From the sequence record NC_048194.1: 64,000 bases of DNA; one strand, written 5' to 3'. The position numbers and the translations under genes were made by a program. The notes below the pieces were generated by a model. It was not told the origin of the DNA. It did no database searches and saw only the letters and a list, made by a program, of their open reading frames with translations. This document shows positions 1-64,000 of the stretch, piece after piece (within the stretch, counting starts at the first letter, position 1; every line of letters begins with the position of its first letter). Source of the stretch: Escherichia phage vB_EcoM_WFH.

Positions 1-726
1 CAACCAAGCCTGCGCATTATCCCCTGATCCTGTGCCACCCATGGAAGTGGGAACGATATTTTGATCAGCGACTTGTCCGAATCCAAAAGCAGATTTCATG
101 CCCTGAATGGTAGTCTGGCCTGTACCACCATTTGTGACTGGGATTACATCTTTGTCGGTGTATATTCGCACCCAATTAGACCAAGCCGATGATGCAGCGG
201 TGTATCTTCTTTGGTGCAGCGTGTTATTGGAATAAGTTGTATATCTTTGGATGCAACTTTCTGTGGCAACGCCTGTTTGTAGCACCTCAAGAACTCCCGC
301 TTGTTCCACAGGGTAGTTAAGGGGTGCCGATGCGCCAGCATTTGCTGATTGGTGATATTGACCAAACCATGAACCAGTCAACGCATTAAGGTTGATGCCT
401 GAGGGAATCTCTCCAAAGTTTCGGACAGTACCCGTCAAAGTCGCAGCAGTTGTTCGAATGGAAAGTAAATCACCAGCCGCCCATGCACGCGCTGCAGTAC
501 CTTCCTGTGCACGCTGCACGGTCAGGACGTTTCCAACCACGGCTGTTACTGTGACTATTTCAAATTGTAGGCCTGTTGCAGCGTCGACGATTGTCGCCAC
601 TACACGCTCGTTTGCGCCCAAGGTCGGAAAGTCTGACCCTGAGCGAATTGTGATTGTGGTGTCTGAAGTTGTCGTTGGTTGAGCCAGCGCGACCTCAAAG
701 TTGTTTTTGAATATTAGCCTTGGCAT
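1..726 (-). CDS. tail fibre-like protein, N-terminal portion (partial; 3' end lies beyond window start)
   Basis: Hand translation of minus strand from ATG at 726-724 is open to position 1 (242 codons): MPRLIFKNNFEVALAQPTTT...; contains GGTG motifs (VTNGGTGQTT, SMGGTGSGD) and N-terminal pattern recalled from phage tail fibres. Not in ORF track because it is truncated. Confidence 0.5.
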   Translation of the reverse strand, partial: MPRLIFKNNFEVALAQPTTTSDTTITIRSGSDFPTLGANERVVATIVDAATGLQFEIVTVTAVVGNVLTVQRAQEGTAARAWAAGDLLSIRTTAATLTGTVRNFGEIPSGINLNALTGSWFGQYHQSANAGASAPLNYPVEQAGVLEVLQTGVATESCIQRYTTYSNNTLHQRRYTAASSAWSNWVRIYTDKDVIPVTNGGTGQTTIQGMKSAFGFGQVADQNIVPTSMGGTGSGDNAQAWL

Positions 727-764
727 TTTACGGTCCTCGTTTTGTCGACAACCGTATTATAGCC

Positions 765-1106
765 TTAATTTCTTTTGAGAGGAATATGACGGTTGCTGTC
801 ATTATTTGGTTTAATAATGAGCATAAAAACGATTAGAAAGATGATGGCTGATATACTTAATTCAATCAGCGCGGCCTGAGATATGGATTGATCTTCATGA
901 TACTGCTTTTGCATTTCTGCTTTCTTCTGAGCGCAAACTTCAGGCGATATATAATCACCTTTTGAGTTGCCATAATAAATCTCGCCATTTTCAGAAATAA
1001 GTCTGCCGCAAATATCCGTATCGGCCTTTGCACTCGACATCATAATAACGGTGCCGATGATAGCAGCAATTGTCCAGATTAGCAGTTGTGATAAAGTATT
1101 GTTCAT
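765..1106 (-). CDS. small membrane protein (two predicted TM segments)
   Basis: Internal ATG of track ORF 765..1313; product MNNTLSQLLIWTIAAIIGTVIMM... with hydrophobic N- and C-terminal stretches; upstream part of track ORF reads as non-coding and holds a stem-loop. Confidence 0.35.
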   Translation of the reverse strand: MNNTLSQLLIWTIAAIIGTVIMMSSAKADTDICGRLISENGEIYYGNSKGDYISPEVCAQKKAEMQKQYHEDQSISQAALIELSISAIIFLIVFMLIIKPNNDSNRHIPLKRN

Positions 1107-1123
1107 GATAACCTCTTTAAATT

Positions 1124-1144
1124 CCCTTCCCATATCGGGAAGGG
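1124..1144 (-). terminator. intergenic stem-loop (CCCTTCCC/GGGAAGGG), terminator or attenuator-like
   Basis: Inverted repeat cccttccc-atatcg-ggaaggg between minus-strand genes; A/T-rich flank on minus strand. Confidence 0.3.
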
Positions 1145-1302
1145 CGAATGTTATTTTAAGCGAAAGAATAGGCGAGTGCCACACAGAGAGTCCCAACGGC
1201 CTTCGCCGTCCCATATCGACCCAACACCAGCGGTGATTGGGCCAGCAGAATTGGCGGCATTGGCCCAGGCGAGACGTTTTAATTTCCAACTGCACCAACG
1301 AT

Positions 1303-1554
1303 TCACAGTTCATCTCCAGACTTCAAAATTAATCCCGCATAGATTATTGCCAAAGCTAAAGGCGCACCGCCGCCAGCCTCTCTATTCTCTTTGATTTGAA
1401 GAGTATCTTTTAGGAATTGAAGCTGAACGTTGAATTCATTTTCAATTCCAAGCACTCCAGCTAATTCTTTTACAGAATCTGCATATGCCTTGTCTATCAC
1501 TTCTTTTGGCACCGTTAAGGTTAATTCATTTGCCATTTTCTTTCCACTCCACAA
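1303..1554 (-). CDS. hypothetical protein (83 aa)
   Basis: Track ORF in co-directional minus-strand array; no recognisable motif. Confidence 0.35.
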   Translation of the reverse strand: MWSGKKMANELTLTVPKEVIDKAYADSVKELAGVLGIENEFNVQLQFLKDTLQIKENREAGGGAPLALAIIYAGLILKSGDEL

Positions 1555-1747
1555 ATGTACTGCTACTTGTTTCTCTATTTAGCAGGTATCTGCCGCGCAT
1601 TCCACGAAGGCTGAACTCAACCGTCGATGGATTAGATTTTGAAAGCCACATCACTTGACCGTCGAACGGTCCGCCAACGCATGTGTATTTGGCCTTTGGC
1701 TCACTCCTTTTGGGCCTCTTTGCCCGCTCTTTGATTGATAGTCTCAT
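1526..1747 (-). CDS. hypothetical protein (73 aa, basic)
   Basis: Track ORF, overlaps neighbours by few codons as in phage operons. Confidence 0.3.
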   Translation of the reverse strand: MRLSIKERAKRPKRSEPKAKYTCVGGPFDGQVMWLSKSNPSTVEFSLRGMRGRYLLNRETSSSTFVEWKENGK

Positions 1748-1962
1748 CAGTCTTCACCTTGAGATTCAAGACAAGTAAGAACAAGCCACGTCATCGGAAG
1801 AATCAAAACCAGAGAAATAAGTGACCAAATGGACCAACACAAGATGACAGACTTGAATGTATGAACGTCGCCAAACACAGCAGTGAAACAAAATCCCATC
1901 ACGAAAGCAAGCGCGGTGGAGTGGTTGTCAATGGCTTTGATGGCACGGTCGATGAGTTTCAT
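1747..1962 (-). CDS. small membrane protein (holin-like topology, function unproven)
   Basis: 71 aa, two hydrophobic segments (ALAFVMGFCFTAVFG and ILCWSIWSLISLVLILPMTWLVL), short charged C-terminus. Confidence 0.35.
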   Translation of the reverse strand: MKLIDRAIKAIDNHSTALAFVMGFCFTAVFGDVHTFKSVILCWSIWSLISLVLILPMTWLVLTCLESQGED

Positions 1963-2043
1963 ATTACCTCCGGTTTTGAGTTAATATGATTATAACGCAG
2001 AGTTTCAGAAAGGCAAACTTTTTGTGAATTTAAATTAAAAAAA

Positions 2044-2064
2044 TGGCCAGATTATTTCTGGCCA
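2044..2064. other. stem-loop TGGCCAG-n7-CTGGCCA flanked by A-run, in divergent intergenic region
   Basis: Perfect 7-bp inverted repeat with A7 upstream on plus strand (U-tract on minus-strand reading). Confidence 0.3.
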
Positions 2065-2109
2065 AAAGATCACCCTTTATCCACTACTAAGCTGGAATCA
2101 CAATTTTAC

Positions 2110-2139
2110 TTGATATAGCTGTCGCAAGCAAACTATAAT
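2110..2139 (+). promoter_or_regulatory. sigma70-like promoter (TTGATA-18-TATAAT)
   Basis: Near-consensus -35 and -10 hexamers with 18-bp spacer; the -10 abuts the annotated ATG at 2140, so the true terminase start may be the downstream Met at 2173. Confidence 0.45.
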
Positions 2140-3600
2140 ATGAATAAAATATTAACACATAATTGGAAAGTCATGTACCAGTTGAATCCTGCTTTAAGAG
2201 AAGTCTGGAAGACGAAAGCGCGATACAAAGTCATATACGGCGGTCGTGCATCTTCCAAATCGCACGATGCCGCTGGTTTTGCTATTTATTTGGCGGCAAA
2301 CTTCAAATTAAAATTCCTTTGCGTTCGACAATTCCAGAACAAGATTTCTGAATCAGTATATACGCTATTAAAAGATAAAATAGAGATTTCTGATTTTAAA
2401 GACGAGTTCAACTTATTAAAAAACTCTATTGAACACAAAAGAACAAAATCTGAATTTTTATTTTACGGTATCGCACGCAACGTTGACGAAATCAAATCAA
2501 CAGAAGGTGTTGATGTTCTTTGGCTTGAAGAAGCGCATGCACTGACTGAAGAGCAATGGGACATTATTGAGCCGACAATTCGTAAGGAAGGGTCCGAAAT
2601 ATGGATCATATTTAACCCTGATGAAGAGGCTGATTTCGTCTACCAGAACTTTGTTATGCGACCGCCGAAAAATGCCATCGTTAAGAAGATTAACTGGCAG
2701 GACAATCCATTCTTGTCGCAAACAATGCTGGATGTTATCGCTGGCATGTATGAGCGCGACCCGAAAAAGGCAGAACACGTTTATGGCGGAGTGCCGAAGA
2801 CAGGTGGCGATAAGTCGGTCATCAACCGTGCATTCGTCAAAGCCGCGCTAAACCTCCACAAACACCCTACGCTGGGATGGAGCTTGTCAGGGTCTAACCG
2901 TATAGGCTTCGACGTGGCGGACGACGGCGACGACTTAAACGCCACAGCGTTTGTCACAGGCAACGTATTACGTGGCATCAAGACATGGGAAGGTCTGGAA
3001 GATGAATTGCTTAAGTCCGCAAGCGGAGTCTGGAAAGACGCATTGACATTCGGCGCATCAATCACCTATGACGCCATCGGTGTTGGTGCATTTGCTGGTT
3101 CAAAATTTGATGAGCTTAATGAGTATGCAATCCATGAAAATCCAACATTCCCAAGAATCGAATTTAATGCGTTCAACGCGCAAGGTGCTGTTGATGATCC
3201 TGATGACGTCTTCCTTGAGTTACCACACGTTGAAATACTCAATAAAGACCATTTCGCAAACATAAAAGCGCAAAAATGGACTGAGATTGCCGAACGATTC
3301 AGAAAGACATATGAGTATGCGACAGGGCAAGCCGTATATCCGACCGATGAGTTGATTTCCATCGACACAGACGGCATCCCAGAACTTGGTATTCCCGCTT
3401 GGTCTGCGGAAGAAATTGAGACGTTTCTTTTTGAGATGTCAGCACCGCGCAAAGACACGTCTGTACTTGGCAAGTTCAAAGTTGAATCGAAAAAGGATAT
3501 GGCAAAGCGTGGAGTCAAATCGCCTAACAAAGCGGACGCAGCAATCATGGCATTGATGAAACCAATTGTTGCAGCATCCGGCTTCTTCTCTAACCTTTAA
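2140..3600 (+). CDS. terL: terminase large subunit
   Basis: 486 aa; N-terminal ATPase Walker A-like KVIYGGRASSKSHDAAGF, Walker B-like VDVLWLEEAH, C-terminal nuclease-like region; first large gene of the morphogenesis block. Confidence 0.85.
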   Translation: MNKILTHNWKVMYQLNPALREVWKTKARYKVIYGGRASSKSHDAAGFAIYLAANFKLKFLCVRQFQNKISESVYTLLKDKIEISDFKDEFNLLKNSIEHKRTKSEFLFYGIARNVDEIKSTEGVDVLWLEEAHALTEEQWDIIEPTIRKEGSEIWIIFNPDEEADFVYQNFVMRPPKNAIVKKINWQDNPFLSQTMLDVIAGMYERDPKKAEHVYGGVPKTGGDKSVINRAFVKAALNLHKHPTLGWSLSGSNRIGFDVADDGDDLNATAFVTGNVLRGIKTWEGLEDELLKSASGVWKDALTFGASITYDAIGVGAFAGSKFDELNEYAIHENPTFPRIEFNAFNAQGAVDDPDDVFLELPHVEILNKDHFANIKAQKWTEIAERFRKTYEYATGQAVYPTDELISIDTDGIPELGIPAWSAEEIETFLFEMSAPRKDTSVLGKFKVESKKDMAKRGVKSPNKADAAIMALMKPIVAASGFFSNL

Positions 3601-3603
3601 CAA

Positions 3604-3843
3604 TTAAAGCATTCCGTGCTGAAGGTCGAGCTTTCTTGCGGCAAACGACCTGGCACGGAATCGCTTACCCGCCCTTACTGCCTGTCGAATTTTCTTTTGC
3701 AAACACTTACGGTCAAAATCGTTGCGGTCGACGGCTTCGAGTAAATCGCGACGCAGTGCACCCAGTGTCGACTTTTCGGAGACTTCAACGCCCAGCGCGG
3801 CTGCAACATCTTTCAAAACATCGAGTTCGGTTAAAGTTCTCAT
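3604..3843 (-). CDS. hypothetical protein with Rho-N/SAP-like N-terminal helix motif
   Basis: 79 aa, MRTLTELDVLKDVAAALGVEV... resembles Rho_N-type helix-extended-helix; basic C-terminus; opposite strand to flanking terL/portal. Confidence 0.4.
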   Translation of the reverse strand: MRTLTELDVLKDVAAALGVEVSEKSTLGALRRDLLEAVDRNDFDRKCLQKKIRQAVRAGKRFRARSFAARKLDLQHGML

Positions 3844-4256
3844 TTGATAATCCCCTTGATGTCTGATTCTGCCATAAAGATTGGAGTGCCGCCGCCAGGA
3901 ACAATCGAGCGCGTGACCTTGTCAAACATATCGTTTTCTTCAACTTGAATACGATAAAATTTATTTTTGGATGAAGATGGGCACAATCCCATAAATTTGC
4001 CGATGCCGCGAACGCATTCATCTTCAAAGTATACTGTTTCACCTTGAATGGAGTCGATGTCGTCTACTGGATAGACCTTGCGACCCAATAGCCACTCATC
4101 CAAAGTCGCCTGCAAGACGTTGCGCGCATCTAAAATCCACGGGTCAATAGTAGCACCTTCATATCGCGCAGCAGTGGCCTTTGCCAGTTCTTCATATTCG
4201 CATACGTTAACGACTTCGCCGTTGTGCAAGACGACAAATACAATTGTTGTGCTCAT
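3840..4256 (-). CDS. hypothetical protein (138 aa)
   Basis: Track ORF with ATG start, overlapping stop of downstream gene (operon pair); no recognised motif. Confidence 0.4.
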   Translation of the reverse strand: MSTTIVFVVLHNGEVVNVCEYEELAKATAARYEGATIDPWILDARNVLQATLDEWLLGRKVYPVDDIDSIQGETVYFEDECVRGIGKFMGLCPSSSKNKFYRIQVEENDMFDKVTRSIVPGGGTPIFMAESDIKGIIK

Positions 4257-4418
4257 TTCAATCTCCTTTCGTTTGGTTAACTAAAATATAACTCAAAATG
4301 ATACAAAAGCAAAATATTTTATGAACTATTTATGATCACCATACATATCATTTGCTTACAAACACATGAATATTTATAATATAGATTGATTCCCTTTCAC
4401 TGTCAGGTGGCGTTAACA

Positions 4419-6794
4419 ATGAAAATTCTTGGCATAAAACTCTGGGAGAAGACGCAACCAGAAGCCGAACCAGCGGAGATGCCGCCAGGCGACCCATTGG
4501 CACCGTTTGAACGCCTTGAAAGGCGCGGCAGCGGTCAACGCTGGGAAAAGACTGAAAGCAATCGACCGACCTTTAAAACGGTTGATGACTTCCCTTTATA
4601 TGAGCCTGATATTAATGGCGATGGTGTTGCAATCATAAAAGGTCGTTCAGTCGATTCCGCAACAGTATCCAAAAAGGTTATGGATAATGCCTTAAAGAAC
4701 ATCAGTTCAGAAGGGCAAGTCAACCCATACACAGTACCTATTCAACTTCAAAACTGGTATTTGTCACAGTCATTCATCGGCTATCAAGCTTGTGCCATCA
4801 TCGCACAGCATTGGCTGGTGAACAAGGCATGTTCCATGGTAGGCCGCGATGCGGTCCGTAAAGGTTGGGAAGTCAAATCCAGTTCTGAGTCAGAATTGTC
4901 AGTACAGGCAAGCGAACGCCTAAAGCAAATTGATAAAGAATTTAATATCAAAGAGCACTTAGTTGAAGCCGAACGATTCAAAAATATTTTTGGTATCCGC
5001 GTCATCATATTTGATGTGCGTAGCGATGACCCAGAATATTACAGCAAGCCTTTTAACATTGATGGCGTGACAAAGGGGTCTTATAAGGGAATCATTCAGG
5101 TTGACCCTTATTGGATGATGCCGTTTCTGACGTCTGAAAACACCGCCGACCCTGCATCACAGCACTTCTATGATCCAGAATACTGGGTGATCAGCGGACA
5201 ACGTTATCATCGCAGCCACCTAATCATCTTGCGCAATGATGAGCCAGCTGATATTCTCAAGCCAACTTATATTTACGGCGGCATTCCTCTGACTCAGCAG
5301 ATTTATGAACGCATCTATGCCGCTGAACGTACCGCTAACGAAGCGCCATTGCTGGCAATGTCCAAGCGTACAACCACGCTGCGGACAGACGTTGACAAGG
5401 CGATTGCCAATGAGCGGTCTTTTGCAGAACGTCTGATGATGTGGATCAAGTACCGCGACAACTATGCAGTCAAAGTGCTTGGCCAAAAAGAAGAGATGGA
5501 CCAGTTTGACATTAACTTGTCAGACTTCGACAGCATCATCATGAACCAGTACCAGCTTGTGGCCGCAATCGCAAAAGTTCCGTCGACCAAACTGCTTGGG
5601 ACTTCGCCAAAAGGCTTTAACGCCACTGGTGAATTCGAGATGGTCAGCTATCACGAAGAGTTGGAAACGTGCCAGCAGCATGACCTGACAAAAATTCTCG
5701 ACCGCCATTACAAAATCCTTCTCAAATCAGAAGGGGTGGATGTCGATGTTAAGGTTGCATGGGAACCAGTTGGCTCACTTACTGCTACTCAACTTGCAGA
5801 AATCAATGATAAGCGAGCCAACACTGGCAAAACTCTTATTGATGCTGGCGTCATTTCTCCTGATGAAGAGCGCGACCGCATCAAAGACGACAAAAACAGC
5901 GGCTACAACCGTCTGCCGGAAGACGCAGCAGAAGAAACCCCAGGGATGTCTCCAGAGAATATGGCATTGCTTGGCAAGTCTGCTGGTGAAGTCCTGCAAG
6001 GTAAGGCCGATATTGAACAGGCGAAAGCTGATGTCGTTAAGATGGGCGGCCAGTTCTATAGCGAAACAGGTATTATGCCAGAGGGTGCCGCGCGTGGTGA
6101 GTTGGCGGAAAACCCTGACAAAGCGCCTGTCGAAATCAACATGGACGATACCGATGATGAATCAAGCCATCAGGTTGATGTCCTAACGCAGTTGAAAGAA
6201 GGGCTGGAGGGTATTGCGGATTACTACCTGAAAGAAGGTCAGGATGTGGATTTTGACCCTCAAAAAGATTCACGGTCGGTGCAACCGTCTACCCTTCCAA
6301 GCGTTAAAGGACACGTCGTCAACTTACGCCACAACGTGGGTAAAATGGACGCAGCATCATTACCTAAGATGAAGTTGCACGGAATGATTCTTGGCATTGA
6401 GAATCCGCGAAACAGCATTCGTAGAGGAAACAGCCTTGACGGTGAATGGGCCGTGAAGATGCCGCACCACTACGGATTCATCAAGGGCACCAAGGGCGCA
6501 GACGGTGATGAAGTCGACTGCTTTGTGGGTCCAAATCTGAAGTCGCCGAAAGTCTTTATCGTGAACCAAAACGATAACTACTCTGGCGAGTTTGATGAAC
6601 ACAAGTGTATGCTTGGATTCGATTCAGCAGAAGAAGCGAAAGAAGCTTATCAAGCATCATTTGGTAACGGTTGGAACGGATTCGACTCAATCCACGAATT
6701 AGATGTGAACTCATTCAAGGAGTGGTTGAAGGGTGATTGCTCTCAAGCATACGGAGCACTCAATAATCCTACTAATTCACCGAAGCAAGGTTGA
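4419..6794 (+). CDS. putative portal protein with C-terminal inorganic-pyrophosphatase-like domain
   Basis: ATG at 4419 with RBS aggtgg (track start 4386 is TTG). Position immediately after terL and size suggest portal; C-terminal ~120 aa carry DGDEVDC (PPase signature pattern) and GFDSAEEAKEAYQASF resembling E. coli Ppa C-terminus. Confidence 0.55.
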   Translation: MKILGIKLWEKTQPEAEPAEMPPGDPLAPFERLERRGSGQRWEKTESNRPTFKTVDDFPLYEPDINGDGVAIIKGRSVDSATVSKKVMDNALKNISSEGQVNPYTVPIQLQNWYLSQSFIGYQACAIIAQHWLVNKACSMVGRDAVRKGWEVKSSSESELSVQASERLKQIDKEFNIKEHLVEAERFKNIFGIRVIIFDVRSDDPEYYSKPFNIDGVTKGSYKGIIQVDPYWMMPFLTSENTADPASQHFYDPEYWVISGQRYHRSHLIILRNDEPADILKPTYIYGGIPLTQQIYERIYAAERTANEAPLLAMSKRTTTLRTDVDKAIANERSFAERLMMWIKYRDNYAVKVLGQKEEMDQFDINLSDFDSIIMNQYQLVAAIAKVPSTKLLGTSPKGFNATGEFEMVSYHEELETCQQHDLTKILDRHYKILLKSEGVDVDVKVAWEPVGSLTATQLAEINDKRANTGKTLIDAGVISPDEERDRIKDDKNSGYNRLPEDAAEETPGMSPENMALLGKSAGEVLQGKADIEQAKADVVKMGGQFYSETGIMPEGAARGELAENPDKAPVEINMDDTDDESSHQVDVLTQLKEGLEGIADYYLKEGQDVDFDPQKDSRSVQPSTLPSVKGHVVNLRHNVGKMDAASLPKMKLHGMILGIENPRNSIRRGNSLDGEWAVKMPHHYGFIKGTKGADGDEVDCFVGPNLKSPKVFIVNQNDNYSGEFDEHKCMLGFDSAEEAKEAYQASFGNGWNGFDSIHELDVNSFKEWLKGDCSQAYGALNNPTNSPKQG

Positions 6795-6795
6795 T

Positions 6796-7647
6796 ATGGC
6801 TTTTAAAGCTTCGAAAAAACGTGAACGCCGCTCACCCGATAGAATCGGGCGCGGCAGTCCGATAATCCCATCAAACGCTATTGCGATGGCCTACCGTCGT
6901 GAGATGAAAGGTCTTTGCTATGCGATGATTGATGACTATCAGGCAGGAATTTCAGAGTGGCTTGAAAAGAAGCAGGTGCAGAAGTTCTTTGCGCAAGACT
7001 CTGCTGATTCAACATTCCAAACTCTTATGAAACGTCTGCAGCTGAAATGGGCAAAGGCGTTTGCTCGTGTTGGGTCGAAGATTGCCGCTGATTTTATCAA
7101 GTCGGTTGAAAAGGGTGCTACTTCTGCTACATTCGCCAGCCTTAAGTCCGCAGGCATAGAAGCGCCAAAGGCCACATATAACAAATTCGTTGAGAACACT
7201 CTTAGAACAAGCGAGACGTTTAACACGACTCTAGTGACTAAGGTCGGCGAGGATATTCACAACAGAGTGTACGAAGCAGTCATGCTTTCGCTGACTTCGC
7301 CCGACCCAGCCCAGCAAGGCACGTCAGGCATTCAGGCGGCGCTGCGAAACGTAAAACACTTCTCTGCAAAGAGAGTCGACTTAATCGCTAAAGACCAGAC
7401 AAGCAAATTGTATTGCGTTCTAAGCGATGAAAGGATGCGCCAGAATGGAGTTGAAGAATTTGAATGGGCGCACTCAGGAGCAGGAAAGGAGCCGCGAATC
7501 TCTCATGAACATGTCGACGGAATGAGATTCAAACTTGATGACAAGCGTCTATGGGAAGTGGGCGGAGAGTTGAAGTTCAAAAAGGGTGACATCGGTCCTC
7601 CTGGATGGGCGATACACTGCAAGTGCAGAAAAATACCAATCATTTGA
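6796..7647 (+). CDS. head morphogenesis protein (Mu gpF / SPP1 gp7-like)
   Basis: ATG at 6796 directly after portal stop (track start 6733 is an upstream GTG overlapping portal); C-terminal ...GPPGWAIHCKCRK motif typical of MuF-like family. Confidence 0.6.
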   Translation: MAFKASKKRERRSPDRIGRGSPIIPSNAIAMAYRREMKGLCYAMIDDYQAGISEWLEKKQVQKFFAQDSADSTFQTLMKRLQLKWAKAFARVGSKIAADFIKSVEKGATSATFASLKSAGIEAPKATYNKFVENTLRTSETFNTTLVTKVGEDIHNRVYEAVMLSLTSPDPAQQGTSGIQAALRNVKHFSAKRVDLIAKDQTSKLYCVLSDERMRQNGVEEFEWAHSGAGKEPRISHEHVDGMRFKLDDKRLWEVGGELKFKKGDIGPPGWAIHCKCRKIPII

Positions 7648-7654
7648 GGTCATT

Positions 7655-8575
7655 ATGACGATACCAATCAGCACGTTTCCTCTATCTGGACAAACGCCAG
7701 TATTGCCTGCTGTATATGCTAACGGTTTGGCGATTGTTTCGGAATTCACATCCGATAAAAACCTGATTGTTCCATTGAGTCCGCCATTGGCGTCTGGATA
7801 CAATTCAGTTGGCCAGTTCTTTATGATCGGTAATGATGGCGATTCTACCAGCAAGCCGAATCTGACACTTTCAGTTCCCAAAATGAACATAACAGACGTG
7901 CAGACTGGTTTAACTGCATCTACGATCACCATCGCTTTTGGAGAAGCAGTGATTATAGGCATGGAGTCTGGAGGGTCCAATAATGCTGTCGCCGTTAAGG
8001 TAGTCAAATCCAGCAGCAACCAATACACACTACCAGCGGCAACGGCTTCTATTCTCGGCGGCGTCAAAATAGGAAGTGGCATAAGCGTTGCAGGTGACGG
8101 TACAATTAGTGTGACTCAATACTCATTACCGATTGCATCAGCATCAACCTTGGGTGGCATAAAGGTAGGAACGACACTATCAATTGATGGTTCTGGCGTC
8201 CTTAATGCTGCTGCAAGTACTGTGCAGAACGCAAGCAACAGCGTAAGCAATCCTCCGACAACTCTGGTGAATCTGGCAACCTTAAACCTGCCTGCAGGGA
8301 AATGGCTTGTGACAGCAAGTCAGTTGACTGTCGCGACAGCAGGAGTTCAAGCGAATACCGGAATTACAGTCAAACTGTCAACAAGTAATTCAGATATTAC
8401 GGATGATGCATTTACAATGTCAGCTGGAATTCGGGCTGCAGGTCGTTTCGGCGGCAATATTCCAACAAAGATAATTACCCTTGCCGCGCCTGGCAACGTG
8501 TATCTAAACTATCAATGCACAGACGCATTGACATCTACCGTTTACGGACAGATCACCGCAATTAAGTTGAACTAA
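7655..8575 (+). CDS. virion structural protein with fibre-like internal repeats
   Basis: ATG at 7655 with RBS gagg; repeated ...ASILGGVKIGSGISV.. / ..ASTLGGIKVGTTLSI.. units, Ser/Thr/Gly-rich. Confidence 0.45.
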   Translation: MTIPISTFPLSGQTPVLPAVYANGLAIVSEFTSDKNLIVPLSPPLASGYNSVGQFFMIGNDGDSTSKPNLTLSVPKMNITDVQTGLTASTITIAFGEAVIIGMESGGSNNAVAVKVVKSSSNQYTLPAATASILGGVKIGSGISVAGDGTISVTQYSLPIASASTLGGIKVGTTLSIDGSGVLNAAASTVQNASNSVSNPPTTLVNLATLNLPAGKWLVTASQLTVATAGVQANTGITVKLSTSNSDITDDAFTMSAGIRAAGRFGGNIPTKIITLAAPGNVYLNYQCTDALTSTVYGQITAIKLN

Positions 8576-8585
8576 AGAGGAAGTT

Positions 8586-8723
8586 ATGCAAAAGATTATT
8601 CAGTCACGTTACGTTAAAGTGCGAAATATTAATTGCAACTCTTTGCTTTCTTGGAAATGGGCTGTTTACGACTCGATGCTGATTGGCGTTTTAGTTGCTG
8701 GAGTGCTTTTTAATATTCACTGA
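8586..8723 (+). CDS. small hydrophobic ORF (45 aa)
   Basis: Good RBS aaagaggaa upstream of ATG; product MQKIIQSRYVKVRNINCNSLLSWKWAVYDSMLIGVLVAGVLFNIH; below track size cutoff. Confidence 0.25.
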   Translation: MQKIIQSRYVKVRNINCNSLLSWKWAVYDSMLIGVLVAGVLFNIH

Positions 8724-8756
8724 ATCGCCTGGCAATGGATTGCCGCAGGATTTTAC

Positions 8757-9040
8757 GCGTATAATGACGTATCATCCGTATCAAGTAAGTAGTTGTTTTC
8801 AAAAGAATCTTACGGATGATACGGATGATACGCGTTGCCGCGATACTTTATAGGAATTCAAATAAATTAATTTAAAATTATATATCTAATTTAATTTTAT
8901 TTTTTTATAAACTCTTATATATGAAAAGTATCCGTATCATCCGTATCATCCGTAGCACACCAGTGATAGCGCGGCTTATACACCGATACGGATAAAAATA
9001 CGCCTCATTTTATCCGTATCATCCGTATCACACTAATTAA
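8757..9040. repeat. iteron module copy A: tandem/inverted 9-mers (CCGTATCAT / TTATCCGTA) flanking an AT-rich spacer
   Basis: gcgtataatgacgta..., cttacggatgatacggatgatacgcg, ~90-bp AT-rich tract, then tccgtatcatccgtatcatccgta and ttatccgtatcatccgtatca; 45-bp core nearly identical (2 mismatches) to 60229-60273. Confidence 0.7.
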
Positions 9041-9145
9041 GGCGCGACTATATCGGTTGTTATACATATTCAAACCATAATTATTGTTTGCCTAAGTTTT
9101 TTTCATTAGATATAATACACAATACTTATTTGAGGGTGGATGCGA

Positions 9146-10558
9146 ATGCAAACGGCACGCGAAATTGACAAAAATGGATTCTTGACGATTGTGGGTTGTC
9201 CCATTTCGTCATTTGGCATTTTTGATTATTCTGCAGGTCAGGTTGGACTTGATGGTGATCCGAATCGCATCGTAAAAGTTTATCGCCCAGAGTCAGCGGT
9301 GAAAGACCCCGAAGCGATAGATTCATTCAAAAATATCCCTTTCATCGACAATCACGAAATGCTTTCTGGATTCGAAGGTGATGAGGATAACACAGCACCC
9401 GAAGAGTATGGCGTTGATGGCGTTCTAACTGGCAATGTTTATTATGACAAGCCATGGATGCGCGGCGACCTTAAAGTTTTTAGCCGTCGTCTGAAGAAGG
9501 CCATCGATTCTGGAAAGGTTGACTTGTCTTTGGGCTATGACTGTGAATTCATCATACAGTCTGGAGAGTTTGACGGGCAGCCGTATGAAGTGGTACAGAC
9601 AACTCTTCGCGGCAACCACATTGCTCTCGTGGACGTTGGTCGAGTACCAGGTGCACGGGTGCTGGATGGTCGTTGCTTTGACCATCTTTGTTTGACGACT
9701 GTAACACCATCCAACGAGGATTTAGACATGCCAAAACCGTTAAAAGGTAAAGCGCGTGATAATGCTGTTGAACAGCTGAAATCACTGATCCCTGCGCTCG
9801 AACAATTTCTGAATGAAGAGAGCACCGAAGCTGCTCATCAGGACGAAGTTGAAGTGAAAGCAGAAGAGAAGGATTCAACCGAAGAACGTGAAGAAGTGAT
9901 GGTTGATCCAGAAGTCAAAGCAGAAGCTGAAGAGACTCCAGAAGGTGAAGAGAAGTTTGAAGTTGAAACTGAATCTCACGCTGGCGGCGAGCTTCCGCAA
10001 CTGATCAGCCAAATCGAAGCACTTATTGCAAAACTGAAAGGTGGCGCGGTAGGTGATGAAGAAGAAGTTGAAGCCGAAGTCAAAGACGAAGAAGTTGAAG
10101 TCAAGGCTGAAGATGTATCACCTTGCGACAAAGCTGAAGATGTGGTTAGCGGCCTGCAAAACAGCAACGTAAAGGGGGCTTCGGTCGAAAAAGATGACAA
10201 ACCGACAAAAGCGGCGAAAGCGTCGCCAGGTCCAGCAAAAGGGGAACACTCAATGGCATCTGATTCAGCAGTTGCTGCTTTCTACGCTGATTCTGCTCGT
10301 AAGAATAGCCTCTACCAGCGCCTGTCTAAAGTTGTTGGTGCCTTTGATCATGCAACTATGGACTCCAAGTCCGTAGCGAAATATGGCGCTAAAAAGTTAG
10401 GCTTGAAGTGCGTTGATGGTGCTGAGTTTGACGTGGTGGATAATTATCTGCGCGGCGTTGAACACGGTCAAAAACAGCGTGTAGTCGCAAAACAAAAGGC
10501 CGCTGCGGATTCTGCAGCAACTGACGAAGCATTTGAAGCTTGGTTGAAAGGGGAATAA
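9146..10558 (+). CDS. putative scaffolding protein (possibly protease-scaffold fusion)
   Basis: Position between MuF-like and capsid genes; long highly acidic Glu-rich central region (EEREEVMVDPEVKAEAEETPEGEEKFEVETE...); RBS gagggtgg. Confidence 0.45.
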   Translation: MQTAREIDKNGFLTIVGCPISSFGIFDYSAGQVGLDGDPNRIVKVYRPESAVKDPEAIDSFKNIPFIDNHEMLSGFEGDEDNTAPEEYGVDGVLTGNVYYDKPWMRGDLKVFSRRLKKAIDSGKVDLSLGYDCEFIIQSGEFDGQPYEVVQTTLRGNHIALVDVGRVPGARVLDGRCFDHLCLTTVTPSNEDLDMPKPLKGKARDNAVEQLKSLIPALEQFLNEESTEAAHQDEVEVKAEEKDSTEEREEVMVDPEVKAEAEETPEGEEKFEVETESHAGGELPQLISQIEALIAKLKGGAVGDEEEVEAEVKDEEVEVKAEDVSPCDKAEDVVSGLQNSNVKGASVEKDDKPTKAAKASPGPAKGEHSMASDSAVAAFYADSARKNSLYQRLSKVVGAFDHATMDSKSVAKYGAKKLGLKCVDGAEFDVVDNYLRGVEHGQKQRVVAKQKAAADSAATDEAFEAWLKGE

Positions 10559-10560
10559 AT

Positions 10561-11178
10561 ATGACTTTCCAAACTAGTGTAGGCCGTCAATATACAACTG
10601 GCTTTCCTGGCGACATCGTTCGCGACGGCCCACAGCGTGGGAAGCCAGGCCGAATTGCCAACGCTAACGAAGGCGCAAACGTAAACGCCATCAGCCGTGT
10701 GTTCGGTTTTAAGACTGACGTATCCTTAATGGGTACTGGTCAAACCAAAACTTTGGGCGCGCAGGACTTTGAAGTTGAGCTGGGCGGCACCAACTACTAC
10801 GGCATCCTCGGCAATAGCAAGCGTTACGCGCTGTATGGCAACTCTACTGGTCCTTTGGGTGCCAGCATGGTTCTGCCTCAATATAGCGAAGGCGAGTTCT
10901 ATGATATGTGCACGGGCCTCGTAGTTGAAGTATTCAACCCAAGCACCAGTCCGCAGACGCTTAACTATGGCGACCTGCTTGCTTATGTACCTAAAGGCAT
11001 TTCCAGCGGTAACAACCCGAACAACTTGCCTATTGGTGCAATTATCGCCTATACTGGCTCATTGCCAACTGGCATGGTTGCCATCCCAGGCGGTATTGTG
11101 ATTGACCCGACGACTATTGCCCTTTCCGGCCCAAGCGTCCAGTCTTCCACTTATACCATTGTACAATTGACTCGTTAA
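10561..11178 (+). CDS. head protein (decoration or minor capsid candidate)
   Basis: ATG at 10561 with RBS aaagggga (track start 10540 is TTG); sits between scaffold and major capsid as decoration genes often do; Gly/Asn/Thr-rich. Confidence 0.35.
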   Translation: MTFQTSVGRQYTTGFPGDIVRDGPQRGKPGRIANANEGANVNAISRVFGFKTDVSLMGTGQTKTLGAQDFEVELGGTNYYGILGNSKRYALYGNSTGPLGASMVLPQYSEGEFYDMCTGLVVEVFNPSTSPQTLNYGDLLAYVPKGISSGNNPNNLPIGAIIAYTGSLPTGMVAIPGGIVIDPTTIALSGPSVQSSTYTIVQLTR

Positions 11179-11192
11179 TAGGCAGGTGAATA

Positions 11193-12332
11193 ATGACTCG
11201 CATTAGCCAAACACACTCTCGCCTCCCAGCGAGCAAGGTGCGCCCTTTTGATATGCAATCCGTGACCGACGCGGCTGTTTCCCAGCTTGCGCGTATCGGT
11301 ATTGTGTTTGATTCCGCGATTGTGCGTGATCAGATTGAGCACTTAAACCGTGCAGGTGCTTTCCGCGTAGGTGACGCCGCATTTACTGCGCCGCAAACCA
11401 CGCCATCAATCCCGACCCCGCTGCAGTTCCTGCAACAGTGGCTGCCTGGCTTCGTCAAAATCATGACCGCTGCCCGTAAAATTGACGAGCTGGTTGGTAT
11501 TGACACCGTTGGTCAGTGGGAAGATGCAGAAATCGTTCAGGGCATCGTTGAACCAGCTGGCACCGCAGTTGAATATGGTGATTTCACCTCTATTCCTCTG
11601 GCAAGCTGGAACGTGAACTTTGAACGCCGTTCCATCGTTCGCGGTGAAATGGGCATGGCAGTCGGCATGCTGGAAGAAGGCCGCGCGTCTGCGATGCGTC
11701 TGAACTCTGCAGAGACCAAGCGCCAGCAGGCTGCTGTATCTCTGGAAATCATGCGTAACGCAATCGGCTTCTATGGTTGGTATAACGGGAACAACCGCAC
11801 GTTCGGCTTCCTGAATGATCCAAACCTGCCAGCGGCAATGACTTCAAACACCACTTCCGGCTGGGCTACTGCGACCTTCCAACAGGTGACTGCAGACATC
11901 CGTTTGATGGTTCGTCAAATCCGTGTCAACTCTCAGGACCAGATTGATCCAGAGAAGGTTGATATGACTCTGGCGCTGCCGACCAACTCTATTGATTGGC
12001 TGTCAAACACCACCGACTTCGGTATTTCTGTACGTGACTGGATCACCCAGACTTATCCGAAGATGAAGATCAAATCTGCACCGGAACTCAACGGCGCACT
12101 TGGCAGTGACCCGACTTTCCTGAACGTGGCATATCTGTACGCTGATCACATCGATTCCTCAATTGATGGCTCAAGCGATGATGGTTCCGTATTCAGTCAG
12201 CTGGTCCAGACTAAGTTTATGACTCTGGGCGTTGAGAAACGCGCTAAGAGCTACGTTGAAGACTACGCAAACGCAACAGCAGGCGTTCTGCTCAAGCGTC
12301 CTTTCGCAGTCGTCCGTATGACTGGTATCTAA
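11193..12332 (+). CDS. major capsid protein (putative)
   Basis: 379 aa, RBS aggtga, follows scaffold, followed by strong stem-loop; size and position typical of HK97-fold capsid proteins. Confidence 0.55.
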
Positions 12333-12357
12333 TTGCTGTGATTACACAGTAAAACAC

Positions 12358-12387
12358 ATGGGGCGTGGTCGAAAGGCTTCGCCCCAT
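12358..12387 (+). terminator. stem-loop downstream of capsid gene (ATGGGGCG...CGCCCCAT)
   Basis: 8-bp GC-rich stem, 14-nt loop; lacks a clear U-tract, so may be attenuator or RNA-stabilising hairpin. Confidence 0.4.
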
Positions 12388-12447
12388 ATCAATAGACCTC
12401 AAGGGCTGTAGGGGCTTATCTGAGGCTTATATAAATAGGACTACAAA

Positions 12448-12912
12448 ATGCCAAAATACATCGTTTCAACTATGTCTATGTCAGTCAACTACACTTTCTA
12501 TACGGAAGTGAAAGAAAACCCGAATGCAAAAGCTGGTTCAGGCGCTCTTCCAAATATTCGCAAACAGATTCTGATCAAGGGCGGTGCTGGTCTTACTTCG
12601 GCAACTTCCGGCTTTGGTGAAATGGCAAAAGGCGCTGATGGTGCACCTTTGTGGACTCCTGAAGGAATCGTCACCGTTGTAAGCGATGCTGATTTTGAAC
12701 ATTTAAAAGATCATCACGTATTCAAGCAGCACCTTGAAAAAGGTCTGGTTAAAGTGGTTAACCACGACATCGTTGGCAATCATAAAGCTGTCGCCAAAGA
12801 AGTGCGCGGCATGTCAGATGACCCGTTCGCACCTATGACGCGTGAGACGGCTGACAAGCGCATCAAGGTTAAATTGAGCGGCGAACAAGAAGATGATTTG
12901 TTCCGCGTTTAA
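12448..12912 (+). CDS. hypothetical virion protein (154 aa)
   Basis: Track ORF with ATG in structural block. Confidence 0.4.
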   Translation: MPKYIVSTMSMSVNYTFYTEVKENPNAKAGSGALPNIRKQILIKGGAGLTSATSGFGEMAKGADGAPLWTPEGIVTVVSDADFEHLKDHHVFKQHLEKGLVKVVNHDIVGNHKAVAKEVRGMSDDPFAPMTRETADKRIKVKLSGEQEDDLFRV

Positions 12913-12926
12913 ATAAGGTGAATGCC

Positions 12927-13382
12927 ATGTCATTAGATTACGAAAAGTTCAGAATAAAATTTCCACAGTTTGCTGATCAGGTAAAATTCCCTGACACAAC
13001 GCTTCAAGTATTCTATGACATGGCATGTGAATTTATTGAATCACAAGACAGTCCTTGTCGTGTTTTAAATGGCAGTAAATTGGAGCTGGCATTGGAATAT
13101 ATGACGGCTCATCTTTTATGCATAGCCACAGACCAACAGGTGTCTGTGTCTTCTGGTGACGGAGTTGAACAAGGCGGCTTCGTGACTGGTGCAACAATCG
13201 GTGACATCACCGTGAATAAGGTAGCGCCGCCTGCAAGTGATGGTTGGGAATACTGGCTTTCAAGCACTCCTTATGGCATGGCGCTTTGGGCGCTTCTGCA
13301 AGCACTGGCTGTCGGCGGCTTGTCGTTTGGCGGTCTTCCAGAGCGCGAAGGATTTCGTAAAATTGGTGGGGTATTCTGGTGA
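12927..13382 (+). CDS. head-tail connector/adaptor-like protein
   Basis: ATG at 12927 with RBS aaggtgaa (track start is GTG 12918); MSLDYEKFRIKFPQF... N-terminus recalled from DUF4054-type head-tail joining proteins. Confidence 0.4.
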   Translation: MSLDYEKFRIKFPQFADQVKFPDTTLQVFYDMACEFIESQDSPCRVLNGSKLELALEYMTAHLLCIATDQQVSVSSGDGVEQGGFVTGATIGDITVNKVAPPASDGWEYWLSSTPYGMALWALLQALAVGGLSFGGLPEREGFRKIGGVFW

Positions 13383-13738
13383 GGATTCCTGGCGTAAACT
13401 TATATCGAGTTGCGACAAAGGTCATCGGTCGCCAACCGATTCAATATTACATGTACAAGGGGCGCACTCTTGATAAAATGCGCAACTACGTTACCACTTA
13501 TGAAGAACCAATCACGCTACTTGCTTCGGTGCAGGCTGTTCTTCGAAATCAATACGTCGAGCTTGGATTGGAGCTTCAAAAGAACTATGTCAAAATCTGG
13601 GTAGACAAAGACATTGTTGACCTTGACCGCGACGCTTCCGGCGACTATTTGTGTTTGGTGGGAAAACGTATAAAATGGAAGATGAAACGACATGGTTTGA
13701 CCAAGATGGTTGGACGACTTGCCTTGCCGTGGAAATAA
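13379..13738 (+). CDS. hypothetical head-tail joining protein (119 aa)
   Basis: GTG start overlapping upstream stop; co-directional structural array. Confidence 0.35.
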   Translation: MRIPGVNLYRVATKVIGRQPIQYYMYKGRTLDKMRNYVTTYEEPITLLASVQAVLRNQYVELGLELQKNYVKIWVDKDIVDLDRDASGDYLCLVGKRIKWKMKRHGLTKMVGRLALPWK

Positions 13739-13956
13739 AACAAAGCTTTCCAGTGTCTACTTGAGGTGTATATGACAGATGTCGACCTGATTGAACATGC
13801 TGGCAACGCGAATTGAAGAAGGTCTGGCGGCGTATAGTCGTGCAGACCTTTCTGCTGTTCCGGTCCAGAAAAAGTATCAACCGACTCAACAGGGTATTCC
13901 GACTGGTGACCAAATTTGGTTTAACCTTTTATTCTCAGTTCCGTTTTGGATGGTCC

Positions 13957-14349
13957 ATGAGGAAAAGTGAATTTGTCAATGATGAGTCTCAATTTGTAAA
14001 CGGAAAATTCAGAGATATTGAAGATCAAATATACGCTACACGTTTTCAAATCAGCGGCTTATTTCCAGAAGTTCCTGGCAATCCAGAAAAGCCTACTGCT
14101 AATGACGTATTGACTTATTTGGCAAGATTCATAACTCATAAAGCGAATTTGAGGGATTGGTTCAAAAAGCATCAGGCATCAGTATATCGAATCGACATGA
14201 ATAATAATGAAAAGTTTTATGATGACATGTCGCAATTTGAATCATTCCCTTCTTTTGATTTGGTAATACTTCACAGAAACGCAATTTCAATTGATACTCC
14301 TGCTGTTGCAAGAGCTGTTAATAATGATTTGGGTGATATTCCGGTGTAA
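13957..14349 (+). CDS. hypothetical protein; start uncertain
   Basis: Downstream, natural-looking part of track ORF 13813..14349 from ATG 13957; upstream part of that ORF looks out of frame, and a separate 57-codon ORF (13797-13970) in another frame overlaps. Confidence 0.3.
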   Translation: MRKSEFVNDESQFVNGKFRDIEDQIYATRFQISGLFPEVPGNPEKPTANDVLTYLARFITHKANLRDWFKKHQASVYRIDMNNNEKFYDDMSQFESFPSFDLVILHRNAISIDTPAVARAVNNDLGDIPV

Positions 14350-14350
14350 T

Positions 14351-14500
14351 ATGACAAAATCAAAAATGATAGAAAAACAGATTAAGGCGCTTCAGTCTAT
14401 GAAGGGGCTTACTGTTGAGGCAGGATGGTTTGATTCTACCAGATACCCTTCAGAAACTGGTGGAGAAGGAAATACTGGTGTCAGAAGTCGCGCGGCTTAA
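14351..14500 (+). CDS. small ORF, possibly N-terminal piece of a virion morphogenesis gene
   Basis: ATG at 14351 (track start 14291 upstream); product MTKSKMIEKQIKALQSMKGLTVEAGWFDSTRYPSETGGEGNTGVRSRAA. Confidence 0.3.
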   Translation: MTKSKMIEKQIKALQSMKGLTVEAGWFDSTRYPSETGGEGNTGVRSRAA

Positions 14501-14556
14501 CGAGTTTGGTCACATAGCCGTTTTGAAACTTTGGACAAGGACCAGTCAGGGTAGAA

Positions 14557-14799
14557 GTGCCACCCAGACCATTCATGAGATATGCCTATGAATTATTCGT
14601 TAGTGAGCGCAGTGAAATAGAGAATAAAATTGCTAAAAAGATTTTTTCCGGTAAAATAGACGCTAGACAGGCATTGGGTCAAATTGGGCTTGCGATGGAA
14701 GCAAAGATTGTCGAATCAATTAAAAACGGACCGTGGCAACCAAATGCCAGATATACTGTACGTGTGAAGGGGATTCGACAAGCCTTTGATTCACACTAG
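14557..14799 (+). CDS. virion morphogenesis-like protein (C-terminal part)
   Basis: GTG start; product begins MPPRPFMRYAYELF..., resembling the conserved PaRPF motif recalled from Mu gpG-type virion morphogenesis proteins. Confidence 0.4.
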   Translation: MPPRPFMRYAYELFVSERSEIENKIAKKIFSGKIDARQALGQIGLAMEAKIVESIKNGPWQPNARYTVRVKGIRQAFDSH

Positions 14800-14851
14800 C
14801 CTCATGTGGCAATCTGTCAGCAGCCAAGTCATTAAATAAGAGGACACCGAC

Positions 14852-16390
14852 GTGATCAGTCAATCTCGTTATATTAAAATTGTATCAGGGGTCGGAGCAG
14901 GCGCGGCTGTTGCAGTTCGCAAACTGTCGCTTCGCGTCATGACTTCTAATACAGTTCTGCCGCCGGGCATTGTAGCAGAATTTTCAACGGCTGATGCTGT
15001 TGGATCATATTTCGGTTATTCTTCCGAAGAATATAAGCGCGCAGCATTATATTTTGGATTCATCAGCAAGCAAATTAACTCGCCTGATTCAATCAGCTTC
15101 TCGCGTATTGTTTCAACTGCGATTCCAGCAATGGTCATCGGTGATACTGAGCCTAAAGTGCTTGCTACGTTTCAAGCATTCACTGGCGCTATTTTAAGCA
15201 TCACTTATGATGGCACAGACTACCTGACTGACGCAATTAACCTTTCAGCGGCAACAAGTCTGGCGAATGTGGCTGAACTTCTGGAAACGGCAATCAATAC
15301 TAAATTTGCAGCAGAAGGGGGCACGTCGGTGCCTGCACTTGCTGATGCAGAAGTGTATTGGAACGCTAATACTCAGCAGTTCACGCTGGAAGCAGCGCCG
15401 TCGACCGCTGGCGCAGGCAATCTGTCTATCAACGTCACAGGCCAACCGACCGACCCGTCTCAAGCATTAGGTTGGACCACCACTGGCACCGTAACCGTTG
15501 CAGGCCAGGGCGTTTCAAGTCCGGTAGAAGCCATCGCGGCATCTGTGGAAATCTCCAACAACTTTGGCTCATTCCTTTTTGCTGGGGCTGACCGAACTCT
15601 GGAAGAAATTACCGCTGTGGCAGCGTGGACTCATTCGCAGAATAATATGTACATGTATTTATTCTCGACTTCGTTCGCTAATATCGGGTCATACTACACC
15701 GCTCTGAAAGGGTACTCAGGCGTTGGCATGATGATTCGCGCAACTAACCTTGCAAACGATTACATCGACCAAGCACCTGCTGAAATCCTTGCGGCGACAA
15801 ACTATAATACTGTGAATGCGACTCAAAACTACATGTATTATCAGTTTGATACTCGCAACGTGACTGTTTCAACTGACTCTCGTGCAGACACTGCTGATCA
15901 AAACCGTGCTAACTACATCGGTGCAACTCAGCAGGCCGGACAAACCTTGGCATTCTTCCAGCGCGGCGTATTGATGGGCGGGTCTACCGCAGCAGTTGAC
16001 ATGAATACTTATGCCAACGAGATGTGGCTTAAATCTGCTATCACTTCTCAGCTGTTCAGCATGTTCTTGAATCTTGGTCGCGTGCCTGCAAACGAAGAAG
16101 GTAAAGCGACTGTACAAGCCATGATTCAAGTTGCTGTTGACAATGCGAAGGTTAACGGCACCATCTCTGTTGGTAAGGCGCTGACTGAGATTCAGAAACA
16201 ATACATCACGCAAACTTCCGGTGACAACACTGCTTGGCGGCAGGTTGAAACTATCGGTTACTGGCTGACTGTAGATTTTGATACTGAAACCACTTCAGAT
16301 GGGCGCACCGAATACTATGCAACATACACGCTAATCTACTCTAAAGATGATGCTGTGCGTCGCGTTGAAGGTCGTGACGTCCTTATCTAA
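14852..16390 (+). CDS. tail sheath-like structural protein
   Basis: 512 aa, GTG start with RBS aagagga; large protein immediately upstream of two tube-like paralogues; baseplate J/V-like genes downstream imply contractile tail. Confidence 0.45.
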   Translation: MISQSRYIKIVSGVGAGAAVAVRKLSLRVMTSNTVLPPGIVAEFSTADAVGSYFGYSSEEYKRAALYFGFISKQINSPDSISFSRIVSTAIPAMVIGDTEPKVLATFQAFTGAILSITYDGTDYLTDAINLSAATSLANVAELLETAINTKFAAEGGTSVPALADAEVYWNANTQQFTLEAAPSTAGAGNLSINVTGQPTDPSQALGWTTTGTVTVAGQGVSSPVEAIAASVEISNNFGSFLFAGADRTLEEITAVAAWTHSQNNMYMYLFSTSFANIGSYYTALKGYSGVGMMIRATNLANDYIDQAPAEILAATNYNTVNATQNYMYYQFDTRNVTVSTDSRADTADQNRANYIGATQQAGQTLAFFQRGVLMGGSTAAVDMNTYANEMWLKSAITSQLFSMFLNLGRVPANEEGKATVQAMIQVAVDNAKVNGTISVGKALTEIQKQYITQTSGDNTAWRQVETIGYWLTVDFDTETTSDGRTEYYATYTLIYSKDDAVRRVEGRDVLI

Positions 16391-16396
16391 ATAATT

Positions 16397-16414
16397 GCCG
16401 CCGTAACTGGCGGC
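16397..16414 (+). other. intergenic stem-loop (GCCGCC-GTAACT-GGCGGC) between sheath and tube genes
   Basis: Perfect 6-bp GC stem; no U-tract. Confidence 0.35.
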
Positions 16415-16437
16415 CATCTCTCTGAGAGGAATCTGTA

Positions 16438-16905
16438 ATGATTAACGTTTCCGGTTTTGGCGCTTCGATTCGTTTAGTGGCATCAAACACTTTTCCAAAT
16501 GGTGTAACTCTTTCTGATTTCGCAGATGATGCTGATCCGATTGACGCGCCTGATCTTCAAATCTCTGAAGCGGCAATGGGATTGAACGGTGACTTGGTAG
16601 TCTGGAACCGTGCCAACCCTCTTGAAGTAGGCGTCAACATCATCCCTACTTCTGAAAGCGATGTAAACTTAGATGTTCTGGCAGCGGCTAACCGTGTAGG
16701 CAAGCGCAAGAACTCTGCGAAAGACGTGATCACCCTTATTCTGACCTACCCTTCTGGCATGGTCATCACACTGAACAAGGGAACTTTGACGACTGGTTCA
16801 GTGATTCCTGGCATCCAGTCTCAGGGTCGTGTAAAAACACGTCAATATCGCTTTAAGTTTGAGAACGTAGTCAAAACTGGCGTGAGCAACCAAGAGATTT
16901 TATAA
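16438..16905 (+). CDS. tail tube-like protein (paralogue 1)
   Basis: 155 aa; MINVSGFGASIRLVA... N-terminus shared with 17856..18353 (MVNISGFGTSIRIVA...). Confidence 0.45.
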   Translation: MINVSGFGASIRLVASNTFPNGVTLSDFADDADPIDAPDLQISEAAMGLNGDLVVWNRANPLEVGVNIIPTSESDVNLDVLAAANRVGKRKNSAKDVITLILTYPSGMVITLNKGTLTTGSVIPGIQSQGRVKTRQYRFKFENVVKTGVSNQEIL

Positions 16906-17234
16906 TGTATCAAATACCACTTGACAGCGTACCTAACCAGAATATCAGCTTTAACGTTGACGGTGCTTATTGGCAGCTGCACATATTCGCCGCAATTGAG
17001 CACATGTGCGCAGATGTTTACCGCAATGGCGAATTGTTGATTCAGGGGGTACGTTGTTTTGGTGGTATACCAATGGTGCCTTATAAATATCTCATGATTG
17101 GGTACGGCAACTTTATTTTTGACAGCGTACCAGATTATGAGCATTTTAACTCTGGCGGCTGTAATTTATATTACATGTCAGAATCTGAGTTGGCTGAATT
17201 CCAGAAAACTGCTGAAGCGGAGTTTGCAATTTGA
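16905..17234 (+). CDS. hypothetical tail protein (109 aa)
   Basis: ATG overlapping upstream stop; structural array. Confidence 0.35.
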   Translation: MYQIPLDSVPNQNISFNVDGAYWQLHIFAAIEHMCADVYRNGELLIQGVRCFGGIPMVPYKYLMIGYGNFIFDSVPDYEHFNSGGCNLYYMSESELAEFQKTAEAEFAI

Positions 17235-17587
17235 CAACTCTAACGATTGAAGTTAATGATAACAATGACCTGTTTCTGCCTGATGGAAGAAATTTGAATA
17301 TCCTGTCAGGAGAAAAGGCCATGGTACAAGTTATCAAGGCGGCGCATCAAATGCGACTTGGTGAAGACTTGTACGATGTTGAAAACGGAGTCGATTATTT
17401 AGGCACTGTTTTCAAATCGCCCGTTGATGAAGACGGTGCGAGAAAGTCGATTGCAGATGCTATTCTGAAGAAAGCAGACGTTGCCGGAATCGACTCATTG
17501 ACTGTCACCATCCAAAACGGTATTCTTGGATTCACCGCTGAAGTGGTGACTATTTATGGCGAACGTATAAAGGTGAGTAATCAATAA
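17231..17587 (+). CDS. hypothetical tail protein (118 aa)
   Basis: TTG start overlapping upstream stop; alternative in-frame ATG lies 30 codons in. Confidence 0.3.
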   Translation: MTTLTIEVNDNNDLFLPDGRNLNILSGEKAMVQVIKAAHQMRLGEDLYDVENGVDYLGTVFKSPVDEDGARKSIADAILKKADVAGIDSLTVTIQNGILGFTAEVVTIYGERIKVSNQ

Positions 17588-17853
17588 TGGCACAAGTAAT
17601 TCATTTTGCTAATGGCGTCATGAAATTTGGCGAAAAATTTGAAGACGCATCGGAATTATTCAAAAAGACTTCAAACCCTGTTGCGGAGAAGAAAGAACAG
17701 GTTGAAGAGAAGGCAGTAGAATCGAAAGTTGATTTCGATTCAATGAGCGTCTCTGAATTGAAGGCTTATGCAAAGGAACATGAGATTGACATTAAAGGTC
17801 TTTCTTATAAGGATGAAATTCTTGCAGCAGTTAAATCTGCATCTGCGGAGTAA
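17587..17853 (+). CDS. hypothetical protein with C-terminal SAP/HeH-like motif
   Basis: 88 aa; ...SVSELKAYAKEHEIDIKGLSYKDEILAAV resembles helix-extended-helix DNA-binding motifs. Confidence 0.35.
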   Translation: MAQVIHFANGVMKFGEKFEDASELFKKTSNPVAEKKEQVEEKAVESKVDFDSMSVSELKAYAKEHEIDIKGLSYKDEILAAVKSASAE

Positions 17854-17855
17854 AC

Positions 17856-18353
17856 ATGGTCAATATTAGTGGATTTGGCACAAGCATTAGAATTGTCGCT
17901 CTCCAATCTTTTCCTGTTGGGCTGAATATCAGTTCTTTGTCTGATGACCAGGATTCGCTAATTATTGAGGAAGTTGAATCAGTAGGCTATCAACTTACTT
18001 ATGACGGCGGCATTTGTATTTATGACAAGGCCGCCGTCGTTCGCGTATCCATTGCAGTGATCCCAAACACTGAAGACGACATAAACCTAAAGCTTTTGCT
18101 TTCCGCTCGTAAAGGCGGATTCAAGTGGCTTCCTATACAGGATGTCACATCAATGCTTATTACATATCCTGATGGCGGCAGAGTAGCATTTTCGAACGGG
18201 ACCATCATCAGCGGTCCGCTTGGCGACTCCATTGAGCAATCAGGTCGTCGCAAGACAAACAGATACACATTCGTGTTTGCCAGCTACGGCGGCGCACAGA
18301 GTACATCGCAAATTGCAAAAGGCGTGGTGCAGAGCATATTGGGGTCAATTTAA
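17856..18353 (+). CDS. tail tube-like protein (paralogue 2)
   Basis: 165 aa, paralogous to 16438..16905 over N-terminus and overall length. Confidence 0.45.
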   Translation: MVNISGFGTSIRIVALQSFPVGLNISSLSDDQDSLIIEEVESVGYQLTYDGGICIYDKAAVVRVSIAVIPNTEDDINLKLLLSARKGGFKWLPIQDVTSMLITYPDGGRVAFSNGTIISGPLGDSIEQSGRRKTNRYTFVFASYGGAQSTSQIAKGVVQSILGSI

Positions 18354-18886
18354 TGGCTATCGATTTATTGTCATATAGTCTTTCAAACAGAAGCTTCAAA
18401 ATAAGAAGCTTCAACCTTGGGGAAGTGTCAACGCTTGGTTGGGCTATTGTTAACGTAAAAATAAGACTCCAAGCAAAGATATTCAAAAACCAAAGGGAAG
18501 ACGGAAGCTATATCGTCGATGGCAGAGTCAAAATGCCTAGAATATTGACTGTGACTGTAATAGCACAGACAAAAAGCGCGTCCGACGCAATCACAAAGAT
18601 GTTGCAGAACAGGTCCACGATATACACAATAAATTCTCGTGGGCTAATCTTTGAACGTATGGTGCTGCAAAATAACAATTTCAGCCAAGATGCTGACAAT
18701 ATAACCTCACAACCCATACAACTGGTCTTCCATGAGATATTAACACAGCAGGATGTGTCTATTCAAACAGCGCAAGCAGCCGACTCCACTGTCATTGAGC
18801 GCGGCATCGCTTATATAAAAGAGACTACTGCCAGCGTCACTGGCGTTGCAACAAAGGTGATGAATGGCATCAAGGGGATGTTCTGA
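18353..18886 (+). CDS. hypothetical tail protein (177 aa)
   Basis: ATG overlapping upstream stop. Confidence 0.35.
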   Translation: MAIDLLSYSLSNRSFKIRSFNLGEVSTLGWAIVNVKIRLQAKIFKNQREDGSYIVDGRVKMPRILTVTVIAQTKSASDAITKMLQNRSTIYTINSRGLIFERMVLQNNNFSQDADNITSQPIQLVFHEILTQQDVSIQTAQAADSTVIERGIAYIKETTASVTGVATKVMNGIKGMF

Positions 18887-19446
18887 TGGACTTTGTTTCG
18901 ATTCTGCTCTCTGGTCAATCTCTGACCATAACGAATGAGTCAACAGGGATTCCTGTATGGGCAAAGCTTTCTCCAGTGTCTGCAGAAATAACATCACCAG
19001 CAGAAACTACTCAATTTCCACTTGCTGGAACGGCGATGCAGGTTGTGGAAGTATCAAGCACATCCTCAGTAAGCAATTTACAGGCGGCAAAAGTAATAAT
19101 GCCAGCGCACATGGCGCTAAACGTAATTTGCAATGACCAATCGACTATTGAAAACATAATTAATACATTCGACAATGATGAAGTTACATTTTCAATAACT
19201 TCTCGAAGCATAATTGCAAGCAAAATGTCGATGTCTGATGTCGAAATAACTCAGTCAGAAGAAAACCTGAATGGAGTCTCAATTGTAATAACATTTGAAC
19301 AGACGTCATTTAGTATTCAGGGAAGCTTTGACCCTAAACAGTCCGCAGATGAATCGTCAAATGGCGTGGCTATTAAAGAGCCAGTCAGTTTGACTACAAC
19401 TGTGAGTTCGTTATATAATAAAATAAAATCAACAGTAGGAATATAA
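18886..19446 (+). CDS. hypothetical tail protein (186 aa)
   Basis: ATG overlapping upstream stop; Ser/Thr-rich. Confidence 0.35.
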   Translation: MDFVSILLSGQSLTITNESTGIPVWAKLSPVSAEITSPAETTQFPLAGTAMQVVEVSSTSSVSNLQAAKVIMPAHMALNVICNDQSTIENIINTFDNDEVTFSITSRSIIASKMSMSDVEITQSEENLNGVSIVITFEQTSFSIQGSFDPKQSADESSNGVAIKEPVSLTTTVSSLYNKIKSTVGI

Positions 19447-19447
19447 A

Positions 19448-19864
19448 ATGAAGATCACCAATAAACAAACTGGTCGCAAAGTAGAAATTAAAATCAGCAA
19501 AATGACTGCGATGGAAGGTTGGAACATACAGCGCCGATTCATCGAATTTGCAATGTCAAAAGACCCTGCATTTCGTTCAGAATATACAATGGAAGTATTA
19601 AGCTTTGCAAAGGTTGAACTTGATGTAGGGCAAGAAATTCCTCTGAGCACTGGCGCACTTATTGACAACCATCTTGGCGACTGGGAAAACTTGAAATTGG
19701 TTTTCGAAGCGGTGTTGATGGAAAACGGAATAAACCCAGAGACTCACGCTGAACGTGAAGGATACTGGGAACAGGCTGGCGGCGAAATGGCTGCAGCATT
19801 TATTGGCGAATCGATGCGATTAATCGCGCCATTCCTCAGCGGCGAGACTCCAAACAAGGGGTAA
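19448..19864 (+). CDS. putative tail assembly chaperone
   Basis: 138 aa acidic protein immediately upstream of tape measure gene; assignment by position only. Confidence 0.3.
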   Translation: MKITNKQTGRKVEIKISKMTAMEGWNIQRRFIEFAMSKDPAFRSEYTMEVLSFAKVELDVGQEIPLSTGALIDNHLGDWENLKLVFEAVLMENGINPETHAEREGYWEQAGGEMAAAFIGESMRLIAPFLSGETPNKG

Positions 19865-19867
19865 ACT

Positions 19868-22048
19868 GTGTCTGACTCATTAGAAAAATTTGTTCTTCAA
19901 TATACGGTGGACTTGAAAGAGTCCATCAATCGTCTTGAGCAATTGCAAGATAAGGTTGATCAGACAAACAAAAAGGCAAAGTCAGCTGGCAAAGACTTCA
20001 CTGGAGCATTCAAGGATGTGTTTGGGGAGTTGAAGCCTCTCACAGCTGAACTGGGGTCTATTGACGGAATCCTTGCGCGGCTTACTTATCGCTTTGCCGC
20101 GCTCGTCCCTGTTGTCGCAGGATTGGCTGTCGTAGTCAAATCTATCGTTGATGTTCGAAAAGAATACGAAGCGCAAAGGAAGCTTGGATTTGAAGCAGGT
20201 CTTTCACCAATTGGCGTAGAGCAATTACAGCGACAATTGAATGAAAGTTCAGGCGGAGTTCTTGGTGCGCAAGGGTCAAGGGATTTAATCAGCAAGGCTT
20301 CTAATCTCGCATTCAACGCATACACCAACCCCGATGTGATGAACAAGGATAACTTGCTGCTGAACAAGATGGGGACCAGTCCTTTCAACAGTAACGGCGG
20401 CATCAAAGACACAAACCAGCTGCTTGATGAAATTGGCACAAAGCTGAGAAGTGTGAATGAGCAAACCGCTCGTGCTATTGGTGCTCTGGCAGGTTTTACC
20501 GCCGATGAAGTCCGTGCGCTTCGTGAGCGAAATCAATCAGTCAAAGAAAGCACCCGTATAAGCGACGAAGAAACGGCGAAGCTGCAAAGACAGCAGGCTG
20601 CGCTTGAAACGATACGAAACAGCATGGGCCAAATTCAAGAAGACTGGCGACGCATTGAACTGGTAATCGGTGAGAACGTGATGCCTGCATTCTCGACGCT
20701 TGTCAGCAAGACTGCCGATACAGTCGAAGGATTCCAGATGATGTTCCAAAGGATGTCTGATGGATGGTCTGAATTTGTCGACAATTTCATCGCTGATTTG
20801 AAACACCCGTTCGATAAACAGGCAGCTGTTAACGAGCGTCACGAGCGTGCCGTTGATAGATGGATCACTCAGATGGCTGACGGCGATGTGAAACGCCAGA
20901 GGAACCAGGAGCAAAACGCGGCTGAGCAACGTTCTGCTCAAGCACTTTTCACTCGCGATATAAACCTGTTTTCAAGCGCCGTTTCAACCTTTGCTGGTGT
21001 TATTGATGAGCGACAAGCGTGGGCTGCATGGGCTGGTGAGATAGGACGAAGCGCAGGCCAATCCGCAATGCCTGGCACGCCAGCACTAAGCACTGGCGCG
21101 ACCGTAGGCAACAACTTGGGGTCAGGAAATCCGACTGCATATGACTCAATCTATGAGGAAGCCTCCAAGCGTTATGGAATCCCTGTTGCGATGATGAAGG
21201 CCGTCACAGAAGTCGAATCTGGATTCAACCCTAATGCCGTAAGCGGAGCAGGCGCGACCGGATTGATGCAAATAATGCCTTCCAACTTCAAGGGACTTGG
21301 CATCACAGACGGTAACGACCCAAGACAAAACATTATGGGCGGCGCTCAACTTCTCAAGGAATATTTAACTGCTGCCAATGGCGATTGGAATCTTGCGCTG
21401 ACTATGTATCACGGCGGATATGACCGCAGCGGATGGGGAAAGAACACCCGCGCATACCCTGGCAAGGTGATGGCCGCTCTCGAACGACAGGCGAATGGAG
21501 AATACGCCACGGGAGCGCCGCAAGGTGCACCAGTTACTCCAGTGCTTAGCGGTAGCGGAGCAGAAGCGCCGAAAGGAAGCTATGCACCAGTACAAGGCCA
21601 ATCCCGCCAAACGGTGCAATACAGACAGTTGCAAGAAGCCATTGCAGGATACCTAAACGTGCCAGTTGAGCAGCTGATGCAAGGGCAAGTTAACAAAGGT
21701 GATATTGACTTTGCTCAAACTTACCTTAAACTTGGAACGCAAAGGGATTATATTAAAAACATGCAGCTGGCTTCAACTCCAGGCGTAAGACCGAACATTC
21801 AGGCCGAAGCGATGAAGAATGCTCGTCTTGCGGCATTCCAGCTTGAGGCGTTCCAGAAATACGGCGGCGACCTCTCCGCGAATAGTCGACCTGGTGGGCG
21901 TGATATTACTGTGGGTCAGAAAAACGTTGTCATCAACGTCAACGGCGCTCAAGACCCACGAAGCACGGCTATTGAGACTAAGCGCGTGCTTGAACAAGAT
22001 GATATCAACGACATAAACAACCTTACTGCTACACCTTTGAAGTGGTGA
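19868..22048 (+). CDS. tape measure protein with lytic transglycosylase (SLT) domain
   Basis: 726 aa, coiled-coil-rich N-half; C-half contains AMMKAVTEVESGFNPNAVSGAGATGLMQIMPSNF, the classic SLT catalytic-region motif (E-S ... GLMQ). Confidence 0.6.
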   Translation: MSDSLEKFVLQYTVDLKESINRLEQLQDKVDQTNKKAKSAGKDFTGAFKDVFGELKPLTAELGSIDGILARLTYRFAALVPVVAGLAVVVKSIVDVRKEYEAQRKLGFEAGLSPIGVEQLQRQLNESSGGVLGAQGSRDLISKASNLAFNAYTNPDVMNKDNLLLNKMGTSPFNSNGGIKDTNQLLDEIGTKLRSVNEQTARAIGALAGFTADEVRALRERNQSVKESTRISDEETAKLQRQQAALETIRNSMGQIQEDWRRIELVIGENVMPAFSTLVSKTADTVEGFQMMFQRMSDGWSEFVDNFIADLKHPFDKQAAVNERHERAVDRWITQMADGDVKRQRNQEQNAAEQRSAQALFTRDINLFSSAVSTFAGVIDERQAWAAWAGEIGRSAGQSAMPGTPALSTGATVGNNLGSGNPTAYDSIYEEASKRYGIPVAMMKAVTEVESGFNPNAVSGAGATGLMQIMPSNFKGLGITDGNDPRQNIMGGAQLLKEYLTAANGDWNLALTMYHGGYDRSGWGKNTRAYPGKVMAALERQANGEYATGAPQGAPVTPVLSGSGAEAPKGSYAPVQGQSRQTVQYRQLQEAIAGYLNVPVEQLMQGQVNKGDIDFAQTYLKLGTQRDYIKNMQLASTPGVRPNIQAEAMKNARLAAFQLEAFQKYGGDLSANSRPGGRDITVGQKNVVINVNGAQDPRSTAIETKRVLEQDDINDINNLTATPLKW

Positions 22049-22052
22049 TCAT

Positions 22053-22925
22053 TTGAAAAAGAGAATCCTTAAAGTCACCTTATCCATGCCGGATGGCACA
22101 AGCCAAGTGCTTGACGAAGGATTGATGCTTAGATGCCGAATCAAAAAGGCAGCACTTTCCGTTCAGAATAAGGCCACGATTGAAGTCGCAGGATTAACAG
22201 GGTACTTGAGAGAGTACCTGCTTTCCAACTTCACGGCATTCAACAAACGTCTGCGTGATCAAGGCCAGCTGGCGGCGAACTACGTCAACGTGACTATTGA
22301 AGCTGGATACAGAGAAGGGAATGTAATCAGCAGCAACTTGGTATACAAGGGACAGGTGACGACAGTTGAGATAACAGCGCCGCCGCCGAATATTGTCATC
22401 AGAATCACTTGCTACACCAACCAAATAAACAGAACTAAGTTCATCACTCAAGCTGCGCCATCCAACCCGACTTTCAAAGAGTTTGTGGAATGGTCTGCAA
22501 AACAAATGGACATCGATACTGTTATTTGTGATACGTCGATTAACAATCAGCGACTTGTGAATCCAGGAAGGACGACATATGTTGCTGCTGCGCTGCTGCT
22601 TGAGATCCAGAACTATCAACGCAACTCCATCGCGGCATACATTGATGACGATACGTTAATTGTCAAGGATAAAGACAAAATTCTAAATCCAGACCAGATT
22701 ACGGTCATTGAGGAATTTGTCGGAATACCGATGTGGAATGAGTGGGGTGCAGACTTCACTTGTATGTATAACGCAGATTTGAAGCTTGCACAAGGTGTTA
22801 AATTCAAATCAGTCTTAAACCCAAGCTTGAACGACACTACATTTGTCATCATGCAACTTGAATATGATTTAGCAAGTCGTGATGATATATTTACGGTGAC
22901 GGGCGGCGTTGCACCATCGGCATAA
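22053..22925 (+). CDS. hypothetical tail/baseplate protein (290 aa)
   Basis: TTG start (first in-frame ATG at codon 12); follows tape measure. Confidence 0.35.
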   Translation: MKKRILKVTLSMPDGTSQVLDEGLMLRCRIKKAALSVQNKATIEVAGLTGYLREYLLSNFTAFNKRLRDQGQLAANYVNVTIEAGYREGNVISSNLVYKGQVTTVEITAPPPNIVIRITCYTNQINRTKFITQAAPSNPTFKEFVEWSAKQMDIDTVICDTSINNQRLVNPGRTTYVAAALLLEIQNYQRNSIAAYIDDDTLIVKDKDKILNPDQITVIEEFVGIPMWNEWGADFTCMYNADLKLAQGVKFKSVLNPSLNDTTFVIMQLEYDLASRDDIFTVTGGVAPSA

Positions 22926-22927
22926 AT

Positions 22928-23449
22928 ATGAGAAAGAATAAAGTAATTGACTTGTTTGGCGTTACTTATGAAATTCATCAATTCAGCGCAATAGATGCAT
23001 TCGAAATGGTGGACGACATAAGCATATTAACTCCACTTGAATTATTGAGTGAATGTTATGTCATCAAATATGACGGGTCCAAAGTAAGGCTTAATTCTGA
23101 AAAAGTAATTAGTGAGGAAGTGAAAAGCATACCTAATCACTTGCCGCCTAATCTTGTGTTGAAAGTATTAATGGAAGCCGTTAAAAAGCACAACTTTGGA
23201 TTCCTTAGCGATTGGAAAGGCACCAAGATTCCAAATAGATTCTTGGCGGATGCACCGACAGTAGAGCCTAATTATCTTGAGCCAATGGTTGCAAGTCTAA
23301 TAAATAACGGCCTTGCCTCTTTAAAGGAGTTGGAAGAATACTATTCATTGCGTGATGCATTTGCCATGTTTGATGGTTTAATAGCAAAATCACTTAATGA
23401 AGCCTACTCAAACGAAGCTGCCATTAAAGAATCAAAGTCAAATCGCTAA
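22928..23449 (+). CDS. hypothetical tail/baseplate protein (173 aa)
   Basis: ATG start; structural array. Confidence 0.35.
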   Translation: MRKNKVIDLFGVTYEIHQFSAIDAFEMVDDISILTPLELLSECYVIKYDGSKVRLNSEKVISEEVKSIPNHLPPNLVLKVLMEAVKKHNFGFLSDWKGTKIPNRFLADAPTVEPNYLEPMVASLINNGLASLKELEEYYSLRDAFAMFDGLIAKSLNEAYSNEAAIKESKSNR

Positions 23450-23459
23450 AATATTGCTT

Positions 23460-23508
23460 ATAGACTCCTTATAGATTATAATTTGTTGATCAGATATAAG
23501 GAGTCTAT
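23460..23508 (+). promoter_or_regulatory. perfect 14-bp inverted repeat enclosing the RBS and start of the next gene
   Basis: ATAGACTCCTTATA (23460-23473) and TATAAGGAGTCTAT (23495-23508), loop contains TATAAT; 3' arm contains AGGAG and first bases of ATG 23507. Confidence 0.5.
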
Positions 23509-24235
23509 GATGGCAGAAAAGTTAACCCAACTTACAAGCCCCAACCAAACTGACAAATCAAGTATGTTTGCCGCGCTTCAGGGAATGCTGGACCGTGGCA
23601 AGTATACCACTGATGGCATGATTCCTGCGCAAGTAATATCTTATGACCGCAAGAAAAATTTAGCAGTCATAAAACCTGTTATTCATTTCGTAAGTCTTGA
23701 TGATAAGCCAGTGGAGCGTCAACCTTTGGTGTCAATTCCGGTACTGGCAATCGGCGGCGGCGGATTCGTGATCAACTTCCCTTTGAAGGAAGGCGACTTG
23801 GGCTGGATATTCGCTGGCGACCGCGAGTTGTCGACATTCCTTGAAGAATTGAAGCCGACCGCGCCTACCAATGGCCGTGTAAAAACTTTCGCTGATGGAC
23901 TGTTCATACCGGATGTATTCCGAAAATACACCATAAGCGGAGAGGATGCAGGGTCAATGGTAATTCAATCCCTCAGCGGCGCTGTGAGAATTGCACTAAG
24001 CGATGACTCAATAAACATAACTGCGTCTGCTGGAGTAAACGTCAAGACCCCGATAACCACTATCGATCAACAATTGATAGTAAATGGAAAGGCAACATTC
24101 AATGGTGGGATAGAAGGCAAAGAAGGAACGACGGCAACGCTTCCGACTGGCACAACGGTCGGCGGCATTGATGTATCCACTCACGGGCATATCGGTAACG
24201 GGCCTGGAAACAGAACTGGGAATATGATAGAATGA
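23507..24235 (+). CDS. baseplate spike / gpV-like protein (putative)
   Basis: ATG at 23507 after RBS aggag (track start 23483 is TTG); OB-fold-like N-region pattern and Gly-rich C-terminus recalled from baseplate assembly protein V family. Confidence 0.4.
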   Translation: MMAEKLTQLTSPNQTDKSSMFAALQGMLDRGKYTTDGMIPAQVISYDRKKNLAVIKPVIHFVSLDDKPVERQPLVSIPVLAIGGGGFVINFPLKEGDLGWIFAGDRELSTFLEELKPTAPTNGRVKTFADGLFIPDVFRKYTISGEDAGSMVIQSLSGAVRIALSDDSINITASAGVNVKTPITTIDQQLIVNGKATFNGGIEGKEGTTATLPTGTTVGGIDVSTHGHIGNGPGNRTGNMIE

Positions 24236-25503
24236 GTGCACAATATTCTTACATAGTAAGCACTGGTGTGATCACCATTGACACGGCAGATTTATTGGCT
24301 GATGTTCAAGATGAATGGATTGAGTCTTTAGGGGTCGGGCTTGATGTTGATGCTTCGACGCCGCAAGGCACGCTAATCGCAACAGAAACGTTGGCAAGAA
24401 CTTCAGTGATGAAGAACAATGCCGAATTGGGAAGTCTCATCAACCCTAACTACTCATATGGAGTATATCTTGATGCAATCGCGGCGCTTCTTGGTATCGA
24501 GCGCACAAAGAACGTAAGCACGATGTTGAAAGGTGTGACTGCAGAGGGAGTGCCGCTGCTGGAAATTCCTGCTGGAAGTCTTCTTACTGATTCAAATGGT
24601 ACATACTGGTATGTTCTGGAAGACGTTCAAATCACTTCGACTGGCAAGACAAGCAATATGACTCTTGCGTCAAAAGATTATGGATCATTCACTGTTGCGC
24701 CTGATGAAGAGTTTACAGTGGTGCAAGGTTATGATGTCATCGGATGGTCAAGAACTTATTCAACGTCGGCAACAACGACCGTGCCAGGAACACAATACAT
24801 GAGCGACGGAGCATTAAAGGCCGCTCGTGTTAAGCGTCTTTACCAGCAGGGCATTGCATCGCTTGGTGCCATTCGCGCTCGCGCCATGTCGGTCGACGGT
24901 GTAGAATCTGTGATGGTCGTTGAGAACGACACAGGAGCGCCTGGAACGGTGCGCGGCATCACCTTCTCAACGCCTAACGGTGTTTGGGTGTGCGCAAGCG
25001 GAACATTTGACAAGCAAGTGTTTGCGGAGACGATATTCAAGGCGAAGATGGGCGGTCAACCTTGGGACTTTGGCGCTGCTAATCAAGGTGATCCGGTAAA
25101 CTCGCCTGATGGAATCGAAGTGGTCGATGCAGAATCACAACTGTCTTATTTCGTCAAATTCAACACTGCAGTGATATATGATTTGTATGTTGATATAACC
25201 GTTTCAAGAGGAACGGCTACCGCTGATGCTGAGTCTATTATTGCCGCTGTACTGAATTACGGCAATGGCAATTTTAACGGTGAGCAGGGGTATACAGTAG
25301 GGCAATCTCAATCTTCTTTTGAAATTGCTTCAGCAGTATCCTGCGAATATCCAGGACTTTACATCAAAGATTGCAAAATTGCAGCAGTCAAAAGCGGACA
25401 GGCAGCGCCAACTTATCCTTCCGATTATGGCAGCGAGTGGATTGCCAATCCATGGGATAAGGCCAATACCATGCGCGGCTTCATCAACGTTAAATTTGTG
25501 TGA
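24232..25503 (+). CDS. baseplate J-like protein
   Basis: 423 aa, ATG overlapping upstream stop; N-terminal pattern recalled from baseplate_J family; position after V-like gene. Confidence 0.45.
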   Translation: MSAQYSYIVSTGVITIDTADLLADVQDEWIESLGVGLDVDASTPQGTLIATETLARTSVMKNNAELGSLINPNYSYGVYLDAIAALLGIERTKNVSTMLKGVTAEGVPLLEIPAGSLLTDSNGTYWYVLEDVQITSTGKTSNMTLASKDYGSFTVAPDEEFTVVQGYDVIGWSRTYSTSATTTVPGTQYMSDGALKAARVKRLYQQGIASLGAIRARAMSVDGVESVMVVENDTGAPGTVRGITFSTPNGVWVCASGTFDKQVFAETIFKAKMGGQPWDFGAANQGDPVNSPDGIEVVDAESQLSYFVKFNTAVIYDLYVDITVSRGTATADAESIIAAVLNYGNGNFNGEQGYTVGQSQSSFEIASAVSCEYPGLYIKDCKIAAVKSGQAAPTYPSDYGSEWIANPWDKANTMRGFINVKFV

Positions 25504-25509
25504 GGAACT

Positions 25510-28248
25510 ATGCAAAAGTTTGACACAAACCTGTTGCAAAACCTTAAGTGGATGCAGAACAACGCGCCAAACATCACATCTTTGGTTCAGAAGAAGAGCG
25601 ACTGGTATGAGCGATATCAAGATCAGTTTTGGATTGACTGGTACAAGAACATATTCAACATTGATACTTGTGATGCAATGGGCATCTATATTTGGTGTGA
25701 CATCCTATGCATACCAAGGGATTTTGTTGACTTAAGCAACTATGAGCACAACTGGGCGTTTGGACCCACACGCGACAACTTCGAAGGGCCGGACAATATC
25801 GGCGGCAACTTCTTTGGTGCTGGCGGAAAGGTTGTGAAAAACATCGAAGAAGCCCGCATCCTTCTGAAGCTTCGTTATCTGACGCTTACAAGTGATGGCC
25901 GCATAGAAAGCATCAACCGTATGCTTAAGTGGATTTTCAACCGTGGAGAAGATTGGGATTACTCTTCATCGCGCTACGCATATGTGACAGATAATACTCA
26001 AGGCGCGGTGTCTTCTTCTGAAGCCACAAACGGCTCATTCCTTCTGTACGACTGGCAGGGGTCAACTGAGATTCAGCACGATTATAAACAAGTTCTTTTG
26101 AGCCACGGCAACAACGCAGGACTTACCATAAGTGGGGTGGCAGGGACCGTTTCGCGAATGGCACACCCAGACTGGTATTCATGGGGCAATGGTTCCGGCG
26201 CTGGTATTGTCGGCGGCGATACACGACAATATGGCGGCCCTGACTATTACGGCCAACTGTGCGGTGACTACCCAGGAGAGGCCATAGAGAATTTCGCCAA
26301 CGCAGTACGGGTCATCAAGACCGCTTCCAGCGGCGAGCCTGTGTATTCTTTGGCCAATAATCCAAGCGCCCAATCTATTGCGCTTCCTTCTCAGGCTGGT
26401 GTCAACGTTTGCTATAGCTTCTACATAAAAGTGCTTTCTGAAAACGTGGCTTCTGTTTCCGTAACAGAGAACAGTGATGCATCGAGTAATGGAAAACTTT
26501 TCGACCCAGTGACTGGGCAGTTCAATCTTGACTCTTCTTTGAGTTATTTCATCACAGGCAAGTTCGACGGTGTGAGAAGGGAATCAAACCGTGGTGGCAT
26601 CAAGGCAATCGGCGGCGATTGGTACAGAATCTGGATTGTAGAGCAAACTGCAAACGCGACGGCTGGGGTGAAAACAAGCTTTTCAATTGAGTTGAAAGCA
26701 ACTGCCGCTGGATCAACCCAGACTCGCGAATTGCCTGAAGGGTCTGATGCGCTTCTTTTTGGATACTCCATTTGTGTTTGCGACCCTGTTCAAAATCCTA
26801 ATGGGCCTGAGCCTTATTTCTATGGGACTCAAAATCCTCCTGCAGATGGAACGGCAATCCTGTCTGTTACGGCAGGAACGCTCAACAACATATCTTGCGC
26901 AAACGGTCCGTTGACCACAAGGGATGGCGTGGTAGGTGAATCATTCATGCAGCCTGGTTCATCGCTTGCATACTCTGGTTCAATCGGCGGCTACCCGTAC
27001 CCAGGAAACGCAACATTGATTGCAGAGACAGATGGAATCAGACGCTCATGGAACGTTAGCCGACTGGACGGCGTACCGCCGCCGCCGACCGCTGACTATT
27101 ACATGGAATATGTCATCGGGCCTTATTTCGCCAACAACTTATCCGACAACTTTAAGACGCTAGTTGGCGACAGGAATGAAGGATTCTTGCCAGCAAATGC
27201 CGGAATACGTTGGCAGCTTTACCAAGAAGTCGCAGACTTATCTGATATTGATTTGACCGTCAGCAACATAACAGACACGCGAGTAGGATTCGAAACGGAA
27301 GGTGTCGCATGGATTAACACTGACGGCATCATCAGAGTTGGCGGCATAAACGAGTGGCCGTTAAACAACTTCAAAGGTGTTATACGACAGCTTGAATCTT
27401 TGAAAGGTGTGAACCAAGTTATCGACGGCGCACTTGTCAACGACTATTCAATCTCAAAAGCATCAAGAGATGACTTTGGTCGTGAAATCCCACGTGCTGC
27501 GATCACAAACTACTGGCGATACACACAGCCCAATGACGGCACATCTTTTGGAAATATCGTCAAGGACGGAGATAACACGGTAACGGCGACGCCAATCAGC
27601 GGTGTGCCCAACCAGTTCCCATCATTCAAGCTTTCCGCTACAATAGGGACTGTGCCAGCGTCCGGCTATGCACGTGCTGTACTTGCTACTAAATACACTG
27701 GCAACCTGACTGGTCCTTTGTCATTTATCGCAATAGTTAAAAACAACACGGTAAACGGTCAAAAACTTTTCGTAACCGTACCGGATGGTATGGGCGGCTA
27801 TATCCCTAAATTCTACAGCATAGGCGCAGGTGATTTGCAACGCATCGAAATTGACCTTGCCGCTGAGATTGTTGCAGGAACGACTTGGGATGGTTCGACA
27901 GGTGGAATCAGCATTGGTTTGATATCAGGGAAAGACTTGCCGACCGAAGTCGGTACGACTCTTGAACTTGATATTTTAAGCTTGATGCTTGTTTCTGGTA
28001 ATACGATGAATGCGCTTGCGATTTCAACAAGCGAAGACTTTGCAAAGAAAACTGCAACTTCTATATACATCAAAAACCCAGGGTCACTGGCGACTGGAGT
28101 TCAATTGATAGCTTCGAATGGGGATGTTGTAGCGACAGTAAACTTTCCAAGAAGTGCTGCTGGCGGTTATGTCTCAAGCATGAATATAACTGACTTAACT
28201 GGTGATTGGGCATCAACCCTTTTATCAAAAATTAAATACATCGTGTAG
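25510..28248 (+). CDS. large tail fibre / baseplate wedge protein
   Basis: 912 aa, Gly/Ser/Thr/Asn-rich with repetitive beta-rich character; located between baseplate J-like and distal fibre genes. Confidence 0.45.
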   Translation: MQKFDTNLLQNLKWMQNNAPNITSLVQKKSDWYERYQDQFWIDWYKNIFNIDTCDAMGIYIWCDILCIPRDFVDLSNYEHNWAFGPTRDNFEGPDNIGGNFFGAGGKVVKNIEEARILLKLRYLTLTSDGRIESINRMLKWIFNRGEDWDYSSSRYAYVTDNTQGAVSSSEATNGSFLLYDWQGSTEIQHDYKQVLLSHGNNAGLTISGVAGTVSRMAHPDWYSWGNGSGAGIVGGDTRQYGGPDYYGQLCGDYPGEAIENFANAVRVIKTASSGEPVYSLANNPSAQSIALPSQAGVNVCYSFYIKVLSENVASVSVTENSDASSNGKLFDPVTGQFNLDSSLSYFITGKFDGVRRESNRGGIKAIGGDWYRIWIVEQTANATAGVKTSFSIELKATAAGSTQTRELPEGSDALLFGYSICVCDPVQNPNGPEPYFYGTQNPPADGTAILSVTAGTLNNISCANGPLTTRDGVVGESFMQPGSSLAYSGSIGGYPYPGNATLIAETDGIRRSWNVSRLDGVPPPPTADYYMEYVIGPYFANNLSDNFKTLVGDRNEGFLPANAGIRWQLYQEVADLSDIDLTVSNITDTRVGFETEGVAWINTDGIIRVGGINEWPLNNFKGVIRQLESLKGVNQVIDGALVNDYSISKASRDDFGREIPRAAITNYWRYTQPNDGTSFGNIVKDGDNTVTATPISGVPNQFPSFKLSATIGTVPASGYARAVLATKYTGNLTGPLSFIAIVKNNTVNGQKLFVTVPDGMGGYIPKFYSIGAGDLQRIEIDLAAEIVAGTTWDGSTGGISIGLISGKDLPTEVGTTLELDILSLMLVSGNTMNALAISTSEDFAKKTATSIYIKNPGSLATGVQLIASNGDVVATVNFPRSAAGGYVSSMNITDLTGDWASTLLSKIKYIV

Positions 28249-28258
28249 AGGAACGGCA

Positions 28259-30043
28259 ATGCCAACACTTATTAACAGACCTTTCGCGCAAAGCGGTGAT
28301 GTATCCGTGGTGCCGGATGCAAGCCCAAGCGGTTATGTGAACTTCCAGCGCGGCTACACACCTGACTATGCGCTTGCCCTGGAGGCTGGAAACGTCGCCG
28401 CGAAAGCTGTTGAGCGCGAATCCATGAACTGGTTGCTGAATTTGATTACAGACAACCTTATGTTTATTCAAGATCATGGCGCTCAACAATATTTCTCTTC
28501 TGACTTGAAGCCGGATGGATACCCGAAAAACGCCATCGTAGTAAGCAACTCTGGAACGCCTTCAGCGCCTGAGTGGCGCATCTTTCAAAGCGTGGTCGAC
28601 GGCAACACAAGCGCCGTACCAGCCAACGGAGAAACGGAATCTTGGCAGGAATTAACGCTGCCCAGCGAAGCGCGAAAATACATTCCGATGCCTGCTGGCG
28701 GCGATGCGCAAAACCCGTACTTTGTTCGTGGATTGATTTCAAGTTTTGTGGACTTCGATAATATCACGACTTCCACAACTATCGTGATTCAATCCGATTC
28801 CGTCGCCGCTCTGTGCTCTAACATCCCGAATGCGGTTGGCGCAACGAAGGTTGCAGGTCGGCTGCAGGTCTGCGCTTGGCAGGTCGATGCGCAGACCTTT
28901 GCCTTGCAGCAATATACATCAATGAATGGCTATTTGTTTACTCGCTCTTATGCTTCTGGTGCTTGGAGTGCTTGGATTCAAAATGCCACTGTTCAAGACG
29001 TGCAAATTGGAACGCCGAATCTTGCATCAGGTAAAGGAGCGCAAGACATAATCCTTACCGTCCCAGCAGGTTATTCATGGCCTCCGTCAGCAGGTAGTCG
29101 CCTGACAATCGTCAATGATGTAACGACTACCGGACCTGTCACAGTGACCATTGGTGTAAACAAAGTTGCCGTTCTTGGATTCGACGGCAGCGAGTTGCCA
29201 GCTGGCGCTATCGTAGGCCTGTTGCCATTCACCATCATCTATGACGGCACTGTTTGGCGTCTTCTTCAGGCATTCGGCGCGGCGCAAATCGGCGTTGATG
29301 CTACGGAGCCGCAGCAGTTTGTTACCAAAAGGCAACTTGACGCGCTTGCCGCGAAGTTGATTACCATGGGCGACGTATTCGAAGTTGGTGAGACTCGATT
29401 CCTTACCAACGGTACTAACCCAAACACTAAACTGGGCGCTTACGGTCAGGTATGGACAAGGTTGCCTGATAACATGGTGATTCGCACGTCTGGCACGGCG
29501 CGAAACGGTCTTGATACAGGCGGTGCAGACTCTGTTACTCTTACCGCTGCAATGCTTCCACTCCACAATCACAGTGTGAACATTACCACGCGACAAAGTG
29601 GTCCATGGTCAAATACCACTGGAGACGCAGGCAACCATAACCATATAGGTGATACAAGCCAAAACGGTGCTCACTCTCACGGTATGGATGCGGCTGGCAA
29701 CCACCATCACGACAGTGGATGGGGCGAGGCGTTTGCCGACCAAGCTCGATACGGAGTTTATGATGGAACAAACAACAACATTGGAAGCAGAAAGACGGAT
29801 TATGATAACTACAAGTTCAACACTTCAACTAACGGCAACCATGTCCACAATATTCAATCTTCTGGTTCACACACCCATGGCTTGAATATTCAATTTTCCG
29901 GCAATCACAGCCACAGCTATACACTTCCCGCTCACACTCACGATGTGGTCGGTAACACTGGCGATGCAGGACAGTCCGTGCCGACGGCTGTTGCTACTTT
30001 GCCGCGATACGTTGTTTTGAATGGCTGGTACAGAAGCGCATAA
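28259..30043 (+). CDS. tail fibre protein with His-rich HxH repeat tip
   Basis: ATG at 28259 with RBS gaggaa; N-terminus MPTLINRPFAQSGD..VPD typical of fibre proteins; C-terminal region has repeated HNH/HSH/HTH/HVH triplets as in T4 gp12/gp37 metal-binding tips. Confidence 0.6.
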   Translation: MPTLINRPFAQSGDVSVVPDASPSGYVNFQRGYTPDYALALEAGNVAAKAVERESMNWLLNLITDNLMFIQDHGAQQYFSSDLKPDGYPKNAIVVSNSGTPSAPEWRIFQSVVDGNTSAVPANGETESWQELTLPSEARKYIPMPAGGDAQNPYFVRGLISSFVDFDNITTSTTIVIQSDSVAALCSNIPNAVGATKVAGRLQVCAWQVDAQTFALQQYTSMNGYLFTRSYASGAWSAWIQNATVQDVQIGTPNLASGKGAQDIILTVPAGYSWPPSAGSRLTIVNDVTTTGPVTVTIGVNKVAVLGFDGSELPAGAIVGLLPFTIIYDGTVWRLLQAFGAAQIGVDATEPQQFVTKRQLDALAAKLITMGDVFEVGETRFLTNGTNPNTKLGAYGQVWTRLPDNMVIRTSGTARNGLDTGGADSVTLTAAMLPLHNHSVNITTRQSGPWSNTTGDAGNHNHIGDTSQNGAHSHGMDAAGNHHHDSGWGEAFADQARYGVYDGTNNNIGSRKTDYDNYKFNTSTNGNHVHNIQSSGSHTHGLNIQFSGNHSHSYTLPAHTHDVVGNTGDAGQSVPTAVATLPRYVVLNGWYRSA

Positions 30044-30051
30044 GGTGATTT

Positions 30052-30696
30052 ATGATTAATGCAAACGTAATATCTAAAGGGACCGGATGCAGCATGGATG
30101 TTGCAGAGAAATGGGTGGACCATTTCAAGCAGGCTTGTGAGCACTACGGAATCAAAAGCAAGAATGCCATCGCGGCATTCCTTGCAAACGTAGGAGTAGA
30201 GACGGGCAGCTTGAAGACCTTTGTGGAAAATCTCAACTACTCTGCTCAAGGTCTTGCCAATACATGGCCTAGTCGTTACAGCGTCAACGGTCGCTCTGGA
30301 AGTGCCCCGAACTCATTGGCCCTGTCGATTGCCCGTAAACATGTGGAAATCGCCAATAATACATATGCAAACCGCATGGGCAACGGTTCAGTAGCATCTG
30401 GCGACGGTTGGAAGTACCGTGGCCGTGGTGCCATTCAGCTGACTGGAAAGGCCAACTATGCGGAATATACGCGTCAATCAGGCTATGATGCATTGAACAA
30501 TCCTGATATTCTGACTGAACCAAAATACATTGCTGACAGCGCGGCATGGTTCTTTAAGAATAGCGGCTGTATTCCTCTTGCGGATGCAGGAAATTTTGAT
30601 TCAACCGTTAAGCGGATTAACGGGGCCGCGCCGAACGCAGCAAACCACGGCGAGTTGCGAAGAAAGCGTTACAAGGATGCATTAGCAGTTATGTAA
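30052..30696 (+). CDS. endolysin, glycoside hydrolase family 19 (chitinase class I-like)
   Basis: 214 aa; motifs ...FLANVGVETG..., ...YRGRGAIQLTGKANY... match GH19 signature regions; no signal peptide. Confidence 0.8.
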   Translation: MINANVISKGTGCSMDVAEKWVDHFKQACEHYGIKSKNAIAAFLANVGVETGSLKTFVENLNYSAQGLANTWPSRYSVNGRSGSAPNSLALSIARKHVEIANNTYANRMGNGSVASGDGWKYRGRGAIQLTGKANYAEYTRQSGYDALNNPDILTEPKYIADSAAWFFKNSGCIPLADAGNFDSTVKRINGAAPNAANHGELRRKRYKDALAVM

Positions 30697-30699
30697 GAA

Positions 30700-30719
30700 A
30701 AAGGCCCATATGGGCCTTT
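30700..30719. terminator. bidirectional intrinsic terminator (perfect 20-bp palindrome AAAGGCCCATATGGGCCTTT)
   Basis: GC-rich stem flanked by A-run upstream and T-run downstream; sits where plus-strand late block and minus-strand block converge. Confidence 0.7.
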
Positions 30720-30721
30720 GT

Positions 30722-30934
30722 TTATTTTACGGCTTCAACTTGGACGGGCGGAGCGGAACTTGTATCAATGTCTGGCAAGTCGAAGTAATACCCCGCCATA
30801 CCAATTGCACCCACAATCGCGGCCCGTGCCACCTTGTTGCTAATTGACTCCCCAATAAGCTTTACCAACAGGGATAAGATTTGAGACGTCAAAGCCTTTT
30901 TCAGCCTTTTGTTTTCTTCCAAATCTTTCTGCAT
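30722..30934 (-). CDS. small single-TM protein (70 aa)
   Basis: ATG at codon 7 of track ORF with RBS gggtgg; hydrophobic segment AAIVGAIGMAGYYF. Confidence 0.3.
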   Translation of the reverse strand: MQKDLEENKRLKKALTSQILSLLVKLIGESISNKVARAAIVGAIGMAGYYFDLPDIDTSSAPPVQVEAVK

Positions 30935-30948
30935 AACTACCACCCATG

Positions 30949-31491
30949 TCAACGCACTTCCTGTGTCTTAACATTACCTGAAGCATCTCTCAAGGGCAGT
31001 GGATAGTAGGCCATTTGGTAGTCTGATACGCCTTCAATGTGATAAAACACGATTACGTCTTTGCTGTTGATGAGCATGTTAACGACATCTGATTTATCTT
31101 CTGGAGTGAGTATTAGTGCGCCGCCTGTCCTGCTGTCTACTGCAACAGGGTATGTCTTGTCGACAAGGCCGCTGTCCAATGTATTATACCTGACAACGAT
31201 TTCAGGGGCATCAACTTTTGCCATTGACATTCCGAACACAAACGACACGACCTGCCGACCGCGATCATTCATTACGCACATCTTTTCTTTGTCAAATCTT
31301 TCTTTTATTACGTCGTATTTATTCCAGCAAAACTCAAATGACTGCCCATTGTTAAAATATCTTGTCAAAACTTTTGCACTTCCATTCGGCGGCGTAAACA
31401 TATTTTCAGCCGATGCAGTCTTGGTGAAGAATATAACTGTCAGCATAGCCATGATGATGATCAAAACAATCTTTAATTTGTTCGCTTTCAT
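30949..31491 (-). CDS. secreted/periplasmic protein with N-terminal signal peptide
   Basis: 180 aa; MKANKLKIVLIIIMAMLTVIFFTKTASA-EN signal-peptide-like N-terminus. Confidence 0.45.
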   Translation of the reverse strand: MKANKLKIVLIIIMAMLTVIFFTKTASAENMFTPPNGSAKVLTRYFNNGQSFEFCWNKYDVIKERFDKEKMCVMNDRGRQVVSFVFGMSMAKVDAPEIVVRYNTLDSGLVDKTYPVAVDSRTGGALILTPEDKSDVVNMLINSKDVIVFYHIEGVSDYQMAYYPLPLRDASGNVKTQEVR

Positions 31492-31573
31492 TATAATTCA
31501 CCTTTTGATTATGAATATTAATAGTATAGGCTTAAGGTTTTGAAAGTAAATACGCCGAAAGTAAATAAAAGAA

Positions 31574-31593
31574 AAGCCGGAAATTTCCGGCTT
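31574..31593 (-). terminator. intrinsic terminator (perfect 20-bp palindrome AAGCCGGAAATTTCCGGCTT)
   Basis: On minus strand the stem is followed by TTTTCTTTTATTT; located just downstream of the ligase gene. Confidence 0.65.
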
Positions 31594-31666
31594 TATGTAT
31601 ACACTGTATATTAAATTCTAGAAAACGGCGCGATAGATTATACGCAACAATTATTTATCCAGTGTG

Positions 31667-32641
31667 TTAAAAATACTCCATATCGGTAATATCACGGAAG
31701 CACTTATACAAGGCAGAGCGCGGCACGTCAACTATGCCAAAGTTAAAGAATTTATATGTCAAATACTTGTTTCGATAATTCTCGCGATTCTCCCAAAGCA
31801 TTTTTCTCTCTGCCATAGGCATTGAACCAGCGGAGACGCGGAAGGGAATCATTTCACCTTTCTCATCAACATATTTTGGATTGACAACCACAAATGATCC
31901 AAGGTATCCTTTTGCAACTAAGCCTTCAGCCTCTTTCGAACGCTTAGTGCGACCCAACTCATCAATGAATGCTTCGTTGTTATTCTCCATCATCTCAACG
32001 AAGTCTATGATCAGTCCTTCTTCATCGGTCCACGGCTTGTCCTTCCACACATCACGTGACTTTGGCGTCGCGCGGCCATGCTTGTATTTGCCCGTCCAAG
32101 ACTTGCCATACAAGCCTTCATAGCCAAGCTGGTCTGCTTCGATTTGCATCGCCGCGTACTGTTCCATATTTTCGATGTTTCGATATTCGAGAGCGCGAAG
32201 GAATGGGCGTCGACCATGGTTGATGAGGTGCTGATTGACTTCAGCAACTCTAGCGCGATAGTTTGCATAACGCTTTTCAAAAGGCAAATCAGGGTCGCTG
32301 AAGTCATCAAACACCCACCATGTAAAGTTAGTGATTGCATCAGTGTTCATGCATGCAGTATAGGCCTGTTGCATGACGTTCTTGTCATTCGGATTACCGT
32401 CAATTAGCTCTCCATCAAGTCCGTGAATCAATTCACCCAAGAATAGGAACTCTTTTTTGATTTGAATGTTGCGCAGTGCCATGCCGGATGTGCCCATTGG
32501 CAAGTTGTCATACGCCATCGCGCGTATTCCATCGACCTTGAAGGATAATCCGCAAGGCAGCGGCACATCTTCGCCGCGCTCGATGATTTGTTTACGCTGG
32601 CAACCTTTCATTGGTTTTAATGCTTTGATTTCTCCTGCCAT
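31667..32641 (-). CDS. ATP-dependent DNA ligase
   Basis: ATG at 32641 overlapping upstream stop (track start is GTG one codon earlier); nucleotidyltransferase motif I KVDGIR near N-terminus, further DG/ELDGE-type motifs; size as T7-type ligases. Confidence 0.6.
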   Translation of the reverse strand: MAGEIKALKPMKGCQRKQIIERGEDVPLPCGLSFKVDGIRAMAYDNLPMGTSGMALRNIQIKKEFLFLGELIHGLDGELIDGNPNDKNVMQQAYTACMNTDAITNFTWWVFDDFSDPDLPFEKRYANYRARVAEVNQHLINHGRRPFLRALEYRNIENMEQYAAMQIEADQLGYEGLYGKSWTGKYKHGRATPKSRDVWKDKPWTDEEGLIIDFVEMMENNNEAFIDELGRTKRSKEAEGLVAKGYLGSFVVVNPKYVDEKGEMIPFRVSAGSMPMAERKMLWENRENYRNKYLTYKFFNFGIVDVPRSALYKCFRDITDMEYF

Positions 32642-33234
32642 CACTCAAACTCCTTATTCATCACTTGTTCCAGCGCATAGGCATAAGCCTGATCAGTCGA
32701 TTTAATAAACGTTCCGTTGTACATCACACCTTTACGGTCCTTGATGTCTTCATAGGCGGCTTGAGCGCAATCAGACAGTCGAAGTCCATAATCATGCGCT
32801 ACGCCGGAAAGATAATCGACTGCGGCCATGATAGTGACATCAATATCCATGCTTTGATTTTTAGCAATGGCGTCACCAAGCCGTCCGAGAGTCTTCGCCA
32901 AGCGAAGGATAAAGGAATGAGGGTGAGCGCCTTTGTCAGCGCAACCGCCTCCGTTGATGTCTTCGATTTTTGCACCATTTTGCGCGGCAAGAATAGTTAA
33001 CACAACAAGGCAATCACCGATGTCGTCCTTGATTGCGGCTTGCAAATCACAAATGGCCTGCTCTGTATATCCGATTTCAGGGTCAAAGAACACAAGGTCA
33101 TGGAGTTGATCCACGTGGTCGGTCAACTCCCCAAACTCGCTAATAAGCTTCGGGTATTGGTCTTTAAGGCCGCAACCTTTGATGATGTTACGGTCAGAAG
33201 CCCATTGGCGAATGTTTGCATAAATCTGGTTCAT
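32641..33234 (-). CDS. MazG-like nucleoside triphosphate pyrophosphohydrolase
   Basis: 197 aa; EFGELTDH ... DDIGDCLVVLTILAAQNGAKIED pattern matches MazG/HisE-type EExxE...D motifs. Confidence 0.5.
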   Translation of the reverse strand: MNQIYANIRQWASDRNIIKGCGLKDQYPKLISEFGELTDHVDQLHDLVFFDPEIGYTEQAICDLQAAIKDDIGDCLVVLTILAAQNGAKIEDINGGGCADKGAHPHSFILRLAKTLGRLGDAIAKNQSMDIDVTIMAAVDYLSGVAHDYGLRLSDCAQAAYEDIKDRKGVMYNGTFIKSTDQAYAYALEQVMNKEFE

Positions 33235-33749
33235 TTATTTTCCTTTGATGCGTTGAATTGGTCGATTTTAATTTTAGCCTGATTATAAGTATCAATCAAG
33301 CTATTAACTTTCTCTTTTAATCGGTTCGTTTCTGCGGCGAACTGAACAAGAAATCGGACATCCTCTTCTGATAGTCCACAGTTTCCTTCTGGGATAGAGA
33401 GGCGTCCAGTGGTCGCAGAGTAGGGCACACTCCTGAGTAATTCACGGGAACAGCTGAGTTGCTCGCGCAGCTTGATATTCCCAGACTTGTAACGAGCAAT
33501 AGTGTCATCAGCAACCAGTTGCGCTTCCTGGCGACCCTTCTCATATGCCGATGCCGATTCAACCTGTAAAGATGCAATTTGCTCTTCGAGTGCATTTATC
33601 TTGTCCTTACGCTCATTAAGCGATGTCAGATATTGATTGTCCTTGGCCAGTGATGCGTTGGTTTGCTGAAGGTCTTCAACGTATGATCCAGCGGCGAACG
33701 CGCCAACAAGGGCCAGAATCTTCAGTAGCGGTACAATTCTTTCTATCAT
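33231..33749 (-). CDS. i-spanin (Rz-like): N-terminal TM anchor plus coiled coil
   Basis: 172 aa; IVPLLKILALVGAFAAGSYV TM segment then heptad-rich region; contains an embedded out-of-frame lipoprotein ORF. Confidence 0.55.
   Translation of the reverse strand: MIERIVPLLKILALVGAFAAGSYVEDLQQTNASLAKDNQYLTSLNERKDKINALEEQIASLQVESASAYEKGRQEAQLVADDTIARYKSGNIKLREQLSCSRELLRSVPYSATTGRLSIPEGNCGLSEEDVRFLVQFAAETNRLKEKVNSLIDTYNQAKIKIDQFNASKENK
33317..33544 (-). CDS. o-spanin (Rz1-like) lipoprotein embedded in the Rz-like gene in another frame
   Basis: From internal ATG: MRRVARKRNWLLMTLLLVTSLGISSC-ASNSAVPVNYSGVCPTLRPLD...; positive n-region, hydrophobic core, lipobox ISSC, Pro-rich mature part. Confidence 0.5.
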   Translation of the reverse strand: MRRVARKRNWLLMTLLLVTSLGISSCASNSAVPVNYSGVCPTLRPLDASLSQKETVDYQKRMSDFLFSSPQKRTD

Positions 33750-33806
33750 GATGCACCAGATAAATAAAAGGCCGCCAATCGGCAGCCTTGTTGATTTGAT
33801 TGTCGA

Positions 33807-34667
33807 TTAAAACTCTTCTGCGTCGGTCGGAGTTTCATTGACAGGACCAGCGGCACCACTTGCTTCTTCCTGCTTGCTGCGGTCAATGTTAACGTTGCCG
33901 CCAACCACGTCGTTGTGGAATGCTTTGGCGACTTCGTACAGGCCTTTGTCCTGCACCAGACCTTCCAGCTCAAACTTCAGGACGGACCAGGTGTTGCCGT
34001 CTTTGGACTGAGACGCAGTACCCATGCGAACGATGTTCATGAAGGTCGGCGGCGTTTTCAGGCCCTGCGGAGTCTGAACTTTCTTCTGCTGCAGAGCGGT
34101 CATCAGCATGCGAGACGGCTTGATCATGGAAGAAGTCAGAGACAGCATTGCACTACCAAATTCACCAGTTTCTTCGTTCAACAGAATCACGAAGTGGTTA
34201 CGTGTATCTGCGTAGTAAGGTGATTTCTTCTCGTGCACCTTGCCGTTTTCGTCTGGCACAAACACCTTACCGTTGATCTCAACAGCGCGGCCTGCCGCGA
34301 CTTCTGCATCAACGTGCTCTTTGGTGAATTCACCTTTAAAGCCTTTATCGTCGGACTCGCGACCGCCCCAAAGGATGAAGGTGCGTTTGAATGCGCAAGG
34401 GATGATCTGCACGCCCTTCTTGCCGTCATACAATTCACCAGTAACGGTGTTGTACAGCATACCAGCTTTTGCGCCAGGAACGTGTTTTGGATCATCTTCG
34501 TCGACCATCGGAGACATCTTTTGCAGTACGACGATAAAAGGAATGGCATAAGCGTCGGCATCGGCACCTTCAAAACCAGCGCCAAAATCGGTCATATCGA
34601 CAAAATCAGCCATAGCGGACATCTGGGTGTTTTTTGCTGCAACTTCGGTAGTTTCTTTCTTAGACAT
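33807..34667 (-). CDS. single-stranded DNA-binding protein (T7 gp2.5-like)
   Basis: 286 aa; acidic C-terminal tail ending ...ETPTDAEEF (acidic tail with terminal Phe as in gp2.5-type SSBs); position in replication block. Confidence 0.45.
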   Translation of the reverse strand: MSKKETTEVAAKNTQMSAMADFVDMTDFGAGFEGADADAYAIPFIVVLQKMSPMVDEDDPKHVPGAKAGMLYNTVTGELYDGKKGVQIIPCAFKRTFILWGGRESDDKGFKGEFTKEHVDAEVAAGRAVEINGKVFVPDENGKVHEKKSPYYADTRNHFVILLNEETGEFGSAMLSLTSSMIKPSRMLMTALQQKKVQTPQGLKTPPTFMNIVRMGTASQSKDGNTWSVLKFELEGLVQDKGLYEVAKAFHNDVVGGNVNIDRSKQEEASGAAGPVNETPTDAEEF

Positions 34668-34726
34668 TTGGTGTTTTCCTATAGTATCAAGTTTCGTGGC
34701 AACCTGATTTCAAGATAAAGGTTAAA

Positions 34727-35284
34727 TTACTTTTTGCTTTTAGGCAAGGTTATTTTAGCTTCTTTATACTCAAAAACGCTAATATCTTCACTAACTGGAT
34801 TACCCGCTTCCAGCTGTTCTTTAACAAATGACTTCAGTGTAGCAGAATGAACGCCTTGTTTCAACGTGGCTTCAACACCGTCTTCACGCAGCGCGGCAAC
34901 AATCTCTTGCGCTTGCTCGATTTCTTCGCGACCGAACTCAGCCGTGACGCTGGACTTGATCAAGCCGCCGTAACCGTTGTTGACGAGCCAATCGAATACC
35001 TTCAATTCATTTTCTTTCTTGATTGAAGCATTTACTTTTGACTCGACCTTGATTTTGGTCTTGTCTTCAAGCTTGATTTCGGACACGCCAAGCTCATCCA
35101 TGACGCCAGGAAGCAGAACAGTTTTGATTTCACTGATGCGCTGCTTTTGCATATCAGCTTCATCTTCAAGCTCTGTCAAAGCTTCTTGGCGTTCTGCCAA
35201 TTCCGATACTAAGCGCGCAAGGCGCTCTTGAATGCTCTCAGGAGCGACCTGCGGCAAATCATCTTCCCAATTAATATTGCTCAT
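34727..35284 (-). CDS. hypothetical protein (185 aa, acidic, coiled-coil N-region)
   Basis: ATG overlapping upstream stop; no recognised motif. Confidence 0.4.
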   Translation of the reverse strand: MSNINWEDDLPQVAPESIQERLARLVSELAERQEALTELEDEADMQKQRISEIKTVLLPGVMDELGVSEIKLEDKTKIKVESKVNASIKKENELKVFDWLVNNGYGGLIKSSVTAEFGREEIEQAQEIVAALREDGVEATLKQGVHSATLKSFVKEQLEAGNPVSEDISVFEYKEAKITLPKSKK

Positions 35285-35544
35285 ATTTTACCTTCTTGCA
35301 TTAGCCCTTCAACACGGGTCATTTGATAACGTTCAGGTTTCCAAGCCGCCAAAGCCTTCTCAGCGCCTTTTAAAGTCTTATATGCCTTGATGCCAGGCAT
35401 AATTACGGTATTCACCCCAGCACCGTTGCCATAATCAAACTCTTTTACAACGCGGAACATGCCGTCAATTTCTTTGACCAAAAGACGTTTGAACGCGATT
35501 GCGCCAGTAGCTTCATTTTTGTAACGTTCAAGGATGCGTACCAT
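35281..35544 (-). CDS. hypothetical protein (87 aa)
   Basis: ATG start, operon context. Confidence 0.35.
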   Translation of the reverse strand: MVRILERYKNEATGAIAFKRLLVKEIDGMFRVVKEFDYGNGAGVNTVIMPGIKAYKTLKGAEKALAAWKPERYQMTRVEGLMQEGKI

Positions 35545-35618
35545 TTTGTATTCCTCTATTTCGTTTCGATGAAGTAATTATGACTCATCTTCCGTGACAA
35601 GTCAAATTATTTTTGATA

Positions 35619-37142
35619 TTAATTCATCTTTTTGCCGTCGAGGATGTGATCAGCAAGCATTGACTTCATACTGAGTGAACGCTGAATTTCTTCGTCGATG
35701 GTATCAACACCAATAAAATCAACATACAACACGCTTGATTTGGTGCCGATGCGGTGATTTCGGTCTTCGGATTGTTTGCGCAGCTCGTTGTCGTAGTTGC
35801 AAGAATAATAAATTGCCAAGTCAGCGGCGGTAAGCGTGATGCCGATGCCTGCCGCTGCAGCGTGGCAAACCAATACCTGTGTTCCACCATTCGCGACTGT
35901 GTTCTTCTGGAAGTCATCAATTAAGAACTCGCGCTGCTCTTTGGACGTTTCACCGTTGTATACACCAGTGACCACGCCTTCAGACTCAAGCCAGTCCTTA
36001 ATCTGGTTCATCTCTTCCTTAAAGATGGCCCAAACGATGAATTTGCGCTCTGGGTCGTCTTCCAGCACCCCTTCCACATAATCCTTAAAGGCCGTGAATC
36101 GTGGGTTGTCTTCCATGTAGACCATCTCATCATACACCTTAACAAAACCGGATGTCACCTGCTTCATCTTAGTGCGCGACGCGATCATCTCAAACTTGAC
36201 GTTTTCTTCTTCGCCCTTGTATTCCATCAAATAGTTGTACTCATTCTTGAGTTCATCGTAAACATCGCGTTGTTTAGGCGACAACTCGAAGTCAATAAAC
36301 TTGTACACCTTCTCTGGAAGGTCAGGCAAGTATTCTGCTTTTGTTGCACGAAAATAGTGCGGTTCCATCAGCCGGATAAGCTTGTCAAGGTTCTTGTACA
36401 TCGGTCGGCCAAACTGGTCTTTGCGCGGCACTTGCGGAATCCCATAGCCATTGCCGCCGATTTTCTTGAGGATGGCTTGCATCTCTGGGTCGTGCGCTTC
36501 AAGCAGCACAGTGAATTCAGAGTTAAAGGCACGGAATGATTTGGTGCCGAGCAATCCTGCTTCAAGGAAGTGGTATTGCATGTAAATATCCGCAGGCGAG
36601 CGCGGCAACGGCGTGCCAGAAAGGATTCGACGGGCCTTTGCCAGCCGTCCCAATTCCACAACCTTGATGGAGCGTTTGGCTGTGTTATTCTTGATGCGCG
36701 TTGATTCGTCGATGATCATCAGGCAGCGGTACTTCTTCAAGACCGACTCGATGTGTTGATAACCGACTGGTGTGTTGACAGTATCGATGTTGAATGAGAA
36801 GATGCGCGCAGGCACTTCGCCTTCGGGGTAGTGATCAGCAAACATCTTCTCCCAAAGCGCCTTGCCCTTTTTAGTTTTCATCTTGTCGTTGCCGCGCCAG
36901 TAGTGCCCAATCCACTTGATGGAAAGGTGCTCTGGCGCTTCACGACGAATCCAGTTTGAGTGGACACCGTTTGGAGCGATGACTACCATGGCATCGAACG
37001 CGCCAGCGTTGAAGTGCTTTTCAAACTCTGCCAAAGCGGTCCAAGTTTTACCAAGACCCTGTTCCATGAAATAGGCAAAGTATTTTCTGCGGCCTGCTTT
37101 ATCAAGCGCCAGAAGCTGGTGGCGCATCCCTTGTGTTTTCAT
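35619..37142 (-). CDS. SNF2-family (SF2) DNA helicase
   Basis: 507 aa; N-terminal ATPase region with GLGKT-type P-loop context (FMEQGLGKTWTAL), DEAH-like box (IIDESTRIKN), SNF2 motif ILSGTPL, C-terminal helicase domain. Confidence 0.75.
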   Translation of the reverse strand: MKTQGMRHQLLALDKAGRRKYFAYFMEQGLGKTWTALAEFEKHFNAGAFDAMVVIAPNGVHSNWIRREAPEHLSIKWIGHYWRGNDKMKTKKGKALWEKMFADHYPEGEVPARIFSFNIDTVNTPVGYQHIESVLKKYRCLMIIDESTRIKNNTAKRSIKVVELGRLAKARRILSGTPLPRSPADIYMQYHFLEAGLLGTKSFRAFNSEFTVLLEAHDPEMQAILKKIGGNGYGIPQVPRKDQFGRPMYKNLDKLIRLMEPHYFRATKAEYLPDLPEKVYKFIDFELSPKQRDVYDELKNEYNYLMEYKGEEENVKFEMIASRTKMKQVTSGFVKVYDEMVYMEDNPRFTAFKDYVEGVLEDDPERKFIVWAIFKEEMNQIKDWLESEGVVTGVYNGETSKEQREFLIDDFQKNTVANGGTQVLVCHAAAAGIGITLTAADLAIYYSCNYDNELRKQSEDRNHRIGTKSSVLYVDFIGVDTIDEEIQRSLSMKSMLADHILDGKKMN

Positions 37143-37561
37143 GACAATTCCTCTAAATACTTGATGATGTGATGAATAGTGCCCTTCACGATTATCTCAC
37201 GTTGAACGTCTGCAATATTATAACGCTTTAATTCAATCGAAGGGTGGACTAAATAAAACATCTTCTCAGAATCGACTTTAAGCAAAACAAATGATGGGTA
37301 TTTCCAATCATTCCACGAAGAAAGAAAGCTGCACTGACCTTTCTCAAATGCATTTCTGAAAGGTGCAGTGGTGGCCCTTGCAGGCCACGATTCAAAGAAC
37401 TTCATTTCAAGCCAAAAGCCGCGCCCTTTCCGGTTGGTGCCGATTACGTCCGGCACACCATCACCCGTCATTGATTCGATTCTTTGAAGCTTCAAGATTG
37501 ATTCTGAATGCTTCTTCAAAGGCACGAATATGTATTTCTGTTCACGGTTATTTGTTGCCAT
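37139..37561 (-). CDS. VRR-NUC domain nuclease
   Basis: 140 aa; GVPDVIG...GRGFWLEMK core resembles the VRR-NUC PD-(D/E)xK pattern; gene immediately precedes and overlaps the SNF2 helicase gene, a common pairing. Confidence 0.5.
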   Translation of the reverse strand: MATNNREQKYIFVPLKKHSESILKLQRIESMTGDGVPDVIGTNRKGRGFWLEMKFFESWPARATTAPFRNAFEKGQCSFLSSWNDWKYPSFVLLKVDSEKMFYLVHPSIELKRYNIADVQREIIVKGTIHHIIKYLEELS

Positions 37562-40445
37562 CTGGATACACCTGTTTGATCACGTCGACGATAAACATGT
37601 CAATACCTTCAAGCTTGCGGCCTTTCATCAGAAAGAATGCGCCGTTCCCGACGTTCTCTGCAATGTACTTACCGTATTTCTGGAACTTCTCTGGGCGAAT
37701 CCTGAAGCGCATTGGCGAGTCGGTCGAATCGTCCTTGCACATAAGGTCAATGAACTGAGTCTCAAGCTTGTTTCCATACTGGTCAAACTCTGCGTAGCGG
37801 CCATCAGCTTGAAGACCCTTTTTAAGTTTGCCGTGCTTTGTATAAATGCCGCGCTCAAGACGTTTACGGATGCGTGTCGCTTCGTTCTCGTCAGCCAGCA
37901 CTTTCTTGGTCAACTTGCCGATTACTATTGCACGCTCGTCATCGCCGACTTCCTTCATCTGGCGTATTGAAGCACCGGAAGTAACGCCAATCAGATAGGG
38001 GTCATTATACGCCCAGCCAAACTTGGTGTGCATCTCTGTAAGGTCGCCGTATTTGACTTCAGCATTGGCCAATGCATCCTTTTGTTTTTGCGTTAAGGTT
38101 CCGGCTTCACGCGCTTCGATGTACTTCATCGCCTTCACCATTCCGTACCCTTTGGCGTTCATTATGCCGCCGATTAGCTTTCCGTTAGCGATGGTCCAGT
38201 TCATTGAAGAGTGATCAGGGTCGATTGGCACATAATCCACGCCTTCCTTTGCAAGTTCACGTAATATCGCAATCGTCTGGTCTTCGTCCTTAGCAGCGCG
38301 TAAGCAAGCAGCGGCAAATTCCAACGGGTAGTGTCGTTTAAGCCACAAGGTCCAGTAAGTCACGACCGCGTATGACACGGAGTGTGACTTGTTAAAGCCC
38401 CATGACCCGAACGTCGCCATCGCCTGCCAAAGCTTTCTTGCATCCGCTTCCGGTACGCCGTTATTTATTGCGCCTGCAACGAAGTCTTCGCCAAGCTTGT
38501 TAAAGTATTCCTCACCCTTACGACCTGACATCGCCTTACGCACAGCTGACGTTTTCGCCCAGTCGAATGAACCAATCTCTTTAACCACGGCCATGATTTG
38601 CTCTTGGTAAAGAAACACGCCATAAGTCTCTTTTAAGTACGGCTCAAGCTGCGGCACGTCGTACTCAATCGGCGCACGTCCTGCCGCGCGTTCAATGTAT
38701 TTCTGGGCCATACCGGACGACAACGGGCCAGGTCGGCCAAGTGCTGTCAGGTTATCGATTTTGTTAAAGTTATCAACGTGCACAAAGTTGGTCACTGAGC
38801 GTACAGCGTCGCCTTCAAACTGGAAGATGCCTGACATCTTGTTTTCGTTAAGGATGTCAAGGACGCTTTGGTCATCAAGCTTGATTCCGTACAGCGTTTC
38901 AGCATCTATCACGCCAGTATCAGAAATGATTCCGAGGGTGCGAAGACCCAATGCATCAAGCTTCAAAAGGTTAAGGTATTCGCTGTCAGGCTTATCAATT
39001 TGTGCAATCCCTTCCGCCGTTACCGTACAGTAATCAGAGATTGGGTCATTACAAACGATGATTCCCGCTGCGTGAACGCCAGTGTGGGAAGGGTGAATCT
39101 CAAGGTCACCCATGCATCGCGCGGCATCGGGATATTTAGCCACAAACTCTTGGCCCGTGGTCGTTGTTGCAAAGGTGTCCTCCAGGCCGTGGCCATAACG
39201 GGCGTCACCGGATGAGTATTCAAGCAATGCGTTTTTAATGTTGGCCGTTTCGTGATATCCAATGTTGAATTTCTTACCAACCTGAGCCATTACTGAGTTG
39301 GCCTTAAGCGTGTTGATGTTGCCAAGTTTTGCAACGTTCATTTCGCCGTATTTTTCTTTAAGGTAATCAAAAACCATATAGCGTTTGGTATCCTCAAAGT
39401 CAATATCAATATCAGGAAGGTCTGCGCGGCTTACGTCAATGAATCGGGCAAACAGTAGCTTATACGGGATTGGGTCAACCTCCGTGATGCCGAGGCAATA
39501 ACAAACCAGTGAACCAGCCGATGAGCCGCGAGCGGGTCCGACGAGCATTTTTGTTTTTGCGAATCGTACAAGGTCCGCTACCACCAGAAAGTATGAGTCG
39601 AAATCTTTCAGCTGAATCTGGTGAATCTCTTCGTTGAATCGGTCCTCATATTCCTGAGTCCATTCTTTGATGTGACCTGCCTTAAGGCGGTACTCCATCC
39701 CCTCACGAGCAAGCTTTACCATGTCACCAGCAAGGTGGATAATCGGTGCCTTGCGCAGCTTCAGGTCAAGCCCAACGATTCCATTTGCAATATCAACCGC
39801 ATTGGCCGTTGCTTGATTCAACTCGTCTTCGGTCAGGATTCCTTTAAGCTGTTTGCGCAAGTCTTCCGCGTCAACGATGCAGTGCGGCTTAACCGTGTCT
39901 CGAACTTCCCATGCATAAGCAAAGTCAACGTGCTCAGGTGAAGGCATGTGGTTGTATCCGGTTAAAACCAGCGGCCTTCCGTTGCTGCGGTGAGCCAATA
40001 CCTGGCGCTTGGCCAAAAGGAACGATGATGGGTTGACGTCTATATAATCATAGTCCTCTGGCCGCAGCAGCTCCACGGCCCCGCCACAGAATTTAACGAC
40101 GCCATCGAGCGCCCCGAACTCTGCACGGGTCAGTCCGCCGCGCTGTGTTGCAAGCGTGGTCGCGTTGTAAAAGGATTTCAGGTCAAGCGCCAATATCCAA
40201 GCCTTCGGTTTGAATCCCTTTTTCGGGTCCGCATCAGGGTCAATGATTGGAATCTCCATACCGAACATAGGCTTGATATCATTCTTCTGACATTCCTTTT
40301 CCCATCGAACGTGACCCCATGTATTGTTATCAACTAATGCCGCGACTTCGCAGCCCAACTCTTTGAGCCGTGCTATAATTTCAGGATGCCGTCCATATAC
40401 TTCTTTGAACGTGTAACCGCTGCGAACTCTCAATTGTGGAAACAT
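37548..40445 (-). CDS. dnaE: DNA polymerase III alpha subunit (DnaE-type replicative polymerase)
   Basis: 965 aa; N-terminal PHP-domain pattern; hallmark motif GFNKSHSVSYAVVTYWTLWLKRHYPLEFAAACL matching DnaE palm region. Confidence 0.9.
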   Translation of the reverse strand: MFPQLRVRSGYTFKEVYGRHPEIIARLKELGCEVAALVDNNTWGHVRWEKECQKNDIKPMFGMEIPIIDPDADPKKGFKPKAWILALDLKSFYNATTLATQRGGLTRAEFGALDGVVKFCGGAVELLRPEDYDYIDVNPSSFLLAKRQVLAHRSNGRPLVLTGYNHMPSPEHVDFAYAWEVRDTVKPHCIVDAEDLRKQLKGILTEDELNQATANAVDIANGIVGLDLKLRKAPIIHLAGDMVKLAREGMEYRLKAGHIKEWTQEYEDRFNEEIHQIQLKDFDSYFLVVADLVRFAKTKMLVGPARGSSAGSLVCYCLGITEVDPIPYKLLFARFIDVSRADLPDIDIDFEDTKRYMVFDYLKEKYGEMNVAKLGNINTLKANSVMAQVGKKFNIGYHETANIKNALLEYSSGDARYGHGLEDTFATTTTGQEFVAKYPDAARCMGDLEIHPSHTGVHAAGIIVCNDPISDYCTVTAEGIAQIDKPDSEYLNLLKLDALGLRTLGIISDTGVIDAETLYGIKLDDQSVLDILNENKMSGIFQFEGDAVRSVTNFVHVDNFNKIDNLTALGRPGPLSSGMAQKYIERAAGRAPIEYDVPQLEPYLKETYGVFLYQEQIMAVVKEIGSFDWAKTSAVRKAMSGRKGEEYFNKLGEDFVAGAINNGVPEADARKLWQAMATFGSWGFNKSHSVSYAVVTYWTLWLKRHYPLEFAAACLRAAKDEDQTIAILRELAKEGVDYVPIDPDHSSMNWTIANGKLIGGIMNAKGYGMVKAMKYIEAREAGTLTQKQKDALANAEVKYGDLTEMHTKFGWAYNDPYLIGVTSGASIRQMKEVGDDERAIVIGKLTKKVLADENEATRIRKRLERGIYTKHGKLKKGLQADGRYAEFDQYGNKLETQFIDLMCKDDSTDSPMRFRIRPEKFQKYGKYIAENVGNGAFFLMKGRKLEGIDMFIVDVIKQVYPDGNK

Positions 40446-40987
40446 TATTTACTCCAGATGTCATATACGCCAATTTGTTGGCAGACTTTGTGCAGTAATA
40501 TTACGTCGTCTAATGCACGGTGTTTCTGTTCATATTTTCCGAAATATAATTCATACAGCTCTTGAAGCTTAACTCTTCGGCCAAAAATAGGCAAGGTTTG
40601 CTCGACTGTACAAATGTTTATTTCTGGAAAATTAACATCACCAAGTGTAAGACCTTCGCGCTGTAGTGCATAATCAAGAATGTTCTTATCGAACGCATGG
40701 TTGTGCGCGATAGTTGCATCAGTCTTCTTGAAGATTTCTTTTAGCTGCGGAACGAAATTGATGAATGGTGGATTGCACTCAAGGTCTTCATTTGTTAATC
40801 CGGTAATCTTTGTGATGATTTCTTCAATCACAATTTCAGGATTAATTATGAACTCGAAAGTTTCAAGAATCTCTTTTCCATCCGTCAACAGGCCTGCAAA
40901 TTCAATAGGGCGCGGCTGCATCCCAAGCGGCGCTTTCGGGTGCACGGTTAATCCGGTTGTTTCGAAGTCATAAGGGAGAAATAACAC
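40445..40987 (-). CDS. DnaQ-like 3'-5' exonuclease (DEDD family)
   Basis: 180 aa, GTG start with RBS aggagg; Exo I motif YDFETTGL; gene directly upstream of dnaE. Confidence 0.75.
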   Translation of the reverse strand: MLFLPYDFETTGLTVHPKAPLGMQPRPIEFAGLLTDGKEILETFEFIINPEIVIEEIITKITGLTNEDLECNPPFINFVPQLKEIFKKTDATIAHNHAFDKNILDYALQREGLTLGDVNFPEINICTVEQTLPIFGRRVKLQELYELYFGKYEQKHRALDDVILLHKVCQQIGVYDIWSK

Positions 40988-40998
40988 ATTAGCCTCCT

Positions 40999-41025
40999 AC
41001 AAAAAGGCCGCCCATTAGGACGGCC
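40999..41025 (-). terminator. intrinsic terminator downstream of the enzyme cassette
   Basis: GGCCG..CGGCC stem; on minus strand followed by TTTTTGT. Confidence 0.45.
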
Positions 41026-41041
41026 ACAGATTCACGATTCG

Positions 41042-41593
41042 TTATACAGTGTACGGAGTACCGTCTTGATTCAACCGCACGATGAACTTAAGGTCGACAC
41101 CAATGATTTCACGCGTATCAAAGATCACATAGTTGTAACGACGCTGACCAGCAATGTTTGGGTTGGTGTGAGAGTCGGTCACAACTTCCTGCGCAACCTG
41201 AATGCCTTCTTCTTTAAAGAACTTGCGCCATTCAGCAAGTTCAGCGGCAGTCACGTGCATACCAAGATGGCTAACCTGATTGTCGTGCGCATCGATGTAT
41301 TCGATGTTTTCGTGAATCCAGTTGCAACCTTTTGTATAGTCAAGAATTTCAAGCTCAAGAGGCTTACCAGCTCCGCCATCGGTGCCGTTGCCAGCCTGAT
41401 AGTTGAAGCGCAAGTCAGCTTCGTTGGTGCAATCGCCGCGCTGACCCTTAAAGACATCAGCTTCAAATACGCGACCAGTAGCAACAACGTGATCATGGAA
41501 CCATTCTGTCAGGCCGATTTTAGCCAGGAAATTCTGTGCGCGCTGAGCACCTGGAATTGACAGGGCGATTTGTTCAATTTTAAAATGTGGCAT
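41042..41593 (-). CDS. VOC (glyoxalase/bleomycin-resistance-like) family protein, putative
   Basis: 183 aa; two-module hydrophobic beta-alpha-beta pattern (KIEQIALSIP...FLAKIGL and VSHLGMHVT...EEGIQV) suggestive of VOC fold; weak. Confidence 0.3.
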   Translation of the reverse strand: MPHFKIEQIALSIPGAQRAQNFLAKIGLTEWFHDHVVATGRVFEADVFKGQRGDCTNEADLRFNYQAGNGTDGGAGKPLELEILDYTKGCNWIHENIEYIDAHDNQVSHLGMHVTAAELAEWRKFFKEEGIQVAQEVVTDSHTNPNIAGQRRYNYVIFDTREIIGVDLKFIVRLNQDGTPYTV

Positions 41594-41683
41594 TTTGTTT
41601 CCTTAATTAAATATTATTGATTAATTACTGTGTTGTCTTCGTCCTGTTTTTCAGGAGCAGCGACAACTTCAAATGTTCTTGAT

Positions 41684-42367
41684 TTATTTACCAAATGGAA
41701 TATCAGTACCAGACATAAAGCGCCATGCGCCCGTAATTAAGATATGGCGAATGAAGTCAGCAATTACTTGCGGCTCAGTCTCCAATCCATTCATCAGCGC
41801 CTTTTTCTGGTATTCAGCAGCATACTCAGGAGTCCAGCCGCGAGTCGCGCAAACAGCATCTTCAATCTGTTTGGACATGCCAGTACCACGTAGCTTGTTA
41901 GGACTAATAGAGAATACCGTGATCCCGTATTTAGGCGTAAGCTCGTGAGCCATCTGCTTGCTAATCATGAGCGCAGCAGCCTTGGAAGCATTATAACACA
42001 AGCTGGACGTCATAGGAATATGCGCAGCGTTGGAAACGATGTTGATCACAAAACCTTTGTTGTCAATAAGACTTTTCAGCGCGGCCTGAGTCGTGTTGAC
42101 GAAAGAGAAGGCGTTGGTGTGCATAACGCGATTGAACTCTTCGTAGTTAACATCTTCGAACCAGTTGTTGGAGTTGACGCCAGCGCAGTTGATCAAGCCT
42201 TCTACGTCGTATTGAGAGAGAAGCTCTTTCATCTGTTTCGCGTTACGGATGTCATAGCCGTTCTCCAAATCAATACCGACAACTTCATGACCGTAAGCGC
42301 CAAGGGTGTCAAAAATGGATTTACCAAGACCGGAATTGCAGCCAGTTACAACAATTACTTTTTTCAT
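41684..42367 (-). CDS. short-chain dehydrogenase/reductase (classical SDR)
   Basis: 227 aa; Rossmann motif VTGCNSGLG, NCAG, catalytic Y-x3-K (YNASKAA). Confidence 0.85.
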   Translation of the reverse strand: MKKVIVVTGCNSGLGKSIFDTLGAYGHEVVGIDLENGYDIRNAKQMKELLSQYDVEGLINCAGVNSNNWFEDVNYEEFNRVMHTNAFSFVNTTQAALKSLIDNKGFVINIVSNAAHIPMTSSLCYNASKAAALMISKQMAHELTPKYGITVFSISPNKLRGTGMSKQIEDAVCATRGWTPEYAAEYQKKALMNGLETEPQVIADFIRHILITGAWRFMSGTDIPFGK

Positions 42368-42432
42368 TTATTTATCCTTTTTGGACTTCGTTTCGATGAG
42401 ATAAATATAACTCATCGAAACGCACAAGTAAA

Positions 42433-43305
42433 CTATTTATTGAAATTAATATTATGGGTGTTGACAAGACGTTCACACATGGCGCTGTAAACACCATCAT
42501 CGTGTATTGAGTCTTCGTGCTTCAGGCCGCTGATTGCGAAGCGTGTAAGCTTGACAATCTTAAGCTCGAACAGATGCCACATGTGGTAGTCTTCCGGCGT
42601 TTTCAACGTCACGCCATTAGGGAAAAGCACCTGCATAACCTGACCTACCATCACAGCGTTATCGCCATAGACAGCGTTGCGCTCACGGAAGGTTGCTGCC
42701 ATCGCATCAAGAATATCGGCGGCAGTTGCCGGAGATTGTTCAACTTCCACAGCCTTAGTCTCTTCTTGCCCTGTTGCACTTGGATCAATTGCTAATTGTT
42801 GCACCACTTCACCTGCCTTGCAAAGATTAAATGTAAAAGCGATTTTATTTTGAGCAACGGAATTATAATACAATGCTTCATCTTGCATCCGCGCGAGTAC
42901 GTCTTGTCGGTCGTCGAATACATTGATGATTCGATAATCGCCGTGCCGCAATGCGTGCGACAGCCATGCAGATTTCATAATAGTTGATGGACGTTTGTCG
43001 CCATAGTCTCTCATCTTGATTGTAAATTCATCAAAAGGGAAAACATTGTCCAGACGTTCAAAAGTCACTTGTCTGTATTTTTCTGGCCTTGCAGTCCAAT
43101 ATTCAACCGCCTCACCGCGAAGAGATGCCGACTCTACTGCTGATGCAATGTGAGGATAGAACTGATCATAACCAATACCGCTGTGATAATCATCATAGTC
43201 TGACAACGGACCTGCCACCTTGATGCGGTCTAAGCGCCAACGGTCATCAAACAGCGTTCCGTCAAGGTCGAATACGTTTAAGATTTCGCTGTTTTTAATG
43301 CTCAT
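42433..43305 (-). CDS. HAD-superfamily phosphatase fused to a C-terminal domain of unknown function
   Basis: 290 aa; HAD motif I FDLDGTLFDD at N-terminus; C-terminal ~120 aa unrelated. Confidence 0.55.
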   Translation of the reverse strand: MSIKNSEILNVFDLDGTLFDDRWRLDRIKVAGPLSDYDDYHSGIGYDQFYPHIASAVESASLRGEAVEYWTARPEKYRQVTFERLDNVFPFDEFTIKMRDYGDKRPSTIMKSAWLSHALRHGDYRIINVFDDRQDVLARMQDEALYYNSVAQNKIAFTFNLCKAGEVVQQLAIDPSATGQEETKAVEVEQSPATAADILDAMAATFRERNAVYGDNAVMVGQVMQVLFPNGVTLKTPEDYHMWHLFELKIVKLTRFAISGLKHEDSIHDDGVYSAMCERLVNTHNINFNK

Positions 43306-44105
43306 CCTTTTGATACTCCATCTTTAGCAACTGGATTGTTGGTGATTGGCATCGCACTCCAAAACTGGATGCGCAACTCTTCTTGCTGTGCCGTGGTATC
43401 CATCCAATCACGATACCAAGGGCAATGGGCTTTACCGTGACGAGGAAATGCGCACTTACCCATACCAATGCATTGCGGCTGCAGTAATGGATTCGCCCAA
43501 GGGTGCACCTTGAGGACTTCCGCAACCATTGCGCGGAATACTTCTTGATACTCTCCTTGCGTGCGCGTGCACAAGCGGTTTGACGCCATCTGCTGCAGCG
43601 TGCGCAAGTTGAACTTTGCCATGATATGCGTTTGCATATTAGAAGGCAACACGGCACGTGCATCTTGAATCTCTGCGCCAGCCGCGCGAAGCTCTTGATA
43701 CAAAGCGTCGATAGTCGCCATCGCATCATCCCACTTCTCTGCCAGTTCAGCTGCCTTCTCGTCATGGCGAGTCCATCCCTTTGGATCATCCTCTGGGTAA
43801 GTGAATTTAGCAGGACGAATCGCATCAAATGCAGACGACTCCTGAGCGCGGCTGGTGCGTTCTTGATATGCGCCTGTGCGTGTGCGTACCATCTGATGGG
43901 TCATGTTCTTTGATACAGCTGTGATATCAAAGATATAGTCCACAAAGTCAAAAGGCGACTTGATTGTATCAAGCATGTAGCGCCAATGCTCTTGCTTCTC
44001 TGATTCCGTCATCTCAGAGACAGGCTTACCAGTCATGCGCGTGTTCTTTGTTTCCAGCAAAAGGTCAAGTGCATCTTGGGTGTATCGAATTAATTCAACT
44101 TTCAT
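43302..44105 (-). CDS. ThyX-like (flavin-dependent thymidylate synthase family) protein with non-canonical motif
   Basis: 267 aa; segment QMVRTRTGAYQERTSR aligns to ThyX RHR-x7-S signature but with Thr in place of His; Cys/His cluster near C-terminus (CIGMGKCAFPRHGKAHCPWY). Confidence 0.5.
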   Translation of the reverse strand: MKVELIRYTQDALDLLLETKNTRMTGKPVSEMTESEKQEHWRYMLDTIKSPFDFVDYIFDITAVSKNMTHQMVRTRTGAYQERTSRAQESSAFDAIRPAKFTYPEDDPKGWTRHDEKAAELAEKWDDAMATIDALYQELRAAGAEIQDARAVLPSNMQTHIMAKFNLRTLQQMASNRLCTRTQGEYQEVFRAMVAEVLKVHPWANPLLQPQCIGMGKCAFPRHGKAHCPWYRDWMDTTAQQEELRIQFWSAMPITNNPVAKDGVSKG

Positions 44106-44118
44106 TTTAATTGTCCTA

Positions 44119-44565
44119 TTAACGGTAATTCACTAGTTGCTGATCACCAGAGAAGGTGCAATGATAAACGAATTGTGCGTTATAAAGCAACTGAAAACTT
44201 TTCTTTGGTTCATTATTAGAACTCATTGATGTAAAGATTTCTGCACCAGAACGGTTTTCACCAATCAGATTGATAAAGCCGCCAGTTGAACGAGGTTGAA
44301 CGAAAGTGAAACGTTGCATCCACGGAGTCCGGTTGACACCTTTTCCGGTGAATCCTTGAATCTGAATATTCAGACCTTCTTGCTCATTCACACCGATGTA
44401 AGTGGTAATCTTCGCACCAGTCGTTGCTGCGGTCTTACCGTCCATCGCTTCGCAATCGTAAACAGCGATTGAATCGGAAGTACGGATGGCGGCTTCAGTC
44501 GCTTCCATATACATGGTGCCGAGAATAGCAGTTGCGGCAAGCGCGATTCCAGTGATTCGTTTCAT
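44119..44565 (-). CDS. secreted protein with signal peptide (148 aa)
   Basis: MKRITGIALAATAILGTMYMEA... N-terminal signal-peptide-like sequence. Confidence 0.45.
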   Translation of the reverse strand: MKRITGIALAATAILGTMYMEATEAAIRTSDSIAVYDCEAMDGKTAATTGAKITTYIGVNEQEGLNIQIQGFTGKGVNRTPWMQRFTFVQPRSTGGFINLIGENRSGAEIFTSMSSNNEPKKSFQLLYNAQFVYHCTFSGDQQLVNYR

Positions 44566-44585
44566 TTTCGTTTCCTCTATGAGTT

Positions 44586-44622
44586 CTGCTTCAATGATTA
44601 AAGTATACGCCCATTGAAGCAG
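44586..44622 (-). other. intergenic stem-loop (11-bp inverted repeat CTGCTTCAATG / CATTGAAGCAG)
   Basis: Between FAD-oxidoreductase stop and next gene's RBS; possible processing or regulatory hairpin. Confidence 0.35.
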
Positions 44623-44630
44623 AAAGCAAA

Positions 44631-45626
44631 TTATTTATTAGCAATATAAGCAAATTTTTGATAGTTATTTGCTTTGATGAGTTTTTCGACTTCAACAAGG
44701 TCATGAGCGACGTCATCAAGCAAGATATTGCGCCAGGTCGCGAATCGACCGACACTAAACACGTTTAAATCCATAGTCAGCTGCAGGAGTAGGGCGTGTC
44801 GCAAGTCTTTCGGAATGTCGACAATCTTGCCATATTTCTGGTCGACCTTTTCAACTTCTTCAAGAGCAATGTCACTCCATGAAAGGCCAAAGGCCGTCAA
44901 CACTTCGTCGACTTCTGCGCGCAGCTTCATGTCACGGTAACGAGTGATGCCGCCTGCGGCTTCAACTGCAGCTTCACTCACGCTGACCAAAGGAATTGTT
45001 TCAATGATAAGCGTGTCACCAGTAATTGATGCGCGGTAAGTTCTGACGGAGTAGTCAGGGAAGTAAATTGTCTGATACAAATCACACTTACGTTTAATCT
45101 TAAAGCGGTAAACGCGAATGTTTGCTTTATCAAATGAGAAATCAAGCTTTTGATCAATTCCAGCAAGCTTCATCATGACTGGCAGCGGCGACGTGTTGAT
45201 GATTGGCGTCTCGCTATAGCCGCAAAGAGTATCAACCGGAGTATTAAAGAATATGCGGTCACCCAGTTTGTCGACAAGCTGATCATAAAAGTCATCAGGC
45301 GCAATATAACGCGTTGCAGTCTTAAGCTTCATGATTGAACGGCTGCCAAATTGATTGGTGACCTTCATGGAATACATATTGGCAAGGTTGATTGGGCAAT
45401 GGTCGTGATAGTAGTTGCCGCGAAAATACACAGCCTTGTCAACTGTCACGGCCTTAAAAGGGATTCCGGTAATACGGCTTACTTCTTCGCCGCGAAAGCG
45501 TAGCAGCGCCTTGTGCTGTTGCGCTCGTTCCCCTGCTTCGTACACAATAGAGTTCGGGAAGTGACACGCGGTGATAAGTCCTGCCAATCCGCCGCCGATA
45601 ATCATTACAGGTTGTTTCATGTTCAT
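44631..45626 (-). CDS. FAD/NAD(P)-binding oxidoreductase
   Basis: 331 aa; N-terminal dinucleotide-binding fold MIIGGGLAGLITA; C-terminal GRFATWRN...DD reminiscent of flavoenzymes such as UDP-galactopyranose mutase or amine oxidases. Confidence 0.55.
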   Translation of the reverse strand: MNMKQPVMIIGGGLAGLITACHFPNSIVYEAGERAQQHKALLRFRGEEVSRITGIPFKAVTVDKAVYFRGNYYHDHCPINLANMYSMKVTNQFGSRSIMKLKTATRYIAPDDFYDQLVDKLGDRIFFNTPVDTLCGYSETPIINTSPLPVMMKLAGIDQKLDFSFDKANIRVYRFKIKRKCDLYQTIYFPDYSVRTYRASITGDTLIIETIPLVSVSEAAVEAAGGITRYRDMKLRAEVDEVLTAFGLSWSDIALEEVEKVDQKYGKIVDIPKDLRHALLLQLTMDLNVFSVGRFATWRNILLDDVAHDLVEVEKLIKANNYQKFAYIANK

Positions 45627-45711
45627 TTGTCCTTTGTGGGTGATATGAGAAGTATAATAGCTAAATTATTTTACAGCAACAAGTCATTTTATTTAGTACA
45701 GATGAAAAAAA

Positions 45712-45732
45712 GACCCACAACAAGTGTGGGTC
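45712..45732 (-). terminator. intrinsic terminator (GACCCACA-n5-TGTGGGTC)
   Basis: On minus strand the 8-bp stem is followed by TTTTTTTCATC; directly downstream of the K/A/E-rich gene. Confidence 0.65.
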
Positions 45733-45759
45733 AATTACCGCTGCATAACCGTCCTAAGG

Positions 45760-46599
45760 TTATTCCGCTTGATCACCGTCTTCGGCATCTTCGTTGGGTT
45801 CAACATCGACAAACTCGATGTGGCCCATCTCTTCCAGCTTGCTCAGGTAGGAGCGAACGGAAGCGCCAAACAGTTGATCTTTAACTTTTTCGCCCAGCTC
45901 ATCGATAGACTGCGCCACGCCAACTTCGCCTTCTTTGATCGCCGCCAGAACGCGTCCACGGGTGGAATGCTCTTGCGGCTGGCTCAGGCCATTGCCAGTG
46001 TAGATGAAGTGAGTAGCTTTTGCACGACGTTGACCGTTTGCCTTTTTAGCGGCCTTACGTTCTGCGATGGCTTTGCGACGTTCTTCAGCTTCTTTCTTAC
46101 GCTGTTCTTTCTGTTGTTCTGCAGCTTCTTTCGCCGCAATCTTAGCAGCTTCACGCTCTGCCTTGCGTTTCGCTTTAGCTTCTTCTTTGGCCTTCTCTTT
46201 TTCGGCCTTCGCTGCAGCACGGGCTTGATCACGCTCTGCTTTCTTAGCAGCAGCTTGTTCAGCTTTCAGGCGCTTGGCTTCTTCTTTAGCCTTTGCCTTT
46301 TCGATTTCTTTTGCTGCTTTAGCGGCTTCACGCTCTGCTTTCTTAGCAGCAGCCTTTTCTGCACGCTCTTTAGCTTTCTTAGCTGCTTCTTCAGCACGCT
46401 TCTGAGCCTTCTCATCAGCAGCCTGCTTGCGTTTCAGGGCAGCTTCTTCACGCTTGGCTTGTTTTTCCTGCTCACGCTTCTGGCGTTTTTCTTCGGCTTC
46501 TTTCTTTTTAGCCAGACGTTTTTCTTCAGCCACGCGACGGCGTTCTGCTGCAGCTGCTTGCTTTTCTTCTTTAGATAATACTTTGATTGCTTCGGCCAT
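45760..46599 (-). CDS. K/A/E/R-rich coiled-coil protein with C-terminal globular domain
   Basis: ATG at 46599 (track start is GTG two codons earlier); ~200 aa of low-complexity charged helix (AEEKRQKREQEKQAKREEAALKRK...), then ~80-aa domain (..GRVLAAIKEGEVGVAQSIDELGEKVKDQLFGASVRSYLSKLEEMGHIEF..). Confidence 0.6.
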   Translation of the reverse strand: MAEAIKVLSKEEKQAAAAERRRVAEEKRLAKKKEAEEKRQKREQEKQAKREEAALKRKQAADEKAQKRAEEAAKKAKERAEKAAAKKAEREAAKAAKEIEKAKAKEEAKRLKAEQAAAKKAERDQARAAAKAEKEKAKEEAKAKRKAEREAAKIAAKEAAEQQKEQRKKEAEERRKAIAERKAAKKANGQRRAKATHFIYTGNGLSQPQEHSTRGRVLAAIKEGEVGVAQSIDELGEKVKDQLFGASVRSYLSKLEEMGHIEFVDVEPNEDAEDGDQAE

Positions 46600-46758
46600 A
46601 TTCACAGTCCTTAAATAAATTAGTTTATTTTATATTCCCCTTTTGGGATAACTTAATTATGCCTTCAGTCGCCGCCAGTAGCAACTAAAAACTCTGGCGG
46701 CAATGCCACTTTAATTAAACTGATTTTCAGTTTTATTTTTCGTAAATTTACGTCAACA

Positions 46759-47943
46759 TTAACGCGCTTTCAAATCACGGTACACGGTCAGATTCTTCTT
46801 AGCGCGGGTGATGGCTGTGTACATCATCTTGGCATACGGAACGCCGCGCAAGATTTCTTCTAGCACGCACACATTGTCCCACTCGCTGCCTTGCGATTTG
46901 TGCACCGTTATGACATAGCCATAGTCCATGCCTCCAACAGCGCGTTGAGCCTCTTTGCGCACTTCCTGATCAGTAGAGAAGGAAAGAGGATTTATCTTCA
47001 CCTTTATATCTTTGCCATCGGTAAGCGAGCGCAAATTGACATACATGATTTCATTAGACTCGTCTTCATCCCTTTCAAAGTCCGGTACTGGCTCATAACT
47101 AATAACAATCCCTTGCTCGCCATTACAGAATCCTGGACCGTGTTGATTGAATGTGCAAATAACTTTCTCGCCGATTCCTGGCATTGGCGTTATACGTCCG
47201 CTCACTTGGCGCAATAATGAATTCCATTTATCTTTGGTGCTATTATAAGAGCAAATAATTTGATCATCTTCGCCCATGAATTTCTTCAGTGCGGTAACGC
47301 GCGGCGATTCAGCCAACACCTTTACGTCATCGTATTCACGCGGAGGAAGTCGGTTGCCCTGTCGCACGAAGAAGGAAGCGCGGATTATGTTTGACTCTTT
47401 CCCCTGCCGCATGATTTCGGTTAACAGTACGTCAACGGCATCTTCAGTGAAGTAGGCGGCGGCTTTTACCGGAGGGACTTGTCCAATGTCGCCTAATGCC
47501 AGGACAGGGATGCGGTGATCAAGAAGGCGCTCTGTGTCCCACTCACCGACCATTGAAGCTTCATCAAGGACGACAAGGTGCGGCCTTTCATCAAGCGTTG
47601 ACTTTCTTGCGAAGATTGGTTCATTGTCATCGTTAACGCCGCGCACGTTATAGATGAACTGGTGAAGGGTCTTAGCGCCACGACAACCTTTTTGCTTTAA
47701 TCGGCTGGCGGCCTTTCCGGTCGGCGCAATATAAATGGCACCGTACTCACCGACACAACGGCGCACAATCTCACGCGCAATAGAGGTTTTACCTGTTCCT
47801 GCATAGCCAGCGATGAAAAACACGCGCTTCGTCGTTTTACCGTCCTGCAATCGCTTGTACCATGCAACGGCCTTTTCGATGGCATCAATCTGTTGCGCGT
47901 TGAACTGAATCACTGGCTCATTATTAAATTCTGGAATGTTCAT
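46759..47943 (-). CDS. Dda/RecD-like SF1 DNA helicase
   Basis: 394 aa; Walker A GYAGTGKTS, Walker B VVLDEASMV, C-terminal TVHKSQGSEWDNV motif. Confidence 0.75.
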   Translation of the reverse strand: MNIPEFNNEPVIQFNAQQIDAIEKAVAWYKRLQDGKTTKRVFFIAGYAGTGKTSIAREIVRRCVGEYGAIYIAPTGKAASRLKQKGCRGAKTLHQFIYNVRGVNDDNEPIFARKSTLDERPHLVVLDEASMVGEWDTERLLDHRIPVLALGDIGQVPPVKAAAYFTEDAVDVLLTEIMRQGKESNIIRASFFVRQGNRLPPREYDDVKVLAESPRVTALKKFMGEDDQIICSYNSTKDKWNSLLRQVSGRITPMPGIGEKVICTFNQHGPGFCNGEQGIVISYEPVPDFERDEDESNEIMYVNLRSLTDGKDIKVKINPLSFSTDQEVRKEAQRAVGGMDYGYVITVHKSQGSEWDNVCVLEEILRGVPYAKMMYTAITRAKKNLTVYRDLKAR

Positions 47944-48269
47944 TATAACTCCACTACGCTTTCAAGGTCCAGATATACTGGAATAAAATGGCAATCTTCT
48001 TTTCGTTCAAACATCTCACCGTCAACGTGACTGAAGAAAACAGTCGTGTTTGGTATCTTCCACCCTTTCTCGTCGCGCACCAGGTACGCCATGGATTCAA
48101 CAGGGATGTAAAGCGATACCGGATTTGCGGCAAAGATGAATTTGATTCTGTCTGGTTGACCCAGGAATCGCATAATTGTAAGACTTGAATTCAGTCTTGT
48201 ATTAAGAAAGGACTCAACGATTCCGACGTGTGTCGCACGTTCGCGTTGCTTCGTATCTTTTTCGTTCAT
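47943..48269 (-). CDS. hypothetical protein (108 aa)
   Basis: ATG start; first gene of the minus-strand block next to divergent promoter region. Confidence 0.4.
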   Translation of the reverse strand: MNEKDTKQRERATHVGIVESFLNTRLNSSLTIMRFLGQPDRIKFIFAANPVSLYIPVESMAYLVRDEKGWKIPNTTVFFSHVDGEMFERKEDCHFIPVYLDLESVVEL

Positions 48270-48372
48270 TTCAGGCGACCTTTGTTAGTGCGGAAATATT
48301 TTCTGATAGTATAATTGCAGATATAGTATAAAGCAAAGTAAATCGAAATTGTGAACTAAATGGTAAATATTG

Positions 48373-48400
48373 TTGACTTTGTATCACTCAATATTATACT
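48373..48400 (+). promoter_or_regulatory. sigma70-like promoter (TTGACT-16-TATACT)
   Basis: In AT-rich divergent intergenic region about 30 bp upstream of primase-polymerase ATG. Confidence 0.45.
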
Positions 48401-48429
48401 GCAGGTATTGATCACCGAAGGAAAGAAAG

Positions 48430-49512
48430 ATGGCTAGTTTAAGAGAAGAAGCAAAAATAATCGAAGAGTTTTTGACGGAACTCCAAAGAGGCATTCCAGA
48501 AGATGAACGCGTCATGACCGTGTTTGCTCCTGAAGCAACAGTGCAGACTGACGAGCGCGGCAAAAAGATTAACAGCAGCTTCTGGCCTAAGCCTTGGAAG
48601 CTTGGCAAGCCGCTGATGCAACATCAGAACGGTTACGCCTGCATAAGTTCAATGCGTAAGTCTCCCAACCCAAAGACAGGCGAGATGCGATACTGGCGCA
48701 CGGAATCGGCTTTCGGTCATGGCATGGCGATGATGGTCGACGACATCGGACACGGTAAAGGGTCCAAAGGCGATTTGGATTTGGAGTTCTTTTTCGAGCG
48801 CCTAAAACCAACCGTCATTGTCGAGACTTCGCCGAACAACCACCAGCTGTGGTACTTCTTTAAAGACCCGATTGACCATCTTATCCAGTTCAAGGCATTT
48901 CTTGGGTCTTTCGTAAACATGGTACTCAAGAAGGGCGGCGACAACACGATTAAAGATGTGACGCGCGTTGGCCGTGTTCCTGGGTGTATCAACAACAAAC
49001 GTGTGACTCACGACGGACCTTACAAATATGTCGATGAGAACGGCGACCCGTTCCGCTGCCGACTTGTTCATGCAGACTACTCTTTGCGCTACACAATCGA
49101 AGAGATTTGCCAAGCCTTCGGTTTCCACGTCGTTATGCCGCAAAAGCGTGAAATTCAAATCGACGTTGACGAATACAAATATGACGCTGTTTGGTATAAG
49201 ATAGCCCAGCAAATCCTTGCGCGCAATAAGATGGGCGAAGGGTCCGATGGCGATGTGGTTGAAAACATGTCAGGTAAATGCCGCATCATCTGTCCTTGGG
49301 GTGAAGAGCACACCAACGGCGACCCATACGGCGCTTATTTTCGCGGCCCAATCCCTGGCGCTGAACATGAATTCGTTTTCGGTTGCGCTCACGACTGCCA
49401 CCGGAAAGGGGAAGGCAAGAAAGGATGGACCGCTTTTGTTGAAGCAGTAGTTATGCCTTATATTGAGAATCAACTTGATATGATAAATCGTCGCGCAGGT
49501 GGCATAAAATAG
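48430..49512 (+). CDS. primase-polymerase (archaeo-eukaryotic primase superfamily) with C-terminal zinc-binding region
   Basis: 360 aa; AEP-like motifs MVDDIGHG (DxD), ETSPNNHQLWYFF (His motif), TRVGRVPGCINNKR (motif III-like); C-terminal CRIICPWGEEH...FGCAHDCH cysteine/histidine cluster. Confidence 0.55.
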   Translation: MASLREEAKIIEEFLTELQRGIPEDERVMTVFAPEATVQTDERGKKINSSFWPKPWKLGKPLMQHQNGYACISSMRKSPNPKTGEMRYWRTESAFGHGMAMMVDDIGHGKGSKGDLDLEFFFERLKPTVIVETSPNNHQLWYFFKDPIDHLIQFKAFLGSFVNMVLKKGGDNTIKDVTRVGRVPGCINNKRVTHDGPYKYVDENGDPFRCRLVHADYSLRYTIEEICQAFGFHVVMPQKREIQIDVDEYKYDAVWYKIAQQILARNKMGEGSDGDVVENMSGKCRIICPWGEEHTNGDPYGAYFRGPIPGAEHEFVFGCAHDCHRKGEGKKGWTAFVEAVVMPYIENQLDMINRRAGGIK

Positions 49513-49570
49513 TTTGCTTTTATTTTTCTAGCAACTATAATCATTTTATGAACTGAAGCAGAGGTGATTT

Positions 49571-49716
49571 ATGCAAAGCGAAGAATTGAACATCGAGCTT
49601 GAAGGTCTGTTAAATTCGTTAGAACCTAAGCACGTAGAGCTTCCCACCCTTGAAGGTGTCATGGCTCACCACCAATCGGCTGCGGCCAAACACTACTCTG
49701 AATTTGTTAAGGAATA
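49571..49716 (+). CDS. small ORF (48 aa)
   Basis: ATG with RBS gaggtga; below track cutoff. Confidence 0.3.
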
Positions 49717-49718
49717 AA

Positions 49719-50009
49719 ATGAACGAACCAAAAATGATGACCACTGAAGAAGCACAAAAACTTCGCGTGGAGAACGAGCTGAAGCTTGTCAATGAAATTC
49801 TTCCTCTGTTTAAAGGCTATGCGGTTGAAGAAGTCGTTGGCGCAATCCTTAATGTGTCGACTCACGTGGCGATGAATCTGAATGCAGAGCGTTTCAATAC
49901 TTTGCTGACGATCAACAACTTTACTGTCAGTGCGACATTTACCGTTGAGCCAGTCAATTTTGAAGAGGCTGCAGCCGCGATTCAACAACAGAGAAATCAA
50001 GAGGTGTAG
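49719..50009 (+). CDS. hypothetical protein (96 aa)
   Basis: ATG at 49719 with RBS aaggaa (track start 49650 upstream in frame). Confidence 0.4.
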   Translation: MNEPKMMTTEEAQKLRVENELKLVNEILPLFKGYAVEEVVGAILNVSTHVAMNLNAERFNTLLTINNFTVSATFTVEPVNFEEAAAAIQQQRNQEV

Positions 50010-50274
50010 CATTGGCGCTTTCCGCAACGAGTTCATTTGGAACGTTACAAGCAGTCTTTCGACTTGTCCTAACTGTACGAGCGATGTTATCAAGGTGCGG
50101 CAGCATCGCAATGCAGAGGAAGGTGCCTGGGAGGACGGCGACCTTGTAGAGTGCCAGTGCTGCTCTCACGAAGGCGTGGTGGAGCTTTACGCCGGAGAAG
50201 GTTGCCCACCAGCAGACCGTTCAGCACGCGTTGAATGGGATGCGACAGACTCCATCGGTGATACTCAACAGTAA
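49930..50274 (+). CDS. cysteine-rich (zinc-ribbon-like) protein; start uncertain
   Basis: C-terminal part CPNC...CQCCSHEG suggests a Zn ribbon; annotated start overlaps the preceding gene by about 80 nt. Confidence 0.3.
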   Translation: MRHLPLSQSILKRLQPRFNNREIKRCSIGAFRNEFIWNVTSSLSTCPNCTSDVIKVRQHRNAEEGAWEDGDLVECQCCSHEGVVELYAGEGCPPADRSARVEWDATDSIGDTQQ

Positions 50275-50292
50275 ATTTAGGTATAGATACAT

Positions 50293-50397
50293 ATGAAAGC
50301 CGTAAAGAAATACACATTAATCATTTCCCTTGTAATCATCCTGGGGCTATTATATGTATTGGATATGGCATATTATTTGGCAGGGGTGAGTAAATGA
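50293..50397 (+). CDS. small hydrophobic peptide ORF (34 aa)
   Basis: MKAVKKYTLIISLVIILGLLYVLDMAYYLAGVSK; stop overlaps next ATG (ATGA). Confidence 0.25.
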   Translation: MKAVKKYTLIISLVIILGLLYVLDMAYYLAGVSK

Positions 50398-50684
50398 ATA
50401 TTGTAATTCTTTATGGTGAGAATATCAGCGATGACGACATCGAAGTTGCCGTTGATGTTTACGGTATCGATGAGGTGAAACGTGTTGAAGAAATTAATGG
50501 CTCAAATCTTAATGAGATTGCCAAAGAAGCTGGTTGCCCTTCTGAAGAGATTCTGGTGGTTACTAACGATGACCTGTCTTCTATGGATTGTTTGCGCCGC
50601 ATCTTCACCGATTGCCAATACCTTCATTCTGTTCAGTCAGTAAACAAATTGAGAAAGGCATACGCTGACCAATTTCCTTGCTGA
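50394..50684 (+). CDS. hypothetical protein (96 aa, acidic)
   Basis: ATG with RBS gggtgag. Confidence 0.4.
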   Translation: MNIVILYGENISDDDIEVAVDVYGIDEVKRVEEINGSNLNEIAKEAGCPSEEILVVTNDDLSSMDCLRRIFTDCQYLHSVQSVNKLRKAYADQFPC

Positions 50685-50820
50685 TAGTTCACCAGTTATA
50701 TTGCTTTAAACTGAGTTTTACTATATTAATATACAACGCCAGATTTCTGGCGTTTATTTACCGCACCCTGAAAGGATATATCCATGCAACAATATAACAA
50801 AGCCGTATCAGGAGGATTAA

Positions 50821-52491
50821 ATGTCAATTGAACATGACAATCTTCCAGAGGATACAGGTGATGAATTTGGTGCAATCTTTGACGAAATTCAAGACGCTGG
50901 TGTTTCAGAAGAAATGCAAGCGGCAGAGCAGCAAGGCACCAGAGCTAAAATCAGCCTACAGCACAAGGCTGTTGAGAAAGATGCAGAGCGCATGGAATGC
51001 TACGGTGAAGAAGACTTGGTTGAAAGAGCACGTTTGCTCGCCTCACTTCAGGTAATCAAGTTCCCTCATTATAAACCGACGAAAGATGATTTTGTTCTTC
51101 AGGCGGACCGGACGAGTGACATGAACCGTTATGCGGTTTTCGACGCGTTGTTTGATAAGGGAAGCGGCATCGTCCCATTCCCTCACAAAGATACTTTTCG
51201 TGGACGCTTAGTCGACCATCGCGGCGAAACATTCACCGACCGGACGTTGGAAGTCACAGAGATAGTTGCCGCTGTCGATGCAGCAGGCCTGTCCAACCCA
51301 AACTCACGTCAGGTCGCTCAATCCTATAAGGAATGGGCCATGCGTTATCAGCGCGACGACCTGATGGACTTCTTCTACAAGAAGCTTCCTGAATGGGACG
51401 GTACTGCGCGCATTGAGAAATACCTTATCGAGCTATTCCGACCGTTCGATACAGAGTTAAACCGACAAATCGGTGTGTATTTTTGGCTATCGCTCTATAA
51501 CCGCCTGACCAACCCTGGCTGTCAAGCGCCAATCTCCATCGCGCTCATCGGCGGCCAGAACGCAGGGAAGAGTTATTTTAGTAAGCTGCTTTGCGAAGCT
51601 ATTATGAACGACCGCCACGCAACACCGATTCCGTTGAACTTGGCCGCGCAGAACTTCAACCCGTTCTTGCGAGCTATTACGGGTCGCTCAATTATCGCGA
51701 ACGTTGGCGAGATGACGGGCTTTAAAAAGGCCGACATCGAAAACATGAAGGCATTCCTGACTAAGACGGAAGATGACCTGGACTTCAAATTTGAAGACAC
51801 GCAGGTCAAACCACGCCAGTGGATTGCTATCATGGACGGCAACGAATACGCAGGCATGCAGCGTGACGATACGGGCAACCGTCGTGTGTATCCTATCTTT
51901 GTTGGCCAACTCGCCGACAAGGACGGGCAACCGAACTGGTCAAAAGACTTCCAAGCTGACCTTTCCACTTTGAAAGAAGACGTTTGGCAACTGATGGCTG
52001 AGTGTGCTGCGTGGATGGAGAAGCACGGCGAAGCAGGTTACAACGCGTTTGTCGGTGAAACGTCTCGCATGCTTACTGAGTTCAGTAAGAACGAAATGGA
52101 ACGCGCTCGCGGCGTTATCCGTGATGAGATGGTCGACAACGACCTTGTTGAAGTCGTCATTACCGCGCCTTATGACCGACATCACAGCGGACGCTGGCAC
52201 ATCACCAGTGGTGCAATCGCTATGGGATTCAGAGCTAAGTGCGGCAAGTCGCCTTTCTCACGTACCCTTGCGCCGCACATGTCGAAGCTTGGATTTGAGC
52301 CTGCAACCTATCGCAACCAGCGCGGCTACTTTACGCCGCTGATTAAGAATGAAGCAGGGGAATACATTTCTGACTTGATGACTATCTTAGCGTATCTTAT
52401 TCGCGACGAGTCTGACCCTGAAGATATTGAATTCTTGAAGAAGGTTATTGAACGCAAACGTTCTTTAGGAAGAGATAAGGATGAATTCTGA
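50821..52491 (+). CDS. P-loop NTPase, primase-associated helicase-like (D5/VirE-type)
   Basis: 556 aa; Walker A IALIGGQNAGKSYFSKLL in central region with upstream primase-C-terminal-like segment; RBS ggagga. Confidence 0.45.
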   Translation: MSIEHDNLPEDTGDEFGAIFDEIQDAGVSEEMQAAEQQGTRAKISLQHKAVEKDAERMECYGEEDLVERARLLASLQVIKFPHYKPTKDDFVLQADRTSDMNRYAVFDALFDKGSGIVPFPHKDTFRGRLVDHRGETFTDRTLEVTEIVAAVDAAGLSNPNSRQVAQSYKEWAMRYQRDDLMDFFYKKLPEWDGTARIEKYLIELFRPFDTELNRQIGVYFWLSLYNRLTNPGCQAPISIALIGGQNAGKSYFSKLLCEAIMNDRHATPIPLNLAAQNFNPFLRAITGRSIIANVGEMTGFKKADIENMKAFLTKTEDDLDFKFEDTQVKPRQWIAIMDGNEYAGMQRDDTGNRRVYPIFVGQLADKDGQPNWSKDFQADLSTLKEDVWQLMAECAAWMEKHGEAGYNAFVGETSRMLTEFSKNEMERARGVIRDEMVDNDLVEVVITAPYDRHHSGRWHITSGAIAMGFRAKCGKSPFSRTLAPHMSKLGFEPATYRNQRGYFTPLIKNEAGEYISDLMTILAYLIRDESDPEDIEFLKKVIERKRSLGRDKDEF

Positions 52492-53138
52492 TGAATAAAG
52501 CAATCAACATCGCTAAATTCTTTCAACATCTCGGTGAACTGAACAAAGAGAGTGACGTTCACGGAGAAGAAATGAACCGGATGATTTCAACCGTGTTGCG
52601 TGGTTTTGGTTACGATAAGGACTCAATCACCTGTAAGCGCACGAAGCTTGTCGATGAGACATACCTTTACTACGTTGAATTGCGCGTAGGCAAAGATTTG
52701 ATGATCATCGACCCTAAATTGGAAGGGGCGCACTGTTTTGGCGCTCACCCTCGTGCGAGTGAATTCAAGGGTCGCGGTCGCAACCGACTCCAGAAGCTTG
52801 ATGATGCAGGCGACCTGAACATCTCGATGTTCCTCAAAGAGTTCCTTGCTCTGCCGAAGGTTGCATCTTCAACGGGCCGTGATGACCTGTGCAAGATTGG
52901 ATTCAGAACTAAAGATTTGCGCAATGCGCTACGCAAGAAGGGATTTGTGCCTTCTTATGATAACGTCGCCGCGCTGATGGCTTCCATGGAGGAAGCTGAA
53001 GCAATGGACAAGGTGCGCGGCTATTTCCTGAATACAGGCTACACAATGTATGAGTGGCACACCAAAGGATTGACGGTCGCCGACTTCATCTATTCATTAG
53101 AGCAGAAGTATGTACGCAATATGCAGGCCACAGGATAA
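52491..53138 (+). CDS. hypothetical protein (215 aa)
   Basis: ATG overlapping upstream stop. Confidence 0.4.
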   Translation: MNKAINIAKFFQHLGELNKESDVHGEEMNRMISTVLRGFGYDKDSITCKRTKLVDETYLYYVELRVGKDLMIIDPKLEGAHCFGAHPRASEFKGRGRNRLQKLDDAGDLNISMFLKEFLALPKVASSTGRDDLCKIGFRTKDLRNALRKKGFVPSYDNVAALMASMEEAEAMDKVRGYFLNTGYTMYEWHTKGLTVADFIYSLEQKYVRNMQATG

Positions 53139-53177
53139 TTATCATCAAAATATTTGCTTTTCTGACGAGGTGATATT

Positions 53178-53402
53178 ATGATTAATTTAGACAGGATTGA
53201 GTTAGCACTTAGTACCTTAATCAAATATTACCAGTTTGCTTTTAAGGCTAGTTTATTTGGCTTGTTCAATCCTCATCAAGCAGCAAAGGCGCGAAGCAAT
53301 GCCAACCGCCTGCGCTGCACTGGTATAGTCATCCACGACCGGATATTGACAGAGGGTAGATTCAGCCATGAATACACAAGGGAGAATAACAAAGCAACGT
53401 AG
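53178..53402 (+). CDS. hypothetical protein (74 aa)
   Basis: ATG with RBS gaggtga. Confidence 0.35.
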   Translation: MINLDRIELALSTLIKYYQFAFKASLFGLFNPHQAAKARSNANRLRCTGIVIHDRILTEGRFSHEYTRENNKAT

Positions 53403-53577
53403 GGCTTTACAAGTCCTCACCCACTACCTGACACGCCTTTATCCTACGGCGCACGAGCAGAATCCATCAACTGGTCACCTGTTTAAGCGCCGTAACCTTT
53501 CGTTGAAAACATTCGCTTTAATCCAATACGACCGATACCTGGACGGGCGCTACTGCGGCCCGAAGGACTCACTATGA
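53368..53577 (+). CDS. hypothetical protein (69 aa)
   Basis: Track ORF overlapping neighbours; basic. Confidence 0.3.
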   Translation: MNTQGRITKQRRALQVLTHYLTRLYPTAHEQNPSTGHLFKRRNLSLKTFALIQYDRYLDGRYCGPKDSL

Positions 53578-53852
53578 TTTCTACATACAAAGTGTTCTTT
53601 GTCAAGTGCACGTCATCGATTGATGACCAGTTTACTGCTGGAAAGAATTATCCCGTGATTTCTGAGTCAAGACTAGATATAATCTTGAACGATCATGAAA
53701 TCTATGAGCCGATGCCGGCAACTGCGTTTGATGTTATCGGTCACGTTCGGATTAAGACGAATGTTGGAACGATGCATGACCCGTTGTTCAAGAAGCAAAT
53801 TAAGAATGCCATGCAAGACTTTTGCTCGGCTATGTTTAAATACTATAAGTGA
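53574..53852 (+). CDS. hypothetical protein (92 aa)
   Basis: ATGA overlap with upstream gene. Confidence 0.4.
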   Translation: MISTYKVFFVKCTSSIDDQFTAGKNYPVISESRLDIILNDHEIYEPMPATAFDVIGHVRIKTNVGTMHDPLFKKQIKNAMQDFCSAMFKYYK

Positions 53853-53859
53853 GTTGAAG

Positions 53860-54081
53860 ATGAGAAAGAAAACTCTTAAGGCTGGGGACCGCATCCGTTG
53901 GATGTCAGGACAGAATATGCGAGCAGGCACCATCCTTGAGCTGGATCAATACCTTACTGATTCGCGTGGTCGCAATCACTATCGCGTTCGAATCGATACG
54001 GTAAAAGAAGATGACAAGTCACTGGTTGGTGAAGTGGTCATCGTTACTCCACGTCAAATTAAGGCGGCTTGTGAAGCATGA
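53860..54081 (+). CDS. hypothetical protein (73 aa)
   Basis: ATG at 53860 (track ORF 53695 starts upstream in frame). Confidence 0.4.
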   Translation: MRKKTLKAGDRIRWMSGQNMRAGTILELDQYLTDSRGRNHYRVRIDTVKEDDKSLVGEVVIVTPRQIKAACEA

Positions 54082-54233
54082 ATAAATTTCAGTTTAACGA
54101 TAACAAAATCAATAAGGCAGATGCAATCAAGCAGCTTCGGCGCGTACTTGAAGCCAGCGGCCACACGAAAGAGCGTGCACGCGTCTTAGCCAAAGAACAT
54201 TATAAACGTTTTGTGTCACAAATCAGAGGTTGA
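54078..54233 (+). CDS. small ORF (51 aa)
   Basis: ATGA overlap with upstream gene; MNKFQFNDNKINKADAIKQLRRVLEASGHTKERARVLAKEHYKRFVSQIRG. Confidence 0.3.
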   Translation: MNKFQFNDNKINKADAIKQLRRVLEASGHTKERARVLAKEHYKRFVSQIRG

Positions 54234-54235
54234 CC

Positions 54236-54583
54236 ATGGCTCATGTTAAAGACGAAGTGTTGTTTGGCGCAGAGATTAAGAAGCGTGTCAGAGAAATGGC
54301 AGGAGAAGAAAGAATGAAACCGCTGCGAAAAGGTTTTGATCACATCAATGGCGTATCCGGCACGAAGGAGATGGGCGTGTTGGTAAAAGACATTCGCATT
54401 GGGGATGTCATGGTCATCGACCGACAAGCGCGAGTTGTTATCCAGGTGCAACCGAACGATGATGAAGGATGTGTCCTATTGAAGCTGAAGAAGCTTTCAT
54501 CCAGCCCAGCAAAGGCCGTCATTAAGAAGGTCTGGCCCGAAGGATTACGCAAACTCATTCGTCGACCCGTGGAGAATGTATGA
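54236..54583 (+). CDS. hypothetical protein (115 aa)
   Basis: ATG at 54236 (track start 54230 is TTG). Confidence 0.4.
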   Translation: MAHVKDEVLFGAEIKKRVREMAGEERMKPLRKGFDHINGVSGTKEMGVLVKDIRIGDVMVIDRQARVVIQVQPNDDEGCVLLKLKKLSSSPAKAVIKKVWPEGLRKLIRRPVENV

Positions 54584-54819
54584 TGGAAGATTATATCAAC
54601 GCAATGTACATGGCATTCTATGTCGTACAACTTCCCAATGGCGCGGTATTTTATGGCGAGTATACCTTTGACGTTCAATATGACGTCTCAGAGCGTACAG
54701 TGTTAACAAGGGAGTTGATTGCGGACCTTAAGGACGACATCAAGCGCGTCGCGCGGCAGCAGTTCAATTTGGATGACACCGTCATCGTTCGAATTACCGG
54801 AATAACAGAGGTGCAGTGA
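54580..54819 (+). CDS. hypothetical protein (79 aa)
   Basis: ATGA overlap. Confidence 0.4.
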   Translation: MMEDYINAMYMAFYVVQLPNGAVFYGEYTFDVQYDVSERTVLTRELIADLKDDIKRVARQQFNLDDTVIVRITGITEVQ

Positions 54820-55148
54820 TGACCCGTGATCAGATACTCGCCGCGCATGAGCGTGGGTTGATAAAGGAAGTGTGGAAGAAGGCCAATGCCTTTGCTGATT
54901 CTTATTACTTCTTAAAGAAGTGCATCAAGCAAAACGCAAAGATGGATAACACTGTATTGACATTCAACCTTTTGTCTAACGGAGCGAAGCTTGATGCAAT
55001 ATGCGGTTGCAGAATTGCCAGTGTGATGTTTGAACGAGGTGCTCACAAAGACTCTTTCTTCTATCAATTCTCTCACCGGACGGGTGATACAAAGATAACA
55101 AGGACGCGTGAAGAGCTGGAGATTGACCTACTCCACTATGTAAAATGA
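54816..55148 (+). CDS. hypothetical protein (110 aa)
   Basis: GTG/ATG start overlapping upstream stop. Confidence 0.4.
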   Translation: MMTRDQILAAHERGLIKEVWKKANAFADSYYFLKKCIKQNAKMDNTVLTFNLLSNGAKLDAICGCRIASVMFERGAHKDSFFYQFSHRTGDTKITRTREELEIDLLHYVK

Positions 55149-55153
55149 ATATC

Positions 55154-55185
55154 AAAAAGGTGAGCTAAATGCTTGCCTTTTCTTT
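55154..55185 (+). terminator. intrinsic terminator, copy 1 of a duplicated element (AAAAAGGTGAGC-TAAAT-GCTTGCCTTTT)
   Basis: Hairpin with G:U-tolerant stem followed by TTTTCTTTT; near-identical copy at 56692-56725. Confidence 0.55.
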
Positions 55186-55233
55186 TATCAATACTTATAC
55201 TCTTTTCATCAAGACTAACAAGTGAGGTGAATT

Positions 55234-55551
55234 ATGATTTACTTAGGCATCGACAAGGAACAAGACGAGCGGTTAGGAAGCGTGTTAAACGTAGACTTGA
55301 ACACAGCTGTACATATCAAGCCTTGGCCAGATGGCCACCCCGACGTAGTTGTACCCGTTGCACCTTGGACGCGTTACGTGGCCATTGACGATGATGGCCT
55401 TGTCCATTGTTATTCAGAAAGGCCAACGTATTTCGAGCTTCACCGCGAATGGCTGATGACTGGATGGGCAAAGGTGCGCTGTTGCGGCGAAGTCGGTCTG
55501 GAATGCTGGGGATTCAAGGCTAGTGAATCGTGTGTCGAGGTGCAATTATGA
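55234..55551 (+). CDS. hypothetical protein (105 aa)
   Basis: ATG with RBS gaggtga after terminator-promoter spacer. Confidence 0.4.
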   Translation: MIYLGIDKEQDERLGSVLNVDLNTAVHIKPWPDGHPDVVVPVAPWTRYVAIDDDGLVHCYSERPTYFELHREWLMTGWAKVRCCGEVGLECWGFKASESCVEVQL

Positions 55552-55766
55552 ATGCCGCGCTGGGTAAGCTGTCTTTCAACAAGCGCAATGAGCTGCGCAT
55601 GGTGTCGCGCTTTCAACAAACGTATTCATCACTAATAAAGATTGCAAATAAGGCCGACTCTAGAGCTTGCCATAAAGAAGAATGGGAAGCATTGAACGAG
55701 CGTCGTAAACAATTACAACATGCTGCATTCAAGCTGCAGCAATATGCTATGGAGTATGCAAAATGA
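55548..55766 (+). CDS. hypothetical protein (72 aa)
   Basis: ATGA overlap (track start 55530 upstream). Confidence 0.35.
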   Translation: MNAALGKLSFNKRNELRMVSRFQQTYSSLIKIANKADSRACHKEEWEALNERRKQLQHAAFKLQQYAMEYAK

Positions 55767-56047
55767 AGGTGCAACGCTGCCCACATTGCTTGTCAACTAT
55801 GCGACTTCCTGTTGAAGAATATTTACATCACGTTAACGTTTGTGAAGCTAATCCTGAAAATTCGACGCGTTACTATTATCACTATCACGCAGAAGCGGAA
55901 GATGGATCAGGCGCAACAGGAATCGTTACCACGAAAGAAATGGTGATCACCAAAAAGGCGTATGAAAGCCTGCTGGATACAATAAAGGAAGTATCTGGAA
56001 AAGAAATAATCTGCATTAAATCTTTGTCTTTCTTACACGAGGTGTAA
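55763..56047 (+). CDS. zinc-finger-like small protein (paralogue 1)
   Basis: MKVQRCPHCLSTMRLPVEEYLHHVNVCEANPEN; C-x2-C...H-x3-C pattern; paralogous to next gene. Confidence 0.45.
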   Translation: MKVQRCPHCLSTMRLPVEEYLHHVNVCEANPENSTRYYYHYHAEAEDGSGATGIVTTKEMVITKKAYESLLDTIKEVSGKEIICIKSLSFLHEV

Positions 56048-56048
56048 A

Positions 56049-56432
56049 ATGAGAATGAAACGTTGTCCGTATTGCCACGATGTGATGCATCTTCCACATG
56101 AAGAGTTTGTGCAGCACATGACTAACTGTGATAAGAATCCTAATAGCGAAAGCCAACTTGAAGAAAGAATGTTCTTGGTGTCATTCAAAGCTTCTGCTTA
56201 TGAAGTGCAACGTTCTTACGGCGCACCAAGTACGATTTACTGTCCAACGACATTGAGAAGCGACATCGACTCAATTCAGCTTGCGGCCTGGATTAACGTT
56301 AAGGAAGGAATCACGCCGCACTTTATCGCGCGCATCCAATCCCAGATTCTACAAATCAAGCGCGAATACAACCGTGACATCACTGAAGTGAAGGTGTTGT
56401 CTATCACACCGATGAATAAGGAGTTGCCGTGA
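56049..56432 (+). CDS. zinc-finger-like small protein (paralogue 2)
   Basis: MRMKRCPYCHDVMHLPHEEFVQHMTNCDKNPNS; same motif as 55763..56047, with extra C-terminal region. Confidence 0.45.
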   Translation: MRMKRCPYCHDVMHLPHEEFVQHMTNCDKNPNSESQLEERMFLVSFKASAYEVQRSYGAPSTIYCPTTLRSDIDSIQLAAWINVKEGITPHFIARIQSQILQIKREYNRDITEVKVLSITPMNKELP

Positions 56433-56689
56433 ACAAGGGTCCGATGACTAAGTTAGCCGTTGCCGCGCGGAAGCTTCGACAAGCCGTTAATGGGTCGCGG
56501 CCCGTGGTGTTAACACTCGACGATGCAAAGGCACTGGTAGAGCTACTCGACGAGCACAACCGACGCAAGAATCTGGAGAACACATTACGCTGGCGCGTTA
56601 CTCCGAAAGGGCGGGAGAGCGAGAAGAAAGCTTACTTGCGACGCAAACTAAGGTCAGTCGGCCTCCACGAAGAGGCGAAGAATATTTAA
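56429..56689 (+). CDS. hypothetical protein (86 aa, basic)
   Basis: GTG start overlapping upstream stop. Confidence 0.35.
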   Translation: MNKGPMTKLAVAARKLRQAVNGSRPVVLTLDDAKALVELLDEHNRRKNLENTLRWRVTPKGRESEKKAYLRRKLRSVGLHEEAKNI

Positions 56690-56691
56690 TT

Positions 56692-56725
56692 CAAAAAGGT
56701 GAGCTAAATGCTTGCCTTTTTATTT
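56692..56725 (+). terminator. intrinsic terminator, copy 2 of duplicated element
   Basis: caaaaaggtgagctaaatgcttgccttttt followed by T-rich tract; near-identical to 55154-55185. Confidence 0.55.
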
Positions 56726-56766
56726 GCCTGTATTATACTTAGTTCATCAAGCAAAGGAGAATGATT

Positions 56767-57069
56767 ATGAGTTACGACGAAAGGTTTGGCAGAAGCGGAT
56801 TATTTCATGACGCTGTACACAAAGACAGCAAAGATGTTGTCTGCGCATTCAAGGTTGATTCTTACGGTACACTGAAACCTTTTAAGGTCGGCGAAACATA
56901 CAAGCTGTTTCACGGCTGGTTGACGCGTCGCAACAACTTGCCTGACATGGAAGTCTGGTGGATAGAATACAAGGGTCAGGCTCATCGTTGCAAGGTTGTA
57001 GAGGTGCGCGGCGTGGAATACTATCAATCTGTTATCAGCGGCTTTGTTTTTAAAGAGGGTGAGCTATGA
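56767..57069 (+). CDS. hypothetical protein (100 aa)
   Basis: Second ATG chosen for RBS spacing (aaaggaga); track start 56761. Confidence 0.4.
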   Translation: MSYDERFGRSGLFHDAVHKDSKDVVCAFKVDSYGTLKPFKVGETYKLFHGWLTRRNNLPDMEVWWIEYKGQAHRCKVVEVRGVEYYQSVISGFVFKEGEL

Positions 57070-57371
57070 GTACAGAAGCGATGAAGAAAAAGATTTTGAA
57101 CGCTTTGCAAGAAGCCGTGAACTGTGGTGCAATTAAAACCTTTACTGAAAGGCAAGTCGGTGAGGTGACGGTGCACGGATTCAATAATAACAAAAACGGA
57201 ATTGCTGCCATAATGCTGTTGAAGAACAGCGATGACACATTCATCCTTTACGTCGGCGGATATGAGCTTATCGTTGATGATTTGTTCATCACTTGCGCTG
57301 ACGGCCTTAACCCAATGTTAACGTTCGAGCGGCGCGGCATCCGTGTTGCAACGTTTGGAGGGAAGTTATGA
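57066..57371 (+). CDS. hypothetical protein (101 aa)
   Basis: ATGA overlap. Confidence 0.4.
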   Translation: MSTEAMKKKILNALQEAVNCGAIKTFTERQVGEVTVHGFNNNKNGIAAIMLLKNSDDTFILYVGGYELIVDDLFITCADGLNPMLTFERRGIRVATFGGKL

Positions 57372-57532
57372 CATCAAATCTTAAAGCCCGTTTATTATTC
57401 ATCAAGCCGCATGTGCCGTATAAGATTAGTAAGCGCACCTGGCTTAACATTTACAACCGCAGCGGCGACCGTTGCTTGTACAAGGCAAAGCGACGAAAGA
57501 AGGTTTATTCTTACACGGCATCCATCAAATAA
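57368..57532 (+). CDS. small basic ORF (54 aa)
   Basis: ATGA overlap; MTSNLKARLLFIKPHVPYKISKRTWLNIYNRSGDRCLYKAKRRKKVYSYTASIK. Confidence 0.3.
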   Translation: MTSNLKARLLFIKPHVPYKISKRTWLNIYNRSGDRCLYKAKRRKKVYSYTASIK

Positions 57533-57550
57533 GATTAGGAGAAGACTAAA

Positions 57551-58054
57551 ATGAAAATTGAACAACTCGAAGCAGTATTGGAAATGGCCGTAAAGGCAGG
57601 CGCAATCAAAAGCTATCGTCGCGAGAAGTCAGACGATGATGCGAACTTTTGCCGCAACTTCTATATCGTCGGCAACCTTAACGACCACTACACCATCGAG
57701 TGGTATATCAATATCATGACACTTAAGTCGCGCACAATGGAGCTTTGGTGCGATGACATCTGCTTATCTAACACCCATCCATCCTACGACGTTGCGTTGG
57801 CATTCTATTACGGAAGCCGTCAACCTGTCGCCCACATCGGAGAGAAGCATGAGCACCTTAAGGCACGACCAGAGGAATCAATGGAAGGCTGGATTGAATG
57901 GGCTGGAGGAAAGAATCCGGTGCCTGGTAAGAAGGTCATGTTGATGTGGAGGAATGAAGAAAAGTCGTCGTATTCGTCCAATTCGGAGGGATGGCTATGG
58001 CACCACAACGGAAGCGTTTATGACATCATCGCTTATCGCGTCGTGGAGGAATAA
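57551..58054 (+). CDS. hypothetical protein with C-terminal GGxNPVPGK module (paralogue 1)
   Basis: 167 aa; C-terminal WIEWAGGKNPVPGKKVMLMWRNEEKSSYSSNSEGWLWHHNGSVYDIIAYRVVEE shared with 58938..59369. Confidence 0.45.
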   Translation: MKIEQLEAVLEMAVKAGAIKSYRREKSDDDANFCRNFYIVGNLNDHYTIEWYINIMTLKSRTMELWCDDICLSNTHPSYDVALAFYYGSRQPVAHIGEKHEHLKARPEESMEGWIEWAGGKNPVPGKKVMLMWRNEEKSSYSSNSEGWLWHHNGSVYDIIAYRVVEE

Positions 58055-58395
58055 TGGAAGAGCAAGAAGGCCGTGAGCTAAAGTTCGACGAGCAAATGAA
58101 AGAGCTTCAGCGCACATCGCCGCTGCGCGGTAAGGTTGTTGACATCGAGGCGAGCGATTCCAATCTCACCCAGTGGCGGCTCAAGTGCACCAGCACAAGC
58201 AAGGACATGTTAAGCTTCAAAGTCGGTCAGACTTATTTGCTTTATGAGGCAAAAGGACTTATTATTGATGGAAGGCAAATTGTCTTCACCGTCGTCAACG
58301 GCATGCGTTGGTTTGTGAAGCGTGATGTCGAGGGTCGTGACATGTTTGTCGCAGGCTTTCCAGAAACAAGATTCGAATTGGAGAAGGTTAAATGA
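58054..58395 (+). CDS. hypothetical protein (113 aa)
   Basis: ATG overlapping upstream stop. Confidence 0.4.
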   Translation: MEEQEGRELKFDEQMKELQRTSPLRGKVVDIEASDSNLTQWRLKCTSTSKDMLSFKVGQTYLLYEAKGLIIDGRQIVFTVVNGMRWFVKRDVEGRDMFVAGFPETRFELEKVK

Positions 58396-58724
58396 AATTG
58401 AAATGGTACGTGGACCCTGAGCCAACAGGCCAATACAGGTCATTCCAACGTCGCGGCTGGCCGACTTGTTACAGCGGCAATCCCGATAAAGAAGATTGCG
58501 AGCTGCTTGCCGCTATCGTAAGCCTCGACCATCACGGCTATGAAGGCCACTACGCGAGAGCGACCAACCTTCGGCTCAAGGTGCGCATCCATTTCAAGGT
58601 CGCAGGCGAGGACCGCACCGGACTCTCCAAGGAAGAGTTCAGCAGCATTGCCGACGCAAAGGCATGGCTCAAGGCATTCTATAAGAACAACCCTAAATTC
58701 TATCCAACTAAGGATGCATCATGA
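58392..58724 (+). CDS. hypothetical protein (110 aa)
   Basis: ATGA overlap. Confidence 0.4.
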   Translation: MKLKWYVDPEPTGQYRSFQRRGWPTCYSGNPDKEDCELLAAIVSLDHHGYEGHYARATNLRLKVRIHFKVAGEDRTGLSKEEFSSIADAKAWLKAFYKNNPKFYPTKDAS

Positions 58725-58954
58725 CTGATAAACAATACGCAGTCGGACAACGTGACATCGAGCAACTCGACGAAGGCGGCTATTATACGCGCCACATCCA
58801 TGCCATGACGCATGAAGGACTTTACAGCAAGTCAGACATCGCCGCTGAACTGGCCCACCGTGACTTGCAAATTGACATGTTGCATCTTGCTCTTGAGAAG
58901 CAAACGCAAATCGCTATTGAAATTTTGGAGAAGTTAAATGATACAACGTTATGA
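58721..58954 (+). CDS. hypothetical protein (77 aa)
   Basis: ATGA overlap. Confidence 0.4.
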   Translation: MTDKQYAVGQRDIEQLDEGGYYTRHIHAMTHEGLYSKSDIAAELAHRDLQIDMLHLALEKQTQIAIEILEKLNDTTL

Positions 58955-59369
58955 TTTGACATACGATGTGGCGACAGAAGATTTCGACATCACTCCTGTT
59001 CCAGAAAGTCACGAAGGACGTTTTGTTGCATATGAGGACTACGCCGCGCTGGAAGCGAAATATAGTGAAGCGCAACGCGAGTTGGTTGCATTACGCTCAC
59101 AGGTCCGTGATGCGTCTGCGCTCGTTAAGCAGTTGCATGACGTCGTTGCTACTATAGGCGTGGATGCTGATGCGCCGAAGGAGGAAGCGTGGACCGTGTG
59201 GCATGGTGGAGAGAATCCGGTGCCTGGTAAGATGGTGGTGTTTGAATTGCGTTTCGGATATAAATCTAAATCGCCTGCTCTTTCAGATGATTTGAGATGG
59301 AAACGTAAGATGATTGATTGCCCTTCTGCATCAGACATCATAAAGTATCGCGTTGTTAAGGAGGGGTGA
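58938..59369 (+). CDS. hypothetical protein with C-terminal GGxNPVPGK module (paralogue 2)
   Basis: 143 aa; C-terminal WTVWHGGENPVPGKMVVFELRFGYKSKSPALSDDLRWKRKMIDCPSASDIIKYRVVKEG. Confidence 0.45.
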   Translation: MIQRYDLTYDVATEDFDITPVPESHEGRFVAYEDYAALEAKYSEAQRELVALRSQVRDASALVKQLHDVVATIGVDADAPKEEAWTVWHGGENPVPGKMVVFELRFGYKSKSPALSDDLRWKRKMIDCPSASDIIKYRVVKEG

Positions 59370-59818
59370 TGGGTAAACGCCTTATCGCCGCTGGTTGGGC
59401 CATACCGAAGTGGGGTCATCGTGCGCATTACTTTGACGAAGGAGAAGTGCAAAGCCTTTGTGGTCGCGCAACGTATTTCGGTGATGAGCGCGTCAGCGGT
59501 GATTATATCGACTCGCTTTTAGGTAAAGGTGATTGCAAGAAGTGTCAGAATATATTAAGAGATATTCTTACGCAAAAAGGATTGCTTGAGCTTGATGAAT
59601 CGGAAGAAGTAATTGAACTTAAGCTGGAAGCAAATTACCTTATTTATACGTTCAAGAACTATTACGCAACTAATATGCGCTCAAAAATGAGCGAGGAAGT
59701 AATAGAAAATGTGTTCACCTACAATCCGCTAAGGATGAATAAAACCAAATTGAAGAAGTTTAATATAATGTTAAGGAAAGAATTTAAAAGGCTAGGAGTG
59801 AAGAATTTTATATTTTAA
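59369..59818 (+). CDS. hypothetical protein with CxxC...CxxC pairs and Lys-rich C-terminus
   Basis: ATG at 59369 with RBS aggaggggtg (track GTG 59366); ...SLCGRATYF...GDCKKCQNIL...; last gene before strong terminator. Confidence 0.4.
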   Translation: MGKRLIAAGWAIPKWGHRAHYFDEGEVQSLCGRATYFGDERVSGDYIDSLLGKGDCKKCQNILRDILTQKGLLELDESEEVIELKLEANYLIYTFKNYYATNMRSKMSEEVIENVFTYNPLRMNKTKLKKFNIMLRKEFKRLGVKNFIF

Positions 59819-59834
59819 TAGTGATTAATGTTAA

Positions 59835-59859
59835 GAGGGCCGATTGGCCCTTTTTGTTT
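59835..59859 (+). terminator. intrinsic terminator (AGGGCC-GATT-GGCCCT + TTTTTGTTTG)
   Basis: GC-rich hairpin followed by U-tract, ends the long plus-strand small-gene array. Confidence 0.7.
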
Positions 59860-60115
59860 GTCCATGTGGTGTGAGTCTTTATTATCGGATAAAGCGATTG
59901 ATTTGTGTAAATCTATTAGAGGATTGTGGGAAGTGAGTATTGTGACGTGAATTTTGTGCCTTGGATATGTGTGCGAATTTGGAAGAATATTGTACTGTGG
60001 TGTTGTGGGATTGGAGAGGGAATCACTAGGTTTTGGGGCGTGTACCGTGGTGTGTGGGCCTGTAGGCTGCGCCGTCTCTGGGATTGCCGCTTGAAATTAA
60101 AAAGGAGATATAGTT
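59860..60115 (+). other. strand-asymmetric G+T-rich non-coding tract
   Basis: About 250 bp dominated by GTG/TGG/GGG runs on plus strand (C-rich, G-poor on minus strand); the only ORF is a Cys/Trp-rich artefact. Confidence 0.5.
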
Positions 60116-60143
60116 AGCTGGCTAACCTTACGCATAGAATTTA

Positions 60144-60440
60144 AGCGTATAATGACGTAAGATTTGGACCTATCCGTAGTTCACTCCACACACTTCTATG
60201 GTGCGCCGCGACTGGGTTCAGTGGTACATCTTACGGATGATACGGATGATACGCGTCGCCGCTATACTTTATACAACTTTGAAAAAAACAATTAACTCCA
60301 TTTTGAATTAATTTAAATTAATTTTTTTCTACATCCTCATACTTATACTAAACTTATATTTATACGTATTATCCGTAAGATATAAGTAAAAACAAAGACT
60401 TGCGGCAATACGGATGATACGTCATGATACGCTTCAACCA
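60144..60440. repeat. iteron module copy B (homologous to 8757-9040)
   Basis: gcgtataatgacgta...; tcttacggatgatacggatgatacgcgtcgccgctatactttata (45-bp core, 2 mismatches vs copy A); AT-rich spacer; ttatccgtaag and caatacggatgatacgtcatgatacgc. Confidence 0.7.
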
Positions 60441-60578
60441 GCCAGCAGCGGCTAAGTCATTGATTTGCATAACAAGCGGCGAAAGGGATGGATTTCTTTT
60501 ATGCGTATCAAACAGTACACCACGCACCACGGTCCGATATTCATTCAGCACTATGATTTATGTACTTTTACAGCCAAT

Positions 60579-60605
60579 TTGAACATCAATCTGCACTTGA
60601 ATATA
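60579..60605 (+). promoter_or_regulatory. promoter-like element (TTGAAC ... TGnAATAAT) upstream of TerS-like gene
   Basis: -35-like TTGAAC and extended -10-like TGAATAAT about 50 bp upstream of ATG 60658, followed by two tandem ATTTGCACTATG repeats. Confidence 0.35.
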
Positions 60606-60657
60606 ATGTTCAATCATTGTATAATTCACACTATTAATTTGCACTATGGGATTTGCA

Positions 60658-61133
60658 CTATGAGTCAAGATTATGTAGCAATGCCTGAAGACTTTGAAGA
60701 CCCGCGATTTGCAGAGCATAATCAGGCATTATTCGATGAGTTCATTGACCTTGTTATTCAGGGCCATGACATGCGCGCAGCTTTTGCACTAGTATTTGGC
60801 ATGGAGGTTGCGACCGATAACTACACTGGCCAGCGAATCCTGTGCACTCAGCGCAACCCGTACTACAAGATGCGCTACAAAAAGCGCATGGAAGAAATGC
60901 CATTGAAGGAATTGTGGAGCGTAAAAAGTTCCATCCACAATTTAGTGAAGCTTGTGCGTGATCCAGAAGTCGCGGCGTCAGCCAAGCTTAATGCCATTCG
61001 TGAACTGAATATCATCTACGGCATCACGATGATTGATGAAAATGGCAATAGTAAAATGGGCCGTTCCATGGACGATTTCTACAAGGATTTTGGAGAGGCA
61101 GCCAAAGAGGGTGAGCAATTCTCCCGCCACTAG
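60658..61133 (+). CDS. terminase small subunit-like DNA-binding protein (tentative)
   Basis: ATG at 60658 (track ORF 60465 starts upstream in AT-rich non-coding DNA); 158 aa; ...NQALFDEFIDLVIQGHDMRAAFALVFG...RILCTQRNPYYKMRYKK... resembles TerS N-terminal HTH pattern; start codon overlaps a repeat copy. Confidence 0.3.
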
Positions 61134-61150
61134 CCAATTTGCACTATAAA

Positions 61151-61188
61151 ACGGCCCTAGAACACATTTTCTCCACTTCTAGGGCCGT
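61151..61188 (+). terminator. stem-loop (ACGGCCCTAGAA-n14-TTCTAGGGCCGT) downstream of TerS-like gene
   Basis: 12-bp stem; no strong U-tract. Confidence 0.45.
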
Positions 61189-61561
61189 TGGTAATACGAC
61201 GGGGAAGGCTGCAACCATGAACGCGTTAGAAAGTGTATTATTATAAGTCATCTTTTAGTCACTTTACGTAACAATTTACGACCTTCCGCCGTCCAGTCGA
61301 ACGACTCCACCAGCAGATTTGCACTATAACCTAAGACGATGCGCCCCTTCTCGTTATCGACCCGCCAACAAGTCTCGAATAGCATTCGATTTGCACTATT
61401 AACTATCGCCGCAACGCGCGTTGGGTAAGCGCAATTTGCACTATGGTCGTAAAGGGATAAGGTGCGACCACTGCCGATGGACAACGTAGCGATGAGAATA
61501 AGCGTATTCATAAGCCACCAATTTGCACTATGAAAAGCGACCCCGAAGGGCCGCCATTCGA

Positions 61562-62188
61562 TTAGATAATCTGGAAGGTGTAGGACTTGTTGCCGAACTC
61601 GAAGTTCAAGCGCCCAGCTTCCTTAAGCTTCATGCGGAAGCGAATATGTTTGCTATCCGGTAAGCCCAGCGCGGCGAACGCTACGCGGACCGATTTGAAC
61701 TCGCCTACACCCTCGACCATAACGGCGTTACGGGTGAGACGCTTTTGCGCCACTTCCTTGTTATCCCAACTTTTTGCAATACCTTCGCTATTAGAACGGC
61801 GATGGGAAGGAGTTCCATTTTGCACTACGCAATTTGCACTATCGTTTAGGCCGCTCTTAACGAAGGCTTCATACTCTTCGTCGGTCATCGCGTCGAGTTC
61901 TTCCTGAGTCGGCTCGGCCTTTTTAACGACCGCACGCGCCTTATGCGTTTTTACATCGCTGGACACTTCCTCGCGCGGCTTCGCGTCGGGGATGGGCAAT
62001 TCGTTGGACGGCTCATCGAGCGCGTTTAAGGACTCGATTAACGCGATGACGCGAGTCTCAGCGGTGCGACGGTCCACAAACTTCTTAATCGGTTTTGAGC
62101 CGGAGTTGGCATTATAGAATGCAACGAGGTCGGCGGTCTTAGTTGCGATAACGTCGCCGCTAGTAGAAAAGCGATTTAAGCTAACCAT
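61562..62188 (-). CDS. hypothetical protein (208 aa)
   Basis: Track ORF in CpG-rich block; contains two ATTTGCACTAT-type motifs within its coding sequence (61817-61842); no recognised domain. Confidence 0.4.
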   Translation of the reverse strand: MVSLNRFSTSGDVIATKTADLVAFYNANSGSKPIKKFVDRRTAETRVIALIESLNALDEPSNELPIPDAKPREEVSSDVKTHKARAVVKKAEPTQEELDAMTDEEYEAFVKSGLNDSANCVVQNGTPSHRRSNSEGIAKSWDNKEVAQKRLTRNAVMVEGVGEFKSVRVAFAALGLPDSKHIRFRMKLKEAGRLNFEFGNKSYTFQII

Positions 62189-62268
62189 AATAAACTCCTA
62201 TTTGTTAGGGCGCTAGGCGCGAAAGAATTTTATTAAAGCGCCGCGCACGACGCTCTAAAAATCCTCTC

Positions 62269-62583
62269 TTACTCTTCGTCGTCTTCGATTAATTCGAAGG
62301 CGAAGGCATAAGCTTTGCTATCGTAATTAACTAAAACGGCGAGTTCGAACTCGTTAATAAACGCCGTTTTACCGCATAAATTTAATTCCGCATCGACTTC
62401 GAAGAATCCGTTTTCGTCGCGCTCTAAGCGAGAAGCAGCGAGTTGCTCGATTACCGTCGCGTCGTTAATTTCTTCGCCTAAGCGAACGCCGGAGAATTTC
62501 GCGAGAATTTCGCCGTAAGTAAGCGTAACACCCTGGACTTCGGCGGTTGCGTTTTCGAGGGTGAAGCGGGTAACGATAGCCAT
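62269..62583 (-). CDS. small acidic protein, paralogue C (104 aa)
   Basis: RBS aggag; very acidic (ends ...FELIEDDEE); similar size and charge to 62808..63110 and 63217..63507; driven by minus-strand copy of shared promoter module. Confidence 0.45.
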   Translation of the reverse strand: MAIVTRFTLENATAEVQGVTLTYGEILAKFSGVRLGEEINDATVIEQLAASRLERDENGFFEVDAELNLCGKTAFINEFELAVLVNYDSKAYAFAFELIEDDEE

Positions 62584-62651
62584 TTTAAACTCCTAGTTGG
62601 GAGAGGCGTTAACGACCTATTCGTTAACTCATCCCGTCCCGATATGAGTAC

Positions 62652-62679
62652 ATTATAATATAGTGTAGAAAAAAGTAAA
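62652..62679 (-). promoter_or_regulatory. sigma70-like promoter, minus-strand copy of shared module (TTTACT-16-TATAAT)
   Basis: Reverse complement of 62634-62686 reads AAAGTGCTTTACT...TTATAAT...ATATCGGGACGGG, matching the two plus-strand copies. Confidence 0.45.
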
Positions 62680-62723
62680 GCACTTTTTCGATAAAAATGC
62701 GATAAATTATTTTATCTTTTTTC

Positions 62724-62751
62724 TTTACTTCTTCGTACACTCGCGTATACT
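62724..62751 (+). promoter_or_regulatory. sigma70-like promoter, plus-strand copy 1 (TTTACT-16-TATACT)
   Basis: CTTTACTTCTTCGTACACT core shared with 63121-63149; followed by ATATCGAGACGGG. Confidence 0.45.
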
Positions 62752-62807
62752 TGTTTATATCGAGACGGGCGATGGCCCTTTCTTCTACTAGCATCGGGAG
62801 CTTTATT

Positions 62808-63110
62808 ATGACTACTTTAATCTCTTCCATCCTTACTTACGACGAAGACCGCTTAACCGTTCGCTCTCTTATCGCCGCCGTTAACGCGGAACTAGAATCT
62901 AGCGCCATCAAGGTCCGTGCCGTTGCCTTCGTCGGCCTTTCCTTCGACGATATTAAGTATGCAGAGTATAGCGCCATTCGCGTTGTTACTACCGACGATA
63001 ACGCCGTTACCCTTATCGAGACGGTTACGCCGCGCGGCGAAGCGTTAATTATCGTCGAGTATATCGACGTAGAAGGCGATAAAGCTTATAAATATTTTAT
63101 CGCAGAATAA
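62808..63110 (+). CDS. small acidic protein, paralogue A (100 aa)
   Basis: ATG at 62808 with RBS gggag (track start 62751 upstream); MTTLISSILTYDEDRLTVRSL... Confidence 0.45.
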   Translation: MTTLISSILTYDEDRLTVRSLIAAVNAELESSAIKVRAVAFVGLSFDDIKYAEYSAIRVVTTDDNAVTLIETVTPRGEALIIVEYIDVEGDKAYKYFIAE

Positions 63111-63120
63111 CGAAAAGTGC

Positions 63121-63149
63121 TTTACTTCTTCGTACACTAAGACTATAAT
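63121..63149 (+). promoter_or_regulatory. sigma70-like promoter, plus-strand copy 2 (TTTACT-17-TATAAT)
   Basis: AAAGTGCTTTACTTCTTCGTACACT...TATAAT...ATATCGAGAGGGG. Confidence 0.5.
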
Positions 63150-63216
63150 GTTTTATATCGAGAGGGGATGAGGTAGCGAATAGGTCGCTACCCTCCCGAC
63201 TAACTAGGAGAATATT

Positions 63217-63507
63217 ATGATTACTTTAGCCGCTATCCGTTCCGCTCGCGTCGAAACTTCCGAAAACTCTAACGTATTTGGCGAAAAACTTAAAAACGTT
63301 TATCTCTTTAACGTAGATGCGACTATCGAAGAGCTTCATAGTCCTATCGATTTTAGCGAATTTACGGAACTCGAAGAGGAAGATATTACTACCTTCCGCG
63401 TTACTATCGAAGGTAAGGTTTATTTTGCTACGGAGTTCGGCGGCGAATATCTCGCGGTATCCGAAGGCGAAGGCCGTTACTCTTTCTTTAAAATCGTCTC
63501 CTTATAA
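63217..63507 (+). CDS. small acidic protein, paralogue B (96 aa)
   Basis: ATG with RBS aggag; MITLAAIRSARVETSENSNVFGEKLKNVYLFNVDATIEELHSPIDFSEFTELEEEDITTF... Confidence 0.45.
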   Translation: MITLAAIRSARVETSENSNVFGEKLKNVYLFNVDATIEELHSPIDFSEFTELEEEDITTFRVTIEGKVYFATEFGGEYLAVSEGEGRYSFFKIVSL

Positions 63508-63527
63508 TACCCTTCCGTTACTAATAG

Positions 63528-63553
63528 GCCGCGCTTAGTCGCGGCTTTTCTTC
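63528..63553 (+). terminator. intrinsic terminator (GCCGCG-CTTAGT-CGCGGC + TTTTCTTCG)
   Basis: GC stem plus U-tract directly after paralogue B. Confidence 0.6.
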
Positions 63554-63960
63554 GTCCCTATCTCGATGCGCTTCTCCGCGAAAACTCCTTTATCCTTCCC
63601 TTCGTCGTCGCATAATCTTCGTCGAGATGCGCCTTAGTTCGCATAACAGGTATTACGTTAAATGGAGAACATCGCGTAAGTCCTTGTTTTATATAGACAC
63701 CTATATCGGACCGTTAGGGAGGGTCGCGCAAGTCGTTGTTTTATAAAGGCGCAAAACTTTCCCTTCGTTCCGAACTAAAACGAGAAATATGCCGACCCTT
63801 CGCCCGAAAATAGTACGCATGCGAAATTACATGTATCTAGAATAATCCCCACCGATATTATCCTACACGCAATCATTAGCTTTCGAATCATTATGCTTCA
63901 TACTATTATGCGTCGAATCATTCGCTTTCTAATTGTAACGCTGGAAACTGTAACGGCGAT
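63554..63960. repeat. ORF-free tract rich in short direct repeats at window end
   Basis: No ORF of 60 aa or more; recurring short motifs (AATCATT x3, TTCGAATCATT x2, TTGTTTTATA x2, GATGCGC x2, CGCATAA x2, TGTAACG x2); window ends inside it. Confidence 0.4.
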
Positions 63961-64000
63961 TGATTATTGCGTTCGTGTGGTTTTTAGGGCATGGGTCTTT

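What the first reader, a model, noticed from the sequence alone, without database searches (positions are those of the whole stretch)
63554..63960. Repeat-dense non-coding tract at the window end
After the last terminator there is at least 400 bp with no ORF of 60 aa or more and many short direct repeats (AATCATT, TTCGAATCATT, TTGTTTTATA, GATGCGC, CGCATAA, TGTAACG), in the same CpG-rich composition as the preceding block. This looks like a genome terminus, terminal-repeat boundary or origin-like region; the window cuts it, so its extent is unknown.
Basis: seen in the sequence. Interest (0 to 1): 0.35.

Follow-up and report, generated by a model that had tools for sequence, protein, structure and literature searches.

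The report
Non-coding end of phage terminal repeat
The tract is the conserved, gene-free last ~490 bp of a 3.7-kb direct terminal repeat of a Wifcevirus coliphage and ends at the predicted physical right end of the virus chromosome; most of its "repeats" are one 15-bp periodic array next to the cut site that probably guides the DNA-packaging enzyme.

Summary
63508-64000 has no conserved ORF, no promoter and no Rfam hit, and it has more short repeats than shuffles do (k=7: 23 vs 7.7±3.6). The window is a Wifcevirus. Base 64000 is the end of the source record, not an arbitrary cut. It coincides with the right end of the direct terminal repeat (DTR) predicted from read starts in phage Mansfield, with the DTR end in Ro157lw, and with the homologous point in Pantoea phage Kyle. 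The right DTR copy is 60300-64000.

The tract is more conserved (0.95-0.99) than the flanking genes (0.63-0.88). AATCATT, TTCGAATCATT and TGTAACG belong to one degenerate 15-bp periodic array (63871-63975) that abuts the terminus; Kyle has the same kind of array. TTGTTTTATA marks two 25-nt IHF-like units that recur, inverted, near the left end.

Best reading: a terminase recognition and cleavage region plus a transcription-free buffer. It is laid out like the untranslated T5 terminal-repeat end but has no DnaA boxes. An origin, a gene or an RNA is not supported.

Side finding: the distal ~2 kb of the DTR is purged of CA/TG steps (o/e 0.36) in three genera, which is unexplained.

The parts
60300..64000 (.). 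Right-hand copy of the direct terminal repeat (3,701 bp); the tract is its distal end
   Evidence: The first 30-40 nt of the Mansfield, WFC, Ro157lw and ECP records map to 60300. The repeat ends in Mansfield (PhageTerm) and Ro157lw align to 64000.
63217..63507 (+). Last protein-coding gene of the repeat (96 aa, no known family)
   Evidence: ORF list; annotated in all relatives; no Pfam or PHROG hit.
63526..63547 (+). Intrinsic terminator closing the rightward early transcription unit
   Evidence: Stem of 8 pairs (6 G-C) followed by a T run. Also annotated in Mansfield and WFC. Invariant in the alignment.
63508..64000 (.). Non-coding tract: 493 bp from the last stop codon to the chromosome end
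   Evidence: No conserved ORF. No Rfam hit in the tract. No sigma-70-like promoter on the + strand and only one weak 9/12 match on the - strand. Not structured as a single strand, z -1.3 to +0.6. Mean pairwise identity 0.95-0.99 against 0.63-0.88 for flanking genes.
63565..63646 (.).
   Evidence: 7 copies in 450 bp against 1.0 expected from the window-wide frequency. Function unknown.
63672..63696 (-).
   Evidence: This is the most conserved 50 nt of the tract, identity 0.99.
63703..63714 (+). 12-mer ATATCGGACCGT, repeated inverted at 60529-60540 inside the left part of the repeat
   Evidence: blastn-short, E 0.019. Marginal on its own.
63724..63748 (-). Second 25-nt repeat unit, containing AAAACAACGACTTGCG on the - strand
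   Evidence: The 16-nt motif has only three perfect hits in 64 kb; the third is at 60389-60404 (+), 90 bp inside the left end.
63871..63975 (+).
   Evidence: Autocorrelation peaks at lags 15, 30 and 45, z 4-5, family-wise P<0.0005. The same holds in Mansfield, WFC and Ro157lw. Kyle has a 13-unit array of the same period and wording ending 8 nt before its terminus. One unit is among only four segments still alignable between the genera.
63976..64000 (+). Terminal core TGTGGTTTTTAGGGCATGGGTCTTT, ending at the predicted physical right end of the chromosome
   Evidence: Identity 0.99 within the genus. TAGGGC..GGG and the following TGGTGCG(A/T)TTT are recognisable in Serratia phage MTx, and GCGWTTTRGTAC..CAGTACACTAATCA in Kyle.
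60389..60404 (+). Left-end copy of the 16-nt motif AAAACAAAGACTTGCG, inverted relative to the two copies in the tract
   Evidence: chance expectation 0.44 hits at up to 2 mismatches, against 3 perfect hits observed.
60660..61133 (+). Small terminase gene (terS), inside the same repeat
   Evidence: phmmer E 9e-33 to PDB 7UXE 'Small terminase' (10 chains in the entry). The review PMC9611059 reports E217 TerS as a decamer. Annotated as TerS in Mansfield.

Best explanation
SHOWN. The tract is the non-coding distal end of the right copy of a 3.7-kb direct terminal repeat of a Wifcevirus. Its last base is the end of the source record and the predicted physical right end of the packaged chromosome. 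It is not a gene, not a structured RNA and not a promoter region. It is under stronger purifying selection than the genes around it. Its last ~130 bp consist of a 15-bp periodic array of near-palindromic AATCATT-like words followed by a 25-bp core that runs to the terminus. In replicating DNA the conserved sequence continues across the cut: ...TAGGGCATGGGTCTTT | TGGTGCGTTTTGGTAC..AAATTTGCAGTACACTAATCA.

INFERRED. The array, the core and the first ~50 bp beyond the cut together form the signal where the phage terminase makes the sequence-specific cut that creates the right chromosome end and so sets the right boundary of the repeat. The terminase would be the ring-forming small subunit encoded 3.3 kb upstream in the same repeat, working with the large subunit. 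The array would be the docking site. The proximal ~300 bp holds two IHF-like 25-nt units that recur inverted near the left end, plus the ATGCG words. I read it as accessory: binding sites for an architectural protein, and a stretch kept free of transcription by the terminator at 63526-63547. This tract alone cannot show whether the cut starts or finishes packaging.
For: Terminus: PhageTerm in Mansfield, two identical copies in Ro157lw; Kyle repeat of 3,603 bp, copies identical; homologous boundary positions.

Record end: WFH contig of 71,283 bp with a ~3.7-kb repeat; a 71,283-nt record in ungapped register with the window.

Functional constraint: (0.95-0.99 against 0.63-0.88, with conservation continuing ~150 bp past the cut).

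Not coding, RNA or promoter.

Periodic array abutting the cut in two genera that otherwise share almost no DNA similarity.

Motifs shared in inverted orientation between the two repeat ends.

Genuine TerS in the repeat. Its DNA site is unknown in this lineage.

Precedents, from my own knowledge: SPP1 TerS contacts DNA on both sides of the cut, and lambda cosB carries an IHF site.
Against: Nothing here shows protein binding. The Pbunavirus homologue of this TerS showed no appreciable DNA binding in vitro. HK97 TerS reads DNA by threading it through the ring, which needs no periodic array. Serratia phage MTx shows no 15-bp periodicity, and its PhageTerm end lies ~17 nt upstream of the homologous point. 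The WFC record ends its repeat 81 bp further right. The left boundary has neither a comparable array nor the core, so the two cuts cannot be recognised in the same way. The array's first units are the most variable part of the tract, identity 0.80. The two shared motifs are individually marginal (E 0.019 each).
Confidence: 0.6

Rival explanations
1. A DNA-entry control region like the injection stop signal (iss) of phage T5. The repeat would enter first, and the non-coding tract at its inner boundary would pause transfer until early proteins are made.
For: The layout matches T5: rightward genes, a terminator, an untranslated repeat-rich tract, the end of the terminal repeat, more non-coding DNA, then convergent genes (annotation). 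The repeat carries small genes behind strong sigma-70-type promoters. In Kyle and MTx, Chi sites are oriented to act on RecBCD entering from the left end, which suggests the left end is the exposed one.
Against: The tract has no DnaA box with up to one mismatch, whereas Davison reports eight conserved boxes in T5-like iss regions. No two-step transfer is known for these phages. The part of the tract conserved between genera sits at and across the cut, which fits cleavage better than a stop site.
Confidence: 0.15
2. Conserved spacer with no sequence-specific role. The repeats would be by-products of unusual composition, and the conservation would reflect recent recombination or hitchhiking with neighbouring regulatory DNA.
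For: The repeat density is only in the top 3.5-8% of same-size stretches of this genome. AATCATT is not over-represented genome-wide, 22 hits against 18 expected. Promoter regions nearby are equally conserved.
Against: The 15-bp phasing survives shuffling tests (P<0.0005) and recurs in Kyle at the same place relative to the terminus despite the loss of nearly all other similarity. The 16-nt motif has exactly three perfect copies in 64 kb, all near repeat ends. A ~490-bp stretch at 95-99% identity between genes at 63-88% is hard to explain by hitchhiking.
Confidence: 0.12
3. Replication origin: iterons plus an unwinding element at the chromosome end.
For: Short direct repeats in non-coding DNA are typical of origins.
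Against: The tract has no DnaA box and no AT-rich unwinding stretch; its G+C is 43%, close to the window's. More origin-like architecture lies elsewhere: GGATGATACG iterons flanking an AT-rich centre at 60230-60430 and 8768-9024.
Confidence: 0.05
4. A small gene: a 34-39 aa protein (Mansfield annotates one at the equivalent of 63701-63820, - strand) or a non-coding RNA.
For: Mansfield gp008 is annotated there. The ORFs are open in most relatives.
Against: Start codons are lost in some genomes, there is a 21-nt deletion and an early stop, substitutions are nearly all non-synonymous, and there is no Shine-Dalgarno sequence. The other annotated relative records inspected call no gene there. There is no Rfam match in the tract, no promoter/terminator pair and no excess structure.
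Confidence: 0.04

Closest known systems
Untranslated repeat region containing the injection stop signal (iss) at the inner end of the phage T5 left terminal repeat
   Same: Both are long direct terminal repeats carrying early genes. In both, the last rightward genes end in a terminator, followed by a gene-free tract rich in direct and inverted repeats that runs to the end of the repeat, then more non-coding DNA and convergent genes (Davison, bioRxiv 10.1101/866236).
   Different: T5's tract is about 1 kb in a 10.2-kb repeat and carries eight conserved DnaA boxes; this one is ~0.49 kb in a 3.7-kb repeat and has none. Two-step injection is shown for T5 and is unknown here. The 15-bp array abutting the terminus is not a feature that Davison's abstract mentions for T5.
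Terminase recognition sites with repeated boxes flanking the cut: SPP1/SF6 pacL-pacC-pacR, and lambda cosB (R sites plus IHF site I1)
   Same: A ring-forming TerS gene lies close by. Repeated short boxes lie on one side of the cut and a conserved segment on the other. There are IHF-like words. The review PMC9611059 notes multiple TerS contact points flanking the SPP1 cut. The details of SPP1 and lambda rest on my own knowledge.
   Different: SPP1 packages by headful and lambda makes cohesive ends, whereas this phage has exact ends with a 3.7-kb repeat, so two different specific cuts are needed. TerS binding is untested here. The box period (15 bp) and sequence are unrelated to those systems.
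Phage T7 concatemer junction: short repeat arrays next to the 160-bp terminal repeat (recalled from memory, not checked here)
   Same: A direct terminal repeat with exact ends, and arrays of short phased repeats immediately next to a repeat boundary that have been implicated in concatemer processing and packaging.
   Different: In T7 the arrays lie outside the repeat, the repeat is 160 bp, and the phage uses its own RNA polymerase. Here the array lies inside a 3.7-kb repeat. There is no sequence similarity.

Membership tests
Direct terminal repeat (DTR) end of a Wifcevirus genome | The sequence belongs to the stretch that is present identically at both ends of the virion DNA | tested here: met
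   The window holds only the right copy. The homologous stretch is duplicated with 0 mismatches in the WFC (3,784 bp), Ro157lw (3,533 bp) and Kyle (3,603 bp) records.
Direct terminal repeat (DTR) end of a Wifcevirus genome | The boundary coincides with a physical DNA end (read-start peaks, or restriction or run-off mapping) | not testable with these tools
   No reads are available. PhageTerm read-start analysis in Mansfield puts the end at the base homologous to window 64000. WFC differs by +81 bp.
T5-type injection stop signal region | Large untranslated, repeat-rich tract at the inner end of the terminal repeat, after a terminator | tested here: met
   compared with the T5 annotation.
T5-type injection stop signal region | Conserved set of DnaA boxes (eight in T5-like phages, per Davison) | tested here: not met
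   No match to TTATCCACA with up to 1 mismatch in 63401-64000 plus 298 bp beyond. The one relaxed match (TTWTNCACA, 1 mismatch) is no more than chance gives.
T5-type injection stop signal region | Two-step DNA transfer that pauses at the tract | not testable with these tools
   This needs infection experiments. Nothing is reported for Wifcevirus in the papers read.
Terminase recognition site (pac/cos-type) of a TerS-dependent packaging system | A small terminase of a known structural family is encoded by the phage | tested here: met
   E 9e-33 to PDB 7UXE small terminase.
Terminase recognition site (pac/cos-type) of a TerS-dependent packaging system | Conserved sequence elements at and flanking the cut site | tested here: met
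   The 15-bp array lies inside the cut and a conserved 44 nt lies outside it. Both are shared by Wifcevirus and Kyle, and the core is recognisable in MTx.
Terminase recognition site (pac/cos-type) of a TerS-dependent packaging system | Specific binding by TerS and cleavage by TerL at the site | not testable with these tools
   This is biochemistry. The Pbunavirus homologue bound DNA poorly in vitro.
Iteron or DnaA-type replication origin | DnaA boxes or iterons next to an AT-rich unwinding element | tested here: not met
   No DnaA boxes. The tract's G+C is 43% with no AT-rich stretch. The iteron plus AT-rich architecture is found at 60230-60430 and 8768-9024 instead.
Known RNA family (Rfam) | Match to a covariance model | tested here: not met
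   Only one sub-threshold hit in 59500-64000, and it lies outside the tract.

The most novel reading that the evidence does not exclude
The chromosome end is a composite device that has not been described. (a) The 15-bp array plus the core that straddles the cut would be the long-sought DNA recognition site of the decameric PB1/E217-type small terminase. (b) The adjacent ~2 kb of the repeat, including the first part of the tract, would be kept almost free of CA:TG base steps by selection, because this DNA must escape or resist something that reads that step: a nuclease, a defence system, or a mechanical constraint at the end of the packaged DNA. The purge is conserved by position in three genera that share no sequence there (Wifcevirus, Kylevirus, Myosmarvirus), and it is still constraining polymorphism.
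Probability: 0.3. Interest if true: 0.75.

Novelty: new member of a known kind. Interest (0 to 1): 0.4.

Why it matters
For the finding as given: it fixes where this genome physically ends. It also shows that the tract is a cis-acting end region and not junk or a missed gene, which matters for annotating and engineering these fast-replicating coliphages. The BASEL authors flag Wifcevirus as understudied.

More broadly, how ring-shaped small terminases recognise DNA is still debated, and the site for the PB1/E217-type decamer is unknown. A phased array abutting a precisely mapped cut, conserved in two genera, gives a concrete substrate to test. How phages with long exact terminal repeats make two different specific cuts is also unresolved, and the asymmetry between the two boundaries found here bears on it.

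The CA/TG-purged block next to the tract is the most surprising observation. If it is adaptive, it points to an unknown pressure acting on the DNA at a phage chromosome end.

Tried and rejected
- Tandem Repeats Finder found nothing in the tract. The array is too degenerate for it, and autocorrelation was needed.
- Rfam at E<=1 gave no hit in the tract.
- Sigma-70 promoter and terminator scan: only the known terminator and one weak - strand match.
- Single-strand folding of eight 150-nt pieces on both strands gave z -1.3 to +0.6.
- All three small ORFs, including Mansfield's annotated gp008, were rejected.
- DnaA boxes and Fis sites: none. The IHF consensus gave only one-mismatch hits, and those coincide with the 25-nt units.
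- I first counted ECP_WGS_SA1 as a third independent record ending at base 64000. I rejected that because it is a reference-guided consensus with N runs in exact register with the window. It is still useful for showing that the source record is 71,283 nt long.
- The link between AATCATT and the GGATGATACG iterons (8/10 match on the opposite strand) is too weak to use.
- There is no 15-bp periodicity at the left boundary, beyond the right boundary, or in MTx.
- Pfam and PHROGs gave no function for the five genes of the repeat other than terS.
- T5 and SPO1 terminal repeats do not show the CA/TG purge; T5 has only a mild CpG excess.
- A literature search for CA/TG depletion in phages found nothing relevant.
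- A TerS structure prediction was submitted but not collected, because the PDB sequence match made it unnecessary.

Full report
WHAT THE WINDOW IS. Window 62600-64000 matches 27 phage genomes at 87-99.6% identity, all of them Wifcevirus myoviruses of E. coli or Shigella. Korf et al. [quoted passage not shown] The window starts at the equivalent of WFC position ~7207. A 71,283-nt GenBank record, ECP_WGS_SA1, is full of N runs and lies in ungapped register with the window: its position 7284 equals window base 1, and 6,289 matches plus 947 N fall within 7,401 compared positions. It is therefore a reference-guided consensus built on the window's source. So the window is positions 7284-71283 of a 71,283-nt record, and base 64000 is the end of that record.

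THE TERMINUS. Mansfield's record opens at a 3,673-bp direct terminal repeat (DTR) predicted by PhageTerm from read starts. Its last 40 nt are identical to the last 40 nt of the window. Ro157lw carries both copies (3,533 bp, 0 mismatches) and ends on the same 40 nt. The heads of the Mansfield, WFC, Ro157lw and ECP records map to window 60300, so the right DTR copy is 60300-64000 (3,701 bp). WFC is discrepant: its repeat is 3,784 bp and ends 81 bp further right. Pantoea phage Kyle (genus Kylevirus; DTR 3,603 bp, identical copies) ends at the homologous point: Kyle ...GTGTGCCCTT|GACCGCGATTTAGTAC against Wifcevirus ...ATGGGTCTTT|TGGTGCGTTTTGGTAC. In Serratia phage MTx (PhageTerm DTR 3,566 bp) the same core, TTAGGGCGAGGGC-TGGTGCGATTT, is present, but the predicted end lies ~17 nt upstream of it.

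THE OBSERVATION. The last gene ends at 63507 and a strong intrinsic terminator lies at 63526-63547. The remaining DNA to 64000 has only 38-39 aa ORFs. Across 12 genomes these lose start codons, carry a 21-nt deletion or an early stop, and change almost only non-synonymously. Mansfield's annotated 39-aa gene is therefore not supported. Repeated k-mers exceed dinucleotide shuffles (k=7: 23 vs 7.7±3.6; k=8: 12 vs 2.1±1.9). Against the rest of this genome the tract ranks only in the top 3.5-8%. CpG o/e is ~2 throughout, against a window mean of 1.13.

ANATOMY. (i) AATCATT (63871, 63886, 63916) and TGTAACG (63934, 63949) sit on one 15-nt register. Seven units span 63871-63975, with a possible weaker unit at 63856. 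Autocorrelation peaks at lags 15, 30 and 45 (z 4-5, family-wise P<0.0005). This holds for this part only, not for 63551-63860, not at the left boundary and not beyond the right boundary. Mansfield, WFC and Ro157lw show the same pattern. Kyle has 13 units of TAATNNTTA-type words at the same period, ending 8 nt before its terminus. MTx does not show it. (ii) 63976-64000 is a core with 0.99 identity in the genus. High conservation continues ~150 bp past the cut in the left-copy or concatemer context. (iii) TTGTTTTATA marks two 25-nt units (63672-63696 and 63724-63748). Their - strand reads AAAACAANGACTTRCG, an IHF-like word with one mismatch. That 16-mer has exactly three perfect hits in 64 kb, and the third is at 60389-60404 on the + strand, 90 bp inside the left end. 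A 12-mer between the two units (63703-63714) also recurs inverted, at 60529-60540. (iv) GATGCGC and CGCATAA share the core ATGCG/CGCAT, which occurs 7 times against 1.0 expected.

CONSTRAINT. Mean pairwise identity among 12 genomes is 0.95-0.99 over 63508-63857. It is 0.80 over 63858-63907 (the first array units, where spacer positions vary) and 0.92-0.99 from 63908 to ~150 bp past the cut. The flanking genes score 0.63-0.88. Between Wifcevirus and Kyle only four segments of the distal 2.2 kb still align: two early promoters, one array unit (E 0.014), and the 44 nt just beyond the cut (E 9.5e-5). Kyle's tract is also repeat-dense (k=7: 22 vs 6.2±3.2), whereas MTx's is marginal.

WHAT IT IS NOT. 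The tract has no Rfam family and no excess single-strand structure. It has no sigma-70-like promoter apart from one weak - strand match. It has no DnaA box, and its G+C (43%) is close to the window's, with no AT-rich element. No gene begins beyond the boundary in any relative.

MECHANISM. The gene at 60660-61133 is a true small terminase (E 9e-33 to PDB 7UXE). The review PMC9611059 reports the E217 homologue as a decamer with no appreciable DNA binding in vitro, so its site is unknown. I infer that the phased array, the core and the conserved 44 nt beyond the cut form the terminase signal for the right-end cut. I take the proximal 300 bp to be accessory architectural sites and a transcription-free buffer behind the terminator. 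The closest precedents are SPP1 pacL-pacC-pacR and lambda cosB with its IHF site (my own knowledge), and by layout the untranslated iss region of the T5 terminal repeat. The defining DnaA boxes of the T5 region are absent. HK97 shows that a ring TerS can instead thread DNA and slide along it, so wrapping around a phased array is only one possibility. Confidence is about 0.9 that this is the DTR end and about 0.6 that it acts as the end-processing signal.

THINGS FOUND ON THE WAY. The distal ~2 kb of the DTR (about 61900-63800) is purged of CA and TG: o/e 0.36 each against 1.18 elsewhere. CG is 2.09 against 1.09 and TA is 1.21 against 0.65. It is the only such run in the 64 kb. All eight CA/TG-containing trinucleotides are depleted (0.10-0.49), only pyrimidine-purine steps are affected, and CTAG is 13-fold enriched. 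The purge covers genes on both strands, their promoters (TTTACT rather than TTGACA) and the first part of the tract. It holds in divergent alleles and in accessory genes. It recurs at the same DTR position in Kyle (minimum 0.19) and in two Myosmarvirus genomes (0.1-0.3), which share no DNA similarity there. It is absent from Pbunavirus, Salmonella PCSE1, a metagenomic sister lineage, T5 and SPO1. Polymorphisms that change CA/TG content are under-represented in the block (25-31% against 39% expected; the control region gave 46% against 45%). Where they occur, the CA/TG-making allele is mostly the minor one, 23 against 8. I found no description of this in the library searched and cannot explain it.

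The proximal half of the DTR carries a one-orientation array of TTTGCACTA: 10 copies on the + strand only, against 0.66 expected. Variant copies lie at +25 and +122 beyond the right cut. Kyle has equivalent boxes plus nine Chi sites, and MTx has four Chi sites, all oriented to act on RecBCD entering from the left end.

The left-boundary region (60228-60432) is paralogous to a non-coding gap at 8750-9030, upstream of the prohead protease gene, and shares GGATGATACG iterons and an AT-rich centre with it.

VERDICT. The terminal repeat of this genus is already on record. The anatomy of its non-coding end is new detail of a known kind.

Noticed in passing
window 61900-63800 (also Kyle L016:1600-3400, MTx L018:1400-3300, L035): A ~2-kb block of the terminal repeat is almost free of CA and TG dinucleotides (o/e 0.36, down to 0.1-0.2 locally), with CG and TA each about doubled and CTAG 13-fold enriched. 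It covers genes on both strands, promoters and non-coding DNA. It is conserved by position in three genera without sequence similarity, and it still constrains polymorphism. The encoded proteins almost lack Gln, Cys, Trp and internal Met. The cause is unknown.
   Followed up: partly
window 60638-61841 (+ strand); variant copies at Mansfield L001:3699 and 3796: TTTGCACTA occurs 10 times (8 as ATTTGCACTAT), all on the + strand, across terS and the oppositely oriented genes, and nowhere else in the window (chance 0.66). No -10 element follows, so these are not promoters. Kyle has 9 equivalent TT(C)GCACTA boxes. This looks like a polar signal for a DNA-tracking protein.
   Followed up: partly
Kyle L016:255-1972; MTx L018:179-1276; L035; window 61307: Chi sites (as CCACCAGC on the + strand) are clustered in one orientation in the proximal half of the repeat: 9 in Kyle, 4 each in MTx and L035, 1 in this window. 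That orientation acts on RecBCD entering from the left chromosome end.
   Followed up: partly
window 8750-9030 and 60140-60432: The non-coding gap upstream of the prohead protease gene is a paralogue of the region around the left terminus. They share a 46-nt match at 96%, GGATGATACG units (6 and 3-4 copies, direct and inverted) and an AT-rich AATTAATTTAAA centre. The left chromosome end (60300) falls in that AT-rich centre. This could be a shared late-promoter/operator or an origin-like module.
   Followed up: partly
WFC record (L002:3703-3784): The WFC GenBank record ends its terminal repeat 81 bp to the right of the point used in Mansfield, Ro157lw and this window's source, although the sequence there is nearly identical. 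Either the boundary call is imprecise or the cut really differs.
   Followed up: no
PQ604604.1 (L003, L008): The 'UNVERIFIED' record ECP_WGS_SA1 has the same length as the window's source (71,283 nt), many N runs and exact coordinate register with it, and its two repeat copies differ at 24 positions. It looks like a reference-guided consensus and not an independent assembly.
   Followed up: yes
between window 63507 and 63526 (relatives: Ro157lw L006:2825-3034, F13 L011:2105-2314, FEC19): Some relatives carry an extra 210-nt gene (annotated 'transcriptional regulator' in F13 and in the RefSeq ECML-117 and FEC19 records) inserted just upstream of the terminator and tract. ECO71P1 has a different 153-nt insert earlier. 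These accessory genes also follow the CA/TG purge.
   Followed up: partly
window 62652-62751 and 63121-63149: The early promoters in the purged block use TTTACT as the -35 element (no TG or CA) with TATAAT or TATACT. The promoter region is one of only four segments still alignable between Wifcevirus and Kyle.
   Followed up: no
window 59850-60100: A G/T-rich non-coding stretch (GC skew +0.30 for 59001-60000) lies after a terminator at 59833-59854, just upstream of the left boundary of the repeat. Not examined.
   Followed up: no
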